Positions 1 to 64,000 of a stretch of 64,000 nucleotides of DNA are shown one piece after another; positions within the stretch are counted from its first letter, which is position 1; every line of letters begins with the position of its first letter. Source of the DNA: an uncultured Nitrososphaerales archaeon (GTDB lineage: Archaea > Thermoproteota > Nitrososphaeria > Nitrososphaerales > Nitrososphaeraceae); NCBI GenBank assembly GCA_963713605.1, contig CAVQMO010000015.1, positions 1 through 64,000 of the forward strand. Direction: 5' to 3'. The notes under the pieces are model-generated. The model ran no database searches. It was not told where the DNA came from and worked only from the letters and a program-made list of their open reading frames with translations. The position numbers and the translations under genes are program-made.

Positions 1-286
1 GATGCTCTTTAGAGTTTATATTGTTTTATCTTAAATTTCATCATATTCCAGAGGCCCACTCGTGATCAAAAGAATATGTGTACAAAAGTGTTGTAACCCA
101 ACCATAGGCATACTTTTCAATTGACACCTATCAACGGCTTTAGTGACGAAAGGAAGCATGAGCCATAATAACAAACGGTTTGATCGTTCAACATGACTAC
201 TCAAATAATAATATGGGAAATTGAAAGCCAGCTCTAATTAGATAAACTTCTCTCCCAAAAGTTGACACGCTAACAAATGATTGTTA

Positions 287-496
287 TCACTGAGGAAAAA
301 TGCACATTTGTTTTTGTACATTACCTTTACTCTTTTTCTGTTCCTCAATCATTCTTTGAGGAAAATATGTAATGCCGTGATCTAATTTCAAATGACTAAG
401 AAAAGCTACTCCATTATTTACAATGTCCTTAACTATTAGTCCTCGATTACAAATGCTACATTTGATAACGTGTTCATCTCTTGATGTTATAGACAA
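287..496 (-). CDS. small C2H2-type zinc-finger protein
   Basis: CSIC...SHLKLDH motif in a 69-aa ORF. Confidence 0.55.
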   Translation of the reverse strand: MSITSRDEHVIKCSICNRGLIVKDIVNNGVAFLSHLKLDHGITYFPQRMIEEQKKSKGNVQKQMCIFPQ

Positions 497-1009
497 GATG
501 ACATATCAGTACTTAATCAATTATATCAACCTATATAGTTATTATTGCCCGTTTATGGCTTTCATATTAGTCCCTTCCATGTAATTCTTTAGACTTTTTA
601 TACTATAGACATCTTAGATGTGGTATATGATAAAGCTGGTACGAAATTAAACATAGATAATGAAGCAGCCGAAATAATTGGAGTACACAATGTTAGCCAG
701 TCAAAAAAGATTGTTGGCCTTACAACCCACAATTATCCTCTTGGGTGTCCATTCATAAGTGATAAATTATACTTCAAGCAGTTCGACTAAATTTAGTCAG
801 TCGTGCCAACCTTGAATTCTGTTATTACTTCCTTGATATAGTTAATAACCAAGTAAGTTGAGTTCAGCTAATTATCAAAAAGCCGTTCCCAAATTTCATA
901 AGTAAAAACAGATTATTTACACTGTTCGCCGGATATTCGATTGATCCAGTTAATTTAAACTCGAATTTAATACGAATGCGCTCAATTGTCTTAAGACACT
1001 TAGGTGAGA

Positions 1010-1219
1010 TTATTTTTTTGTATCTCCGTGATAAGCTGTATCATTTACGGAATTTTGAGAAGGCTGCTCTTCAAGTGGGATGTATATCCCATCGTCTTTA
1101 ACTATTAATTCTAGTTTATGTCCTTTTCCCAAATTGAATCCGTCTACGACTGGTTTTGGCAGAACGATAACCGAGCTGGTACCCAAGGCTGTGACAGTGA
1201 CAGTGTATTTCGTCGGCAT
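1010..1219 (-). CDS. AbrB/MazE/SpoVT-family DNA-binding protein
   Basis: GTSSVIVLPKPVVDGFNLGKGHKLELIV swapped-hairpin signature. Confidence 0.8.
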   Translation of the reverse strand: MPTKYTVTVTALGTSSVIVLPKPVVDGFNLGKGHKLELIVKDDGIYIPLEEQPSQNSVNDTAYHGDTKK

Positions 1220-1329
1220 TATAATTGGAATCTATTGATTATATTATATTTAATACTTATGTATGATATTTATGGGCAAATATATTTTACTTAAGATAAC
1301 CATAATAATGGGCATACATATAATAGATT

Positions 1330-2574
1330 ATGGTTATAGAATCGGCATCTCGGCCTTTGTCTATTCTGCTTGTCTCTCCAGAGTTCCCACCTATGTCAGG
1401 GGGTATAGGACGTTATACTTACAATTTGAAGAAGAACCTGATTGAGAGGGGACTTACCGTTCAGGTTGTCTGTGATGGGCGAGGGAGTGGAGAATTTTCT
1501 GGAATATCTCAACACAACGCCAGAAACTCAGAGATATTATTAGAATTAGTTGATAAGATAAAACCTGATGTCGTGCATGTTCAGTACGAACCAGGATTGT
1601 ACGGCTTGAAACTTGACATGCTTAACCCGGCAAAGACTAGCACTAATATTGACTCCTTTTACAAACTTTGTAAGGTCCCGATAATTACTACCTTTCATTC
1701 TGCCTATCCATTCAGACAATGGATGAACCTTCCTATTCCAATTTACGAGCGACCAAAGGATCATTACCTGATAAAAAGAGCAAAACGTATGATCAGTTAT
1801 TGGACAAGGCTAATTAATTCCCGTTCGTTTCAAAGGCTAAATACACAAAAGCTAGCACAAAGCGCTGCTGGAATAGTATTTTCAAAGAGCATGTCAAGGA
1901 CGTTGGGAGATAAAGGATGTCACGTAATATTTCATGGTGGTGAACGGCAAGATTTTGGATCAGGTCAAATCAAAAGCGAGATAAAAAAATCATATTCTAT
2001 ACCAGAACAAGGTCGTATTGCCTTAGCACTAGGGTATGCGACGGCAACCAAAGGTTGGGATTTGATAGAAAAAATGGATATCCCAGATCATTGGACAATC
2101 GTGATTAATCCTTCGAAGAACGGATATAGCAATGAGAAATATCATAATGTGACAAAGAAGAAGAATTTGATCAATTTGCATATGGATTTTCTCAGCGAAG
2201 AGCAGTTGTCTGCATTATTTTCTTGCGCCGATGCAGTCATTTTGCCATACAAAGTTAGCTCAGGATCCGGGATTATGTTTGATGGGTTGTCATATGGTCT
2301 TCCTTTTATCGCTACCCAACTAGCATTTTTTGAAGAGTTCGCGTTTCGAGGCTTAGGCATCGCGGTTAAGCGTAAAGCTAAGGTCTTTTCAAAGGCATTG
2401 CTAGACCTCGATATTAGCTACGATAAATATGTCAAAAAAATCAGTGACTTTAAGAAAGAAATAGCTTGGCAGGAAGTAGCCAATAGACATGCTAAACTAT
2501 ATCGTCAAATCGCGAAAAGAAACGAACGAGCAGTTGTTTACCCTTTGAACGTGGGAAGCAAAAGAGTTATCTAA
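1330..2574 (+). CDS. GT4-family (GT-B) glycosyltransferase
   Basis: EFPPMSGGIGRY N-terminus, KPDVVHVQYE, ADAVILPY..SGSG..GLPFIAT. Confidence 0.9.
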   Translation: MVIESASRPLSILLVSPEFPPMSGGIGRYTYNLKKNLIERGLTVQVVCDGRGSGEFSGISQHNARNSEILLELVDKIKPDVVHVQYEPGLYGLKLDMLNPAKTSTNIDSFYKLCKVPIITTFHSAYPFRQWMNLPIPIYERPKDHYLIKRAKRMISYWTRLINSRSFQRLNTQKLAQSAAGIVFSKSMSRTLGDKGCHVIFHGGERQDFGSGQIKSEIKKSYSIPEQGRIALALGYATATKGWDLIEKMDIPDHWTIVINPSKNGYSNEKYHNVTKKKNLINLHMDFLSEEQLSALFSCADAVILPYKVSSGSGIMFDGLSYGLPFIATQLAFFEEFAFRGLGIAVKRKAKVFSKALLDLDISYDKYVKKISDFKKEIAWQEVANRHAKLYRQIAKRNERAVVYPLNVGSKRVI

Positions 2575-2615
2575 ACATGCGATTGTGTTAGCAGATTCTT
2601 TGGCTTCTAATCCAA

Positions 2616-2687
2616 GCCTATGGAAAGCGCTGCCAAGTGGATTCAATTGCAGGGATAGTCACATTCACCCACTTGGCCTCTGGAAAG
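2616..2687. ncRNA. candidate guide/antisense stem-loop RNA carrying a 26-nt copy of the downstream membrane-protein gene
   Basis: Inverted repeat gccaagtgg (2632-2640)/ccacttggc (2669-2677) encloses 2642-2667, identical to 3572-3597; bracketed by direct repeat gcct(a/c)tggaaag. Confidence 0.4.
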
Positions 2688-2879
2688 TGGTCGTGGCAAC
2701 ATTAAAATAATTTGAGCTCTTATATCTGGATAACCTCTTGTTATAAATAATAATATTCCCTATTCTTTACTAAATAAAGGATACCATAATCGCTCATTAC
2801 TCGATACTAAAAGAGGCCTAGATTTCCATGTCAATGGCTTAATTTCTCAAATATATAATTCGCAATTAGGAATAATCAT

Positions 2880-3330
2880 TCAAAATTTTCCAGAATGTTT
2901 TTTATACATCACTCAAAGTATTGATAAGTTGATGAACGGCGAAGTTCAAATTACAGATTTAGTTATCTCCAAGTTACTACGACAGAATATAGAAAAGTAC
3001 AGACGTCTATTCCCACATGTCGCAGCAGCAATTAAACTAAATGTATCTGGAGTTATAACAGGCCGCGGAGATAATATTCAGCACGTATATACAGATTCGA
3101 ACCATTCAGATCCGCTTCAAAGAGTAGTGCTCTCCAAACTAATTTCTTCTGAGAGTTATGATAGAGAGGAATATCTCGATATGATATTAGATTCAGCAGA
3201 GGCGGTTTTATCGGTGTTTGGATTTAATCGATCATTATTTGGATTTGACCGAAAAAAGACCTATTATTGGTGCGACGAAATATACCAACGACTTGAGCGT
3301 GATATTGAATCAATGAAAACAGAGTTATAA
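2880..3330 (+). pseudogene. C-terminal fragment of a family B DNA polymerase (PolB2-like)
   Basis: DLVISKLLRQNIEKY..PHVAAA..G.NIQHVYTD..YDREEYLDMILDSAEAVL resembles the PolB C-terminal region; no catalytic N-terminal part upstream. Confidence 0.7.
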
Positions 3331-3428
3331 AAGATGAGTCTATTCCCGGACGAAGATGTTCTTACAGCTGATCTTTAAAGATTTTTCTACATGCAAGTTG
3401 AATGATGTGACGGAGTTAAGAGCATAAA

Positions 3429-4763
3429 ATGCGCCAAATCAAGCCAACTGCTATGTTTTTGGAGACTAATAGTAGCAAGAAACTTTTCATGCTTATGATA
3501 GTGGTGATAATTACCATCATAATTGATTCACAAATCGGTTATATCGCTGATTTCATTCCTGAGCAGCTGTCTTCAATTGCAGGGATAGTCACATTCATTA
3601 TTTTTGCAGTAATATTTGCGATAACACAATATCTTATTTTAGCTTTCGTAAGACACTCTAACATAGAAATGAGACAAAGAGCACCACATCTCCACATATT
3701 GCATACTGCGGTATCTGTTGCTCAATATGTACTTATAGTAGTGATGGCACTTGTTATTTTGCAAATTCTAATAGCACAGCAATATAACATCATAACTCTC
3801 TATATTACTTATGCCATAAGTTACGGACTTTGGATAGTAATATTAGGACTCTTAGCCAGAGCTTTTTTCACTTGGTACAAACTCTCTAATAAAAATATTA
3901 TTGTATTAATATTTACTTTATCTATGATCGCGTATGTGGTCAACGGAATATTGGGTCTGGCAGTATATTCTGACTTGCTGATGCAACAGAAGACTGTGAT
4001 AACATCTACTGATGTGGCGTACTTTCCTGAATTCAGTCTTGAAGAAGTTGGAAGTCAGATTGCAACAGCCAATCTCATAGCTTCTACCACGGCATATGTT
4101 CTCACTTGGATTGGCACAGTCAGGATGCTATATCCATATATCAAAAAATTGGGTAAGATCAAATTCTGGATTATTATGGGCGTAGTTATGGTCTACTATA
4201 TTATCTCTTCATACCCGCTATCTTTATTGGAATATTTTACTCCATCAACAGATGAAATAACAAATATTCTTATCTTTTCATTATCTGGAATTCTTTCAGG
4301 AATCATATTTGGAGCAGCATTCTTATCCGTGGCAAAAACTTTACGAAAAGACAGTAGTCTCAGAAAGCATATGATAATTGCAGCATATGGATTTGTTCTT
4401 TTTTATATTGCTGGGTCTGCAGCCGCCGCTCAGGCTGCTTATCCCCCATTTGGAATTGTCTCTATTTCGTTTATCGGATTATCTTGCTATTTGATATATG
4501 TAGGTCTATATTCAGCAGCAGTTACAGTTTCTCAGGATACGTCTTTACGTCTATCTATTAGAAAGTCATTAACTGAACAAGCAAAATTTCTACATAGTAT
4601 GGGGTCGGCTCAAATGGAACAAGAGCTACAATCAACGGTTATGAAGATCGCAAAGAAGCATTCGGATGTGTTGACAGAAAAGACTGGAGTTGAATCTTCA
4701 TTGACTGATAATGATATCAAAGAGTATATGTCAATGGTCTTGAATGAGATTCACAAGTCTTGA
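3429..4763 (+). CDS. 444-aa polytopic (~10 TM) membrane protein of unknown function, paralog A
   Basis: Repeated hydrophobic segments; motifs GKIKFW, AYGF, YPPFG, GLYS-AV-SQ shared with 25034..26368. Confidence 0.85.
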   Translation: MRQIKPTAMFLETNSSKKLFMLMIVVIITIIIDSQIGYIADFIPEQLSSIAGIVTFIIFAVIFAITQYLILAFVRHSNIEMRQRAPHLHILHTAVSVAQYVLIVVMALVILQILIAQQYNIITLYITYAISYGLWIVILGLLARAFFTWYKLSNKNIIVLIFTLSMIAYVVNGILGLAVYSDLLMQQKTVITSTDVAYFPEFSLEEVGSQIATANLIASTTAYVLTWIGTVRMLYPYIKKLGKIKFWIIMGVVMVYYIISSYPLSLLEYFTPSTDEITNILIFSLSGILSGIIFGAAFLSVAKTLRKDSSLRKHMIIAAYGFVLFYIAGSAAAAQAAYPPFGIVSISFIGLSCYLIYVGLYSAAVTVSQDTSLRLSIRKSLTEQAKFLHSMGSAQMEQELQSTVMKIAKKHSDVLTEKTGVESSLTDNDIKEYMSMVLNEIHKS

Positions 4764-4808
4764 GTACGAAGTCAAATGTATTAATTCATGGTCTGAATTG
4801 ATAAAGAT

Positions 4809-5180
4809 TCAGTCTACACAGATCCCGGGACAGCTACTTTCTTGAATAAGTGTGGAGACATCACAGTATTGGGCAAAATTTTAGCAATGTTTGATCTAAA
4901 CCCTGGTCTATCAAATGCCTGCCTGCTTAAAATGTGCTGCGGATTCCCAAACGATAAAGTTAACGAATGTGGTACTGCTAGCAATTCCCCGATGCAGCTG
5001 GGCGGAAATGAATCCGGGTTGCTGTTTGAAATTTTTTGTAGTCTTAGCGAACACCTGTAAAAACTCATCGATCTCTTGGGGGTCTACATTGAACCTATTC
5101 ATCACGATGATTGGTCTAACATCTTCATCCAATTGTTTTTCAAGAGTTATTCTTTCATCTGTTTCTACGATTTTTACCAT
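4809..5180 (-). pseudogene. antibiotic biosynthesis monooxygenase (ABM) family protein, frameshifted
   Basis: FKQQPGFISAQLHRGI..VWES; C-terminus AFDRPGFRSNI..PHLFKKVAVPG continues in another frame after ~4920. Confidence 0.8.
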
Positions 5181-5528
5181 AGCAAAGCTTATGGATCTTA
5201 GTATTTCAGTTTTCGTTGATCAACCATCAATAGGCACCAAACAACATGAAAATATTATGATATATTGCACCTTCATATTTGACAACTAAATTGACAATCC
5301 TAGTTGACATTCTTTCTTTAACTGAGCCATTTCTTTGTCGGCAATCTTATTCAATTAAATGGTTTATAGTGTTAAGAGATTCTGACATGTTCAATAACAG
5401 AGGTTGATGTGAAACAGATATTCCCCCCCCATTAACCATACAAAAGTCAAGCCATTAAAAGTCTTGAAGATACGTTATAACTTCCTAAAAAATTAGCGGT
5501 CCGTGTTTTTCAAGACCTTCTAAGACGA

Positions 5529-6044
5529 ATGTATATATGTATGGATAGTCTCTTACTCTTTTCCAATATGGCATGGATAAATTTCATCGCTGGTATATTA
5601 CTAACGATAAAGATCATTGTCATAGCCAGCTCATTTACTTCCTATGTATTAGCGGAAGAGATACAACAAGATAGTACTCCAGTTACACTTATCCCTGCCA
5701 TAACTCAAAATATCCTTACTGTAGTTTCGCTCTTGATAGGTACATCGTCATTTATCCTAGGGCTAAGAATCCAAAATCTAGCAAGATCGACGTCTTCAAA
5801 CTCATCATCACCATCACCATCAATAATGATTAACAAATACATGGAGACATTAATACTAGCACTAGTTATTCCATCAATAGCAGTTATTATCTCTGGAATA
5901 TTTTTGGTTGGAATACAGCTAGAGCCTGGAGATCTTGCTTATTTACTACTACTGTTTGCTCTCTTTATTCCAGCAGGAGTAATACTGTTCCTAATTAGAA
6001 ATTTGCGTAGGACTATAATCAATCAAGATATTGAAGAACAATAG
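5529..6044 (+). CDS. membrane protein, hypothetical
   Basis: Signal-like N-terminus plus about 3 hydrophobic helices. Confidence 0.65.
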   Translation: MYICMDSLLLFSNMAWINFIAGILLTIKIIVIASSFTSYVLAEEIQQDSTPVTLIPAITQNILTVVSLLIGTSSFILGLRIQNLARSTSSNSSSPSPSIMINKYMETLILALVIPSIAVIISGIFLVGIQLEPGDLAYLLLLFALFIPAGVILFLIRNLRRTIINQDIEEQ

Positions 6045-6080
6045 ACAGTAATTTCATGAATCTGACCACTCAGTAGATCT

Positions 6081-6194
6081 CACGGTCTGATTGGGTGGTG
6101 GGATGACCCGTAACACACAAAGAAGAGAATGCCATTCAAATGAGAATGGTCTCATGAAGAATGTTTGGTCATGAGAAAACTTCTGATTTATTGA
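6081..6194 (+). pseudogene. remnant of the C-terminal half of a paralog of 36080..36286
   Basis: Translates GLIGWWDDP*HTKKRMPFK*EWSHEECLVMR versus GLVNWWVEHP..VPVKRGWSKEECESMR. Confidence 0.65.
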
Positions 6195-6370
6195 CAAAGA
6201 GTGAATATATCAGCACAGATTCGTATTAGAAAAGATTGTTTTATTAAATTAATTCCAATATTCATGGTATAATGGTAAAGATATACTTTATTTCTCTTAG
6301 CTTCTTCAAAATATAGTTCATAAAGTATTATATATATTACTGTCATAATAGGTATCTAAGTAATACTAGC

Positions 6371-6538
6371 GTGGATGAAAAAACTGAGCATATTCAAGTA
6401 ACACTTAGCAAAGAAAAGTACAAGAATTCTGAATACGATGACAATACTGTCGAGTGTCTAATGAAATATCTTGAGTTAGAGAGCTATGAGCAGTTAGAAG
6501 ACTTCTTAATTCATAGTCACGTTCCAAAGTTCGATTAG
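6371..6538 (+). CDS. 55-aa hypothetical micro-protein (not in ORF track)
   Basis: GTG-start ORF MDEKTEHIQ..CLMKYLELESYEQLEDFLIHSHVPKFD after an AT-rich TATA-like tract. Confidence 0.5.
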   Translation: MDEKTEHIQVTLSKEKYKNSEYDDNTVECLMKYLELESYEQLEDFLIHSHVPKFD

Positions 6539-6593
6539 ATTTATGTAGAGCAAACATTCAAAGTCTTTTATATGATAAATGTAAATTATTATT

Positions 6594-6749
6594 ATGGTAA
6601 ATGATTCTAAAAATAATGATTCAGTTTATTTTAAAAAAAGTAATGATTTGCTGAGTGGAATGAAACGTTATTTGCGAATAGAACACCAAGATGACGATGA
6701 AGAATTACTAGAATATTTGCAAAAGCAGGCAGGCCTACATAGGGATTAA
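6594..6749 (+). CDS. 51-aa hypothetical micro-protein (not in ORF track)
   Basis: MVNDSKNN..GMKRYLRIEHQDDDEELLEYLQKQAGLHRD; TTTTATAT box ~25 nt upstream. Confidence 0.5.
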   Translation: MVNDSKNNDSVYFKKSNDLLSGMKRYLRIEHQDDDEELLEYLQKQAGLHRD

Positions 6750-7153
6750 ATGCCAACCAAATTGGTTGTTTTTTTAAATCATAAATAATTATGGAGCATT
6801 GAATTGCTAACCGAAAATTTACAATAAAATCATGTTTATTTTAATCGAAGCTATATTCTAATTCAACAAAATCTGCTCGTAAAGCTTTTATCTCGATGCA
6901 GTACATCGAGCGCAAGTGTTAGAAATGACACGTTCAATCAATCAATGCTATAGTTGACGGGGCGTCATTCCGATTTCGATGATAAAACCTATATGTTGCC
7001 CATTCAGTTTTATGCGATTGCGAGCCAGATCATTAACATATCTTATTAGCCGTCTTAACTATTCGATCAAGTATACAGGAGAAACGGCATAACATCGATT
7101 AGATTTCGGAAAACGAGAGTCGAGATATGGTATGTAATCACTTTTCTGTCTTA

Positions 7154-7300
7154 TCATGTTGTCAGGCCTGTAAGCTTCTTAAACATATTAAAGAATTCAA
7201 GCTCATCCATATTTTTCTTGCCTGCAAATGCGTCTTCTGTTGCTACTACTGCTGATGCAACGAGCATTACTGCTACTGTTACCATTATTACAAAAGTCAT
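7154..7300 (-). pseudogene. signal-peptide remnant of the CGN secreted-protein family with unrelated tail
   Basis: MTFVIMVTVAVMLVASAVVATEDAFAGKKN resembles the signal of 16377..16631 (VMLVGATALSTTDNVFAGKKK). Confidence 0.55.
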
Positions 7301-8707
7301 GATGATTTCAAAGCATTATTTTGGACAAAAAATAAAGACTGTAACTGGTGCGAATATTCTGGCTACTACTAAAATCTTGAATCATATTCATTGCTAATAG
7401 CAACCTTATTGTATAAGATTCATAGCCAGGCATTATGGTTTATTCTCATTGAATAGTACCACTGCTACATTTTGTGGCATCAATAAACGGCAAAGATTCC
7501 TACTTACATAAGCCAGTTATGTGTTCTTGAAGGCGAAAACATCAACTTCTAAATAGAGAAAAACCACGTGTTCACTTAATGACGACATTTGAAAAGCCAT
7601 TGAATGTAGTTGTATTACTGGTTGGTGGCTATATTCTACAAGGAATGCTTCAGCGAGTGGCATCCAATACGATTATCACAAGGATTCACTATATGACATT
7701 CAAAAAAAGCGTTATTCTAGATTAACAAGACTGCAATTATTGGGGCATTAATAATTCAAAATAAAATCGATAGGTATTTTGCCTATTGTTTTCATCGTGA
7801 GATGTTACTAACATTTTCATTTTCGACTTGATGATGGCGATATTGGTGTAGGATACAAGCTTTTATGTTACTTACAAAATCTTCCAACAATGATGCAAAA
7901 TCGATATATAAGTCCCTGTGAAAATTACTCCCAATTAGACAGTTCGCGGATTTATTGGTCTCTGTTGTATTATGAAGCGAATTGTGACAGTGTCCATTTT
8001 CAGTTTTTTTCTTAAGATTAACTTTTAACCATGATAGGGCCATTATACCTAACATCAACATCCCCGTTTCGGTATGTAGGTAACTATATTGGGTGATTTC
8101 GTCCTCTTTATTGCTGCACTGGTTTTGGGTGGGCCTGTCAGAGTATTCTCGACTGTGTAAAAGTACAGTTTACGGCTAACGAAGACCAAAAAAAGCCATT
8201 TGGTACAATTTTATTATCAGCTGCTCCGTATGGGGGTCCGAAAGATGCGAATGTCTCTTCTATTGATGAGTAGAAGGCATCTGGATCGAGCTGTTTTTTA
8301 AACCATTTTGGATTTGCCAATGAGCCAATATTGAATGTTCGTGTATTAATGTAGATTGGTCTATAGATAGCACAGGGATATTGCTTATTATTCTTGTATG
8401 ATTATTAAAAATATCATCTTTTACTATTTATATTGCCATGTTTCGTTTTCCTTGCATTAACTAGATTTAATATTGCGATAATTAATAATCTAAAAAAACA
8501 TTTCTTCCATAACTGTGATCAAGGTATGCAAGATATCTTAACTGCTATTTTGTAAGTGTAAGTGAAGTCTAGTAGCTAGAAACATTTTGTCGTTAAGAAT
8601 TCTCTTGACAAACTAGTTACAATTTCAGATGGCGAAAACTATCTCCAAAAGTTTTAATCTGCAACGATGATCTGATTCAATCGTCATCAATACTTGCTAT
8701 TGGTCAT

Positions 8708-9130
8708 CTATTTAGTTCGATTTAGATAATCAGCTATCTCTTCAAATGTCATACCAGAGTCATTCAGCTCTATCAATGATTCTTTACTAATACCAGCCCG
8801 TCTCAAAGCAACTAGTGCAGCATATAATCTTCTCTCTGCATTAGAACAACACTTACCATCCCAACCATAGTATGACATAATGACACCCATAGCACATCTT
8901 CCGTTAATTCCATCAGTATATTGCTCCCTGATCTGCGTAAATTGTTTTCCATATGCGCGTAGAATTTGGGAAATAGATAATTCTTGTGTCAATAATTGCT
9001 GTTGTTCTCTCAGCGGGTTAATATTGAGTCTATCATTATGGCGCTCCCTGGTCTGTATTAGTTTGCTTCTATACTTGCTTAGAATTTGGGAAATAGATAA
9101 TTCTTGTGTCAATAGTTGCTGTTGAGCCAT
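8708..9130 (-). CDS. hypothetical protein with duplicated N-terminus
   Basis: QQQLLTQELSISQIL twice; GRCAMGVI..ELNDSGMTFEEIADYL core. Confidence 0.7.
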   Translation of the reverse strand: MAQQQLLTQELSISQILSKYRSKLIQTRERHNDRLNINPLREQQQLLTQELSISQILRAYGKQFTQIREQYTDGINGRCAMGVIMSYYGWDGKCCSNAERRLYAALVALRRAGISKESLIELNDSGMTFEEIADYLNRTK

Positions 9131-9294
9131 ATATTGCTTATATCATAAACACAAACAAGCTATTTAGATGCTACGCTACTATTATTCTACGGAAGCAAAA
9201 TTCATATGATAATTAGACATGCTGGGATAGCAAAGAAAACAGCTAGATGTTTCGGGACGAAAATAAAATGGATGAAGTATGGATGAGATGTATC

Positions 9295-9474
9295 TCAACC
9301 TTCTCTTTCACGACCATGATGTTCGCCTTTTTCGTGGTCATGTGTGTGAGTTGTTCCATCCTCATGTGTGTGTTCATGTTCATGTTCTATTTCACGACCA
9401 TGATGTTCGCCTTTTTCGTGGTCATGTGTGTGAGTTTTTCCATCCTCATGTGAGTGTTCATGTTCATGTGTCAT
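9295..9474 (-). CDS. 59-aa histidine-rich putative metal-binding micro-protein (not in ORF track)
   Basis: MTHEHEHSHEDGKTHTHDHEKGEHHGREIEHEHEHTHEDGTTHTHDHEKGEHHGREREG; 84-bp in-frame tandem duplication. Confidence 0.8.
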   Translation of the reverse strand: MTHEHEHSHEDGKTHTHDHEKGEHHGREIEHEHEHTHEDGTTHTHDHEKGEHHGREREG

Positions 9475-10246
9475 GTAAACATTATAGATATGTCATGCCT
9501 TATTATGATTTGGATAATTTCTGGTAACAGTAATCTCTATCTTGAATATTGTAAAGTTATTGGAATCAAATTTGTAATTAAAACTGCTTCCAAGGATCAA
9601 TAATTTCAGAAGTAGTCGGGTTGATCCATTATTATTATCGTTGTTTTATCAATACCAATTAAATATGTATATAGGATATGAAAGCTATTTGTGGACAAAT
9701 CATCGCTATTTGTTTGCAAAGTATGCTAATTATCAGATCTATTTCTGTCGTTTTGGAAAAATCTGATAACTAGTCTATAATTCATGTCAATTTTCTTTTT
9801 GTATTTGTATACGATCTTTAAGTTTATTTTTGAACCTTAATTAGGTATTCTCAAGCATTTAGTTTGTCTGAGATTAGACTTGGCTTGTGCGTTTTGTAAA
9901 GCATGGGGCCATTTCACCACATTATAGATCAGTAGGACGTCCAAGAAACACTTTCAGGTTTACCAATCTTAACTATAAATTTGTCAGAACATAACAAAAT
10001 TAGGCTAAATTCTTGTAGTTTAGTAAGACGCAGGACTCTAAATATAATCTATTAATATGAAATGTGATGATTTTTATACAAGAAATCACTACCATTTTAG
10101 ATCATGAAACATAAAAGTTCATGTCGACTGTTTAATATCCGTCTATCTATAAGGATGGTGGCGAGCATTAATAATACCGCTGTCTTTCATTTTGACAACA
10201 ACGTTAACAACAACAACAACAACAACTATGACAGGCCCTGCCGTTT

Positions 10247-11359
10247 ATGCATATAAACGTGGAAACATCTGGGGATAATCATGGCCAATTGAATTTTGTT
10301 TCGACAATGACGACGACGGATGCTTCTAGATCTTTTAGCGGCGAGAATGCTACTTCTAATAGCACAATAACACAGATACCTGATGCTGCGATGGGTCCTT
10401 CAATACCTGAAAAAGGATATATAGTTGAAGAAATACGCGATAATCTGTATTGGGTGACAGATGGCTCTTATAATACAATATTTTTGGTAACTGATGAAGG
10501 TGTTGTCGCAGTTGATGCTCCACCATCTATTGGACAAAACTACTTGAATGCCATAGCCGAAGTAACTGACAAGCCGATCACACATGTAATTTACAGTCAT
10601 GCCCATTTAGATCATATTGGTGCGGCTGGGATATTTCCAAAGAATGCGACATACATAGCTCATCAAGATACCTCTGCAGAACTCAAGAGAGCTTTGGGTC
10701 TAACCAAAAATGATTCTACTATTCCGCCAATCCCCACGATAACTTTTCCAAATAACTACACATTACAAATTGGAAATCAGACACTTGAATTGGATTATTA
10801 TGGTGATAATCACATGCCAGGAAATTCGTTTATTTATGCTCCAAATCAGAAAGCGCTTATGTTAGTTGACGTAGTATTTCCTGGCTGGGTGCCTTTTGTT
10901 TATTTAGCAATTGCTGAAGATATTGCCGGTTTTATAAAAGCTCATGGCATAGTTCTAAATAATTATGACTTTGATACCTTCGTTGGCGGGCACCTGACTA
11001 GATTGGGAACGAGAGATGATGTGATAGCACAGCAAGAATTTATTTCTGATTTGGAAAAGGCCGCTGGCAAAGCTAACGGTGAAGTCCAATTTAGTGATAT
11101 CGCTACACAAGTAGGTAATACGAATGATACTTGGCTACTCTATTCTAAGTATATTGATGCTGTAAACGAGAATTGTGTACAAACCATGTTAGCAAAATGG
11201 GAGAGTAAACTTGGAGGTGCTGAAGCATTCATGCCTACTCATTGCTTCGCCATGACCCAGGCTGGAAGAGTTGATCCAAGCGTAAATGCAATACTTCAAA
11301 ATAGCACGATGACCGCTCTCCAAATTAGAAATCCGATATATATTTCACATTCTTTGTAG
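10247..11359 (+). CDS. secreted MBL-fold metallo-hydrolase
   Basis: YSHAHLDHIG (HxHxDH) and GGHL motifs; signal-like segment upstream (~10160-10250) lies in another frame. Confidence 0.9.
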   Translation: MHINVETSGDNHGQLNFVSTMTTTDASRSFSGENATSNSTITQIPDAAMGPSIPEKGYIVEEIRDNLYWVTDGSYNTIFLVTDEGVVAVDAPPSIGQNYLNAIAEVTDKPITHVIYSHAHLDHIGAAGIFPKNATYIAHQDTSAELKRALGLTKNDSTIPPIPTITFPNNYTLQIGNQTLELDYYGDNHMPGNSFIYAPNQKALMLVDVVFPGWVPFVYLAIAEDIAGFIKAHGIVLNNYDFDTFVGGHLTRLGTRDDVIAQQEFISDLEKAAGKANGEVQFSDIATQVGNTNDTWLLYSKYIDAVNENCVQTMLAKWESKLGGAEAFMPTHCFAMTQAGRVDPSVNAILQNSTMTALQIRNPIYISHSL

Positions 11360-11601
11360 AAAACAATTAATGAAAAATAAATGATCCAATAATAGATGTG
11401 GATATTTAGTGATTCCATTGTGGTAATAAAATGAAGCTACGAAATGGATGAAATTATTGCAAAGCAGATAATTACTGTGCATCATGGCCGATTAGATCCT
11501 TTATTTATAGCTCTAGTATCATTACACCATTATCAATTCTATGATCTAGTAAGATTGCGGGAAACAATCTTCTCAATCTAATATCTTAATATTCACTGGT
11601 C

Positions 11602-11733
11602 TTAGCCTCCTCCTGCACCCATTCCTCCTCCAGTTGATTCTACTTCTAATTCTTGTAATTCCTTATCTTCTTTAGATTTTACTTTGGTTATCGGCTTCAA
11701 AATTTCTTTTTGAATTTCTTTCTTCTCTTCCAT
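11602..11733 (-). CDS. 43-aa charged micro-protein ending GGGMGAGGG (not in ORF track)
   Basis: MEEKKEIQKEILKPITKVKSKEDKELQELEVESTGGGMGAGGG*. Confidence 0.6.
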   Translation of the reverse strand: MEEKKEIQKEILKPITKVKSKEDKELQELEVESTGGGMGAGGG

Positions 11734-12262
11734 TTGTGTAACTTTGATAGTATAACATACTTAATAAGCATCAAGCAGTATAGATGCGAAATTTGGGTAC
11801 ACTAATAGATGGCAGCATTGCATGGAATAGCTTAAACTTCAACTAAACAGACGCAGAATCTTAGATTCATGTTTCACACTCTTCAACAAAGGGAGATGCG
11901 AGAGTCGGAATTTTACTATGAAAATTATACATAAGTTGGTAGGAGAGCTTGGACCAGTGTCTAAATTACCGAATTCAATTTCAAACCTATCGAATCGAGC
12001 AAAATTAAGTCGTTGTTTGAATGAGATGATTAATACAGCCCAAAAAAGTATCAGCGTCGAGTTTCCAACCTTTTTAACCAGTGCGGCCGACAAGAATAGC
12101 TTTATTCAAACACTATTATCTCCCAATTGAGTTATATTGTTATATTTTATGACATTGTACAAAATAGCTCTTTGATAATTATCTTTTCTCATGAGGTAAA
12201 AAATTAAAAATAAATGTGTCTATTCCACCTTTTGATCGTTCATGACTTCAGGATACTAGATT

Positions 12263-12523
12263 TTAGCTAGTTGGTGGCGTTGCTTGATTACCATTTATTA
12301 CTATAGCGTTCTCTTCTCCGTCAACTTGTGAGGTCGTAATTTCACATACAACATTTAATGGTAATTCCTCATTTCCGCAGACATTGGGTTGGCTTCCTAC
12401 CTGATTTTTTTCCTTTGTTGCAAATATTCTATAATCTACTGAGCTTGCAATTGTAGTTGCAACAAGCATCACGGTGAGGACCGCTATCACTATAACTACT
12501 TTATTCTTAGATATGTTACTCAT
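12263..12523 (-). CDS. small secreted protein, CGN..LPLNV.C family
   Basis: Signal peptide; NVCGNEELPLNVVC; paralog of 16377..16631. Confidence 0.8.
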   Translation of the reverse strand: MSNISKNKVVIVIAVLTVMLVATTIASSVDYRIFATKEKNQVGSQPNVCGNEELPLNVVCEITTSQVDGEENAIVINGNQATPPTS

Positions 12524-12764
12524 TTGCCTCTAGTAACGTAGAACAAATAGATTTATCAGTGTTGAGAATAAGATTACCCTAGATCATATCTGAGAAATGT
12601 TCTAAATTTGTGATATAAGGGCGATATAAAAGCGTGGCAACTTAGTTTTTTATTAGATTATGAAACCAATGAATGTATGTTTCCTTTGTCTAGAACCTCC
12701 AAAATGCATTGAATTGAAAAACTATGTTCCACTATCAATGGTTGTGACTATGATGTATGTTATG

Positions 12765-12950
12765 TTACTTCATGGCATTTGCTTCAACTAGTCAAATATT
12801 ATACTTTTCATGTCCTATTTTATTTTATTCATTTAAAATCCCCAAAATCGGCCATAATTTATAGTATCAGTTCCACCGCCTGTGGCGTTATTTTAGTTGA
12901 TCTACCTGGTTGATTCTTCAAACGTACTTGCGGTGAGTTCTAACCCTTAC
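12765..12950. repeat. dispersed ~180-bp intergenic repeat, copy 1
   Basis: Aligns with 36376-36545 (ttacttcat.gcatttgcttca.ctagtcaaatattatac...tagttgatctac...gtacttgc.gtgag). Confidence 0.75.
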
Positions 12951-13079
12951 CTCTTTACACAAATGTGCCGGAGTTCCAGTCATATTATATCACTAGCGAT
13001 TATTGTCGGCAGTAGTCCACCTCTAATGTAAGTGGAATGAGCTTTTGTACAAAGAAAAGATTGTTTAGATCACCATAGA

Positions 13080-14783
13080 TTAGACTTGAATTAGTGGCAA
13101 ACAAAAACTAAACGTAGTTCCTTTTCCACCACTATTATTTTCTCCCCGTATTTTTCCATGATGAGCTTCTATTATTCCCTTACAAATATATAATCCAAGA
13201 CCAGTTCCATTGTCTGATTTCGTTACGAATTTGGTGAACAATTTCGGCAATATATCTGAATCAATTCCTGAACCAGTGTCATTCACTTTAACTGTTACCT
13301 GATTGTGTTTACTATCAATCTCGGCTGAAATGGTTATTTTTCCATCATGTGTAAATTTTATTGCATTATCGATTAGATTACTAATTACTTGTTTTATTCT
13401 ATTCTGATCAGCTATCATAGGAGTAGATTCCAGTTCCTCTAAACTTAGGAATGTAAGGATTACGTTCCTGTTTGAATCTCTGATTTCAGCATTATAGTCA
13501 TCTACTATCTCTTCTAAGATTTTTGATAGAATGAACCTCTGCTTTTTCAGTTTTAGTGTTTTGCTTTCGATCTTGGTTATATCAAGTATATCTTCAGTTA
13601 GGCGTTGTAACCTTTTTGCGTTTCTAGCGATTATTTGAATCATTTCTCTTATGGTAGTTTCATTATTTTTGATCTTGCTTTTGCTTTGGCTTTTGCCTTT
13701 ACTATTATCAAAAAGTATATCTGATTGTAGAAGGACGTCAGATAAACCCAATATTGGTTGTATAGGTGTACGCAGTTCATGAGCAGCAATATTAATGAAT
13801 TCCTGCTGTGCCTTACTGTGGATTATTAACTCCTCACGCAGCTCACTCTGTTTCCATAGTGTATCAAATATTGAAACATAGGATAATACTGTTGATTTAC
13901 TATTGGAATATGTTGCTAGTCCTATAGCTTCTTCTAGATTATCTTTAGAATCATCTTTTAATTCGACTACAAATGAGTATGTTCTATCTACCACCCAAAT
14001 AGTCATTTTTGTTTGCATCGCTGGTCCAATGTTTCGTATTTGTATTCCTTTGATCCTTTCTAGCCTTTGGATCGAATCTATTATTTTATCCTCAACTGGT
14101 ACGAGAATTCTTACGCGTATGTTGTATTTAATTACATTCTCAACAAGTATGTCTATTCTTCCCGCTCTTTCCTGACGAAGAAGTGCATTTGAAGTATGAA
14201 AGATTATGAGTATTTCCTCCCTTGCTTCTTTAACAAGCCTATAACTGAAACTGATAATTTCGGTAGGTTCCTTAATCACTTCCAATACGTCGGGAACCAG
14301 GCCAGCCTCTATCTCTAAAATTCGTTGTTCAATAGGCACCGACTTAGACCACAGCATTTCAAAGAAATGTTGTTGTTGTTTTACAAAGGCCGGTACTGTA
14401 CTTGTAATAAGCTCTGTAATTTGAGGAGAGGAATCATTAAGATCAGCTGCGGCTGCATATTTCTTTCTATCTGCAATGACAAAGTTACCACTCATCTCAG
14501 ATAGATGACGAAGCTGTGCGATCCCCGATAACACACTGCAATCATTTAGGTTGTTTCTTGTGATTTCAGTTATGATCCTAATAATCACGCCTCTTGTCTT
14601 TAAATCATAATATGCCCTTTTTATCCTCTCTTCCGATAAGATTGGGTTCAGTCCATTTTTTGTGATGCAAAGATCGTATTGATTTTCTATAGAATACAAT
14701 ACCTCCAAGGACCTTTTTATTATATTTTCAGCTCCATGCCAGACCTCTGTTTTATTTTCTGAAGAGGAGGAAGACGAGTTCAA
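13080..14783 (-). CDS. cytoplasmic sensor histidine kinase
   Basis: H-box FINIAAHELRTP, N-box NLIDNAIKF, G-boxes DTGSGI and GTGLGL. Confidence 0.95.
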   Translation of the reverse strand: MNSSSSSSENKTEVWHGAENIIKRSLEVLYSIENQYDLCITKNGLNPILSEERIKRAYYDLKTRGVIIRIITEITRNNLNDCSVLSGIAQLRHLSEMSGNFVIADRKKYAAAADLNDSSPQITELITSTVPAFVKQQQHFFEMLWSKSVPIEQRILEIEAGLVPDVLEVIKEPTEIISFSYRLVKEAREEILIIFHTSNALLRQERAGRIDILVENVIKYNIRVRILVPVEDKIIDSIQRLERIKGIQIRNIGPAMQTKMTIWVVDRTYSFVVELKDDSKDNLEEAIGLATYSNSKSTVLSYVSIFDTLWKQSELREELIIHSKAQQEFINIAAHELRTPIQPILGLSDVLLQSDILFDNSKGKSQSKSKIKNNETTIREMIQIIARNAKRLQRLTEDILDITKIESKTLKLKKQRFILSKILEEIVDDYNAEIRDSNRNVILTFLSLEELESTPMIADQNRIKQVISNLIDNAIKFTHDGKITISAEIDSKHNQVTVKVNDTGSGIDSDILPKLFTKFVTKSDNGTGLGLYICKGIIEAHHGKIRGENNSGGKGTTFSFCLPLIQV

Positions 14784-15506
14784 GTCATTGATTGTAAATG
14801 AGCTCTTGTTTATTTATGATTATTCTATCATAAAGTGCAATTGAATACTAGTCTACGTTATTTTTAGATAAAGTTAATTTATAAGTATCTTGCCCTCGTC
14901 TAGAGTCCATTTAACATATTTAATATGACCGATCTTACGCCAGTTTTTAACTATACTCTCACAATTTTGTATGTTGCGTCGACATTAGTCTTTTCTGTGT
15001 ATTACATAAATAATTTTGGGCATATTGTTCCATAATCAACAATAGAATTGTGTGGTTGCTGCTCGTCATCTGGCTTGGATCGATGGAATATTAGTCCTAA
15101 AGCCGGATTATATCGATATTGTCCTACTTTACTAACAAGCATTGGTAATCATTTTGTGTGATTTAGCCCAAAAATACTAAATGGAATGGATGGATTCTGA
15201 AAGAATAGCTTCTAATTCAAGTCAGCAACACTGCATACATTCTTCTAGGCAATCGGTGTTACCATTACATTTCGATGCCTCAGTACCTCCATTCCTCAAT
15301 ACATCTAAGGAGATCTGTAGAAAACCCAGTCGATATCGGTACTGTATAGGTACGTAACACATAAAACAGCTATGTACCAGTCAGAATCACAAAATTGAGT
15401 TTAACTAAGTCAACTATGCTCACCGCAAGTCAAAAAGACCGACTGTTTAAGATCCTAGATGTAACAATACAACAAATAGAATCTGTTTTTTTTAGCTTCC
15501 TGGTAT

Positions 15507-16253
15507 TCAAGGAGTATACATCTCTACGGAGGCTCCGTTCTTGTACTTTTTAACATCCAGGATCATTTCGACAATTTTTACTGACACTTTCTTTGGGCTA
15601 AGCATCTTGTTCTTATTTTTTTCATAATAATCGTAATCATAATCTTGCCACATTTTTGTAGCTACTTGTCCAAGAAATATTGCCATCACTCTAATGTTAT
15701 ACATATCAATTTCTAATGCTAAGCTCTCTGCTAAACCTGCAAGTCCAAACTTACTTGCACAGTAAGATGATAAATCGCTGAAACCAACCTTCCCTGCACC
15801 GGAATTTACATTTACTATAGTTCCAGATTTTCTTTCAATCATATAAGGGAGTAAAGCCTTTGTAATTAGAAATGCACCTTTTAGATTGGTATCTAACGTT
15901 TGATCCCATTCATCTTCAGACGTATCTACTAATTTCTTGTCAAAGGCAACCCCCGCATTATTCACGAGTATGTCTATTGATTCACTTCCGAATCTGTCTA
16001 CTGCTGATCTGACAAGAGAATTTACCTGAGATGAAATGCTAACATCACATTTTGCCCCTATAACGTTTACTTTATCGTTTACTTCTTCAATGTCATTCAC
16101 TACTTGATTGATTTCATTTTTAGTTCTAGAACATACAACAATATTTTCTACCTGTCTAGCCAACATAATCGCAGTTTCTTTTCCTATACCTCTTCCACTC
16201 CCAGTAATTATTGCGGTTCTATTTTGTGTATTTTTAGGATTCAGGGTATTCAT
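15507..16253 (-). CDS. short-chain dehydrogenase/reductase
   Basis: TGSGRGIG, NNAG, YCASK. Confidence 0.95.
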   Translation of the reverse strand: MNTLNPKNTQNRTAIITGSGRGIGKETAIMLARQVENIVVCSRTKNEINQVVNDIEEVNDKVNVIGAKCDVSISSQVNSLVRSAVDRFGSESIDILVNNAGVAFDKKLVDTSEDEWDQTLDTNLKGAFLITKALLPYMIERKSGTIVNVNSGAGKVGFSDLSSYCASKFGLAGLAESLALEIDMYNIRVMAIFLGQVATKMWQDYDYDYYEKNKNKMLSPKKVSVKIVEMILDVKKYKNGASVEMYTP

Positions 16254-16376
16254 ATATTCTCCTCTTTGGAAAGATTAGCGGCACTTCATACTAAGTGTGT
16301 GTCTTACTTATGAGTGAATGATCAATATGCTGTTATTATTTTGAAATAAAAAAAGTACTTTAGATGTAGGCGATTG

Positions 16377-16631
16377 TTATTGTACTCCGATTACGTTTAC
16401 AGCATTTCCGTCACCCTGTATTTGTGATAATAGATTCTGACAGAAAACATTCAATGGCAGTTCACCATTACCACATTCATTGACTTGGGATGCTGCTTGA
16501 CTCTTCTCGTATTTCTTCTTTCCAGCGAATACGTTATCTGTTGTAGAAAGTGCTGTAGCGCCAACTAACATTACTGTTATCGCTGCTACAATTGCTAAGT
16601 ATTTAGCGTTCATACCAATTGTAATCAACAT
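16377..16631 (-). CDS. small secreted protein, CGN..LPLNV.C family
   Basis: Signal peptide ending VFA; SQVNECGNGELPLNVFCQNLLSQIQGDGNAV. Confidence 0.85.
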   Translation of the reverse strand: MLITIGMNAKYLAIVAAITVMLVGATALSTTDNVFAGKKKYEKSQAASQVNECGNGELPLNVFCQNLLSQIQGDGNAVNVIGVQ

Positions 16632-16829
16632 CTTATTTTTCTATTTTCAGAAAATTTAAGCACTAAACTAAATCGGATTTATGTTCCATTAGATAAACGT
16701 AACATATTACCATATTTGATCTTTCTATCTGAACTATGAAATATCTGATTCCGTAAATAAGAAATGCATTTCCTAGTTGTCAAATTAATCGCCGTCGTTT
16801 TTATATCCGCAATATATCAATGAATAGTT

Positions 16830-17225
16830 ATGAAAAGAGTAATGGTGTTAGTCTTATCAATTTTGGCAATAATGTTAGTACAGCCAACTTCAGTCGATGC
16901 AATCACCGATATAGATGAAAAATGTATAAATCAAGCATATGAAATTGGATATGATATCAGTGAGACTTATGAAAATGTCATGAATGCATTAGCACAATTA
17001 GAGGTTGATTGTATATGTTCTGGAATGATGAGTCCAGAAGCAAGATGTCTAGTATGGTATTACGATACAGGGATTAGAGTTACCCATTTAGTGTTGGCAT
17101 CACCGAACTCAACAGATCTTGCAGACTATTTAACAGAGAGTGATCTTCTTAACCACAAATGTACTAATTTGGATCTTTTAATGGAGCGTGATAAACCACA
17201 GATGGATGTTATGTGGTCGTCATAG
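16830..17225 (+). CDS. secreted Cys-containing hypothetical protein
   Basis: Signal peptide ending VDA; acidic; 5 Cys. Confidence 0.65.
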   Translation: MKRVMVLVLSILAIMLVQPTSVDAITDIDEKCINQAYEIGYDISETYENVMNALAQLEVDCICSGMMSPEARCLVWYYDTGIRVTHLVLASPNSTDLADYLTESDLLNHKCTNLDLLMERDKPQMDVMWSS

Positions 17226-17627
17226 ATTTATTTATTTGTCTTATCCACCCACAGTTGCAGTTGCAGGTTGTATTTCTTGAAAAGCAATTACTATTTCCTG
17301 AAATTTGGTATCGACTTATTTTATTAAAGATCAAAGTCAGATGACAACAGCTAGAGCAGGAGTGATTCTATGCAATGGATCAGCGTGACTTGAGTCTGTA
17401 TGGACATATTGGATACTATCTCCGCGACTCGCAATCACTCCAGAAATATTTAGTCTAATAGCTGCTACGACATGGGGGGATAGGCTTCTGTACTTTTCTA
17501 TATTCTACCGTAGTAACTTGGAGATAACCAAATCTGTAATTTGAACTTACACTATCAATACGAGACATTGGACTGCGCTCAATATAAGATACGGACTGCC
17601 TTCCGATTGATCGAAGTTCAAGTCGTC

Positions 17628-17933
17628 TTATGGTGTCTGGCTGGGGATAAACTCTGTTAGATTTTGCCATCCAGCTTCATATCCATCGACATATTCAGAA
17701 CAATAAGCTACTGGATCTGGAGCTGAGTTGTCTGGATCACAGTATGGATCATATGCTACCTCGCCATGTTCTAGATAATTAGAACTTGCATTACTGTACC
17801 CCTGCTCAAAAGCTGGAGTTGTGTAGTTAGTAGCTTGTAATTGTTGTTGTTGTTGTATTGAAAATATGATAAGCATGGTTACTGCGAGAACGACAAGATA
17901 TCTCTTATTGTTGGAATTGAGTTTTCTCGTCAT
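17628..17933 (-). CDS. secreted hypothetical protein
   Basis: Signal peptide; FEQGYSNA..C..YCSEYVDGYEAGW. Confidence 0.7.
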   Translation of the reverse strand: MTRKLNSNNKRYLVVLAVTMLIIFSIQQQQQLQATNYTTPAFEQGYSNASSNYLEHGEVAYDPYCDPDNSAPDPVAYCSEYVDGYEAGWQNLTEFIPSQTP

Positions 17934-18104
17934 TTATCGATGAATTCAAGAAGTCGATCCAACTATATATCTTTATAGTGAAATTTCACCATTATCGGTC
18001 TTGACCCGAATTATTCATGACACAAAGATCTTGTGAATGGAGACTCGATAGTCTATCTCCCGTAAATAGATAAAAGCAACCAAGACTTAACCAGCAGTAG
18101 CCAA

Positions 18105-18299
18105 CTGACATTGAGTCTGAATTGTAAAGAAGCTGGCGATCCTGTTTGCACACATACCATGTATGGTGAAACTGATGTAGAACTTTTAGCCAATGCAAAG
18201 AAGCATTGAATAGAAGTACACAGATAAACCGAAGAAACATGGAATGAAGAAGTCGCAAAGAATGCGGAACACTTCCAGAAACTAATTAAGAGTACATAG
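18105..18299 (+). pseudogene. DUF1059-like small metal-binding protein with in-frame stops
   Basis: TLSLNCKEAGDPVCTHTMYGETDVELLANAKKH*IEVHR*TEETWNEEVAKNAEHFQKLIKST. Confidence 0.75.
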
Positions 18300-18396
18300 G
18301 CGAGTGTTTAGAACTGAAAGAGCTAGAAAGCTCCGTTCACATTTTTTATTTAAAATGGTCAGTTAGACTACCTGATTGCTTAATTGATCCATTCAG

Positions 18397-18639
18397 TTAG
18401 GCTCTTCTATGTTCACGCTTAATGTGCGCTTGAGTTTCTTGACGTGTTCTAAATTTCAACTTGCACACTCGACAAATAAGTCGTCTGACTCTTAGCCTCT
18501 TAGTATAATCACTTTTTGGAGTTCCCGCTAAATCCAGGTATTCATCAGCACAAATCAGGTCGCCATCTTCTTGGAACTTGTCCTCGATAGTAATGGGTGT
18601 TACCATAACAATAACACTGCATAGCTTCAAGATATCCAT
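18397..18639 (-). CDS. C2H2 zinc-finger protein
   Basis: CRVCKLKFRTRQETQAHIKREH. Confidence 0.7.
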   Translation of the reverse strand: MDILKLCSVIVMVTPITIEDKFQEDGDLICADEYLDLAGTPKSDYTKRLRVRRLICRVCKLKFRTRQETQAHIKREHRRA

Positions 18640-18768
18640 GATATATAAGCCGTTATCCTATGGGTCGGTCAGAAGATGATAATTCTAAAATTGGAGGCCA
18701 TACATAGAACGCAGTGGGTTCAAGTCATATTGAACAGATTTCCTCGTGAATATTTTAACACACTTTAA

Positions 18769-18975
18769 AGTCTTGCCTCTGAAAATCGGGTTCTTGAAGT
18801 AATTGAAGATTCTAGTCCACAGGAGCAAAAAGAAGAGCCAGTGCTGCCTGAGCTAGATATGGAAATAGAATGTCTCAGGTGTAATGAGATTATGGAATTA
18901 TGTTCTAACTTCGATGAATTAGTGTACTCTTGTGAGAGTTGTAGCTTCTTGCTGAAATGTGACAAGAGAAAGTAA
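18769..18975 (+). CDS. small Zn-ribbon protein (start uncertain; first ATG at 18859)
   Basis: Open frame with CLRC..CESC; not in ORF track. Confidence 0.6.
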   Translation, partial: SLASENRVLEVIEDSSPQEQKEEPVLPELDMEIECLRCNEIMELCSNFDELVYSCESCSFLLKCDKRK

Positions 18976-19054
18976 TTATATGTTCTAAAACTCGGCATGT
19001 CGATTTAATCTGTTTTTGAAAATCTTGCAGTATTTTCATTATCATCTTTTCTGA

Positions 19055-19838
19055 CTAACTTATCGCTTCCAATTTTCGACCTAGTAGCGTGTCAGTGTAC
19101 GCAAAATCGTTCTTCATTATTGCATCCGTATACTTCGAAAAAGTGGAATTTTCAATACATGAGCCATGCATAGGGTATATCATGTTAGGGGACAAATCTA
19201 TGAGTCTTCTTGTAGTAACGTCTTACTGGCTCTTCATTTGCAAATATTCCTGCTCCTCTATAAAGAGCAATCATGCTTTCCGATAAGTCTTCTGATATAA
19301 CCGGTTTATTGTTACCAGGCTGAATGAATAAATCAGATGGAAATAATGACTTTGTAGTTTCTTCATAAATCATCATGCTGTCCCAATGATGAACGTGGGG
19401 AGTCATAATGAATCTAAATTGTCTTTTTCCAGTTTTTAATATTTCATTATCCCAAAAAGAAATATGCTCTGTGGGAACACTGTACCATCCTGCTAGATTC
19501 AACTTAGAACTTAAATCACTACATACTAATTTTGCATCAGCAGAATCGAGAAATGCCATCCCTCCCCACTCATCACTTTCGAAATGTAGAAATGATACAT
19601 AGGCTAGTTTTTGCAGCGGGATTACTTCTTTTACTCTTGCTTCTATTTTTTTGTACATTCCAATAGGGCCTGTATGGATTAGCATAGGTCGCTCATCGTC
19701 AATTAAAAACTGATTGTAAGTGATACCATACATATCTACCATCCCTGAGATTCTGTATATTCCGTCTTTAATCTCTGAAATCTCTACGTCAATATCCTGT
19801 GGCTTAAATTGTGTCCTACTGATTTCTGGCATATTCAA
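19055..19838 (-). pseudogene. MBL-fold/flavodiiron-like (ODP-type) protein, frameshift near 19220
   Basis: HFESDEWG, TPHVHHWD, PSDLF; C-terminal IYPMHGS lies in the shifted frame. Confidence 0.8.
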
Positions 19839-20108
19839 AAATCATGTATATAATGGCATCAGATAAATCTTCTCATACATGTCCAGGCTCTAGACATCTT
19901 GCCGCACTCCAGCTTCGATGAATTAGTGTACTCTTGTGAGAGTTATATCTTCTTGCTAAAATGTGTCTAGACAATTTAGCATTAGCGTTCACTATAGCTA
20001 TAGCTCCAGCCAGAGATCTTCAGGCCAGACTGAATGGTACACTTTTGAAATATTAGTAGCCAGAAGTCTGATCTTCAATATTCAAACTAACAAAAAGAAA
20101 GTTGGGAT

Positions 20109-20513
20109 TTATGGACCAAATATGCCAGAAGTAGATAACGCTTCATTGACTTCATTCATTATCGCTTCTACCAATTGGTTTGTTGGGTCGGGTTCTTGTT
20201 CTTCAGCAGTTACTGTTTCATCGTCTTGTTCGGTTGTTGTCTGCTCGCTGTTAACGTGATTAGAATCGGTCGAGTCGGCAGATTCTTCTGTGGTGTCATC
20301 TGTTTTTTCGCTGGGTGTTATACCCTGTGGATTGCCAGTGCCAGTATCATGTGAGCTATCTGTGGTATCATCATTGCTACCAAATTTTTCTGGAGCTGGA
20401 GTAATCTGTGCAATAGCTGACTTTTGACTATCTGCAGTCACACTAAGCATGATTGTGCATATTAGTATCAGCCCGGATAATGTTCCATATTTGATATATT
20501 GAGCGTGCATCAT
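20109..20513 (-). CDS. secreted acidic low-complexity protein
   Basis: Signal peptide ending AIA; T/D/E-rich linker; amphipathic C-terminal helix. Confidence 0.7.
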   Translation of the reverse strand: MMHAQYIKYGTLSGLILICTIMLSVTADSQKSAIAQITPAPEKFGSNDDTTDSSHDTGTGNPQGITPSEKTDDTTEESADSTDSNHVNSEQTTTEQDDETVTAEEQEPDPTNQLVEAIMNEVNEALSTSGIFGP

Positions 20514-20571
20514 GTTGTTAGTGAAGTACTACGTTGGCAAATCTATATTTCAGTTGATTAAGTTTTATCTT

Positions 20572-20900
20572 ATAATTATACTATAATTGATTTCACTTTT
20601 GTCTTTGGATTTGTACATTGATCTCCGATTCCATATCTTACAACTTATTTCAGCTGTTGTCGCAAACGGACTGCTTGCTTGAAATCATTGTTAGATTCTG
20701 CTATCTCTATTGTTCTTGCTTTATCTCCGTATTTCAAATCAGACAATCGACCTAGTATGCTTTCAAGCGTATCTATCTAATTTATTAAAACGTCCGACTC
20801 TCGCAGATTATTTGATTCTTTTTATTTTAAATTTAGCTCTTGAATTCTTTCGTTAAGTGTATTTTCAAGTTCGATAATATTTGACAACTGTAACCGCATT
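20572..20900 (-). pseudogene. coiled-coil hypothetical protein with three in-frame stops
   Basis: MRLQLSNIIELENTLNERIQELNLK*KESNN..IN*IDTLESILGRLSDLKYGDK..QQLK*. Confidence 0.55.
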
Positions 20901-21141
20901 TTGGTTGTTCCAAGTTGTACTCGCAAAGAATGTGGAACACTCTCGGAAACTAATCAAGCAGTCATAAAGTATAATCAAAGCTAGATTACTTCCATATTTT
21001 ATTTAGCTTGCTGCTTCCGATATGCTAATGTGGGACGGCAAATGGGAATCATAATTCTTAATCTATCTATATGCTAGTTCATCTAGATAGCTTAATACAT
21101 TCAATTATATTACGTTACAAGCAGATATGGTGTTGTTCCCC

Positions 21142-21208
21142 CCGCTACGGTGTACTCGATTACTTCTGCTGCCCGAAAGGTAAAGTACTCCTGCTGATAC
21201 CGTAGCGG
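21142..21208. ncRNA. candidate structured RNA hairpin
   Basis: Perfect 10-bp stem ccgctacggt/accgtagcgg with nested tactt/aagta and tgcc-cgaaa-ggta. Confidence 0.4.
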
Positions 21209-21391
21209 TTGTCTTGTAATACTTTTGTTGTCTCCTATTTTATTTCATGATTTGCCCAGCCAGATTTTTTGCCGGCCTTGAAATCTTAGTTTGAATATTT
21301 TTAATCAAAAGTTGAGCAAAAAAAATAAACAGCAATTCACATCTCAAGATAGAGTTGTTGATTATCAGGTTACAAATAATAGCAGACAATC

Positions 21392-21437
21392 AGGTTATAG
21401 GTTATAGGTTATAGGTTATAGGTTACAGTTTACAGGT
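21392..21437. repeat. (AGGTTAT)n heptamer tandem repeat
   Basis: 4 perfect plus 2 degenerate units. Confidence 0.9.
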
Positions 21438-21691
21438 CTAAATTTTGCCACGGGTTATGGATTTATGACACTGTCATAGTATGAAAAACCTTTCGATATC
21501 ATTTAAATCCAAGGTTTTAATTGTCCTATACGAAATGGCAGGACGGCCAGGGATTGGAAGAATGAACGAAAGGGGCCGCCCTGCCTGTCATGAATTTGTT
21601 TCTGAGCTCAAGTATACAATATTAACTAGCATAAAAGGTATTCCGGAACTTGGTTATCTGTGAAAACGGAGGAAAAATAGTAAGTCTTATT

Positions 21692-21805
21692 TCATTCAGA
21701 AATATTGCCATCATCATTGAATTCTTCGTCTTCGTCTTCAAACTCATCATCAATGTCTACATCATCCTCTTCATCAAAGACATCATTTTCTGGCTCTTTT
21801 TCCAT
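21692..21805 (-). CDS. 37-aa ultra-acidic micro-protein (not in ORF track)
   Basis: MEKEPENDVFDEEDDVDIDDEFEDEDEEFNDDGNISE; TTTTATAT box ~30 nt upstream. Confidence 0.6.
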   Translation of the reverse strand: MEKEPENDVFDEEDDVDIDDEFEDEDEEFNDDGNISE

Positions 21806-21996
21806 TCACAATTGGAATTAACTAGGCTTAATTACATATAAAAGTTAAAGAATCACAGAATCTAAGGTGTTGTATCATCACTAAACCCTAAAATATTAAG
21901 AATTCAGAGATCCGAAAATACTTCCAATTAGCCAAACGAACGAATCAATAATATAGAGTTAGAGAACCAGTTAATTGGTTCATACAGATTTCGAGA

Positions 21997-22308
21997 CTAT
22001 TTCCATATGCTATCAGAAGCCCTTGGCCTTAGTCTATTAATTTCCAGTTCCGCGTGCTTTCTGAAATCCTCAATCTTTTTATTATCATAACCCTTTTCCA
22101 TCTTCAGTCGTTCTTCTAATAACTTTTCTAGAATATGGATTGCTTCGAATGAATCTTCTGGATCGATATGATAAGCTCTATTAAAGGCTGAAAGAATTGG
22201 TTCGAGCTGAAAGAATAAGGCATCTCGAACTTTGTCATGTTCAATAGGTCTAGACATTATAGTTTCAAATCTTATACTTAAATAAAAACAATTTCTAATT
22301 TGGTACAT
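21997..22308 (-). CDS. hypothetical helical protein (likely start MSRPIE)
   Basis: Protein-like composition. Confidence 0.6.
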   Translation of the reverse strand: MYQIRNCFYLSIRFETIMSRPIEHDKVRDALFFQLEPILSAFNRAYHIDPEDSFEAIHILEKLLEERLKMEKGYDNKKIEDFRKHAELEINRLRPRASDSIWK

Positions 22309-22499
22309 ATTTGATTCATCGTCTAAATTCTTCGTTAGGGGTGAGTGACAAATGAGTTGTTAACTCCTTTACATGTATTATCTTTTCTATAATCTTTCAT
22401 TTCTTAAATTTTCAATCGCTGACAGAGACTATCGTTTAGAGATATCACTAGATAAGATATTATGCATGTAAGAAAACTATGTAGATAATAAACATAAAC

Positions 22500-22698
22500 A
22501 TGAGTAGCTTCCTGCCACGATGTTATTATTGCGATAGTAAAAACTTCGGCTCAGTTGACGGATATTAGTGTCACATCGTAACCAGACACCCAAACCTACC
22601 TGGTTATCCCTGACCCGCGGATATCAAATATTACCGCTTAGAAAGACAAGATATGTACTGGGAACGTGAGATAAAAGCAGATTTTTGAATGGAAATAG
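22500..22698 (+). pseudogene. C2H2 zinc-finger protein remnant
   Basis: CYYCDSKNFGSVDGY*CHIVTRHPNLPGYP*PAD. Confidence 0.6.
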
Positions 22699-22704
22699 TT
22701 AATT

Positions 22705-23057
22705 ATTCATTATTTTGGTAGGATCTGGAGATGTAGGACGTAAATTAGCTGACGGATTAATTGAAATTGGGAATGAGGTAAAAATATGAACACGTGATCC
22801 TATCAAAAAGTACCTTGTTCAATAGGTTCAAAACCATGCTCCTTACGAAAAAATCACCATTAGGTACTTCTGCTGAGGCTGCGGCTTTTGGAGAATTGGT
22901 TATAATTGATACTCTATGGGATGGAATTGTCAATGCAATAGAATTCGCTAATCCTACCAAGAATTTTACGGGCAAAATTGTGATAGATGTTACTAAACAT
23001 TTAGACCTCTCTAAAACTAACGTAAGTAATCCTTTGCTTGATAATTTTTGCGCTTAA
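22705..23057 (+). pseudogene. degraded 5' copy of the NADPH-dependent F420 reductase
   Basis: ggatctggagatgtaggacgtaaattagctgacgga and AEAAAFGE..GKIVIDVT parallel the gene at 23175. Confidence 0.8.
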
Positions 23058-23174
23058 AAACATATCACCAGGGATATTTTAAATATAAGGTAAAATACTT
23101 ACTGCAACGTAGCTACAAAAGAAGTAATGAACATGCAGAATTAAGGATATAAACCATTTCACCTAATAGAAATT

Positions 23175-23842
23175 ATGAAGGTTGGAATAATTGGATCTGG
23201 AGAGGTAGGACGTAGACTTGCAGATGGTTTACTAGACCTAGGGTATCAAGTAAAGATTGGAACTCGTGATACATCCAAGAAGGAAATCATCGAATGGATT
23301 GATAAACACAGAAAAGGAGATAAGGAATTAGAGAATGCATCAGTCGGGGGCTTTGCTGAGGCGGCATCATTTGGTGAAGATTTGATTGTGCTCTGTACTT
23401 CATGGGACGGAACTTCTAATGCTATAAAAATGGCTGATCCAATTAACATGACAGGTAAAGTAGTTATTGATACCACAAATCCATTAGATTTTTCACAAGG
23501 ACTTCCACCACAATGGCTGTTGGTGTTACAGACTCTGCAGGCGAAATAAATCAGCGCTTACTTCCTGGGGCTAAAATCGTCAAAGCGTTTAATATTGTCG
23601 GTAATCCACACATGGTTCATCCAGACTTCCCTTGTGGACCGCCTACAATGTTCATATGCGGAAACGATGAACAAGCTAAGAAAATAGTTACTGAAAGTAT
23701 TCTAACTCCGTTTGGCTGGGAAACAATTGATATAGGAGGAATTAAAGGAGCTAGACTTCTTGAGCCTCTTGCAATGCTTTGGATTACTCATTACTTCAGA
23801 ACGGGCACCGGAGATCATGCATTCAAATTACTGAAAAAGTAA
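23175..23842 (+). pseudogene. NADPH-dependent F420 reductase family protein, frameshift ~23510
   Basis: GIIGSGEVG, IDTTNPL, KAFN, ICGNDEQAK, DIGG..ARLLE. Confidence 0.85.
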
Positions 23843-24059
23843 ATTATGGTGATTAAAGAGACGTATTTTATTTATTACTAATTGACAATGAGGAATAAGA
23901 CGAATAATAATCCTTTAAGCAAGATCGTACCTATTCTTTCTGTTTGCGATTACATGTTAGAGATATAAAAGTTTCTAGGCTATAGGCTCAGCTCAGGCCG
24001 TTTCTCATATTCATCTTGTTGTAATGTAACCAAGAAGCCCTCCTCCCAAACAATCAATA

Positions 24060-24419
24060 TCATTTATTATTTTCCATTAAGAATTGAATTTTTTTATCTA
24101 ATTCGAGGATATTTTCATTCAATAGAATTAATCTGTTTAATAATTCATCATGACGCTCTGCAAAGTTTTCTATCTTCATCAAAACTTGTGTATTCTTTTG
24201 TTCTAAATCGCGTACACGTTGTAGAATATAATCTTGTTGGACCGTGGTCTTTTTCTGCCTGTCATAAATCCACCAACTTATGGCTACGCCGATACCGGCT
24301 CCTATGATTATGCTCAAGTAAGTACTTGAGGTGTTGGTCATGTCAATGCAGTCTTTAGCAAGCTCCGGTACGCATCCCCATATTACAAATACTGGCAGTA
24401 ATAACATGATATTGTGCAA
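24060..24419 (-). CDS. membrane-anchored coiled-coil hypothetical protein
   Basis: TM helix followed by heptad-like region. Confidence 0.65.
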   Translation of the reverse strand: MHNIMLLLPVFVIWGCVPELAKDCIDMTNTSSTYLSIIIGAGIGVAISWWIYDRQKKTTVQQDYILQRVRDLEQKNTQVLMKIENFAERHDELLNRLILLNENILELDKKIQFLMENNK

Positions 24420-25033
24420 TATCCTCTGTTTTTTAAAGTCTGTTATTCTTTCATAGATTCACTTGCATCAACTTCGGTGAAGAGTGAATTCTCGACTCAT
24501 GGTTAGCTCAATCATTGTCCATTTCTTGTATGGGGATCACAAATTCATTTCAAAACAACTTTGAACTATCAATCATTTTTATTGCCAAAAATGTCAATTT
24601 TTCACCACATACCCGTTTTGTTATTTCATATATGAACCATCTGCATTTTGAAGATATAATCACGGCATTTATCACCAAAAGCTTCAATAGATCGACTGTA
24701 AGCTTTCTTGCTCTGGACAAGCTTATGATTTAGCAATATACCACGATTTTAGTCTCCATATCCAAAAAGGAGGTTTAGTAATTCTATAAGTGGCTTGGAA
24801 TACGCGATAACGCTTCTTTAGTACTCTAAACTAGTCATTTTTTAACAGGAGTTCAAACTATATGTTATTTTAGGTCATTAATTTGACTTTTCGCATAAAC
24901 AAGGCACATATTACTATGAATCCCTACAAAGAGGAAAGTCTTTAAGATGCTCTATAGGATCATAGCCTAAATGGAGAGAACTTTTTACAGATGGATCGTA
25001 TCTATATAAGCTCTTGTAGATGGTTGGGCTTTT

Positions 25034-26368
25034 ATGGTCAATCTTAAGACGATATTTTTTCCCTCGATAAGCAACAAACAAGCAACATTAGTAATCGTCA
25101 TCACAATTGCTTTCTTGATACCCGATACTATGATAGGCTATGTTTCAGATTTTCTAGTTCCTCAGACTACTTCTATCTGGGGTATTTCATTTTTTATTTT
25201 ATTTTCAATTGTATATACCATATCTCAACATCTACTACTTCGATTTGTATGGTTGAAAACAAAGGACATAAGATCAAAATCTTTTCTTTTTAACGGTTTG
25301 CTGAAAACTTTAATAGCATTCCAGTACACACTGTTCGCAATTCTGATAGTAATCATATATCAGATACTATTTATGTCACAATACTATACGACGTTCCTGG
25401 TTTGGTCAACTGGTATAAGTCTTTTACTGACTATTAGCATTCTTGGCATCCTCGCTAGGCAGTTGTTCTTGTGGTATAGATACTATAGAAAAGGTTCTTT
25501 TGTGATAATTTGCTATGCCTTGGCATTTGTCATTATGTCAATTACTTTCTTTCTTGCATTATTACTAGATATGTATGGATTCTCAAATAAGCAAAGTATA
25601 GTAACACCAAATTCAGAAGTTTTTTTCACCGACTATGATAATACCAATTGGTTACTACTTGTGATTCATTATATATATAATTACCTAGATCTAATTTCAT
25701 TCATTCTCATATGGGGAGCAAATGCACTGCTGCTCCTTCACTACCGCAAGAGATTAGGATTTGTAAAATTTTGGATAATAATTAGTCTTCCCTTGGTATA
25801 TTATTTGGGTACTTTTGTAGAGATGATGGGATTATACGAACCACAGTCTGATTCAGAGTTCTTTTTCTTCTATTTGTATAGCTCCCTTAACTCAACTGCA
25901 GGAGGACTAATGTTTGGAATGACATTCATAACTATAGCACGTAAGATTGACAATCAAAGGATAAAGGGATACATGACTCTTACAGCATATGGATTTATTC
26001 TTCTCTATATATCAAGCCAGATATCACTGGTGGCATCCTCCTACCCGCCATTTGGAATCACAACTCTATTCTTCTCAGGATTGTCGTCTTATCTATTGTT
26101 AATAGGACTGTACTCTACCGCAGTATCATTATCTCAACATGCCCAATTACGAAAGAAAATTAGAAACTCAATAGACGAACAACATTCTAGGCTAATAGAT
26201 GGCATTGGAATGTCTGAATTGCACAGAGAGATAGATAAGAAAATCGAGCCGTTAATCCAACGACATGCAGAACAGATGAATATGCAGACTAAGTTAGATT
26301 TAACAATTACTGAAGAAGAAGTAAAACAATATATGAATGAGATTTTGCGTGATCTTCACAAAGAATGA
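25034..26368 (+). CDS. 444-aa polytopic (~10 TM) membrane protein of unknown function, paralog B
   Basis: Co-linear motifs with 3429..4763; cytoplasmic tail ending EEEVKQYMNEILRDL. Confidence 0.85.
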   Translation: MVNLKTIFFPSISNKQATLVIVITIAFLIPDTMIGYVSDFLVPQTTSIWGISFFILFSIVYTISQHLLLRFVWLKTKDIRSKSFLFNGLLKTLIAFQYTLFAILIVIIYQILFMSQYYTTFLVWSTGISLLLTISILGILARQLFLWYRYYRKGSFVIICYALAFVIMSITFFLALLLDMYGFSNKQSIVTPNSEVFFTDYDNTNWLLLVIHYIYNYLDLISFILIWGANALLLLHYRKRLGFVKFWIIISLPLVYYLGTFVEMMGLYEPQSDSEFFFFYLYSSLNSTAGGLMFGMTFITIARKIDNQRIKGYMTLTAYGFILLYISSQISLVASSYPPFGITTLFFSGLSSYLLLIGLYSTAVSLSQHAQLRKKIRNSIDEQHSRLIDGIGMSELHREIDKKIEPLIQRHAEQMNMQTKLDLTITEEEVKQYMNEILRDLHKE

Positions 26369-26556
26369 TTATTTCATCCATAAATTATTTATATAAAAAA
26401 TAGACAAAACCCTTAATTTATTAATCGAATATGAAATTTGGTTTATATTATTATACTTGAATTCTAATTATCATTGAATATATATATACAGTCAACTTGA
26501 ATAGTCATAAACATTATTGACGAATGTAAAAGAGCCAGTACTAATAATCCCTAATA

Positions 26557-26736
26557 ATGTCAATAAGTATACTAAAATTAGGAACAACTGGGATAAAGGA
26601 CTCATTCAAATGGTTTGTAAGAGAACATGCTAGTGAGATTGCAATCGTTGGAGTAATGTTCGTGATAGGTGTTGGTATAGCATTACTAGCTACGGGAGAT
26701 ATCTCTGAAGCAATTGCTAGAATGGGGAGGAGGTAA
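26557..26736 (+). CDS. 59-aa secreted peptide precursor (predicted mature RMGRR; not in ORF track)
   Basis: MSISILKLGTTGIKDSFKWFVREHASEIAIVGVMFVIGVGIALLATGDISEAIA-RMGRR; h-region plus A-x-A site; T-rich tract downstream. Confidence 0.7.
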   Translation: MSISILKLGTTGIKDSFKWFVREHASEIAIVGVMFVIGVGIALLATGDISEAIARMGRR

Positions 26737-27067
26737 CTAAAGGTAATAAATTTGAATTTTTATTTTCAGCTTCATTGCAAATTTGAGAAATGCTGTCCTG
26801 TTGGGAAAGAGGCTTCTACTTTTGAGTTATTCTTGATGTAAGTGGACAAATTTAATAGCATCTTCTACTTCTGTTTAATTAATAAATAATACTACTCTAC
26901 ATAATATTCGATTTCTAAAATTAATAACTCAAATTTGTGGCTTTCCAGCTTACGAACTAGCACCGTTTACAACATAATTCTTTGAATAAGAAGTTCATAA
27001 ACAATTATGTAGCAACGAATTTTCGGGTCTATATTCAAATGTCGTAAACCATTCCTACTATGTTATT

Positions 27068-28079
27068 CTATGTCAATGCCGAATAAATCTTTGGAAGAGA
27101 TACATCATACCTGTAGCTTATATTCATGTGACCATCATCAAACTCTTCATAAAGATGCTTGATGTTCATCTTATCCAGTTTTGAGTGAAGCATTCTAGCG
27201 CCCCAATGAAGATTAAATTCATCTCGGGTGCCACAATCAATGAAAATAAGCTTGAGCTTTTTCAAATTCTCAACATAATTTTCTATCATTCTGACTGGAT
27301 CCCAAGCAAGCCATCGATTCCATACTTCTGGTAACATTTCACCTGTCTTTAGGTCGAAGGGTAAATCCACGCCCATTTCTTTTGATTTAGGATTTGGTGA
27401 ATAATGTGTCTGCCATTCCAAATGTATTCAAAGGTGGTCCATCGTTTTTTTGATGACGATTAGACTTCTTCCAGAAATTATTTAGCCACCTCTTGGGGCC
27501 TCCAGATCCCCTAAAAGGTTCAAGGGCTTTCGGAAAGTCTGGAGGATAACAGTATTCAAAACCAGCATCCCCAGAGTGATCTACAACACCTTGAAAGACA
27601 TCAGGATGACGCATACCCAAGACGATGGAACCATAGCCTCCAGAAGACTTTCCCCACACTGCATGAGCAGAAGTGTTGTAGTTTTTGTCTATAAATGGCA
27701 CAATCTCATCTATGATATAGTCTTCGTACCTACCTGTTGCCGAAGAATTGATGTACTGATTCCCACCAAATCTCGTAAAACAATCAAGCAAAACCAAGAT
27801 CATTGGACCACATTTTCTTTCTAAAATCAGGCGATTCATTCTATCTTCTATGTTTTCTGCAAATGGATCTACATTTAATAGCATCTTTCCTTTACCCCCG
27901 AATCCTACAAGACCGAAAGCTGCTATGTAACCTTTAGAATTACTTTGTGTATATTCTGGAGGAAGATAAACCAAAACATCTCTTACATAGGGATCTTTTA
28001 ATGGGTTAGTTTTGAGCACCCTGCTTGCATAGCTATGTGTAATTATCTTCCCTTTTGCCTTGCTTGTTAATCTAGCCAA
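27068..28079 (-). pseudogene. esterase (Fes/alpha-beta hydrolase), frameshift ~27410
   Basis: VYLPPEY, GKSSGGYG nucleophile elbow, DCGTRDEF, DDGH. Confidence 0.85.
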
Positions 28080-28777
28080 CCGTGAATAATATTGAACTTA
28101 ATGGTTATTAGTATTCTACTATTTTTTGCATATTTAGCCAATTTACGTTGTCAACTACAACCTGACATGATTCTTCTTACTCGGGTGCTATCATTTAAAG
28201 AAATAGGGATTATATCTAAACTACAGAAAAGTCTTCCAAGAGATTACTGACGTTATGAAGGATCATTTGCAGACAATCATGCCCCGGATGATGTGACCAT
28301 TGAAATGATTCAGATAACAATGAAACAGACCAGAATACAAATCAAAAAAATTGAAGGAACCTATGATGATACCTCCAAATCAAATACTGGTGGAAATAGC
28401 ATAAGAATTGGTTAGAGGTACTTCTAGCTCCCTGCAGATTAACCATTTATTCTTAATCCCTTTTTGGCGCCAGTTTGCCATATTGAATCTCAAATATCAA
28501 GGTAGTCATTTTCGTAAGTCAGATAATCAGTTCCATACAGCTTATCTATTTTATGAGTTGATGGAATCATAAAAACCGTTTTCAAGTTAGGAAAATTTTT
28601 ATAGGATCTAAGTCATTTTCTTGAAGTGCACCTTGTTGTTTAGATAGTCTGAAATGGATCAATCACGCTATCGGCACATTGTGCGATATCACCTAGAATA
28701 GAGATAATATATATGAGAGTGCTATTACAGCAGTCACTATCTGTAATTATGAGCCCACCATTTGATAATTTTCTATT

Positions 28778-29741
28778 GTGAAATTGAATTTGTGGATTTT
28801 TAAACAAACTGAAAGAGACATCATCAAGCTGTACAACTCTTTGACTCCGTATGTCCGGACAGCAGTGAATGATTCTAATGATTATATGCTCAACTTTGGT
28901 TATTGGATAAAGAATAGTAATGACCCGGTCTATGCACAGCATGAACTCAGTGCGATGTTTGGCAAGTTTGCTAAATTCGATACCGTTGAGATGATTGCTG
29001 ATGTTGGAAGTGGATTCTCAGCCCCTGCCGTTCATTGGAGATCAGAGTATCCCCATCTGAAGATTTTGTGTGTTGATATCAATTACACGGAGTTGAGTAC
29101 AGCTAGAAAAATGGTAATTTTTCCTCCTCTTCCTCTTCCTTCCTCTCCTGCTTCTTCTGATCGCATATCTTTGATTAATGCCAGTTCAGCCATGTTGCCA
29201 TTAGGGAATGATAAACTTGACATGATAGTTGCATTTGAATCGGCACAACATTTTCAAAGCATAGACAATTTTCTAATAGGATCCAGATCCATATTGAAGC
29301 CTGGTGGATTAATTGTGACTTGCGATTCCAGTTGTTGATTTAAAACCATTAGAAATTGGGGGAAACCAGAATGTTAGCTTTATAAAAAAATTAAAGCTAA
29401 TGAAAAAACTTGGAATTCTGTACTTTAGTTGGGCCTCTCAACATTATGATATAGATACAATTTCAAGATCTATCACAAACCATGGTTATCAGATAGAAGA
29501 ATTTCGACGAATTGGACATCAAGTGTATGAACCCTTGGCAGAGTATTATGTTAGAAACAGGAAAAGCATTAGACGCAGACTCATACAATCATTTGCGACG
29601 TACAAGCAGAGAATGTTCTTTGAGTTTGTTGAGTATATGGTGTACAAGTCAGCTTTAAAGATGAAGGATTTATCCATGAATGGAATGTTAGATTATGTGT
29701 TAATTAGGGCTAAAAAAGATAATCTAAATGTAGATTCATGA
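28778..29741 (+). pseudogene. class I SAM-dependent methyltransferase, frameshift ~29320
   Basis: LNFGYW, DVGSGF, ESAQHF, LKPGG; an extra T joins the two ORFs. Confidence 0.85.
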
Positions 29742-30319
29742 TACGTTTTAAGCCAAAGAATGGTCATTATGAGTTTTTATACGGATATTCTGATAAGATC
29801 ATTTGGGTCATTCAGGCAACTAACTATCGATGATCAATGCTATGGCAATTCCAATTGCAAACAATGCACATAGTAGGCCGAACGCTTTCCCCATATTATT
29901 ATTATCGAGACCCAACGTATAAAACTACGTTAAGTATGACTGCAACAAATCATAAGAGAACACTACAATCAGATATCCGTGACTATCACACCTTAAAAAG
30001 AACATATAATAGTTTGAGCGTAACTTTAATTAGTATTCTATATGCAAGGATAGAAGCAAGAAGAGTTAGTTAGTCCTCAATATGAGAGAGTAAACACCTT
30101 TCTTGACAGTATAGGCAGAAGGAGTAAGAATTTACGCAGAATGTACGCAACAGCACTTAGATACTTTGATAGGTTTCTTAAGACTGTACAGTTTCTACAT
30201 TCACGCATTATCATTAATTAATACCTTACCCAGTATTAGATTTCCATATTTCGATTGATTAGTCAAGCTTCCGTTTCTTGATTTTTACACGTTTCTCCAG
30301 ATAAGTAAAGACAAAGATT

Positions 30320-30652
30320 TTATGGAAATGGAATTGCATTTATTGTTGAAGGTATAAGAGATTCTATATTTGTACCCTCATCATTACTTTTAGGATCACT
30401 ATCCTCAACTACAATTTGGCTAGTTACCGATGTGCTATCAATATTTTTCTTAGCTCCATCTAGAGCTTTAACAGAAGCAATCGCAAGGGATCCTATCTTA
30501 TGTCCGGAAGGACATCCCAACAAATTTTGGATTTTAGGATCACAGTTGGGTTCCACAGCCAGGACCTTACCAATAGTGTATAAATTGGCGAAAGACATTC
30601 CTCCAGTTAAGGCTAAAACTAATAATAGCAAGCTCAATCCTGCCGTAGACAT
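30320..30652 (-). CDS. secreted hypothetical protein
   Basis: Signal peptide, Cys pair, C-terminal IPFP. Confidence 0.6.
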   Translation of the reverse strand: MSTAGLSLLLLVLALTGGMSFANLYTIGKVLAVEPNCDPKIQNLLGCPSGHKIGSLAIASVKALDGAKKNIDSTSVTSQIVVEDSDPKSNDEGTNIESLIPSTINAIPFP

Positions 30653-31011
30653 ATCTACATGCCATTATTTACAAATAAAGATAATTAATTTAATTAATGT
30701 AAAACACTTAGTTTTGCTATGTAAATATTCTATCAATTCAACGTCAGTAAGAAAACTAAATAGAAATAGATAGGCAACATGAATGCTCCGTAACAACATA
30801 ATCCTACGTACCTTATATCGAAAGAGAAGTCGTAATCATGTTATATTCACATACAATCCACTTTTCAATCAAGCATCATATATAAGGTAAAAGTACCATT
30901 TGATCCTAATTTAGATTAAGATTTTAGATTTGGGATTATTCTCTGGAATATGATTATGCTTTTGATATCACTATTTCTTAAATGAAAGAATACAATTAGA
31001 ATATCAAAGGA

Positions 31012-31926
31012 ATGATAAATAGTATTAAAGTGAATAGATGTATAACCGCAAAGACTTTTCCAACAATATTGGCTATATCATTACTATTGATATTAGTTAG
31101 CAATATAGTCGGTACACCAATCCTCTTTGAATATGCGTATGCAATCGAAGAATTCGATATAGATGTAGATGTTAAAGACAACGAGATTAAGCGTGGTGAT
31201 ACTCAACACATAACAGTTACTGTTTTCAACGATGATTCTGGTAATCATGTATCAGATGCAGATGTCAAATTAACAGTATATCCTCCAGATAGTGATTCAA
31301 CCTCGGCAGAGGATGAAACCGATAATGATGGCGAGGCAACATTTGATGTGGAAATAGATGATAATGCGGAAACAGGTAATTATGATGTGGACGTAAGAGT
31401 GTCAAAGGACGGATATGATACAAAAACTGTTAGTACATCGTTTGATGTTGTCGGGTCAGGTAATAACAACGACGACGATGATAATAATCATGATGGTAAT
31501 GGTAATGACTCATCATCTTCAGCTGCGGCATCAGCTTCTTCAGGAAGTAGTGGTGGCAGTAGCAGCGCAGCGTCAAGTGCTAGTTCCTCAGATAATGACC
31601 ATAATGACAATAATAATGACGGTGGCGGTAGTTCCTCCGCATCTTCTGCAGCTGTAGGAGATGCCGCATCAGCAGCGGCCTCTGCATCAGGTGCATCATC
31701 AGCCGCAGCAGCTGCAGCAGGTAATGCAGCTGCAGCAGCCGCCGCATCAGGTGATGATGCCTCTTCGGCAGCAGCAGCAGCAGTATCCGAGAATGGAGGA
31801 TCTTCGTCAGCTGCAGCAGCAGCAGCTGATGCGGCATCAGCGGCAGCAGCTTCTTCTAGTAACGATGAGGATGGCGATGATAAGGGAAGTTCGTCCTCGT
31901 CAGCATCTTCTTCAAGCAATGATTAG
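31012..31926 (+). CDS. secreted protein: acidic Ig-like domain plus poly-Ala/Ser repeat tail
   Basis: Signal ending AYA; TDNDGEATF..G.Y.V.V.VSKDGY beta-sandwich; Ala/Ser repeats. Confidence 0.85.
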   Translation: MINSIKVNRCITAKTFPTILAISLLLILVSNIVGTPILFEYAYAIEEFDIDVDVKDNEIKRGDTQHITVTVFNDDSGNHVSDADVKLTVYPPDSDSTSAEDETDNDGEATFDVEIDDNAETGNYDVDVRVSKDGYDTKTVSTSFDVVGSGNNNDDDDNNHDGNGNDSSSSAAASASSGSSGGSSSAASSASSSDNDHNDNNNDGGGSSSASSAAVGDAASAAASASGASSAAAAAAGNAAAAAAASGDDASSAAAAAVSENGGSSSAAAAAADAASAAAASSSNDEDGDDKGSSSSSASSSSND

Positions 31927-32448
31927 AGTTCCTAGTAGAGACTAAATTCCACAATTTTTATTTTTTGTTCATTAAATACTTGATGCAGGGATATTGTAGA
32001 TACTTCACTCTTCTCAAGTTTTTGTTAGACATCTAAAATAGAAAACGGAGACTGAACCATCGTCTTAATGACTTAGCTTAGGGCACCATACACGATTATT
32101 ACTTTCTGAAATTTTGCAGTAGATTTAGAAATTAAGAGACTGAAACTTACGTTATGTAGTAGAAGTTTATGTTATGGCTAATCTAACGGGCTGACTAATG
32201 GGATGAATGAACTTAAATGAATATTGATAACAACAAATATTGTGGGGCTCCCATTATAATTCTACTCTAATGCAGATCCTTCCAACTAATAACACAGCTT
32301 GAACTCGAAATATGGCCGCATCGACGGTCTCCTTTCAGCAGACTATTACAGTGTAAGTCTTAAATCGTTGTACGATACCATATTTCTTTGATTATGTCAT
32401 CATTTTCCATATCCATTTGTACTTTCTCTTCTGCAGAATGAGGGCGTA

Positions 32449-33543
32449 TCAATCAGTAGTCGTTGTCAATCTATCAAGTTTCAAAATTGTAGCCAAAGTT
32501 AATTTAGTTACAGAAGTCAAATATTCATAGTCTAGAATATCAGAAGTATCAGTACTCTTATGATAATTTGGATTCCTTGTTACACCATCATCGTGAAAAC
32601 CAATAACTGTGTAACCTAAAGCTTCAAAAGGAAGATAATCACTATTTCCTAATACGCCTAGGGTTGCGTTTAGATTAATATATTTTTCAGCTACACCTTT
32701 GACGAAATTTGCAACAGCTCGTGAATATTTGTCATTATTTTGCACAACATTCCCATTATCATATTCTATTAGAAAATCATTAGTTTCTTCTGGAGAGAAA
32801 CCTATCATGTCTAGATTAATTAATAGATCAAGGTCTACATCTGTTTCATCAATATAGTCTGCATAATGTGTTGAACCCCATTTGCCTTGCTCTTCACCAG
32901 AGAATAGCACAAAGATGATGCTATGGTTCAGACTTACATTGGAAAGGATTCGTGCCACCTCCAATAATGCAGAAACACCACTAGCATTATCGTCAGCTCC
33001 TGGAGCTCTAGCAGTACTATTGTTAATGTCTTCCATTCTACTATCGTAATGGGCAGAAATTATTATCGTGCTATTTGTTGAACCTAATTTTTCACATGCT
33101 ATATTTTTTAGGTAATAGGTAGGCATCTTTTCTTGCTGGTGATCTTGTAGGCCGCCGACGTCATCTTCTTCGTTAGGAATATGCGTAAAATTATGGACGT
33201 ATACTTCTCTACTACAAATATTCTGAAGTTTCTCTGTTAACCAAGAAGCAACATCATCTATGAATTCGGATTCTGTATGTCGAGTATGAAATGAAGATAG
33301 ATCACGAACAGTTTTATTGAGATTATCTGGATGTACTTCATCTAATGCACCATTAGAAATGATGCTATCATAAATATCTGACTTCGCAGTAATTTTTGGA
33401 AAGGGGAAGGTTATAATAAAATCGTAATCATCTTCATCCATTAAGTGAAATGGGATTGGAAAATTAGTCAATGCGAACAAGTATAGCAATATGAAAATGA
33501 TCGGAAAATGCATAAGACTATAATGCAAACTTCTTTTATTCAT
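32449..33543 (-). CDS. M28-family metallopeptidase, exported
   Basis: SAHYDS, GADDNASG, GEEQG, NLDMIG, SDY, YH. Confidence 0.95.
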   Translation of the reverse strand: MNKRSLHYSLMHFPIIFILLYLFALTNFPIPFHLMDEDDYDFIITFPFPKITAKSDIYDSIISNGALDEVHPDNLNKTVRDLSSFHTRHTESEFIDDVASWLTEKLQNICSREVYVHNFTHIPNEEDDVGGLQDHQQEKMPTYYLKNIACEKLGSTNSTIIISAHYDSRMEDINNSTARAPGADDNASGVSALLEVARILSNVSLNHSIIFVLFSGEEQGKWGSTHYADYIDETDVDLDLLINLDMIGFSPEETNDFLIEYDNGNVVQNNDKYSRAVANFVKGVAEKYINLNATLGVLGNSDYLPFEALGYTVIGFHDDGVTRNPNYHKSTDTSDILDYEYLTSVTKLTLATILKLDRLTTTTD

Positions 33544-33556
33544 ATCACGATCTATT

Positions 33557-34395
33557 TTAGAGAAAATCAGAGAGATTTGCCTGCTTTGTTTTTATTAAAC
33601 TTGCATTATGATCATCATTTCCTTTCCCTGCTGGATTATCAACCTTCATAACATATTCTTCTCCCCATTTCACTTCTTCAAGACCTACCAGCCGTCTAAA
33701 GATATTAACCGTACCAGGTCCAAAGCCTGCATAATGATTATTTGCAGCAACAATTGCAAATTTGACTGGAGTTATATTTCCTTGATCAATTCCGGTTCTA
33801 AAATTGCGTTGCAATTTTTTTCATCTCTTTTATCCTATCAATCTGAATATGACCAAAATCTTTCTCTTGGATATTTCTATCTCCAATAAACCTCACGTAT
33901 ACAAAATCTGTAACTATAGGCGGAGTATGTATTTCTGCAAGCTGACCCCAGACCAGGCACATGTTATTGTTAGAAAGGAAATTGTAAGCCAGATCTTGAA
34001 ACCAAGATCTATGTCTTACTTCTACTGCGTATCTGAATCTATGATCTAGATATGGAATAATATTTCTTGGAGCATCAAGTCCTTCAACAATTTGAATAGA
34101 AGGTGGCAATTGTATCAAAAGTGCAAGTAGCTTTCCTTCAGTTCAGACATAGAATCTAAAAAGTAACCTAATTGATCCTCGTCAAAATACTTAATCTCTT
34201 ATCATGTGTTATTACTTTGGGGAATTCTGCAGTGAATCGAAAGTACTTCGAAGTCCTGTTGTACCAGTTCTTGACCATGAATTTGTTAGGAATTCTATGG
34301 AAGGAAGAGTCTATTTCTAACTCATTAGGAGTGTAATATTTCAGCCATCTCGAATTGATACAATTGCCACCTAGCGAAAAATTAGTCATGACCAA
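33557..34395 (-). pseudogene. DUF72 family protein, multiply frameshifted
   Basis: EIDSSFHRIP, KVITHDK, AVEVRHRSW, YVRFIGDR, NNHYAGFGP across three ORFs. Confidence 0.85.
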
Positions 34396-34492
34396 ATGAT
34401 GTTATCACCATTTTTTCTTAGTCTTATTGTCATCAATGTCATTCAACAGTATAGTATAGCATATTATTACTATTATTCATGCAAATCTGTAT

Positions 34493-35146
34493 ATGAAAGG
34501 AGAATGCAGCTTGATCAAGGGGACCATGATTTTGCTAATGTTATTTTTTGTTATGATAGTTGTCACCATTCTAGTAATAGATAAAGGTTTTAACAATGCT
34601 CTACCTGGTACGACGACCTTTGCTCAGACGTCAGGAAATGCGACATCGCCTCTTAATAAGACTCAGGAATGGATAAGTCAAAAAGATGCTGTGAAAATCA
34701 TTTTTACCTATCAACCGGAAAGACCGATCATTGACACATTTACTAAACTAGAATTCAGTGTTATCAATCTAACTAACAATGAAAATCTTAAGGATTTTGA
34801 TGCAAGGGTAGTTGTAACAAATGGTCAACGGTTGTTCAAATTCGAGAACATTACTGTACGAGACGGAGATTTTTCAGTTGAATACCTCTTCCCAGACGAC
34901 GGTACTCACCAGGTATTGACGAGAATAAGCAAGGGTAATGCTGTACAGGTTCTTGCCTCATTTAATGTGTTCGTGCCTCATCAAGCCCCACCAAGCCTTC
35001 TTAATCCCTTTCCCAATACTCCTGCAAGTGAGATAGAGTCTATCACTAGGGTTCTTACAATAATTATTTCATTTTCGATAATAGTAGTCGTTATTCTTAT
35101 GTTAAGAAAAGGGAAGAGCAGGAAGAGGAAAAAAGAGAGCTTCTGA
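34493..35146 (+). CDS. exported Ig-like protein with C-terminal membrane anchor
   Basis: Signal/TM, YLFPDDGTHQV, C-terminal TM plus basic tail. Confidence 0.75.
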   Translation: MKGECSLIKGTMILLMLFFVMIVVTILVIDKGFNNALPGTTTFAQTSGNATSPLNKTQEWISQKDAVKIIFTYQPERPIIDTFTKLEFSVINLTNNENLKDFDARVVVTNGQRLFKFENITVRDGDFSVEYLFPDDGTHQVLTRISKGNAVQVLASFNVFVPHQAPPSLLNPFPNTPASEIESITRVLTIIISFSIIVVVILMLRKGKSRKRKKESF

Positions 35147-35409
35147 GATTATGAGCACGCTGAGAATATTTGCTTATGTGTGACTGTAACTGACAGTGTG
35201 AGAAGCTCTAATGCCAAACTGCATAGGTTGAGTGAAGCCTTTCCTGGAGTCCGTATTCGAGCATTTGCAGTAATACGATAATAAGCAGAAGTCAAACCTT
35301 CAAGGCGATCTGAGGATCCATGTGTAGGGAACGTCACGCTAGCGGTTCGAGACTTTCAGAGAACCGTAAGTCAATACCAAAACTGGAGAGATAATCTAAA
35401 TGCATCAAA

Positions 35410-35640
35410 CTACCATGCAAAGGAGTACCGTCCATTCTCAACTGCATCCTGAAATTGGCGAGGTGTGAGTTTGTCTACCACTTTTTTCAAGTTTCTCTTC
35501 TCTTTTTCATCCTCTGATTCAACTACTATGTACCATCTCTCCAATTTCTGTTTCCAGATAGCCACAATTCTTACTCCTGTTGTCGTAGTCAACACTACGA
35601 CACTTCTTTGCTCCAATATTATTACTGGCGCAATGGATAA
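35410..35640 (-). CDS. hypothetical protein, paralog of 52544..52738
   Basis: VVVLTTTTGVRIVAIWKQKLERWY..VVDKLTPRQFQ. Confidence 0.65.
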   Translation of the reverse strand, partial: LSIAPVIILEQRSVVVLTTTTGVRIVAIWKQKLERWYIVVESEDEKEKRNLKKVVDKLTPRQFQDAVENGRYSFAW

Positions 35641-35734
35641 GATTAACGCTACTTAACCTAGATTGTGATAAATAATAATGGATAGCTCGCAATAATCAAC
35701 TTAGGAGTGTTTAACCCTTATAGGCTTCTCTATA

Positions 35735-35920
35735 TGGCTTAGCTCACATTCTGCCTTGGACAATACTGTAAGCAGGATAGGGAATGTATCTGAAGATACT
35801 GGTATCCTGATACTTCAAGGAGAAAATGATAGCTCGACTCCACTTGAACAAGGGTTACTATTACAACAGAGACTAACAGAAGTAAATCACCCTGATCACC
35901 TGCTTATTACATATCCAGAC
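35735..35920 (+). pseudogene. C-terminal remnant of an alpha/beta hydrolase
   Basis: ILILQGENDSSTPLEQGLLLQQRLTEVNHPDHLLITYPD. Confidence 0.65.
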
Positions 35921-36079
35921 ATGATATAAGGATCACTCTCGTAGAACCTTCATAATAGTAAGACTATTCTGAACTGTGTTTGGGACTGCTTATCTACGGT
36001 AAGCAAATTTGGACGCTCTTCAAATATTTATTCTACCAGAGAATAAGAAATTGTCGGTAACTAGCCCACTTTAGAGAGG

Positions 36080-36286
36080 CTAACGCATCGATTCACACTC
36101 TTCTTTAGACCATCCTCGTTTAACCGGTACTATGTTTCGTGTACGAGGATGTTCTACCCACCAATTCACAAGACCATTGCAATTACCGCATCGTAATTCA
36201 ATTCTTGAACCATTTATCCTGAAATATTGTACTTGCTTCAAACCATTCATGTGTTGATTACAGTTACAATCTTTAATGCTAGACAT
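36080..36286 (-). CDS. small Cys-rich Zn-binding protein
   Basis: CNC..CGNC..WW. Confidence 0.7.
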   Translation of the reverse strand: MSSIKDCNCNQHMNGLKQVQYFRINGSRIELRCGNCNGLVNWWVEHPRTRNIVPVKRGWSKEECESMR

Positions 36287-36375
36287 TTTGTATTAATTCT
36301 ACAAATCTTCGAAAAACAAGATAATATCAGGTGTGATCAATAAGACTATCAAAAGAGTATATGATGGATATTATC

Positions 36376-36545
36376 TTACTTCATAGCATTTGCTTCAGCT
36401 AGTCAAATATTATACATCACATGTCCTATTTTTTTTCCATTCACTGTTAAAATTCGGCCTGTTCAACCGCTTACGGCGTTATTTAGTTGATCTACTTCAT
36501 TGCTTCTTCAAAAGTACTTGCAGTGAGAGGTGAGCTACCCTTAAA
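36376..36545. repeat. dispersed intergenic repeat, copy 2
   Basis: Aligns with 12765-12950 in the same orientation. Confidence 0.75.
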
Positions 36546-36814
36546 GTTTCATTATATGTCGGAAGACGAAGGATATTTCGGTTACGGTTCTTGCTGAGCA
36601 AGGTCATTGCCGTGTCTATAGTGTCGACATTATATGACTTCGTAGTGCTCCGATCTGTATAGCGAGTTCGGGGTCATAAGTGGATTATTTCATCCATTCT
36701 ATTCGAAGTTTTAGCTAAGATTTGGCAAGACAAATCTATATGAACATTATATAAGATAATTACTGAGCTTGTATTCGTCTATTTGATATATCTCGAATTA
36801 CTTCTATACCTTAA

Positions 36815-37165
36815 ATGAATAGAAGTATACCGGTAATTTTAGCTGTAGTCGTAATTACAGCAATGATAGGAGTTAATGTATCCTTAGAACAAGCATTTGC
36901 ATCTGCTTCCGCATCTGCTGCAGCAAGTGGCGGATCAGCGGCAGCGGCAGCGGCGGCAGGGGATAGTTCGGCAGCAGCGGCAGCAAGTGGCGGATCAGCG
37001 GCAGCAGCGGCAGCGGCGGCAGGGGATAGTTCGGCAGCAGCGGCAGCAAGTGGCGGATCAGCGGCAGCAGCAGCAGCATCATCAGATGATGATGACGATC
37101 ATCATCGTCATCATCATTATGACTGTGACGATGATGATGACTGTGATGACGAGGACGACGATTAA
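36815..37165 (+). CDS. secreted poly-Ala/Ser repeat protein with His/Asp/Cys tail
   Basis: Signal ending AFA; (SGGSAAAAAAAGDSSAAAAA)n; tail DDDDDHHRHHHYDCDDDDDCDD. Confidence 0.85.
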   Translation: MNRSIPVILAVVVITAMIGVNVSLEQAFASASASAAASGGSAAAAAAAGDSSAAAAASGGSAAAAAAAAGDSSAAAAASGGSAAAAAASSDDDDDHHRHHHYDCDDDDDCDDEDDD

Positions 37166-37245
37166 GGAGCAAACCGCCCTATCCTTTCTTTTTTAACATA
37201 AATTCCGATCAGTTAAGATGATAGTAAATTAAAATGTGATTTGAG

Positions 37246-37932
37246 ATGAATAATATTATGAAAATAAACAAAATGAAATCATTATCCCTCAACCATTTGC
37301 CGGCTGGTTGTACCTTAATCAGTTTCTCATTGCTATTATTATTGTCATTTTTGGTCTTGCCATTGAATGTTAATGCTGCGGTAGACATTGACACCTCTGG
37401 AGATGGAAGAGCAGCCGCTTTTGATGGCGAAGAAGGAATTGCCACCGAAGGTGATAGCTTCTGCAGCATTACAGATGATATTGCAGGAGGAAAGTTTTCA
37501 ACACTCTTTGAAGGGATAGTGGGAGAGTGTGATGACTCACAATTATCAAACCAATTCTTGGTAGAATACACATTTACAAAGAATCCAGTAAAGGTAGGAG
37601 AAAAATCATATTTCACAGTAACTGTCAAGGATAAGAATTCTGGCAATCCAATTTCCGACGCATTTGTGACACTAGATATCCAGCCTCCATCATCAACTTC
37701 ATTTGAAACTAGTTCAACTGGTGGCGCAGTAGCAGCTGCAGGTATATCTTCAACTCAAGAGATAGGACAAGAAAAAACAGCTCAAGCTACGAATACAGAT
37801 AACAATGGACGTGCAACATTTACTGTAGAAGTAGGACCTAAATCTGATTTAGGTATTTACGATACAGAACTTAAAGTTGCAAAAGATAGCTATCAATCAA
37901 GTTTCGAACAACTAGACTTTCGTGTAGTATAA
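37246..37932 (+). CDS. secreted Ig-like domain protein, paralogous to the domain in 31012..31926
   Basis: TVTVKDKNSGNPISDA..TDNNGRATF..GIYD..KDSY. Confidence 0.85.
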   Translation: MNNIMKINKMKSLSLNHLPAGCTLISFSLLLLLSFLVLPLNVNAAVDIDTSGDGRAAAFDGEEGIATEGDSFCSITDDIAGGKFSTLFEGIVGECDDSQLSNQFLVEYTFTKNPVKVGEKSYFTVTVKDKNSGNPISDAFVTLDIQPPSSTSFETSSTGGAVAAAGISSTQEIGQEKTAQATNTDNNGRATFTVEVGPKSDLGIYDTELKVAKDSYQSSFEQLDFRVV

Positions 37933-38148
37933 AGGCTTCAATCCCTCTTATCTTTTGATCTCATCTATTAGCATTCTTCTCGATAGATCGAGTATTTATT
38001 AATAAATTTGGCATATCATACATTCATGATTAATGATAATGACTAGACTTGGGATAGTTTATTCCATAGATTTTCAAATATATACAGTTGCTACTTTACG
38101 GTTTCAGTTAAATCAACACACTATGTTAGTCATGGCAATGATAGTACA

Positions 38149-39114
38149 TTATTGTTGTTTGATTTCTGATTGAATCCAAAGGTTCTCAAATATAGAAGCA
38201 TAAGAAAAAACGGTTGATTCACTATTTGAGTATGTAGCCAAACCAATTGAATTCTCATCCTCCTTTTCTTCTATTACCAATGATAACTCTCTGTCTGTTA
38301 CTATGGTCGTTAGTCTAGTTTGTATCGACTTGAGCAGATGGCGCAGCTCTATACGTTGATATCCATTCAATAGCTCAATGTCATTCCCTTGTCCTACGAG
38401 TATTCTAACTGCAATCTCATCTGTAGCCTTCTGTTTCAGAAGATTCTATTATTCCTTGATTATGATATTGATGAAGTATATTTGCATGTGAAAATATTAT
38501 CAGAATCTCTTCAGTTGCAGAAGATAGAACTTTGAAATAAGGCTATTTGTTTCTTCAGAATCTTGGATTGTTTCTATGAATTCTCTTTTTATACCCTCTT
38601 CTATCTCCTTTATCCTTTGCTTAGCAAGAATCGCCTTTTTCCATAGCATATCAAAAAAGTACTGTTGCTATTCAACAAAAGCCCTTAAGGTGCTAGTAAT
38701 AAGTAATGGAGGAGGTGAAGATTCAACTGTTTTTGCCCCAGCTGTGTAATATTTTCCGTCAGCTATTCCAAAATTCCCTTTTACTTCATCCAAGTGACGT
38801 AGCTCACATACGCTCATAAGTTCTTTACAATATCTTATGTTATCCTTTGTAATTTCAGCAATAAATCTTAATCGTATTCCTCTCGCTTTAAGTTCTCTAT
38901 AGGCATTAGTAATTGGATGATTAGGAATTACAAACATTGACGGACCATTAGAGTCAATACAATTATTAACAGATTCTCTGAGGATAGAAATTGTGGTAAG
39001 AACATACTTAACTATGTTTTCAGCACCATAGATTACTTCCGTCTTCTCCTCTGTCGTGGAATGTGCTGAATTCATCAAATAAGTAATCGTTAATACCATG
39101 AATATATGTTGCAT
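38149..39114 (-). pseudogene. histidine-kinase N-terminal sensor region, broken, no kinase domain
   Basis: Parallels 13080..14783 (TEVIYGAENI, LRHLDEVKGNF, IGLATYSNS); in-frame TAG at 38668 plus frameshifts. Confidence 0.8.
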
Positions 39115-39288
39115 CCAACAGTTCTATGAATAACATGACAGAAAGTTTATAGTACGAATTTGAATCATAAATCGCTTGGCAAGTATAAATTTCACTATCA
39201 ACGGCATTTTAATCTAGTATTTAATACAATCATTCACTCCTTAGATCTATCATTTTTATTCAGTATGTATCATAATGCATAGAGAAAA

Positions 39289-39837
39289 ATGGATTTCGAT
39301 GAAGTGGTTAAGAAAAGAAAGATGATAAGAGAATATCAACAGGATAGACAAATTCCAAATGACATAATAAACAAACTTCTTATAAACGCGCATAGTTCGC
39401 CCAGCGCTGGACATACTCAAGTACAGGAGTTTATTGTTGTATTAGATCCTATTACAAAAAGGAAATTATGTCAGGCATCGCTAGGACAAAGTCAGGTTGA
39501 AGATGCATCAGTTCTAATAGTTGTGTGTTCAAACACATCAAGGTCTGTTGAAAGATATAAAAAAAGAGGTACTGAATTCTATAGTATTATCGATGGTGCG
39601 TTTGCTTCTATGATTATACTGTTAAGTGCAGTTAACGCAGGTATCGGAGCTAGTTTTGTTGGAGCGTTTGAAGATAATGAAGTATCAAGAATTCTTGGAT
39701 TACCAGTATACGTTAAACCAATAGGAATAATTACATTAGGATATCCAGCTGAAAATCCAGAAAGATTCGAAAGGATAGAACTGAATAACCTCGTTCATTA
39801 TGAAAAGTATGATAGAAGAAAACAAGTAGCAGAATGA
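39289..39837 (+). CDS. nitroreductase family protein
   Basis: KRKMIREY, SPSAGHTQ, GIGASFVG, LGYP. Confidence 0.9.
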   Translation: MDFDEVVKKRKMIREYQQDRQIPNDIINKLLINAHSSPSAGHTQVQEFIVVLDPITKRKLCQASLGQSQVEDASVLIVVCSNTSRSVERYKKRGTEFYSIIDGAFASMIILLSAVNAGIGASFVGAFEDNEVSRILGLPVYVKPIGIITLGYPAENPERFERIELNNLVHYEKYDRRKQVAE

Positions 39838-40033
39838 TGTACAGAATATTTGACAAATGAGAATTTAGTTGGCAGATACCACATATTCAACTAGCATGGC
39901 TGATTATGTTCCATCTGAAGAGCTTTGGCTTTCAATTCAATATTAATTACTATTAGATATTATTTGGGATTAAATGCAAGTTCTGCGCTCTAAGTTACAC
40001 CAAGATAAATAGCACAAGGATAAAGAAAAGTGT

Positions 40034-40648
40034 ATGTTAGAGGAAAGAGGTGAAGAATTCACTTCAACTAAAGAGATGATAAAACAGCCAGGAGAAAGGG
40101 AAGAAGGACCTACTGTAACCGAAGTGTCAGATAGACGGGTTTCGATAGGAGAGGCATCGGCTATAGTACCCCAAGAAGGAAGATAGCAAGAACAAGAACA
40201 AGAACAAGTAAAACAGGAACCCAAAATTAGCAAAAGGAAACAGAAGAGGAGGGTGGTGACTTCTTATCTATCAGACATATCAAAACAAGTAGAGAAGAAT
40301 GGGAATCAGATTAATAGGATAACAATGATGGTTCAATCGATACAGAAGCAGAAACCAACAAGAACAACAACAGTTGCAGCAGAGGGCCAGTCACAAATGC
40401 AACTTGTGAAGCACATCAAATCCCAAATGAGTCAGTTGCAAAAACAGGTGGCACGAATTCACAATGACATTCAAAAGATATGAATAACTTCTGAAACAGC
40501 AATAACTACAAAAGCAAAATTTAAAAAAATAGCCTCTTCCAGTGCTAACATTAAACCTAGATCTAAGAAAAGCAAGTCACTTAAGACTACTAAAGTCAAA
40601 AGAGGTGGATGGGCGGGTGCCAATAAGTTTCATTTGTTGGGGAGGTAG
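40034..40648 (+). pseudogene. coiled-coil protein with basic tail, two in-frame stops
   Basis: Single frame interrupted by TAG at 40184 and TGA at 40481. Confidence 0.6.
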
Positions 40649-41526
40649 TTGATGTAATCACATTCTCGGATTTTTTTTGGATTTAATGTATAACCTAAGT
40701 GAGAACGCCGTAAATTCTTGATCATTATTTCCAGTAGTTATAGTTGGCATTATTTCTTCACTAATATGCTAAATTAGTATATTCAGTGCATCGAGCTTAG
40801 ATACCCCAATGTCTTTAGTTATCTGTCCAGCTGCTCTTTCGATACCCCTTCAGTATCCAACTGTGTTTACCCTTCTTTTGTTTAGGTAGCTTTTATATCG
40901 TTATCTTATTCTATTTCACCCTAACAACATCTACTTGACCGCTATGCAGCCAATCTTTGAGTTCTTCGTGAGATCCCTCTTAGTTTGTATGTTTAAGAGG
41001 AATGCATTTCCTGGTATTGCCCTATGTGCTAATATTTCTTGGGAGTTTATATTCTCATTTTTTCTACCTTCTTCTCCACCCCAACTATTTGTAAATCATC
41101 TCTGGTTTGGATTGGACTGTGTGATTGTATTTCAGTTCTTCCGATACTACAAATGTTTAAGCAAATAACATATATCTTAACAAGTATCATATTTAGATCA
41201 ATAATTGTTATAGCTACAAAGAGTTAGAGCTAACTCTTGTTTATCATAACTTTCATTAGTATGAAGCTAGTATGCAGTAAGACGATTCAGGCGTTCATAT
41301 TATAACAGTCATACAATCAGAAATAGTGAGAAACTACCACGTCGATAAATATTTCACTATACTTCTTCATGTTCACATATTGCTTGAACTGCATAATCTT
41401 TCTTCGCACGTGACCTTTCATCTACCTCAAGTCAGATGGAGACAACTGCCGATCTAAAATCTCATGCATTTGAACAAATCAAAATGTTATATGCAACAAA
41501 AATTATAATTTGCCTCTTCGCTCTTA

Positions 41527-42117
41527 TCAGCGAATACCATTTTCCCATCTCTTGAATCTGTAATAAATATTTCTTCGTTGCCTTCGCAATTCCCTTGATT
41601 GTGATTTCATGTCGCTAATTGGTTCTAATTGTGTCTCAAATACAGTAGCTATTCTTTCAAACAATGATAGTAAAGGAGGCTTGTTTGAACCTGCGATATT
41701 AATACTTTCATCATGCAAATGCCTTTCATTAACTTCTTGATTACCTGAATAGAGATCGTTATTATGATCAGGTTTAGAGGATTTTTTATTTTCACTCTCA
41801 TCCCTTTTTTTGAAGAGAAACCATTCCTTGAAATCGGCATAGTCATCTTTAACAAGTCCAATGCCTAAGCCAGTAAGTATAGCTGCGGGAACAGACGTAC
41901 TTCTAAAAAATACAGACAACATTAATAATGCACCTATTTGACCATGATGCATCCTTCTATTGAAAAAATACACTTTTTGAGGCGGGGAAAGTGACGATCC
42001 TCCCGGATCCGTTCGATTTCTCTTGTTCCAATAATCTGCTATTACTTCTGCAGCTGTTAGACCAAGAATGATTCCTCCTTCGACCCCTAAACCGCATAAA
42101 AGTCCGTACAATACCAT
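41527..42117 (-). CDS. membrane hypothetical protein
   Basis: RMHHGQIG..GLGIGLVKDD..DF.EW motif. Confidence 0.7.
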   Translation of the reverse strand: MVLYGLLCGLGVEGGIILGLTAAEVIADYWNKRNRTDPGGSSLSPPQKVYFFNRRMHHGQIGALLMLSVFFRSTSVPAAILTGLGIGLVKDDYADFKEWFLFKKRDESENKKSSKPDHNNDLYSGNQEVNERHLHDESINIAGSNKPPLLSLFERIATVFETQLEPISDMKSQSRELRRQRRNIYYRFKRWENGIR

Positions 42118-42328
42118 TACAAATAATATATTTGAGTAGTCATTATAAGTATTACACTACACTGTGAAATCATCACTTCGGCTGCTTGCCTTCGAGTAAT
42201 CATATTGAGACACCATAATATCGGCACGATCATCAGGGCATCAATTAGAATTGGTCAAAGTTGCTCGAGAATATGAATTAGAGCTTGTTTAACTAATTTA
42301 TAAATCTCCAAATGTGGTCGTAACTTTA

Positions 42329-42760
42329 CTAATCTCGCTGTTTAGCAGATGATGATTGAATTAGTTCAGAAATATGTTCAAGGATTTTGATATGGTGATC
42401 TTCGTCTACTACGATGCTTCTTAAAATGGATTTTGATTCAGGATCATCTGTCATTTCAATACAATTGTAAAGGAGATCTCGAGATTCTTTCTCTTCAGAA
42501 ATAGATTTCGCTATTCCCTTGCTTGTCAAGGCTCTACTACTACTTCCACCTTCAATATTTGACATCATTGCTGAAATGTATTGCACATGTTTAAGTCCAT
42601 CGGTAAGTAACGTCTGAAAATATGTTCTTATGAGGTTGTTTTGCATGCTACCCAAAAGTTCCATATAATGTGAGAGTTCACTCAGTTCTGCCTCGTATTG
42701 GGACTTGAGCAGATTATATAATTTTTGCTTTCTTTTAAAATCCTCTAATCCCAATGCCAT
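42329..42760 (-). CDS. ferritin-like/rubrerythrin-like four-helix protein
   Basis: E..DxxKH and EEKE..DEDHH di-metal-like motifs. Confidence 0.75.
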   Translation of the reverse strand: MALGLEDFKRKQKLYNLLKSQYEAELSELSHYMELLGSMQNNLIRTYFQTLLTDGLKHVQYISAMMSNIEGGSSSRALTSKGIAKSISEEKESRDLLYNCIEMTDDPESKSILRSIVVDEDHHIKILEHISELIQSSSAKQRD

Positions 42761-42907
42761 AATCTATACTATTTCTTTTCTTATCAAGGTTCCTATTTAA
42801 AACAGCCTTAAAATTCTCCAAAATATTCAAAAACTCCAATTTTCTATTTATGTCTTGTAATGCTTTGCTTACTGCTATACATTGAAAAGATGATATTTTA
42901 CACTCCC

Positions 42908-43102
42908 CTATTTTTTCCCTGTATAATTGGCTGGTATCTTGTATTTTTTACCTTCTAGTCTATACAATTTCCAGCAATCTGCGTGTAAGAATCTAAGTGA
43001 ATCTATATCTTTGCTATCCTGATTAGCTCCACAATAATCACATATTCTTCCCTGATTAAATAGGTCGGATCTTGTGATCCTATTTGCCTTCAATAATATC
43101 AC
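42908..43102 (-). CDS. small Zn-finger protein
   Basis: CDYC..HADC. Confidence 0.5.
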   Translation of the reverse strand: MILLKANRITRSDLFNQGRICDYCGANQDSKDIDSLRFLHADCWKLYRLEGKKYKIPANYTGKK

Positions 43103-43331
43103 CTCCCTCTTCTCCTCCTACATACCAAATTAGCCAAATCTCTGTCAGGTATTTGTTATGTCGGATCAGAATAATTAACTTTTCAAAAATAAACTGTCAT
43201 AGATATCAGATTCGTACCCCCACATTGACGATAAAAGTACACTCGTCTTCGTTACGGATTGAAAAGAAAAGAATTCAATACAGGAGATCATTGTCATCAT
43301 CACATATTCACTGCTTTTAGCTTCCAATATC

Positions 43332-43786
43332 TTAATCAGCTATATCCTTTTCTGCGAGTATTTTTGTAGGTTTTATACGTATAACGACTTCGTCTTCGCC
43401 ACTATTTCTCTTGCCATATGCTTCAGCTTTCTCCTTACCCATATATCGTTCTGCTATTCTGGTAGCCCACTTAAGAAGTTCTTTCTGTTTATAACGAAAT
43501 ATTTTTGCAGTACCATCAATAATTACAAATGAGAACTGGGGTGTCTGATCATCTACACAAATGCTTACTCTACTGTCACGTTCAATATTTCTTGCCTTAA
43601 CCGAGTCCTTATAGGTGGTAAAGGTGATATCTCCTATTTTTCTGGTTGTTCGATCTTTTTCCTCATCTAACACAAACCAAATTGGAACAACGTGAGGACT
43701 CCCATCTTTTTTCCTGTAGTAAGTTTTCCCGTAAAAGTACCTTGCATAAGAAATTTTTTAATTTCTTTATTGGACATTTTTGCCAT
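43332..43786 (-). pseudogene. PPOX-class F420-dependent oxidoreductase, frameshift ~43715
   Basis: KDGSPHVVPIWF, KARNIERDSRVSICVDD. Confidence 0.85.
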
Positions 43787-44249
43787 TACCGTTAGTTATC
43801 TAGTTAGTTGAATATAATATGTGAGGAGTTTTTGGTAAATAATGCTGCGATTTTACTCAGCTAATGCCGTAACACCTGGGTCATCCTTAAAAGCATAATT
43901 CGATATGCTACAGTATTATTACTTGACGAACCTTAGCAACGTATCTACCTAGACGACATTATTCGCATGAAACCTTAATAACAGTCCAAATATTGAATTT
44001 GAAGATGTGGTTATGCCAGAGACCCTAAGTATGGCAAGCAGACAAAGTAGGCAACATCCAGAAAAGTTGGGCCACAAGGAAAAAAATAGTATTATTGATA
44101 TCAAAATTAATAGCATTTGGTACCAGTATCAGGTGCAAAATTCCAGCAATACCAGTACAGGCTGCTGCTCCATATTCTTCACCTGGAGGTATGCGTGCAT
44201 GCTGAATACTACAAAGCATCCCAAACTAATGTATAACAGAATAAGTTGT

Positions 44250-44465
44250 TGTCTGAAACTAAGTTACCATTACCAGTATCAGATGTTAGGCGGCGCTAAT
44301 ATCTATTTGATAGGAGAACACTTCTCTAGAAATCCGGTATTAGATTCTATACAAGGGTCAGCTGAAAACGTAACGAGCGTCAAAGTTCCATTGTCATGAC
44401 ATTTCATTGCGGAAGAGCGGCCAGACTTTCTCATTAAGGAGCTTGTAGAGTTCTTCAATGAATAA
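44250..44465 (+). pseudogene. C-terminal remnant of an epoxide-hydrolase-like alpha/beta hydrolase
   Basis: VKVPLS*HFIAEERPDFLIKELVEFF (GH..EE.P motif with GGA>TGA). Confidence 0.65.
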
Positions 44466-45687
44466 CAAAATAACGAAAGACATCTTCTACACAGGTCTCC
44501 ATACTAGTAACTGGTACAACAGACACTATCGGTAGTGAAATCGTAAGACAGGTTTCAGAAAAAGGGATACGGATCTTGTAGATCCGTAAATATCATCGAA
44601 TCAAAATTTATACTGGATTTGATTACGAAATGTCTGAAAGTTGCAATAAACTATCTGGAATAGATTATGATGCTTTTATCTTCCGCCTCCGATCCCAAAT
44701 GGCGGAGTGAGCTTTTGATTATTCCGTTACTCCGATTTGATAAAAGCATAGGAGACGTTCATCTTGGTGACTTGGAGTTTAGTGTATATTATTCCATAGG
44801 ATTTGCGCGCAAAGAGTCTTTCACAAGAAGCTCATTTTGACGGATTGACTTGACAGTTCTTATCATGAGCGCAGAAATAACGATCAAGACTGTCTTGGCG
44901 ATATTCATTCTCGCAACAAACACAAATACGGTGGCGCTTCATAGTTTCCAAATCAATCGTTTTACTTGGCGACCACTATCTAGAATTTCGTATGTACTTA
45001 TCGTGCCGTCGAAGCCACGGCACCGTCATCGTGCCGTTTCGCACACTACGGTAAAGTACAGGTAAGGGTGACATTATTTATATGATGTTCTTCTATACTT
45101 CTAAAAGAATCTTTCACTTGCAGTTCTGGTGTTGACTGAACGACATTCTATTTCTTCAGGACACGATAACTTGTGTTGCAGGCTAGCAAATCTTATGCTT
45201 TCATATTTTTTAATGTCCAATCGATCACCGGTCGACAGACAACATGAGGACCGAGTTAGCTGCTAGAGAAAGAAGGTTACGGAATTTGAGTGAAGCAGTA
45301 GGCACTTGGCTAGAAAAAGAGGTTCAACGATACAACAGTGGCCTAAGCAATACTCTGACTAATGGCTAACTTGACAAATTTAGTTACCAAAAATGGATCC
45401 GTAGAACAAGTAAAGAGTGCAATGACAGGCTAGATCCCCTGTATTGAATGTGAAAGGAATGCACGAGAAATTTAGGCATTATGGCCAAGAAACTTGCAAA
45501 GGCGTAAAGTTAGTATAGAAAGTAACCCAATTACATGGTCGGCCATCTCGCTCAAATCATAAAACGAAATGCAAACTCCCAGCAGCCAGTATGAAAATGG
45601 GTAGAAAACGGAGGTATTGCAATGTACACATTTGCTTTAATAGTGTCTGGTTTATAGAATAGGTAAAGAATACATGGCGATGCACAT

Positions 45688-46845
45688 ATGAATTTAAAAC
45701 CAGGAAAAAATAGAAGGACAACTCCTGAAGGGGAGCCACTTGAAGATGCAAGCGGAGGTGGTGGATTTCCAGGTGGAGGTAGAGGTGGTTTTTTTCGAGG
45801 ACCTGGAATCGGGAAGGGATCAAACTCACTCATAAAAATAGTAATTCCCGCGGTAATTGGTATAATTGTAGTCGCGTTCCTAATCATAAATAGTGTAAAG
45901 ATCGTTGAGGCTGGAAATAGAGGAGTACTGTTAAGTTTTGGTGCCGTTGACGTTAGTAGATCGTTGGAAGAGGGGATCCACTTCGTAGTTCCGGTAAGGG
46001 ATAATGTAGTACAGATGGAAGTAAGAACACAAAGGATAACAGAAGATGCAGCTGCTGCATCCGGGGATCTTCAAGACGTACGAACACAGGTAGCACTGAA
46101 TTACCATCTAGATCCTGATAATTCACAGAATGTTTACAAGAGTCTAGGACTTGATTATGCAAATAGAGTAATTGTACCGGCAATTCAAGAATCAGTCAAA
46201 CAAGTAACCGCCAGATTTAACGCAGAGGAACTCATTACTCAAAGAGAGAGTGTCAAAAATGAGATTGAGCAGCAAATTAGAGCGAGACTTGCTCCATACA
46301 ATATCATTGTAGACGCGGTTTCTATCACAGAGTTTGAGTTTTCAGCCGATTTTGTAAGGGCAGTAGAGGCGAAAGTAGCAGCTCAGCAGAGGGCACTACA
46401 GGCACAGAATGAGCTGCGAAGAATAGAGATAGAAGCTCAACAAGCAGAAGCTAGAGCCGTTGGAGAGCAGCAAGCAAATATTGCAAGAGCTGAAGGAGTT
46501 AGACAAGCTAATGTACTACAGGCACAAGGTGAAGCACAAGCAATAACTACAATAGATGAGCAGCTACGGCAGAGTCCCAGCTATCTAGAATGGCTCAAGT
46601 CCCAGAAGTGGGATGGTCAGTTGCCATTAGTTGTGGGCGGCAGTGGAACAGGAGCAGGCGGTCAATCGGTAACTCCGTTCATAGAAATACCAACAAGTAG
46701 GCATGAAATAGATTTAGCAAGTGGAGAAGGCATCGATGGTACAAATGCTGGAAACGCCACATCAACTTCATCCGGGCTCGCGAGTGGTAGCGCTGGCTTA
46801 CAGAGTGTATTGAATAACACCGTGTTAAATAATTCAACTGGATGA
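45688..46845 (+). CDS. SPFH/prohibitin family membrane protein
   Basis: TM then GNRGVLL..EGIHFVVP, DLQDV, AVEAKVAAQQ, KWDGQLP. Confidence 0.95.
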   Translation: MNLKPGKNRRTTPEGEPLEDASGGGGFPGGGRGGFFRGPGIGKGSNSLIKIVIPAVIGIIVVAFLIINSVKIVEAGNRGVLLSFGAVDVSRSLEEGIHFVVPVRDNVVQMEVRTQRITEDAAAASGDLQDVRTQVALNYHLDPDNSQNVYKSLGLDYANRVIVPAIQESVKQVTARFNAEELITQRESVKNEIEQQIRARLAPYNIIVDAVSITEFEFSADFVRAVEAKVAAQQRALQAQNELRRIEIEAQQAEARAVGEQQANIARAEGVRQANVLQAQGEAQAITTIDEQLRQSPSYLEWLKSQKWDGQLPLVVGGSGTGAGGQSVTPFIEIPTSRHEIDLASGEGIDGTNAGNATSTSSGLASGSAGLQSVLNNTVLNNSTG

Positions 46846-47527
46846 ACAAATCGAGCACAATTATCTTTCCTTATCTTATACGTGATGAAATGATGCCATT
46901 CCAACCTGTTTACAGTGCTATCAGTTCGTTACACCCTTCTATCGTTAATATTGAGTAATAAAAAAGGGGGGGAATTTCCTAACACATACTCCCTGATTTT
47001 CATTCGTTTGGATCAAGTGAAGGTGGCCTACTTTGATTCAGGCAGCTGGAAGTTCGTAATCTGGAATCAACGAAGGAGATCTGGGAGCCTTGGTCAAACC
47101 ATGGTCTTGAATGTACTTATCAACTCTCGGATCGGAGCAAAATGACAGACCAATTCCAGCTTCCAGAAAAGGATCAGTCCGGTTCTCCCTCAATAAATCT
47201 GAATATAGCTCTTTGAGTAGCAATATCATGGTCACGTCATCTGAAGAGCATGTTAGAAAAAGCATATACCATGCTGAGTAAGATACAAAGAGAGCTGGGG
47301 GAGAGAGTATGAACCTACTGTATAAACGTACAACTATGATCTCTTTTTTCGTGCCGACGAGCAGTGGAAATCTCATTGTGATAAAAACAACCATCAATAT
47401 ATCTTCTGAAATCATATCCTAAGCCTGCATAGAGATGGTATGGTCATCCCCTTCTTTTTAGGTCCTCTACTATTACTATGAAGTGGAAGAACTGCGGGAA
47501 AGAATGAGCCAATAGATAATGTCTAGT

Positions 47528-48143
47528 TTATCCAATAGTATCGAAATTAGATAATGATTTCCACATGTACCATGTAGCTATGCTTCTATATGGTCTCCAT
47601 GGATTGGCTATCTCTATCATTTTGTCAGGCTTGGGTAGTTCATCAAGTAAATACGTTCTTTTCATTGCATTTCTCAATCCTAAATCAGTTACTGGTAACA
47701 CATCCTCTCTACCAAGACAAAATATCAAAAACATTTCTGCAGTCCATCTACCTATTCCCTTTACCTTTGTAAGTTGGGTGATAACATCCTCGTCTGTCAT
47801 TGCTGGTAAATTATTCAAATCTAACCTTCCATCCGTAACATGGGCTGCTAGAATCTTTTAGGTATGCTATTTTCATTCTTGAGAGACCAACCTTAGCTCT
47901 TAGGTCAACGTCAGAACTTGAGAGGATCTGTAGCGGTTCTGGAATCGTACCACCAAAATACTTCAAGAATCTACTATAAATGGTAATCGCAGCCTTTCCA
48001 GTAAGTTGCTGATAGATTATTGCTTCTATTAATGATAAATATGAATCATTTCGCTTCTTTATGGAATAATTTCCAACATTCTTAATGATTTCAGCAAGAT
48101 GTCGATCTGAACTACATAGATATTTTGAGTAATCGATATTCAA
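47528..48143 (-). pseudogene. alkA: DNA-3-methyladenine glycosylase II (HhH-GPD), frameshift ~47850
   Basis: IIYQQL, VKGIGRWTAEM, LPVTDLG, WRPYRS. Confidence 0.9.
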
Positions 48144-48241
48144 ACATAATATCGATAATGAGAAATGGTATATATTCCTAGATTAAGGAAAAAACTCTGA
48201 TATCAGCTTTCCCCCTCACGTACCAAAATAGAATTGTCAGA

Positions 48242-49126
48242 TCATTTAAAAGCGTCCGCATAATCTGTTGCAAATTGAGCAAACGTTTTTGTTTTCCTTC
48301 CTGTTACTTCTTCAACTGCAGATGACACTTGCGAGGCATAGCCTTTTCTGAAATAGGCATAGAGTTCCAGTATTGTACTGATAAGCCAATCATCCATGCC
48401 TGTCTCTTTCAACGCTTCTCTAGTCTCTTCCTCTGATATATTCACATAATCTATTTTCTTACCCGTTGAGTTTGAAAGTATTTCTGCGGCTTGATGATAG
48501 GATAGCGCCTCAGGCCCTGTAAGCAGATAGGTTTTATTGTAATGTTTATCTCCATCCATTAGAGCTTTAACTGCTACTGCCGCAATATCACGAGCGTCAA
48601 CGATACTAACTTTTGCATCCTCTGCTGGTATGTAAAAAGCATTATTGCTCTTTATTGTAGGACCTTGGAAATTGATAAAACCCTGCATGAATTCATTTGG
48701 ACGTAGGAACGTGTAGGGGATCCCAGATTCTTCTATCATTTTTTCTGTTTGCCGATGCAAGCGCATAGCTTCTACCTCCGCTCCCAAATCGGCTCCCATT
48801 ATAGATTGCTTAACAATATGCTTAATTCCAGATTTCTTTGCTTCATTGACCAGATTTGATTCATGCTCTGCAGATTTGGAGGAAGGATGAGTAAGCAAGA
48901 AGAGCTTATCCACATCTTTGAAGGCTATTTCAAGTCCTTCCTGTTTGTCGTAATCAATTTGCATTGCTTTAACTCTATCATATTGCTTTACTCTATCTGC
49001 GTTTTCAATTGAATGAACACCTGCCCTGATGTCATTGCTTGGAGCATCTCTAGAAAGCTGCTTTACAACTTCACTTCCTACAGTACCAGTAGCACCTGTT
49101 ACTAGAATCATTTCATTCATATTCAA
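48242..49126 (-). CDS. NmrA-like/atypical SDR oxidoreductase
   Basis: VTGATGTVG, LRPNEFMQ, VDARDIA, LTGPEALS. Confidence 0.9.
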   Translation of the reverse strand: MNMNEMILVTGATGTVGSEVVKQLSRDAPSNDIRAGVHSIENADRVKQYDRVKAMQIDYDKQEGLEIAFKDVDKLFLLTHPSSKSAEHESNLVNEAKKSGIKHIVKQSIMGADLGAEVEAMRLHRQTEKMIEESGIPYTFLRPNEFMQGFINFQGPTIKSNNAFYIPAEDAKVSIVDARDIAAVAVKALMDGDKHYNKTYLLTGPEALSYHQAAEILSNSTGKKIDYVNISEEETREALKETGMDDWLISTILELYAYFRKGYASQVSSAVEEVTGRKTKTFAQFATDYADAFK

Positions 49127-49221
49127 AATATTGTTCTAGAAGTATTTATTAATGGCGCTGGCGCGCCTGCCATAGATTTAGTCTGATAGTAGACCTTTGG
49201 AAGAAAAGAAAGGATTAGGCT

Positions 49222-49606
49222 CTATATCTTTGCCACACACATGATCTCAATCATGAGGTCAGGAAAGGCAAGACGTTGAATTTGTACTATTGTACTTGCG
49301 ATAAGAGGGTACCAGAAAAGATCTCTCGTCTGCATTTGGCGGCTGCAGCAAAAGCTGCATCCATATCAGTGACGAAGAGTATCTCATCCACCATATTTTC
49401 AATTGTTGCTCCATATTTTGCCAGCAGCTTCTGTATATTCGTGTAAGCCTGTCGCATTTGAACCTCCATCTCCCCACGTCCTACAATATTTCCATTATCG
49501 TCGTGACTCACCTGTCCTGACACATAAATGGTACCTTCTTTTATTGTCTGGCATAGCCATATTCTTTCTCCCAAGGCATACCGAAACTTCTTGTCTCCTT
49601 GTTCAT
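49222..49606 (-). pseudogene. RidA/YjgF family protein, frameshifted
   Basis: WEKEYGY, IYVSGQ, VQRLAFPDLMIEI in different frames. Confidence 0.85.
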
Positions 49607-49759
49607 GTCATTCTTCTAGTAAAATAGATACTTCTAAATCACATAGTTATACTTGATGTGATACCTAGACATTATAATTAAATACATACTAACGCAAGTA
49701 TTAGTAGTAATAGTAGGCGTGTATAAATATCTAGTCTACAAGTTCTGATTGATTCTATT

Positions 49760-50062
49760 ATGAAATACAGAAGTAGAACTGAAATTGTTGGCCTCATCCT
49801 TGATGCCGCAAACGGAGGAGGAGCAACCAAGACAAAAATAATGTACAAAGCATTTCTATCATTTGCGCAGCTCCGAGAATATCTTACAATGTTGCAAGAC
49901 AATGGACTCATCGAATATGAAAGTGGAAAGCAGACATATAGAACAGCAGAAAAAGGCATGAAGTTATTGGAAATATATGAAAAGATGCATGAATTAGTGC
50001 CACCACTTGCTCCAACAACAGATAACAGCAGAATTGTTAGCATCGGAGGTTACTATAAATGA
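49760..50062 (+). CDS. small winged-helix transcriptional regulator
   Basis: MKYRSRTEI..TKTKIMY..Y.T.EKG. Confidence 0.9.
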   Translation: MKYRSRTEIVGLILDAANGGGATKTKIMYKAFLSFAQLREYLTMLQDNGLIEYESGKQTYRTAEKGMKLLEIYEKMHELVPPLAPTTDNSRIVSIGGYYK

Positions 50063-51048
50063 ATCAAATAAATACAACAAGAACGATACTAGCAGTAATA
50101 ATCGCGGTAGCATTAGTAGTATCGGTAGGTAGTTTAACCGCACTGTACACTTTTCCAGCGGATGCAACAAAACCAAAGCACAATGACGATGATGATGATA
50201 ATGGTAGTGGTAACAGTAACGTAGTTAACACGCTCCCACAGCAACCACAATTAGCACCGTTAAGTATGGAAACCGCTGCCTAATACTGGAGGTAACGTTG
50301 AGAGTGATGACATAGCTACATTGCAACAACAAGCCCAACCACAACCACAGCAAACAACCACACACAACAAGCAGCATCAACAAACGCAGCATGTGGACAA
50401 GTGGTAAGCGGAGTAGTAAATCTAACTGCAAATCTTAACTGCAATAGTGGAGATGGTATCATAGTAGGTGGTCCAAACACAGTAATTAACATGAATGGAT
50501 TCTCAATCACAGGACCTGGACAGGACAGCTCTAAAGTTGGGATTATGGTACCAAATGTTGATAATGTAGTAGTAAATGGACCTGGTTCACTCAGCAACTT
50601 CCAAGCAGGAGTACTTCTTACTGGAGCAAATGGATTTACGATTAATTCTGTCATACTATCTAACAACCAGATAGGTACATTTATGACAGGAGCTGAAAAT
50701 GCACAAGTAAAACAAAACATTATACAGGGTAATAGTATAGGTGTAGCATCTCACTCAAGTACAGGTGGTGCTATAGACTCAAACCTTATGAATGGCAACT
50801 TGCTAGCAGGAATAACATTTGTCAACACACAACAGTCCAGTGTAGGAATGAACAATGTAGTTGGAAGTCAGAATGGAGTATTTCTAGATGGACAGAGCAA
50901 ACAGAATACAATATCAGCAAATAACGTACTTGAGAATGTAATTGACCTTAACAATGCAAATGGACTACCAACAAACATCAACGCAAACCAATATGTGGAC
51001 AACAGCTGTCAGACAAGTAATCCAAGTGGTCTGTGTATAGGAAGGTAA
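50059..51048 (+). CDS. secreted right-handed parallel beta-helix (NosD/pectin-lyase-like) protein; N-terminal linker frameshifted
   Basis: Signal peptide ORF 50059..50283, Gln-rich linker in shifted frame, N/G-rich beta-helix repeats. Confidence 0.85.
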
Positions 51049-51136
51049 TAAGGAATAACAGGTAACAGCAAGTAACAATCCAACTCACTTTTTTCTTTTC
51101 CGCCAAATCCATTAAGGATATTTCAATTCTATAATG

Positions 51137-51393
51137 TTAAAGAAAATCAGAGATATTTGTCTGCTTTGTTTTGATTAGAGTTGCATCATGATCATAATCC
51201 TCATCTTCTTTTCCTGCATGACTATCAGCCATTACAATTTCATCTCCCCATTTTACTTCCTCAAGACCTAATAGTTGTCTAAAGATGTTAACCGTGTTAG
51301 GACCAAAAGCTGCGTAATGTTATTTGTGGCGACAATTGAAAATCTAACTCCAGACAAATTACTCTCATCAGAGTCTTTCTTGAAGTTGCGCGC
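51137..51393 (-). pseudogene. DUF72 C-terminal remnant
   Basis: ARNFKKD..SGVRFSIVA..GPNTVNIFRQLLGLEEVKWG..KTKQTNISDFL. Confidence 0.8.
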
Positions 51394-51645
51394 AACTTCA
51401 CAGATGACACCGATCGAGGAAATATGTCTGGTGTAAAATTTTCAATCGTCGCCGCGAATAATCATTATGCCGGCTTTGGTCCTGGCACAGTAAACTTATT
51501 CAGACAATTAATAGGCATGCAGGAGGTGAAATGGGGGGATGAATTTATCACAACTGATGATCTGGAAAAGGGCAATCACGAAGGTATGAACAAACGCCGC
51601 ACTATTAAGACTAAACAAACGAGTATGTCTGACTTTCTAAACTGA
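51388..51645 (+). pseudogene. DUF72 C-terminal remnant
   Basis: ARNFTDD..SGVKFSIVAANNHYAGFGPGTVN..KTKQTSMSDFL. Confidence 0.85.
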
Positions 51646-51738
51646 ATATTAAGAGGACACTGTTAACTGTCAAGTGCAACTAATCACGCTGTAGTTATGG
51701 CGTTAGAATGGCGTTCCATCACCAACTGGAGAGGTGCC

Positions 51739-52023
51739 CTATCCGGGACAGTAGGTTCTGCGACCTTCGTCTGTCAGACCAAACCTGTCATCCTCATCCC
51801 TATAGATCTGCCCCTCGCCTAGGAACTGCTCTAAGACAATTCTTAGACACAGATCCTGCTCCGATGCCTCTTCATTCTTCCAGATAGATTTTAACAGAAA
51901 CGTAGTAGGTTGCGCATTTTGACGCGCGACTTTATCAAGTTCGCTCAGACTCGCCATAAAATATGCTCTATTGATACGATTGTCTCTTACTGGATCATCA
52001 ATACTAAACCTATCAGATGACAT
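51739..52023 (-). CDS. small winged-helix-like hypothetical protein
   Basis: L.EGQI....RFGLTDEGR wing motif. Confidence 0.6.
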   Translation of the reverse strand: MSSDRFSIDDPVRDNRINRAYFMASLSELDKVARQNAQPTTFLLKSIWKNEEASEQDLCLRIVLEQFLGEGQIYRDEDDRFGLTDEGRRTYCPG

Positions 52024-52543
52024 GTGTTTTGATGATGAGCAACTTATTCCTCCGCTATATTACTTTCTTGTCCTCGAGCAGCTAAGATTTTAATTGTCGT
52101 CGTAGTTTTCACGCTTAACATTACAAATCTAGTCTGCAACTAGACGCCAAGCATGGTATTCTACTTTCGCTTTTTGGTTGCTATTCTTGTCGTTATCACT
52201 TTGCTGTATGAACTCTGTAAAGTTTGTATAATCCATTATGCTGTTACAGTAAATGCAAATCCATCTCATAGAGATAAGAACTACTATGAAGACATTGTTT
52301 ATATACAATTTTTCTATAGTTCTGTAACAAAGTTTTATTGTTACGATCACCTCGTTCAGTTTGCTGTCGTGGTTCTGGCACTAATGTGAACACACCATTA
52401 GAATGTTAAGCAGTCTTTCTAATAACTGAATAGTTTCACTCTCCGAAGAATCTCTAACTGTTCAACGTTAAGAGCTATCTATTATTATTTATCACAATCG
52501 AAGTTAATTAGCGTTAATCATAATCACTGCACTAGTAATAGTA

Positions 52544-52738
52544 TTGGAACAAAGGAATGTTGTAGTATTGACTACGACAACAGGGGTAAGACTTGTGGCT
52601 ATCTGGAAGCAGAAGTTGGAGAGATGGTACATGGTGGAGGGCAAAGGAAAGGAGACGAGGGGAAAAGTGGTAGACAAACTCACACCCCGCCAATTTCAGG
52701 AAGCAGTCGAGAATGGACTCATTTGCATGGTAGTTTGA
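52544..52738 (+). CDS. hypothetical protein, paralog of 35410..35640
   Basis: Near-identical peptide; shared upstream DNA. Confidence 0.6.
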   Translation: MEQRNVVVLTTTTGVRLVAIWKQKLERWYMVEGKGKETRGKVVDKLTPRQFQEAVENGLICMVV

Positions 52739-53481
52739 TGCGTTTAGGTTGTCACTGCAGTTTTGGCGTAAGTCCGAGCCAAGTATGGCTATACGCTCAC
52801 CATTTCACGTATCAGTCCGTTTTGACTATATTCAGTGCCGTGTTTTTCGCATAGACTGACTGGCCTGTTGGTAGTTTTCACTGTAGCATGCCATTTTATA
52901 CTTGAAGTGCATCCATTTACTTGACATACTTCGTCTCCTGCCGCTGCTCACCTGCATTACCTCCACCGTCTTCGGTACCCATAATCAGTTCATATTTCGT
53001 AATGAATAAAAGGATTACAAGTCAATCCAGCCTTTACGCATTGCCTGATTCTTGACTGGTTGTCTGTGCAGTTTTGGCATTGACAAATGCGGCTCAACAA
53101 AGCTCTAAATAAGTTTATGAATCACCATTCAATCTGATTTTCTCAGGCTTCTTAGGCTTGGACTCTTCAAGTCTCTTCTTTCTTGTTCTATCTTGAAGAG
53201 TTCGTTAGCGAATCACGCCTTATCGACATACGACGACGGCTCCGTCATGTTACTAGTTAGAGGATATCATTTATTCATAAGTGATATCGCTTGCAATATT
53301 CTTCAGATTTGTAAATCTTTCACATATTCTATTATTTCAGCGACAATATTTGGGTTTATATTCTAATATCATTTCCAATTGCAAATCTTCAAAGTCTTTA
53401 TCGCTTTAGAAGTTTTTGCCCCAGCTAAGATAAGGCTATTTCATCTACAATACATTTAACCTATTTCTACTTAGTGAATTT

Positions 53482-53832
53482 ATGCAGGCTAATGGTAGTA
53501 GCAAGGGAGGTCTAAATGAATTACTAGCAGCTTTACTACACAACAAAAATACGTATATTTCAAACAACGAATTTAAACAACTACTACATATAATTGAGAA
53601 TGATGCGACGCAAATATATCATACAAAGTATGGTTCAGAGGACACAAAAATTAAATTTAATATCAATTCTAATGTGAATTCAGATATTGGTCTTGTGGGA
53701 CGGCAGAGTGCTAAATCGCTTGAATGCATTAGGAAATCTATAAAGAAAAATCTACACTTAATGCAAGAAAGTGTGAGGACAGAGTTTGAGGGATATTTGA
53801 TACTATGTGGCGAAGGAATTAATTCTACTTAA
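53482..53832 (+). CDS. hypothetical protein
   Basis: 116-aa ORF with plausible composition. Confidence 0.55.
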   Translation: MQANGSSKGGLNELLAALLHNKNTYISNNEFKQLLHIIENDATQIYHTKYGSEDTKIKFNINSNVNSDIGLVGRQSAKSLECIRKSIKKNLHLMQESVRTEFEGYLILCGEGINST

Positions 53833-54269
53833 CATCTTTTAATAAAACTAAGGGATATCTACTCACTATAAAGGACTTGAGAGGCCGTTCTGGACATATC
53901 CAGTTATGCATCCAATTATAGATAGGCTTTATTTTTCCTTTCATCTCCGTCGGTTGTGAATTTTTAAATTGTCTTTTGTGCACACTATTACATGTGTTAC
54001 TCGGTTTTGAAATATGTGGTGAAAAGACGGATAAGTTCAGGTTAAATAAGTGTATTAAGCCAGTATTATAAATGACACATCTGGCAAGCCACGCATTGCA
54101 TCCAGGTGATGTGCGGGATAGGCCTCAATATGTACTCCATTTAGTTCAATAACAGTTTCGGAGGGTATGAATATGAACTTGAATCTGTATCTATCTCTAT
54201 CTATGCGTAGAATCTAATATTAATAAATTCTTGACCTGGCTTAAATGATCGCTCTTCAGATCGTTATCA

Positions 54270-54575
54270 TCATTTGATTTCATGCTTTATAATCAGTAAT
54301 TCTTCCATCTTGTTATATACTTGTAGAGCCTGCATTCCTTTCGGAGTAGTCTTAAAAGTTCTTTCTCCCTCGATGTATTCAATAAGGTCATTCTCAAGCA
54401 AATGGACTAGATATTCTTTCAGTATGTTATAGGATAGATATGTCTTGAATTGTATCTCGGTAACTCTTGCCCTGTTACCATTGGTTACTTCTAGAATAGA
54501 CGAAATTATCTCAGATCTGGATCTATGCTTGAGTTGTTTTGTCATCCTTTTACTCAATTTTATTACAGAAGACAT
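54270..54575 (-). CDS. small winged-helix transcriptional regulator, paralog of 49760
   Basis: KHRSRSEII..LKEYL..FKTTPKG. Confidence 0.9.
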   Translation of the reverse strand: MSSVIKLSKRMTKQLKHRSRSEIISSILEVTNGNRARVTEIQFKTYLSYNILKEYLVHLLENDLIEYIEGERTFKTTPKGMQALQVYNKMEELLIIKHEIK

Positions 54576-54724
54576 CCATACTTATTTATGACTAATGTAA
54601 GTACTAGAAGAATCTAGTTCAGTTGTTACCTCTTAATTTCAAGCCAGGAGGTGAGCATAGTATATTTGAATTTTTACATCCAAAATGGTAATCTCTTTAC
54701 ACTTAGTTTTACTAGTAATGACTC

Positions 54725-55618
54725 TTACGATGCTCCCAACAAGCCATCGACTATACTTGAGACAAAATTGTTTGCAATTGAACCGTCCAGATCCAGGCGA
54801 GGGTTGAAAATAGTGATTGTCATACCTACGGCACGATTGGTTGCAAGCAAAACGTTTAAGACCTCCGTGAGGTCAGAGTAGCTTAGTCCATCATCCAGAC
54901 GATAATCAACAGCCGGCATGATTGTATCATCTAAAACATCTGCATCTAGATGAATCCAGAATCCCTCTATATGATTCTTCAGCAAGCTCTTTGTAGCCAA
55001 AGAGACAGCATTTCTAGTCTTTAGTTTTTTAATTTCCAAAAGATCGATTACATGCATGTTCGTATCTCGAACATCTTGACTCCCGTAGGTTGCAGATTGT
55101 TCTGCATCACGATATCCAAATAATACAATGTCCTCATCTCTGACGTATGGTTTTAGTCCATTGATATTTGTAAGTATATCAGGACCTCTGCCAGATATGA
55201 TAGCTAGATCCATGTCAGCAACTTCTCCACTCACAGAGGCTTCAGGTTGGTAAAAATCAGCGTGGCCATCAATAAAGAATAATCCATACCTTCCAGAATG
55301 GTGCCGTAATGCTAAAAGAGGGGCAATAACAATACTGCAGTCACCTCCTATTATTATGGGAAACAATTTTTTACTTAAGACACTTGATACAACGCTACAA
55401 AGTGCTTGTGAAAATTCTCTGATTGCTTTACCGTTTAGTAACAATGTTTTACTATCACGTTCTGAATTGTATGGATACGATGGATTGACACGACCCACGT
55501 ATCGGGCATCTAATTTCTCATGCAAACCTGCTGCTTTGAGTACTTGTGGAAGATCTTCGACTCCTGTTGGTCGCAGTCCCAATATTGAAGGAGCATCAAT
55601 GATTGCAAATTCGTACAT
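54725..55618 (-). CDS. arginase family ureohydrolase
   Basis: GGDCS, DGHADF, HLDADVLD, FNPRLD. Confidence 0.9.
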   Translation of the reverse strand: MYEFAIIDAPSILGLRPTGVEDLPQVLKAAGLHEKLDARYVGRVNPSYPYNSERDSKTLLLNGKAIREFSQALCSVVSSVLSKKLFPIIIGGDCSIVIAPLLALRHHSGRYGLFFIDGHADFYQPEASVSGEVADMDLAIISGRGPDILTNINGLKPYVRDEDIVLFGYRDAEQSATYGSQDVRDTNMHVIDLLEIKKLKTRNAVSLATKSLLKNHIEGFWIHLDADVLDDTIMPAVDYRLDDGLSYSDLTEVLNVLLATNRAVGMTITIFNPRLDLDGSIANNFVSSIVDGLLGAS

Positions 55619-56118
55619 TATCTGACTAACTTAACACCCTTTAATGAAGCTCTGCATAATATTATCGTCGGAAGCAAATTTAGTCTATTTGTAGGATGAA
55701 ACACGATTTGTTGTAATACTATTCATGAACTTGGATTGAAAATAACCTAAATATCACTAGCGATTTTTCCTGGGTAAATTACATCGCATAGGAAATAATT
55801 TTAAATGATCAGCCAAGGATTATTGTATCTATTATAAAGATTTCGCGTGCAAAATCTAAAATTATTTAAATGATTTTAGTACAATGTTAGAATACACCTT
55901 TTCTGAAATTGTTGAGCCCCACTAAATTTTAAGTACCTCCACTTCTTAAAGAATAGGAAGTTAGTAACGGTTTGGTTGTAACAAGTGTTTATAAAATAAT
56001 TTCAAGTAAGATAATATCAATTCAGGAATTTCTTTTTTTTTAAAGTTCTATTTTCTCCCATTTTTGTATTATAGAAACCTATTTTATCTATGCCTTCAAA
56101 CAGTAAGAAGAATCGATT

Positions 56119-57522
56119 ATGGAGGTAATAAAAATACGCAGACATGTTGTTCGAATAATATCCTTTGAGGTGGTTGCTGTTGTAATCACTTGCTTAATTT
56201 TCCCGCTTTTAAAGTTCGAACCAAACATTGCATTGGCACAATCAGTTAATGACCCAAATTTGGGTGTTGAGTCATTTGTGGAAGGGTTGAGTTCACCCAC
56301 AAGCATGGCATTCTTGGATAACGAAAATACCCTAGTATTGGAAAAGGAAGGTCAGGTTCGACTAGTTTCAAATGGAGAACTTGTACCTGAACCAGTACTG
56401 CAAATACCCGTTGACGCAGATAACGAACGTGGGCTACTCGGAATAGCAGTTATGAATGGCAGCGGAACTGGTTCTGGTCTGGGTCAAAATTCAAGCGCCC
56501 AGACTGTTTTTCTGTACTACACTGAGTCAGGAGAAGGAGGTGAGTTAAGAAATAGAGTTTACAAATACAGTTGGAGTGGTCAGACGCTTGATAATCCTAC
56601 CCTATTAGTAGATCTTCCGGCAATACCTGGTCCTAACCATGATGGTGGTAAGCTCATGATAGGTCCTGACAACTACCTGTACGGAATTATAGGAGATTTA
56701 AATCATGATGGAAAACTTCAGAATTTTCCTAACGGGCCTGATCCGGATGACACTAGCATAATTTTCAGAGTAAATCCTAACGATGGAACACCTGCTCCAG
56801 ATAATCCTTTATCCACTGATCCAAATAATCCATTAAGTAAATACTATGCGTATGGAATAAGAAACAGTTTTGGACTCACATTTGATCCTGTTACAAAAAA
56901 TGTTTGGGATACTGAAAATGGCCCAGCATCAAATGATGAGATTAATCTGGTAAAGCCGGGATTTAATAGTGGATGGCAAACTATTATGGGCCCAATTTCT
57001 GCATCCGGAAGTACAGAAAATGAATTAGTCAGCTTTCCTGGATCTCATTATGCAGATCCACTTTTGACATGGTTGGACCCAGTTGCTCTAACTGATATAG
57101 AATTCTTAGAATCATCAAGCTTAGGGGAGAGCTATTCTAATAATATATTTGTGGGAGATAACAATAACGGAAATCTCTACTATTTGAGAATGAACCCCGA
57201 TAGAAGTGCCCTCGTTCTTGATAATCTACCTGATTTCGTAGTAGACAATGAGGAGGAGCAATCTTCCATAATCTTTGGCAATGGATTTGGACCTATTACT
57301 GATTTAGAAACTGGACCAGATGGATATCTCTATGTATTGTCACATGATGCTGGGATTATTTATAGAATAGTTCCTTCATCAGTACTATCTTCATCATCGG
57401 GAGCAGGAGCTGCAGAAACAGCAGTACCTGCGTCTCCAATTGATGAACAAGAACAGGAAGAACAAGATGAAGAAGAATCAGCAAGTGACGGCGATGAAAA
57501 TGGTGATGATGAAAATAATTAG
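56119..57522 (+). CDS. secreted PQQ-dependent glucose/sorbosone dehydrogenase (GSDH) family protein
   Basis: ERGLLGIA, HDGG, YGIRNSFG, ENGP..DEIN, GPDG. Confidence 0.92.
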   Translation: MEVIKIRRHVVRIISFEVVAVVITCLIFPLLKFEPNIALAQSVNDPNLGVESFVEGLSSPTSMAFLDNENTLVLEKEGQVRLVSNGELVPEPVLQIPVDADNERGLLGIAVMNGSGTGSGLGQNSSAQTVFLYYTESGEGGELRNRVYKYSWSGQTLDNPTLLVDLPAIPGPNHDGGKLMIGPDNYLYGIIGDLNHDGKLQNFPNGPDPDDTSIIFRVNPNDGTPAPDNPLSTDPNNPLSKYYAYGIRNSFGLTFDPVTKNVWDTENGPASNDEINLVKPGFNSGWQTIMGPISASGSTENELVSFPGSHYADPLLTWLDPVALTDIEFLESSSLGESYSNNIFVGDNNNGNLYYLRMNPDRSALVLDNLPDFVVDNEEEQSSIIFGNGFGPITDLETGPDGYLYVLSHDAGIIYRIVPSSVLSSSSGAGAAETAVPASPIDEQEQEEQDEEESASDGDENGDDENN

Positions 57523-58329
57523 AACGATGAGGTTAAGGTAAAGTACATGTAGGGCAATAGCGATAAGCATCCATTATTTAAAAAAATCATCAATATGAGG
57601 AATTTATGAGTGCTCAAAGTGATTCAGAAGCATTATCAATATGTGTAGTTATTATTCAATCAGAAATAAACGTAAGACAGAAGACCGATTAGCATTCGAA
57701 GGCGTGGTTCTCCTGCAAGACTACTTTGATAGGCTATATTGTAGTCCTGTGGTTTGCCCATACTATCTTATGCCTATACTTCCATCCTTGTTAAAGGGAC
57801 GGCCACCTACTACATATGACAGCATACATCATTTCTGAAGCACGCACAAGCCTTAGCTTCCACGATCCTCCAGAACGATGTCGACCTACTTTTTCGGCTA
57901 ACCGATCTTCTCTTATTAATACACATTACAAGTAAATAAACCTAATTGTCGAATAAATATACAAATATTCAAGTTAGTGTCACAATATATAATAAACAGG
58001 TTAAATCCATGAAAATTATTCAACCATTCAAATTGAGTAATTCTTAATGTTTTAGATAGATAGATAAATGGTTTGAAACTCAATTTTCTAACGTAGTCAT
58101 TTTATCTATGCAAACAAACCTCAGTAGCTATCAAACAAGTGCTTTTTGCTTATCAGAAACATTACAAATATCTAATAAAGTAAATCACTTGGAGCATTCT
58201 ATTATAGTGTGTGTTTATATCTCCGCAATTGATTAAAAATAAGACGTTCTTCTGCTAATTATTTGCATTTATTGTAATACTTTAAAGCTATTTAACAAAA
58301 TATATTATAAAGGGTGACATCACAAAAAA

Positions 58330-58376
58330 TTGTATTTGTATTTGTATTTGTATTTGTATTTGTATTTGTATTTGTA
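58330..58376. repeat. (TTGTAT)n hexamer microsatellite
   Basis: About 7.8 perfect units. Confidence 0.95.
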
Positions 58377-58997
58377 ATAAGCAGTTAGAATCAGTTCAAT
58401 GTTTGATACCAGGTTATTTTTATCTAGAACAGAAACTATCTAATTCATGGTTTCTATTAGAGCGAATAGAATAGAAGTTTATTTACAATTCTTATGTAAT
58501 TGTCAACTGTCAACTAACAATTGAGCATAAATTCTGGTCATTTTTTAAACTGCTAACAGGCTAAATACTAGAAGACTAATTTGAAAAACACAAAATGATC
58601 CATTTAAAGGAAACGCAATAACATACAGTTATTCAACGATCATTAGGTCAGAATCTATTCAAATCGTATCATTTCTAACGATCACTAACTGTCAGGTCAG
58701 TGTGCATGCAAAACTTTTTGAACATGAAATACGATTTCTAGAATTGCTTCTAAGAAATATATTTAAATCGAGCTCTAAATCTTAAAGGCCCCAAGAATAA
58801 TGAGAAGAGTTCAGAGGACAAGAATTATCTAAATGACATTAGACTGTGAAAAATATTATAAATACTATTTCCTTACATTTTTGCATTACAGTTTGGCTGT
58901 AAAATACATATAAAATATTATGTCACTTTTACATTCTTTAATAGAAGTAATGGTTATCCTTGTATTGAATATCAATTGCAATTCGAATTAGATAAAT

Positions 58998-59980
58998 ATG
59001 AAAGACAACATCAAACCCAATGAATTAACTTCATCATGTATTGCACTTGTTACTAAATACGTTGACAATGTCAAGTCAATGAATAGCGCTTCTGCTCGCC
59101 TCTATAGAAGTAGGTTGAATAATTTTTCAGATTTCGTTTACGCCACATATGGAAAGAGAGTAGACTGGGTCATAGACGAGATGCTGAATAGTGGCAAAAA
59201 CGAAAAAATGATCCCCAGTCCATATGATATGTTATCGGCATATACAGCTCGATTTAACAGGCAGAGTTGCCGCATATACCATCAAACAGAATATAATTAC
59301 TGTGAAGAACTTCTTAGAATATTGTGATATTGAAATAAGTCCTAAAAAGTTTAAGCTTAAGGTTAAACTTCCCAAATCCGTTAAAAAGGATAAACAGCCA
59401 TTGAGCAAGGAGGATATCGTGGATATCCTTAATGCTTGTTCCAATATACGATTGAAAACTTACGTAATGCTACTTGCTGCCTACTGGAATGAGAGCCAGT
59501 GAAGCGCTATCGGTTAGACTGTGCGATTTTGATGATGATTCAAATCCTCCAAGACTGTTTATAAGGGGTGAGTATACAAAGACTAGAACAGACCGTTTTG
59601 TATTTCTTACCAACGAGATGTCTAGGCAACTCAATAGCTGGTTGGAATACAAGTATCGCACACGAAGAGTTTGTTTTTATGACGACTTCACTGGAAAATC
59701 TGTTTCGGAAAACAGAACCCCCTTAAAAACCGAAGGTGATTTGCTGTTCTCTATGGGTCGTTCTAGTAAAGGGTATCCTTCTGTTTCTATCATGTCGTTA
59801 TACCGAGGATTAATTTCTGCATTTGGTAAGACATTAGAACGCTTGGGGAGAGGACAAAAAGAAGAATCGCCTGGAGCACAACACAGAAAGATCACACTTC
59901 ATTCCCTTAGAAGATTCGTTAAAAGCACTATTTCCGATCTTGGATATTACGATTATAGTGACATCACTACTGGGATTTAG
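58998..59980 (+). pseudogene. tyrosine recombinase/integrase, two frameshifts and C-terminally truncated
   Basis: TGMRASEA, TKT and HSLRR present; final GH and catalytic Tyr region absent. Confidence 0.85.
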
Positions 59981-60081
59981 TCTATAGATACATGCCTGAC
60001 TACCGAGATAAGCTCGATTGGCTTAATACTAATGGAAGAATACTAGTTAATTACAATGACACATAGGATAATCATGATTCT

Positions 60082-60489
60082 ATGAAATGTCTATCTTTAA
60101 GGCAACCATATGCAGAGCTTCTAGTATCTGGAAAAAAGACCATAGAATTGAGAAAATGGAATACTAACTTCAGGGGGAAATTCTTAATTCATGCCTCAAA
60201 AAATGTAAATAAAGAAAGGTGCAAATCTCTAGGCATTGATCATACTAAACTAAACACAGGAGCAATAATAGGAAGAGCAGTTTTGTATGATGTTAAAAAG
60301 TATGATAACAAAGCCCAATTTATGAGAGATAGAAACAGACACTACACGGATGCGAGTATCTTCGATTCTCGTCTGTATGGTTTCATGATAAGAAATGGAC
60401 AACGACTTAGGCAACCAATTCAATATTCAGGTAAGCTGGGGTTCTTTGAAGTTAGTGATTCTGTCTTTAAATTTCACAACGAAAAATAG
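60082..60489 (+). CDS. ASCH domain protein
   Basis: LSLRQPYAELLVSGKKTIELR..LIHAS..G.LGFF. Confidence 0.92.
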   Translation: MKCLSLRQPYAELLVSGKKTIELRKWNTNFRGKFLIHASKNVNKERCKSLGIDHTKLNTGAIIGRAVLYDVKKYDNKAQFMRDRNRHYTDASIFDSRLYGFMIRNGQRLRQPIQYSGKLGFFEVSDSVFKFHNEK

Positions 60490-60589
60490 TAGAAGCATAG
60501 CCTACTTAAAATTTAACGCCGACTTAGCATCACTAGTATTAGGTACTTTATTGTACATTTTTGAGTGTGCTACACCTATTCTTATAATT

Positions 60590-60979
60590 TTATCTTGTTA
60601 GTTTCTTGACAGCTTGGAAAACGCCTGGTTCGTTATCGATTTTAGTAATACAGATTTTGATTTGATGTGGATATTTCCCGTGAACCCCCGTGTGCGCCAA
60701 ATTTCCTTCATATTCATTACATATCACATAACCATGAATGAATGCGCGTGGTGCAAAGGATCTTATTCCACCAGATCGTCGATCCCAGTGAAGCCCTTGA
60801 ATCTTCGAAAGAGGAATTTTTGCAGTTTGGCCTGCATTATTCCAAGCCCTTCGAATGACAACCACATAATCAGATTCATTTACACTTTCAATAGTCATTA
60901 GAGGTTGTATTATTAGGTCCCTTAAATAAATACTCCTATGTCTTCTAGAAGTAGAACTAAAATGAGATTGACTACTCAT
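60590..60979 (-). CDS. hypothetical protein
   Basis: Protein-like; HW..SGG..FIHGYV.C..H..HG..PH. Confidence 0.65.
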   Translation of the reverse strand: MSSQSHFSSTSRRHRSIYLRDLIIQPLMTIESVNESDYVVVIRRAWNNAGQTAKIPLSKIQGLHWDRRSGGIRSFAPRAFIHGYVICNEYEGNLAHTGVHGKYPHQIKICITKIDNEPGVFQAVKKLTR

Positions 60980-61550
60980 TACAGGGGAGCAGATTTTTCA
61001 TCAAGAAAAGTAATTTCTCATAACACTCCCAATTCAATACTTTGATAAACTTGGATTCTTTGAATATATCGATTTTACCTTCAAATGATGAAACAATGAA
61101 AAATAATTGATATATTTATCTTCTAGATGTTTCATTTTTTTTAAAAATGCTCAGACGGTAATACTTGCACAATAGAAGATAAAGAATCTATGAACAGCCT
61201 CAATTGTGCAAATATCAATCCTCAGACTCTAGGAGAGATGAACTCGGTGGATGTAAATAATCTTCAGACTTCCACAATGACCGAACAAAGCGGGGAATTG
61301 TGATATTTTCTGTATTCTTGCCTATTCTTCAACTCCAAAAGAATTTTAGAAGGGTAATAAATGAAATCTATAATCGTACAAAGAGATAATATATTCAATC
61401 TTTTTAGTGTATTTAATCATTAAAGCGTTAATTTTTACATAATAGTGATTAGTAATTATTTAATTAACATTGGATTATAGACTAAATAGGTTTTATTATT
61501 GTTGTGCTTCAAATTAAAGTATTATATTTGAGTATATTGCAAATGTTTCA

Positions 61551-61877
61551 ATGTCGTCAAAAAAGGAGTATATTAGTCCTATTACATTAGTTAACAAAAT
61601 GAGGAAACTTGATATCTTTAAGCAACCACAATACGAGGAGGAAAAGTACGATTTGAATAAATTAGAATTTACGGCCGAATTTTATAATGCAATGAATGAA
61701 ACCCTCAATAGGCTTGCGTTAGATCCAAATAATCAGCAGATAAAACTCTGGGAAGGGTTTGAATCAATATTAATGAATTTCATTGGACAAGATGTGATTC
61801 TCACCCCAAATGAACTTGAAGAAATGAAAATGATGACTATTAGCCGCCTTGTTCTGCGGAGCGAGCTACCGAATTAA
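61551..61877 (+). CDS. hypothetical protein
   Basis: 108-aa ORF after AT-rich promoter-like region. Confidence 0.6.
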   Translation: MSSKKEYISPITLVNKMRKLDIFKQPQYEEEKYDLNKLEFTAEFYNAMNETLNRLALDPNNQQIKLWEGFESILMNFIGQDVILTPNELEEMKMMTISRLVLRSELPN

Positions 61878-62039
61878 ACTATAATGATCTGAACTGAATA
61901 TATAATCCCGCACAGATCCGCCCAATTGATGTTGGCATGACCTTAGTGGTCAGGTAAATGTTGTCAGAGTGAAGTAAATTACAAGTACTTATGTAGTATT
62001 TACACGAAGCATTGATGGAGGAATTACATTTGATAACGA

Positions 62040-62535
62040 GATAATGACTTTAGGTGCTAATACACCTAGAGCTACCCCTGCCATAGGCAGCAAATAGAAA
62101 TAATATTTTTGTAACTTGGGTTGACGGAGTACTGACGGAGGAAATATTTTTGAAGAGGGTAAGGTAATAACTACAGGAAATGCTCCGAGTTCTCCAGAAA
62201 TACGTGCTATTCAAGATAATATCTATGTAACTTGGAATGGTAGGCCTCTAAATACACTTCTGAGAATCTTCTTTACAAGAAGTATTGATGGGGGAAATAC
62301 TTTTGAAGGTGTAAGGAACATAAGCGTTAACCTTGGCTCTTCATCAAATCCATCCCTAGCTCCTCGCTTCTTCCCCGACGCAAGCAAATGTGTATGTAAC
62401 ATAGTATGATAATACGTCAGGAAATTTCGATAATCTTTCAAGAAGAGCAATGATGCCGGAGTTATCTTCGATAATGCCGAGAACCTGAGTAATAACGAAG
62501 GATCTTCAAGTGCTCCTGCGGTGGCCGCAGGCTAG
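62040..62535 (+). pseudogene. BNR/Asp-box (sialidase-like) beta-propeller remnant
   Basis: NIYVTW, IFFTRSIDGGNTF, IIFQKSNDAGVIF..NLSNNEGSS. Confidence 0.7.
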
Positions 62536-62675
62536 TTTTTAGTGCTGGTCAAGGTATGGTACTGGTCTGAGATACCGATCAATCAAATGCTGGGCTTAGC
62601 TCAGGCTTGAAGTCTAATCATGACATTCATAGTTATTAGGTACTAAACGAGAATTAATTACGATAATAAATAGAT

Positions 62676-62939
62676 ATGGGAAGAACCATACCCTCATTTC
62701 GTATAGCTAGCAAAATAGAATATGTAGAATGGAAGAACTTCCGAAGAGCACTCCCGAAAACTGATAGAAAGATATTTGATGATATGTTTTCTTTATCTGT
62801 TTTATACAATTCTGCATGTGTATGCTGTGCCAATCCTGTACGAATACAACCTATAATTATGGCTATTTTATTTCATCATTACAAGGAACTAGGCAAACTC
62901 AAAGCAAATGAAGAGAACAAGTCTTTTCTTTCAAGCTAG
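62676..62939 (+). CDS. conserved archaeal small protein of the type encoded beside PolB2 (arCOG07300-like)
   Basis: MGRTIPSFRI..W..FRRAL...DRKIFD.MF; family assignment recalled, not searched. Confidence 0.65.
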   Translation: MGRTIPSFRIASKIEYVEWKNFRRALPKTDRKIFDDMFSLSVLYNSACVCCANPVRIQPIIMAILFHHYKELGKLKANEENKSFLSS

Positions 62940-63119
62940 AAGACTATTTATTTTGATGAAATAGAATATAGAGTCCTGGAGGTTTTCAAGAAACTGAGTA
63001 AACATTCATGGACTGGAGAGTTTCCAATTATCTACTAGGTCGTCTAAATTATCCTTGCTAGCATATGAGAATAATGAATACAGAGCCTTCTTCGGTATAG
63101 AAACCTTTTCGGAAGATGC

Positions 63120-63308
63120 TCAGGGTATAAAAAACTCTGTTTGCGAGTTGATGATAGAGTTAATGTATGCACTAACGCTCAATCCTCTGGCCTTTGCAAA
63201 ATTGTCAACTATCCTAAAATCATTCTCGTTAACCCTTAAAGTTATGACTCTATCTTTTTTCTTAGGCAAATAGGAGCAGCTTACATCGCTTGTATACATT
63301 GTATTCAT
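63120..63308 (-). CDS. ribbon-helix-helix protein (possibly truncated)
   Basis: RVITLRVNENDF..AKARGLSVSAYINSII. Confidence 0.65.
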   Translation of the reverse strand: MNTMYTSDVSCSYLPKKKDRVITLRVNENDFRIVDNFAKARGLSVSAYINSIINSQTEFFIP

Positions 63309-63420
63309 TCTTAAGTTTTAGTTTCATTCTATTTTATAAATATGAACACGAACGTAAGTCGAGTTACATAAAAGAAAAAAAGTGAGTCGGATGTTACTTG
63401 CTGTTGCCTGTGATTCCTTA

Positions 63421-64000
63421 TTACCTTCCTATACACAGACCACTTGGATTACTTGTCTGACAACTGTTGTCCACATATTGATTTGCGTTGATGTTTGTTG
63501 GTAGTCCGTTTGCATTGTTAAGGTCAATTACATTCTCAATTAAGTTATTTGCTGATATTGTATTCTGTTTGCTCTGTCCATCTAGAAATACTCCATTCTG
63601 ACTTCCAACTACATTGTTCATTCCTACACTGGACTGTTGTGTGTTGACAAATGTTATACCTGCTAGCAAGTTGCCATTCATAAGGTTTGAGTCTATAGCA
63701 CCACCTGTACTTGAGTGAGATGCTACACCTATACTATTACCCTGTATGATGTTTTGTTTTACTTGTGCATTTTCAGCTCCTGTCATAAATGTACCTATCT
63801 GGTTGTTAGATAGTATGACAGAATTAATCGTAAATCCATTTGCTCCAGTAAGAAGTACTCCTGCTTGGAAGTTGCTGAGTGAACCAGGTCCATTTACTAC
63901 TACATTATCAACATTGGTTACCATAATCCCAACTTTAGAGCTGTCCTGTCCAGGTCCTGTGATTGAGAATCCATTCATGTTAATTACTGTGTTTGGACCA
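63421..64000 (-). CDS. second, near-identical beta-helix protein (5' end outside window)
   Basis: Differs from 50401..51048 at only 3 visible residues. Confidence 0.9.
   Translation of the reverse strand, partial: GPNTVINMNGFSITGPGQDSSKVGIMVTNVDNVVVNGPGSLSNFQAGVLLTGANGFTINSVILSNNQIGTFMTGAENAQVKQNIIQGNSIGVASHSSTGGAIDSNLMNGNLLAGITFVNTQQSSVGMNNVVGSQNGVFLDGQSKQNTISANNLIENVIDLNNANGLPTNINANQYVDNSCQTSNPSGLCIGR

Follow-up and report, generated by a model that had tools for sequence, protein, structure and literature searches.

A Conserved Gene Pair for a Seven-Helix Membrane Protein and a Signal-Peptide Precursor, a Likely Peptide Signal and Receptor of Soil Ammonia-Oxidizing Archaea

Gene Content of the Locus

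The window, the whole stretch of 64,000 nucleotides from an uncultured Nitrososphaerales archaeon that was analysed, contains a gene for a 444-aa membrane protein (positions 25034-26368) and, separated from it by a gap of 188 bp, a 59-aa ORF (26557-26736); both are located on the + strand, as are paralog A and the other features of this locus given below unless stated, and both are present as described in the first-pass annotation of this DNA. Named homologues place the window in Nitrososphaeraceae. Neither protein matched any of the Pfam and NCBIfam families searched. The larger protein, here referred to as the receptor candidate, has 10 predicted membrane helices followed by a cytoplasmic helical tail, and the charges of its loops agree with 10 crossings in an N-in/C-in orientation. 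The helices form an N-terminal three-helix module (residues 14-114; 25073-25375), which was barely covered by the fold search, and a seven-helix module (residues 119-376; 25388-26161) with a predicted GPCR/rhodopsin-type fold in an N-out/C-in orientation. The top 50 rows of the 7TM fold search were GPCRs, rhodopsins and other 7TM proteins. A large segment of this module, residues 177-216 (25562-25681), is predicted to be an extracellular loop and has a net charge of -3 in the window protein.

The cytoplasmic helical tail (26162-26365) corresponds to a region that runs into a histidine kinase in fused paralogs, and fusions to HisKA and HATPase domains were identified in 5 of the 10 long receptor homologues scanned. 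Receiver-domain genes were somewhat enriched near members of the family, with such a gene within 1.1 kb at 10 of 71 receptor-family loci versus 32 of 856 in the genome G000, a comparison that is partly circular. Another member of the family, paralog A, is 29% identical to the receptor candidate and is located at 3429-4763. Paralog A had been noted to have no visible peptide gene, and we confirmed that no peptide-like ORF is seen within 1.5 kb of it. Many of the receptor paralogs in G000 are frameshifted, which may be explained by assembly indels.

The 59-aa product of the small gene, hereafter the class 1 precursor, starts with a long and conserved n-region (residues 1-27; 26557-26637), in which M1, S2 and H24 are invariant. 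This is followed by a hydrophobic h-region, IAIVGVMFVIGVGIALLATG (residues 28-45; 26638-26691), a c-region, TGDISEAIA, with a signal peptidase -3/-1 pattern (26692-26718), and a basic, variable tail, RMGRR (26719-26733). The h-region, the c-region DISEAIA and the tail that had been read as parts of a signal-peptide precursor were all found in the translation, and so was the n-region, but the latter is unusually long (27 aa) and almost neutral beside the h-region, the signal peptide being judged here by sequence pattern. The conservation expected of the A-x-A site was seen as small residues at -3/-1 in all 21 aligned class 1 copies, all of which also keep G47. The stop codon comes 4-7 residues past the predicted cut site in each of the 21 copies, which among them carry 19 distinct tails.

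Pairwise dN/dS values of the small gene relative to the window ranged from 0.18 to 0.49 in 20 of 20 comparisons. The first-pass annotation had raised the possibility that the ORF is a truncated longer secreted gene, which can be dismissed since the position of the stop is kept across three genera. At the level of sequence comparison, these data demonstrate that the small gene is under selection and is conserved together with the receptor gene as a pair. In a single RNA study, contigs of two libraries span the small gene, their strand and level not being readable, and one low-depth contig shows 8 differences from the window in 272 nt, of which 6 fall within two tail codons (RHQRR).

Upstream of the small gene, at -40 to -27 relative to the ATG, is a conserved element, TTGACGAATGTAAA (26517-26530). 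The genes for a second type of precursor (class 2, below) have a TATA-like box at the matching position, and by analogy the element is likely to be a promoter or regulator site. Downstream, a T-rich tract with 12 T of 16 (26751-26766) does occur where a terminator-like tract had been pointed out and is a possible archaeal terminator; this role is unproven since a bacterial-type terminator scan gave no call at the tract and since the closest homologues do not retain it at a distance of up to 45 nt from the stop. In the window, the pair is flanked by an esterase and by a small gene in divergent orientation. The esterase (27068-28079, - strand) is split into two ORFs of 230 and 117 aa, where relatives have a single 336-aa ORF. 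A divergent gene for a single-helix membrane protein of 115-119 aa (24060-24419, - strand), the product of which had no family above cut-off, precedes the receptor and is conserved in this position among the closest relatives.

Distribution of the Gene Pair

Among 60 relatives, we identified 6 full-length homologues of the small gene, every one of which was located behind a receptor ortholog. The loci fetched with the receptor contained two types of precursors: class 1, downstream of the receptor, and class 2, directly upstream of it. The class 2 precursor consists of a signal peptide, a spacer rich in N-x-T/S, the motif G-x-[IV]-S and a variable tail, of which there are 28 distinct versions. 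Genes for a signal peptidase and for an oligosaccharyltransferase are both present in G000.

In a tree of 138 distinct receptors, the peptide-bearing receptors were all placed on one branch, with class 1 receptors nested among class 2 receptors. In a 54-row tree built from a hand-chosen subset, the split of this branch had a support of 95/82, while the class 1 receptor group was weakly supported (84/35). A precursor adjoined the receptor in 47 of the 48 loci of the branch, the 48th being cut by a contig end, and in 0 of the 53 loci outside it that had enough flank, as compared to a background of 7 flagged cases among 1141 other long ORFs in G000 under the same rules; these counts are descriptive since the rules postdate the sight of the peptides and the loci are kin. 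The enrichment of small ORFs near family members, by which the first-pass annotation proposed to judge the pairing, thus holds for one branch. Only the receptor-fetched loci L021-L170 were counted, which also included 20 loci outside the branch with too little flank, and L171-L210 were left out because they had been fetched by the peptide. An unpublished genome, G107, gave 4 of the 53 rows (L094, L124, L152 and possibly one further), on which no claim depends, as well as a few unscored rows.

A profile search for class 1 in 238 genomes yielded 15 places, of which 13 were full-length and located behind a receptor (13/13) and 2 were decayed remnants that lacked a receptor at up to 1.5 kb; because the 13 hits are essentially the sequences used to build the profile, the news from this search is limited to the lack of an intact orphan. 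For class 2, the receptor was adjacent in 29 of the top 30 loci, and the remaining locus was at a contig edge. We also inspected 40 weaker class 2 hits that were hand-picked from 287 matches. Here, the receptor was adjacent to 7 of the 13 that ended in G-x-I-S and a tail, and to none of the 27 that did not, 4 of which have <1 kb of downstream flank. Since the weaker hits are in part without a receptor, orphan peptides exist.

Within G000, there are four additional pairs, two of which are frameshifted in the assembly. The segments C5:153608-157415 and C6:30919-34251 each contain two class 2 peptide-receptor pairs with different tails, in divergent orientation on C5 and in tandem on C6. Many short N-x-T-rich secreted proteins in the same genome are unrelated to receptors.

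Other small secreted proteins were observed beside these two classes. A large family of 55-120 aa with a signal peptide and GNMT repeats occurs on many contigs of G000 and in L211-L250, and some of its members, including ones that contain Cys, bear orphan G-x-I-[SA] tails; these proteins are possible ligands for receptors without a neighbour. Small signal-peptide genes outside the class 1 and class 2 counts adjoin kinase-fused members (L047:2413-2637, L074:1042-1266 and L071:733-1062), being either divergent, with products ending in VGGSRR or VRGRR, or upstream. In one sub-branch of the class 2 receptors (L050, L104, L105, L118 and L138), the receptor gene is followed downstream by genes for MinD/ParA-type ATPases and, in two cases, by DUF6659 as well.

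Charge Co-variation of Tail and Receptor

We also examined whether the tail co-varies with the receptor, another check suggested at the outset. For this analysis, five outer segments were fixed from the model and their net charges were compared with that of the partner tail in 63 pairs. The charge of segment 177-216 was found to run opposite to that of the tail (rho -0.61). Independent contrasts yielded an r value of -0.50, with 20 of 28 contrasts opposite and a sign-flip p value of 0.002, or about 0.01 once the number of segments tried is allowed for. The effect was observed in class 2 alone (r -0.46, p 0.008) as well as in class 1 alone (r -0.61, p 0.02), and was weaker with the acidic clade removed (r -0.37, p 0.07). 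It was the same when the class 1 tail was counted from after GDxx (r -0.49).

The corresponding values for five inside segments ranged from -0.22 to +0.16. Segment 258-285 gave a raw correlation of opposite sign (+0.38), which was gone in the contrasts, and the charge of the precursor spacer had no opposite-charge relationship with the loop (rho +0.32).

Comparison with Known Signalling Systems

We compared the pair with Rap-Phr, AimR-AimP, AgrC, ComD and Ste2. In RRNPP systems such as Phr and arbitrium, a short gene for a signal-peptide precursor is located right behind the receptor gene and the C-terminal 5-7-mer differs between dialects, while the receptors are cytoplasmic TPR proteins that require import of the peptide. 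The layout in Rap-Phr, PlcR-PapR, NprR-NprX and AimR-AimP, with the precursor directly behind the receptor, is like that of the pair described here, but in place of a cytoplasmic protein of TPR repeats we find 10 predicted membrane helices and no Pfam or NCBIfam match. The analogy to Phr and arbitrium in the first-pass annotation is thus apt for the gene layout, whereas the closer functional analogy is with the membrane receptors AgrC/ComD and fungal Ste2. AgrC-AgrD, ComD-ComC and ComP-ComX likewise combine a membrane sensor, variable on its outer face, with an adjacent gene for a variable peptide. Their kinase output is shared with the fused paralogs, but HisKA and HATPase_c are absent from the window protein and present only in those paralogs. 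No dedicated processing gene (AgrB, ComAB or ComQ) was found at the window locus, none for processing or export was seen to recur beside the pairs, and AgrB had no match in G000 (87% complete).

The receptor candidate is 9% identical to Ste2, the fungal alpha-factor receptor (class D GPCR, PDB 7ad3), from which it differs by three additional N-terminal helices, by a gene that adjoins that of the putative ligand and by relatives that are fused to histidine kinases. A PDB sequence search with the receptor candidate gave no match at E <= 1. The model predicts the seven-helix bundle of GPCRs in their N-out/C-in orientation; the class motifs DRY, NPxxY and CWxP and the outer disulfide were not found in the protein, which has a single Cys at 160, and G-alpha had no match in G000 (87% complete). 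The retinal-binding lysine that microbial rhodopsins have in the middle of the last helix is also absent, with no lysine in residues 341-373. By model features, the nearest named cluster was HisKA_7TM (PF16927), with a value of 0.81 that serves as a lead only, and the PF16927 profile had no match in the receptor protein or in the 11 genomes searched. HisKA_7TM and E. coli DgcT and CdgI likewise have a seven-helix input domain before a signalling enzyme, and the passages considered mention no peptide gene partner for them. The pair is like Rap-Phr and AimR-AimP in layout, like AgrC and ComD in the position of the receptor and like Ste2 in fold, and departs from each in a defining feature.

A Candidate Peptide Signal and its Receptor

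The conserved 7TM-protein/signal-peptide gene pair of soil ammonia-oxidizing archaea is likely to encode a peptide signal and its receptor. In the specific version that we moderately favour, the 59-aa gene encodes a peptide signal that is secreted, and the 444-aa protein next to it, with its predicted seven-helix GPCR-like fold, is the cognate receptor. That the two form a ligand-receptor pair of some kind is considerably more probable, since this also takes in a longer or tethered ligand. The core of the peptide-pheromone/receptor interpretation offered by the first-pass annotation is supported by the 7TM fold, the kinase fusions and the co-variation of tail and loop charges; because the GDIS of the c-region matches the G-x-I-S of class 2, the ligand may be longer than the pentapeptide RMGRR or tethered.

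The precursor would insert N-in and be cleaved after A54 by signal peptidase I, so that RMGRR is freed outside. The basic peptide could then bind to the seven-helix module on its acidic outer face, where loop 177-216 would help to set the specificity, and the resulting change would pass to the cytoplasmic helical tail and on to two-component proteins, as in the paralogs fused to histidine kinases. The signal may report local density or kin, the weakest step in this scheme, which is suggested only by the many "dialects" of tails and receptors across and within genomes.

If instead the ligand is longer or tethered, binding would depend on a core common to both classes, G-x-I-S (here GDISEAIARMGRR), and the small protein would not diffuse but remain membrane-bound, acting as a regulatory subunit or as a tethered agonist or antagonist of the receptor of its own cell. 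We regard this as rather unlikely, although the match of GDIS to the class 2 motif G-x-[IV]-S and the nesting of class 1 receptors among those of class 2 speak for it. The c-region pattern was found once in G000 and is for this reason not a generic signal-peptide ending, some class 2 tails past G-x-I-S measure 3 residues (RKD, KRY, HDR), the long n-region is conserved, as is M34 within the helix, and the charge correlation is indifferent to where the class 1 tail is taken to begin. The -3/-1 pattern in 21 of 21 class 1 copies argues for cleavage, however, and class 2 precursors are likely released, since they have a soluble spacer behind a signal peptide that looks ordinary and in most cases ends in A-Q. 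It is improbable that the small protein serves as an accessory in the membrane with N-out/C-in topology, such as a folding or assembly partner, with the basic tail as a mere cytoplasmic anchor and a receptor that senses something else. Such a topology would suit a tail side no less positive than the N-terminal one, class 1 tails that are all basic and a conserved N-terminal MSI, but it leaves unexplained why charge correlates with the outer loop and not with the inner loops, and why class 2 tails on the sister branches, acidic to basic, come after a cleavable signal with an N-x-T spacer. A basic block directly after the cut was seen in 4 of 63 secreted proteins of G000 by a rough heuristic and is thus uncommon, which keeps these rivals alive.

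Toxin-immunity pairs, in which the small protein would be a secreted, archaeocin-like antagonist and the membrane protein its cognate immunity or neutralising protein, would also be expected to stay closely paired, to co-vary and to show a decayed small gene wherever the partner is absent. We consider this very improbable, as the released part would measure 4-7 residues, the partner family includes fusions to histidine kinases and mostly has no peptide gene, and genes for modification or export do not recur next to the pairs. Chance proximity of a spurious small ORF, or of the stump of a longer secreted gene, is scarcely credible and by sequence comparison already largely refuted: short secreted ORFs abound in the genome, and some of them start like the tail (ALATEDAFA|GGKKR), but the low dN/dS values, the fixed position of the stop and a synteny that extends over three genera despite changing flanks all speak for a real gene.

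Extending the ligand-receptor reading to the whole family, we see about even chances that the Nitrososphaeraceae have a diffusible peptide language of their own. It would comprise dozens of short peptides from secreted precursors, each with a cognate GPCR-fold receptor from a family that has hundreds of sub-families and signals through archaeal two-component proteins and not through G proteins, and orphan peptides would serve the receptors that have no neighbour.

Relation to Earlier Work

Archaeal cell-cell signalling has so far been almost undefined, and soil nitrification is driven by archaea of the host's kind. If true, a peptide language of this kind would be the prokaryotic equivalent of signalling through peptides and GPCRs, and archaea would have their first defined pair of a peptide signal and its receptor. 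The existence of a prokaryotic 7TM receptor that binds peptides would bear on the origin of peptide-GPCR signalling, in terms of shared ancestry versus convergence. Candidate ligands, which are short and cheap to synthesise, and candidate receptors have now been named in matched dialects, and density or kin signalling is therefore directly testable in soil-nitrifying archaea.

Folds of the GPCR-like 7TM type have been reported from bacteria and archaea in the portions considered here of PMC10760455 and PMC13581589, and the main texts of both have no mention of "Nitrosos". The fold alone may not be new, because the supplementary 7TM lists of PMC13581589 may include the receptor family. Excerpts of three further papers were relevant: the one on archaeal two-component systems describes no sensor of this kind (PMC5847659), the quorum-sensing candidates of marine ammonia oxidizers were found through homology to bacterial systems (PMC11442133), and the signal in Haloferax, the best-studied archaeal case, is a small molecule that is chemically unidentified (PMC12240190). 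Neither the receptor family nor an archaeal peptide-receptor pair was described in the literature searched, outside of which most subscription papers fall. Relative to this literature, it is the pairing of a 7TM receptor with peptide precursors that appears to be new.

Other Features of the Window

The first-pass annotation had also matched paralog A to a 26-nt loop. An exact copy of 26 nt of its coding sequence (2642-2667 = 3572-3597) does exist about 930 bp upstream on the same strand, between the inverted pair CCAAGTGG and CCACTTGG, but the minimum-energy fold of 2581-2730 did not display it as a clean loop. An inverted repeat of 609 nt with 98% identity (50469-51077 and 63392-64000), which continues past the end of the window, may represent two copies of a mobile element. 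Two Ala/Ser-rich repeat regions, at 31012-31926 and about 36900-37100, share units of 23-63 nt, and the former sits in a secreted-looking protein of 304 aa.
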